A stretch of 10,107 nt of DNA. Source: a virus (lineage: Duplodnaviria; Heunggongvirae; Uroviricota; Caudoviricetes). The stretch lies in IMG/VR virus record IMGVR_UViG_2675903595_000003; one strand, written 5' to 3'. Position numbers and translations under genes: made by a program. Every line of letters begins with the position of its first letter. Within the stretch, counting starts at the first letter, position 1. The notes under the pieces were generated by a model that made no database searches, was not told the origin of the DNA, and was given only the letters and a program-made list of their open reading frames with translations. This document shows positions 1 to 10,107 of this stretch, one piece after another.

Positions 1-6338: not shown

Positions 6339-6399
6339 GGGGCGGGGCAAATCCCTGTGACCTGACGTCTTCCGGACTGCCCGCCCCATCGTTTTTTTA
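6339..6399 (+). other. GC-rich stem (GGGGCGGG / CCCGCCCC) with 34-nt loop and T7 run; candidate terminator and/or cos packaging site
   Basis: GGGGCGGG (6339-6346) pairs with CCCGCCCC (6381-6388), followed by ATCGTTTTTTT. Sits in the HNH-terS intergenic region, where cos lies in HNH-associated cos phages. Function inferred only. Confidence 0.35.
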
Positions 6400-6437
6400 T
6401 ACCCGCGAAAAATGAAATTTAACCAGGAGTGCCGCAT

Positions 6438-6932
6438 ATGGCTGGAACGGCGGGGCGTTCCGGGCGTCGCCCCAAGCCAACGGCGCGCAAGGCGCTGGCC
6501 GGAAACCCCGGCAAGCGAGCCCTGAACAAAGATGAACCTGTTTTTACGCCCATCAAAGGTGTTGAGCCACCAGAGTGGTTCGCTGAAGAAGATCTCCCTC
6601 TCGCCACGATCATGTGGCAACTGACAACCAAAGAACTCTGCGGTCAGGGCCTGCTGTGCGTGACTGACCTGGCGGTACTTGAGCGGTGGTGCGTGGCCTA
6701 TGAGTTCTGGCGACGTGCCGTGAAAAATATTGCCATACAGGGCAACACCATCACCGGTGCAATGGGCGGCAGGGTCAAAAATCCGGAGCTGACCGCCAAA
6801 AAAGAACAGGAGTCCGAGATGAGCAGCACGGGGGCAATGCTCGGACTCGACCCCAGCAGCCGCCAGCGTCTGATTGGCCTGGCGGGGCAGAAGAAAGCCA
6901 CTAACCCGTTTCTGAAAATTATCGAATCATGA
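6438..6932 (+). CDS. phage terminase small subunit (P27 family)
   Basis: [34 protein letters not shown]... matches the P27-family terS N-terminal signature. AGGAG at 6425-6429 precedes ATG 6438 (GTG 6429 is an alternative start). The stop overlaps the terL start (ATGA). Confidence 0.85.
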
Positions 6933-8662
6933 GCCGGAAATCTTACCCCAACGTAAATGCTGCAAATCAGTATGCCCGGGATGTCGTGCGCGGAAAGATT
7001 GTTGCCTGCCAGTTTGTGATTCAGGCCTGCCAGCGCCATCTTGATGACCTGATGGCGGAAAAAAGTAAGTCGTTTCGTTACCGCTTCGACAAGGACCTGG
7101 CTGAACGGGCCGCGAAATTTATTCAGCTGTTGCCGCACACCAAGGGGGAGTGGGCATTCAAACGGATGCCCATCACGCTGGAGCCGTGGCAGCTATTTGT
7201 GATCTGCTGTGCGTTTGGCTGGGTCAATAAAGGCACCCGGTTGCGCCGCTTCCGGGAGGTGTACACCGAAATCCCCCGTAAGAACGGCAAATCAGCAATC
7301 TCTGCCGGTGTTGCCCTGTATTGTTTTGCCTGTGATAACGAGTTTGGCGCGGAAGTGTATTCCGGTGCCACGACAGAGAAACAGGCGTGGGAAGTCTTTC
7401 GCCCGGCGCGACTGATGTGTAAACGCACACCCATGCTGACGGAAGCGTTCGGGATTGAGGTTAACGCCTCAAACATGAACCGTCCGGAGGATGGCGCGCG
7501 GTTTGAACCGCTGATCGGCAACCCAGGTGATGGTTCATCACCCCACTGTGCCGTGGTTGATGAATATCACGAGCATGCCACCGATGCGCTTTATACCACA
7601 ATGCTTACCGGGATGGGGGCGCGACGTCAGCCACTGATGTGGGCCATCACCACCGCCGGGTACAACATTGAGGGGCCGTGCTACGACAAGCGGCGGGAAG
7701 TCATCGAGATGCTCAACGGCTCGGTGCCTAACGATGAACTGTTCGGGATCATCTATACCGTTGATGAAGGTGACGACTGGACCGGCCCGCAGGTGCTGGA
7801 AAAAGCCAATCCAAATATTGGCGTGTCGGTTTATCGCGAATTTTTGTTAAGTCAGCAGCAGCGTGCGAAAAATAACGCCCGTCTGGCAAACGTCTTTAAA
7901 ACAAAACACCTCAATATCTGGGTGTCGGCGCGTTCGGCGTATTTCAACTTGGTGAGCTGGCAGAGCTGCGAGGATAAATCACTGACCCTTGAGCAGTTCG
8001 AGGGGCAGCCGTGCATTCTGGCCTTTGACCTGGCGCGTAAGCTGGATATGAACAGCATGGCGCGACTTTATACCCGCGAGATTGACGGTAAAACGCATTA
8101 CTACAGTGTGGCCCCGCGTTTCTGGGTACCGTATGACACGGTGTACAGCGTCGAGAAAAATGAAGATCGACGGACAGCCGAACGCTTTCAGAAATGGGTG
8201 GAAATGGGCGTTCTGACCGTTACCGATGGTGCGGAGGTGGATTATCGCTACATCCTCGAGGAGGCCAAAGCGGCGAACAAAATCAGCCCGGTCAGTGAGT
8301 CACCCATCGACCCCTTCGGGGCGACCGGGTTGTCACATGACCTTGCTGATGAAGACCTGAATCCCGTCACTATCGTCCAGAACTTCACCAATATGTCCGA
8401 TCCGATGAAAGAGCTGGAAGCAGCGATTGAATCGGGACGTTTTCATCATGACGGCAATCCCATCATGACCTGGTGTATCGGCAACGTGGTCGGCAAAAAC
8501 ATGCCGGGTAACGATGATGTGGTGAAACCCGTCAAAGAGCAGGCGGAAAACAAAATCGATGGTGCAGTTGCGCTGATTATGGCGGTTGGCAGAGCCATGC
8601 TGTACGAGAAAGAAGACACGCTGTCTGACCACATTGAGTCCTACGGGATCCGCTCGCTTTAA
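6929..8662 (+). CDS. phage terminase large subunit (Terminase_1 / HK97-like)
   Basis: 577 aa. Walker A-like ([10 protein letters not shown]), Walker B (CAVVDEYHE), C-terminal nuclease-type region. Coupled to terS. Confidence 0.9.
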
Positions 8663-8673
8663 CTGAGGTAATT

Positions 8674-8856
8674 ATGATCATGCTGATTCTCGCGCCTCTG
8701 GTGGGCGTGCTGGGTGCGCTTTTGCTGGCGTATGGTGCCTGGCTGATTTATCCCCCGGCGGGTTTTGTTGTTGCCGGGGCGCTGTGCCTGTTCTGGTCGT
8801 GGCTGGTGGCGCGATATCTCGACCGTACACGGCAGTCTGTCGGCGGAGGTAAATAG
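8674..8856 (+). CDS. small hydrophobic membrane protein (two predicted TM helices), function unknown
   Basis: 60 aa ([60 protein letters not shown]). GAGGT at 8665-8669 precedes ATG 8674. Stop TAG 8854-8856 overlaps GTG 8856. Confidence 0.55.
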
Positions 8857-10012
8857 TGTTCTTTTCGGGATTATTTCAACGAAAAAGCGATGTGCCGGTG
8901 ACCACGCCAGCAGAACTGCTGATGCTATCGGGCTGTCATACGACACCTATACCGGAAAGCGGATCAGTAGCCAGCGGGCCATGCGCCTGACGGCGGTCTA
9001 TTCTTGCGTCAGGGTGCTGGCAGAGTCTGTTGGTATGCTGCCCTGCAGTCTCTACAAAATCAGCGGTACCCTGAAAACACGGGCGGTGGATGAACGACTG
9101 CATAAGTTGGTTTCGGCAAAACCTAATGGCTACATGACACCGCAGGAATTCTGGGAGCTGGTTATTGTCTGCCTGTGTCTACGGGGGAATTTTTACGCCT
9201 ACAAGGTAAAGGCACTGGGAGAAGTGGTGGAGCTTCTTCCGATAGATCCGGGCTGTGTGGAACCGAAGCTGAACAGCCAGTGGCAGCCGGTTTATCAGGT
9301 GACGTTTCCGGATGGTTCCGTGGATGTGTTGACCCAGAATGAAATCTGGCATGTGCGCACCCTGACGCTGGATGGACTTGTCGGGCTGAATCCCATTGCG
9401 TATGCGCGTGAGGCCATTTCACTGGCAGCGGCAACCGAGGAGCACGGTGCCAGGTTGTTTAGTAATGGTGCGGTGACATCCGGTGTGTTGCGTACGGAAC
9501 AAAAGCTCACGCCGGATGCTTACGAGCGTCTGAAGAAAGATTTTGAGGAGTGTCACACGGGGCTTGGCAATGCTCACCGCCCGATGATTCTGGAAATGGG
9601 GCTGGACTGGAAGTCGATGGCGCTGAACGCCGAGGACAGTCAGTTCCTGGAAACCCGCAAGTTTCAGCTGGAAGAAATCTGTCGTCTGTTCCGGGTGCCG
9701 TTGCACATGGTGCAGAACACCGATCGCGCCACCTTCAACAATATCGAAGAGCTGGGGCTGGGATTTATCAACTATTCACTGGTGCCGTATCTGACCCGCA
9801 TCGAACAGCGGATCAACACCGGACTGGTACGAAAAAGTAAGCAGGGCGTTTATTACGCCAAATTTAACGCCGGGGCGTTACTGCGCGGGGATATGAAGTC
9901 CCGTTTTGAAGCCTACGCCACCGGGATCAACTGGGGAATTTACTCTTCCAATGACTGCCGCGACCTGGAAGATATGAATCCGCGTCCCGGTGGTGTAATG
10001 CCGATCAGTTAA
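8856..10012 (+). CDS. phage portal protein, HK97 family; N-terminal frameshift (possible pseudogene or sequence error)
   Basis: The portal-like body (TAVYSCVRVLAESVGMLPCSLY ... to stop at 10010-10012) is in frame 2, which has no credible start: the supplied ORF begins at TTG 8765 inside the upstream gene and the first in-frame ATG is 8981. A frame-0 ORF starts at GTG 8856 (GGAGG at 8845-8849, coupled TAGTG) and encodes MFFSGLFQRKSDVPVTTPAELLMLSG... before stopping at 8988-8990. The frames must switch near 8920-8950. Confidence 0.8.
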
Positions 10013-10044
10013 GGATCAGTTGACCGATCCAGTGGCTGTGTAAG

Positions 10045-10081
10045 AATCCGGAAACGCTCACTTGTTTCCGGATTTTTTTAT
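10045..10081 (+). terminator. intrinsic terminator downstream of the portal gene
   Basis: Stem AATCCGGAAAC (10045-10055) / TTTCCGGATT (10065-10074), 9-nt loop, TTTTTTA. Confidence 0.7.
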
Positions 10082-10107
10082 GCACATTGGACAGGCTCTT
10101 GATCTGG

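Follow-up and report, generated by a model that had tools for sequence, protein, structure and literature searches.

A putative portal pseudogene with a one-base deletion and an IS4 insertion in a prophage remnant of Shigella sonnei

The portal gene at the right-hand end of the analysed stretch of DNA (10,107 nt, referred to as the window) is very probably a functionless pseudogene, which carries an inherited 1-bp deletion and was truncated by IS4 in a phiP27/ST64B/SfV-type prophage remnant (HK97-family head module) of Shigella sonnei. Translation from the native, ymfR-coupled GTG at 8856 runs out of the portal frame behind residue 21 and would stop at TGA 8988 with 44 residues made, and the remaining 359 portal codons have no start codon that is served by a ribosome-binding site. 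IS4 hits the gene a second time, after codon 380 (window 9996), with a 12-bp target duplication. On its left side the prophage is cut by an IS2-like element, and in S. sonnei chromosomes host sequence follows beyond IS4 (the bamE or the raiA side, depending on the strain). Both lesions probably predate the divergence of the sampled S. sonnei strains, and the 9.9-kb remnant is predicted to be unable to form particles. The two IS ends and the features of the portal region described below lie on the + strand.

Between the gene of the terminase large subunit and the portal gene, the window harbors a ymfR-like gene (8674..8856), a 60-codon ORF whose translation gives a small and hydrophobic membrane protein of 60 aa. 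Its homologues are annotated as 'protein YmfR' in E. coli prophages; the one in phiP27 goes by 'putative integral membrane protein L37'. The TAG stop of this gene (8854-8856) overlaps the portal GTG at 8856 by one base, and a GGAGG Shine-Dalgarno motif, read from the sequence and the same in intact homologues, is located at 8845..8849 with a spacing of 6 nt to the GTG. Translation of the ORF that begins there, together with alignment to intact portals, identifies 8856..8990 as the 5' fragment of the portal pseudogene. It comprises 44 codons and is closed by TGA at 8988-8990: codons 1-21 encode the authentic portal N-terminus, with 20 of the 21 residues the same as in intact portals, and the other 23 are out of frame. 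ORF 8765-10012, read in the -1 frame relative to GTG 8856, contains the portal body. In this frame no ATG, GTG or TTG occurs between 8772 and 8980, and ATG 8981 is the first start-type codon from 8772 on; ahead of it there are only three TTGs at 8765-8771, which lie deep within ymfR and have no ribosome-binding site. ATG 8981 is the equivalent of Met43 in intact portals and sits 7 nt ahead of the TGA that closes the 44-codon ORF (overlap region ATGCGCCTGA). A Shine-Dalgarno motif was sought at ATG 8981 and none was found. An earlier, sequence-only reading of this DNA had described an RBS-preceded ORF at GTG 8856 coupled to the upstream gene, its stop at 8988-8990 and a portal body in another frame without a usable start before 8981, all of which was borne out. 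The plausible portal N-terminus that it saw in this ORF is indeed portal-like; its length is 21 residues, not about 25.

To locate the lesion, the window was aligned at the nucleotide level with the two intact portal genes of E. coli A36 and ECZP248. The homologues read GAGCTGGCGGAT where the window has GAACT-GCTGAT, so that one G is lost at 8917..8918, and at the boundary of codons 21 and 22 the ancestral CTGGCT (Leu21-Ala22) contrasts with CTGCT in the window. A single-nucleotide indel had been proposed around 8920-8950; the kind of lesion proved right, whereas its position is 2-3 nt outside that interval, though inside the reported span of 8856-8990. The intact form CTGGCTGATGCT was found in an IMG/VR contig (L023) that is 94.8% identical, and its sequence CTGGCTGAT is exactly the intact sequence predicted. 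When one G is added to the window, the codons CTG GCT GAT GCT (LADA) are restored and a continuous frame of 380 codons extends up to 9995. The protein encoded by this repaired frame is 97% identical to that of phiP27: 370/380 codons encode the same residue, 68 codons differ synonymously and 10 non-synonymously, of which 7 and 2, respectively, fall among codons 1-42. Since synonymous changes outnumber non-synonymous ones in the comparison with phiP27, and since the HK97 portal aligns from residue 17 of the intact homologue, the N-terminal extension is read as coding and as under purifying selection until recently, and the segment upstream of Met43 belongs to the portal protein. The split of the portal over two frames is more than a chance arrangement, a judgement for which homology (the 20 matching N-terminal residues and the repaired frame) and not ORF length is the basis.

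Megablast against complete E. coli genomes detected the homologous segment in more than 1000 genomes. The best matches were about 93.5% identical and were labelled 'terminase large subunit | YmfR | phage portal protein'. In the two strains that were looked at, A36 and ECZP248, the portal has 413 aa and begins, according to the PGAP calls from which the E. coli starts were taken, at a GTG that overlaps the ymfR stop and corresponds to window 8856. Gene L38 of the Stx2e phage phiP27 has the same GTG start overlapping the ymfR stop. In tblastn searches of phage genomes, alignment of the 413-aa protein began at residue 1 in phiP27 (99.5% against the A36 allele), in the portals of ST64B, SfI, SfII and SfIV (about 88%) and also in more distant phages of Klebsiella, Yersinia, Pseudomonas, Vibrio and Burkholderia. 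The possibility, raised beforehand, that intact portals begin at the equivalent of ATG 8981 was thus not borne out, as the PGAP calls in E. coli, phiP27 L38 and the phage portals all start at the GTG. The closest intact relatives of the window portal are phiP27 and its E. coli prophage alleles.

The portal body (8919..9995, codons 22-380 of 413) was assigned by Pfam, NCBIfam and homology to the HK97 portal. In automatic gene calls it appears as a protein of 343 aa that starts at ATG 8981, and the whole Phage_portal domain of Pfam fits inside this ORF. PF04860 Phage_portal matched with E=1.7e-107 and 359.8 bits against a cut-off of 39.1, covering profile positions 2-321 of 321. NCBIfam TIGR01537 portal_HK97 matched the repaired translation with 263.7 bits against a cut-off of 112.05 (positions 3-343 of 343). 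When the intact E. coli A36 homologue was used as query, the solved HK97 portal 8cez/8fql was recovered with E=1.2e-53, aligned over query residues 17-387. In relatives, the order of terminase large subunit, portal, prohead protease and major capsid protein is kept. The window retains this context on one side only, with TerL and the ymfR-like gene upstream, but IS4 and host genes downstream. A single intact frame of about 413 aa is absent, owing to the 1-bp deletion at 8917/8918 and IS4 at 9996. The window portal is best regarded as a pseudogene derived from HK97-family portals and not as a functional member of the family.

IS4 constitutes a second, independent inactivation of the portal, a lesion that the sequence-only reading had not noticed. 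Homology to the portal ends at 9995, and the sequence from 9996 onward (TAATGCCGATCAGTTAAGG...) is the left end of IS4 (TAATGCCGATCAG...; 9996..10107), which is 99.6% identical to IS4 of E. coli and runs off the window. The insertion exchanges portal codons 381-413 (DVYLTPMNMTT...; the last 33 codons) for VMPIS and a stop at 10010-10012. Directly in front of it, GTCCCGGTGGTG (9984..9995) represents the left copy of a 12-bp target-site duplication, as these 12 bases recur behind the right end of IS4 in another IMG/VR contig, IMGVR_UViG_2663762996_000003 (L029). The terminal sequence of IS4 thus abuts its target, and the target is duplicated; target-site duplications of IS4 are 11-13 bp long.

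L029 (1-13286) is 99.88% identical to window 7552-9993 and carries the same 1-bp portal deletion. It also contains the right junction of the same IS4 insertion, which reads ...CTGGCATTA followed by GTCCCGGTGGTG and then ATGTCTATC.... The right-hand continuation of the portal begins after this GTCCCGGTGGTG duplication, and the remainder of the portal is followed by a protease-sized ORF, a capsid-sized ORF, connector/tail-sized ORFs and an ORF of 1081 aa. Among the contigs examined, only L029 harbors an IS4/portal right junction. A scan of viral contigs for the 3' remainder of the portal was unspecific (at least 120 contigs), and no such junction was present in the contigs from it that were inspected. 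This arrangement suggests that IS4 originally entered an already or subsequently frameshifted gene by simple transposition; the right half of the prophage would later have been lost from, or relocated within, S. sonnei via IS-mediated rearrangement. L029 also shows a near-duplicate of 386 nt (2433-2818 vs 4197-4582, 3 mismatches), an N at 2819 and an IS4 without its first 68 nt; it may in part be a mis-join of a draft assembly, or derive from a genome with two related prophages.

In S. sonnei chromosomes, no target-site duplication was found at the right flank of IS4, where the flank has been exchanged. The DNA after IS4 consists of host genes there, and the set differs by strain. A 1333-bp IS2-like element interrupts IS4 in Ss046-type strains, where bamE-recN-nadK-grpE follow; in other S. 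sonnei strains IS4 is intact and followed by raiA-pheL-pheA-tyrA-aroF. These strain differences indicate IS-mediated rearrangement at the locus within S. sonnei. The homologous region of protease, capsid and connector genes, used as BLAST query, gave no match in the S. sonnei loci.

On its left side the prophage remnant is truncated by a further IS element. Window positions 1..77 are the right end of a 1333-bp IS2-like element of the IS3 family, assigned by the Pfam domains HTH_Tnp_1 and rve on adjoining genes; its boundary was set by comparison with a second copy in the Ss046 locus. The locus (helicase, RusA, Q, tRNAs, lysis genes, HNH, TerS, TerL, ymfR and the truncated portal) thus represents a 9.9-kb prophage remnant between two IS elements. 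The GTG at 40, which starts the 510-aa helicase ORF (40-1572), lies inside the IS2-like end and is probably an artefact; in other annotations the DnaB-like helicase has 463 aa and begins at 181. A phage tRNA cluster at 3807-3990 comprises tRNA-Met(CAT) at 3807-3883, tRNA-Arg(TCT) at 3885-3961 and the start of a third tRNA that is cut by an N run. In Ss046 the cluster goes on with tRNA-Thr(TGT) and tRNA-Gly(TCC) (6988-7141 of L010). The window has two N runs, 3991-4453 (463 nt) and 5389-5741 (353 nt), whose lengths are not true to size, since Ss046 has 247 and 617 nt at these places. The second run covers most of the lysozyme gene and an Rz-like lysis gene. Long ORFs across the N runs on both strands (e.g. 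3920-4593, 5229-5861 and 5372-5923) are artefacts.

A sequencing or assembly error would mean that the real DNA carries the extra G and that the 5' part of the portal is in one frame with its body. The source assembly of the window has two N runs and the site is a GG dinucleotide, at which systematic error is conceivable in principle. Outside the N runs, however, the window is 100% identical to S. sonnei Ss046 (CP000038.1) and to several other S. sonnei chromosomes, and the 135 nt from 8856 to 8990 as well as the portal/IS4 junction are identical in 18/18 S. sonnei chromosome assemblies, which stem from a highly clonal species and provide evidence at the level of assemblies. Five further IMG/VR contigs are 100% identical and have the deleted form. 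The terminase protein of the window is indexed, in exactly this form, in 4305 blocks of the assembly collection, S. sonnei chromosomes including CP000038.1 among them, and the exact 343-aa product, which is called only with the broken frame, in 1695 blocks. In several assemblies (L016, L020, L021, L022) TerS/TerL, intact in the window, are called in at least two pieces or are shortened (e.g. 498 aa); these breaks look like private indels or long-read errors. As some assemblies (L016, L020, L022) have such private breaks while the portal site is constant, they can be treated as separate data sets, and identity across many assemblies from separate projects makes a systematic error at the GG very unlikely. 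The error reading was dropped on the grounds of the 18 identical independent assemblies, and its probability is considered negligible. A single continuous frame on resequencing, which had been named as evidence against a frameshift, is likewise contradicted by these assemblies. All of this points to a portal deletion that is real and inherited; given the clonality of S. sonnei, one ancestral event is documented and not recurrence. A scan of the genome-contig collection returned 0 matches to the site with or without the extra base; S. sonnei is probably not a species representative there.

Programmed -1 ribosomal frameshifting or transcriptional slippage could restore a full-length N-terminus: -1 is the direction required, the two frames overlap by 133 nt and an A5 run is located at 8882-8886. 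Against this, the check for a slippery sequence that had been recommended revealed no X_XXY_YYZ heptamer in frame within 8856-8990, and the homopolymers, limited to T4 (8862) and the A5 run (8882), were judged too short to slip efficiently. The intact homologues examined are all single-frame, so that recoding is not a trait of the family; moreover, the product would still have no C-terminus owing to IS4, and the partner head genes are absent. Recoding was dropped on account of the missing heptamer, the short runs and the single-frame homologues, and is given practically no chance. A second view, that there is no lesion, with a portal beginning at ATG 8981 and the 44-codon ORF being a separate small gene, agrees with the choice of the automatic gene callers and with a Phage_portal domain that lies wholly in the 343-aa ORF. 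It is opposed by the 413-aa portals of E. coli prophages, phiP27, ST64B, SfI, SfII and SfIV, in which residues 1-42 are conserved, by the 7 synonymous and 2 non-synonymous changes in codons 1-42, by the alignment of the solved HK97 portal from query residue 17, by the missing Shine-Dalgarno motif and by the one base that all intact relatives have and the window lacks. ATG 8981 was dropped as native start, and we regard it as extremely unlikely, since actual phages conserve the N-terminus, which also bears the mark of purifying selection. Slightly less improbable, and still very unlikely, is a truncated portal (residues 43-380 plus 5 IS4-encoded ones) that is made by termination-reinitiation at ATG 8981 and kept for a host function, possibly interference with the assembly of related superinfecting phages. 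ATG 8981 does overlap the end of the preceding ORF, around its stop (ATGCGCCTGA), the portal core domain is complete, and the 343-aa ORF is identical in the 18 assemblies and indexed in the 1695 blocks; yet such invariance is expected from clonal descent in a young species and is no evidence of selection, ATG 8981 is devoid of a Shine-Dalgarno motif, and two independent disruptive lesions are typical of decay. That the 343-aa core, produced by reinitiation after the 44-codon leader, is kept as a dominant-negative decoy poisoning SfV/phiP27-type head assembly is an extremely doubtful proposition.

The preferred reading, an inherited and doubly disrupted portal pseudogene, also bears on the fate of the prophage. 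The sequence-only reading had concluded that, with a real frameshift, a full-length portal is impossible and the prophage likely defective. The frameshift is real, and the prophage is defective regardless of it, owing to IS4 and to the absence of head and tail genes. The converse claim, that a sequencing error would leave the gene intact, did not hold: IS4 cuts the gene off at 9996, and the locus has no head and tail genes. Even with the frameshift repaired the portal would be non-functional, because IS4 removes the 3' end and the head genes are absent. A frameshift alone is thus a poor guide to the viability of a prophage, and the rest of the gene and the module need checking.

Existing annotations of the portal are inconsistent. 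The original Ss046 call is a protein of 414 aa from TTG 8768 (11840-13084 of L010, corresponding to window 8768-10012), which overlaps all of the 3' half of ymfR in a different frame; elsewhere the portal is annotated with 343 aa from ATG 8981, or with no protein. The 414-aa and 343-aa 'portal' calls are artefacts of the doubly disrupted pseudogene, and the proper annotation is one portal pseudogene, frameshifted and 3'-truncated by IS4. Beyond annotation hygiene the importance is small; nothing is novel about this ordinary case of Shigella genome decay. It nevertheless provides a clean example of the decay of a Shigella prophage by point indel, IS insertion and IS-mediated rearrangement. In a literature search for a specific description of this portal pseudogene none was found.

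Among known systems, a degraded portal in a cryptic prophage is also represented by the e14 prophage of E. coli K-12, in which the portal pseudogene beeE adjoins ymfR. It belongs to another lineage and probably has other lesions than the window portal. With phiP27 (L38, CAC83556.1) and the E. coli alleles (e.g. WP_240745495.1) the window shares the order of P27-family TerS, TerL, ymfR-like gene and portal. In comparison with phiP27, the window copy is short of one G at codon 21/22 and has lost codons 381-413 to IS4, and the protease, capsid and tail genes that follow the portal in phiP27 are absent from the locus. The Shigella/Salmonella temperate phages SfI, SfII, SfIV and ST64B likewise encode 413-aa HK97-family portals that are about 88% identical to the phiP27 type; theirs are intact genes of inducible phages, whereas the window copy is a doubly disrupted remnant. 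The HK97 gp3 portal (PDB 8cez / 8fql) displays clear sequence homology and belongs to the same Pfam and NCBIfam families, but is a distant relative only. On the side of the host, loss of gene function through frameshifting indels and through IS4 or IS2 is well documented as the usual course in Shigella. Hawkey et al. (2020, PMC7373316) found that IS1, IS2, IS4, IS600 and IS911 have expanded in Shigella, and that for 719 S. sonnei CDS (14%) one genome or more carries a version disabled by an IS, a nonsense mutation or a frameshifting indel. The portal was likewise hit by a frameshifting indel and by the expanded IS4, with an IS2-like element on the other side of the remnant, and is a typical example of the IS and indel pseudogenes of Shigella (PMC7373316).
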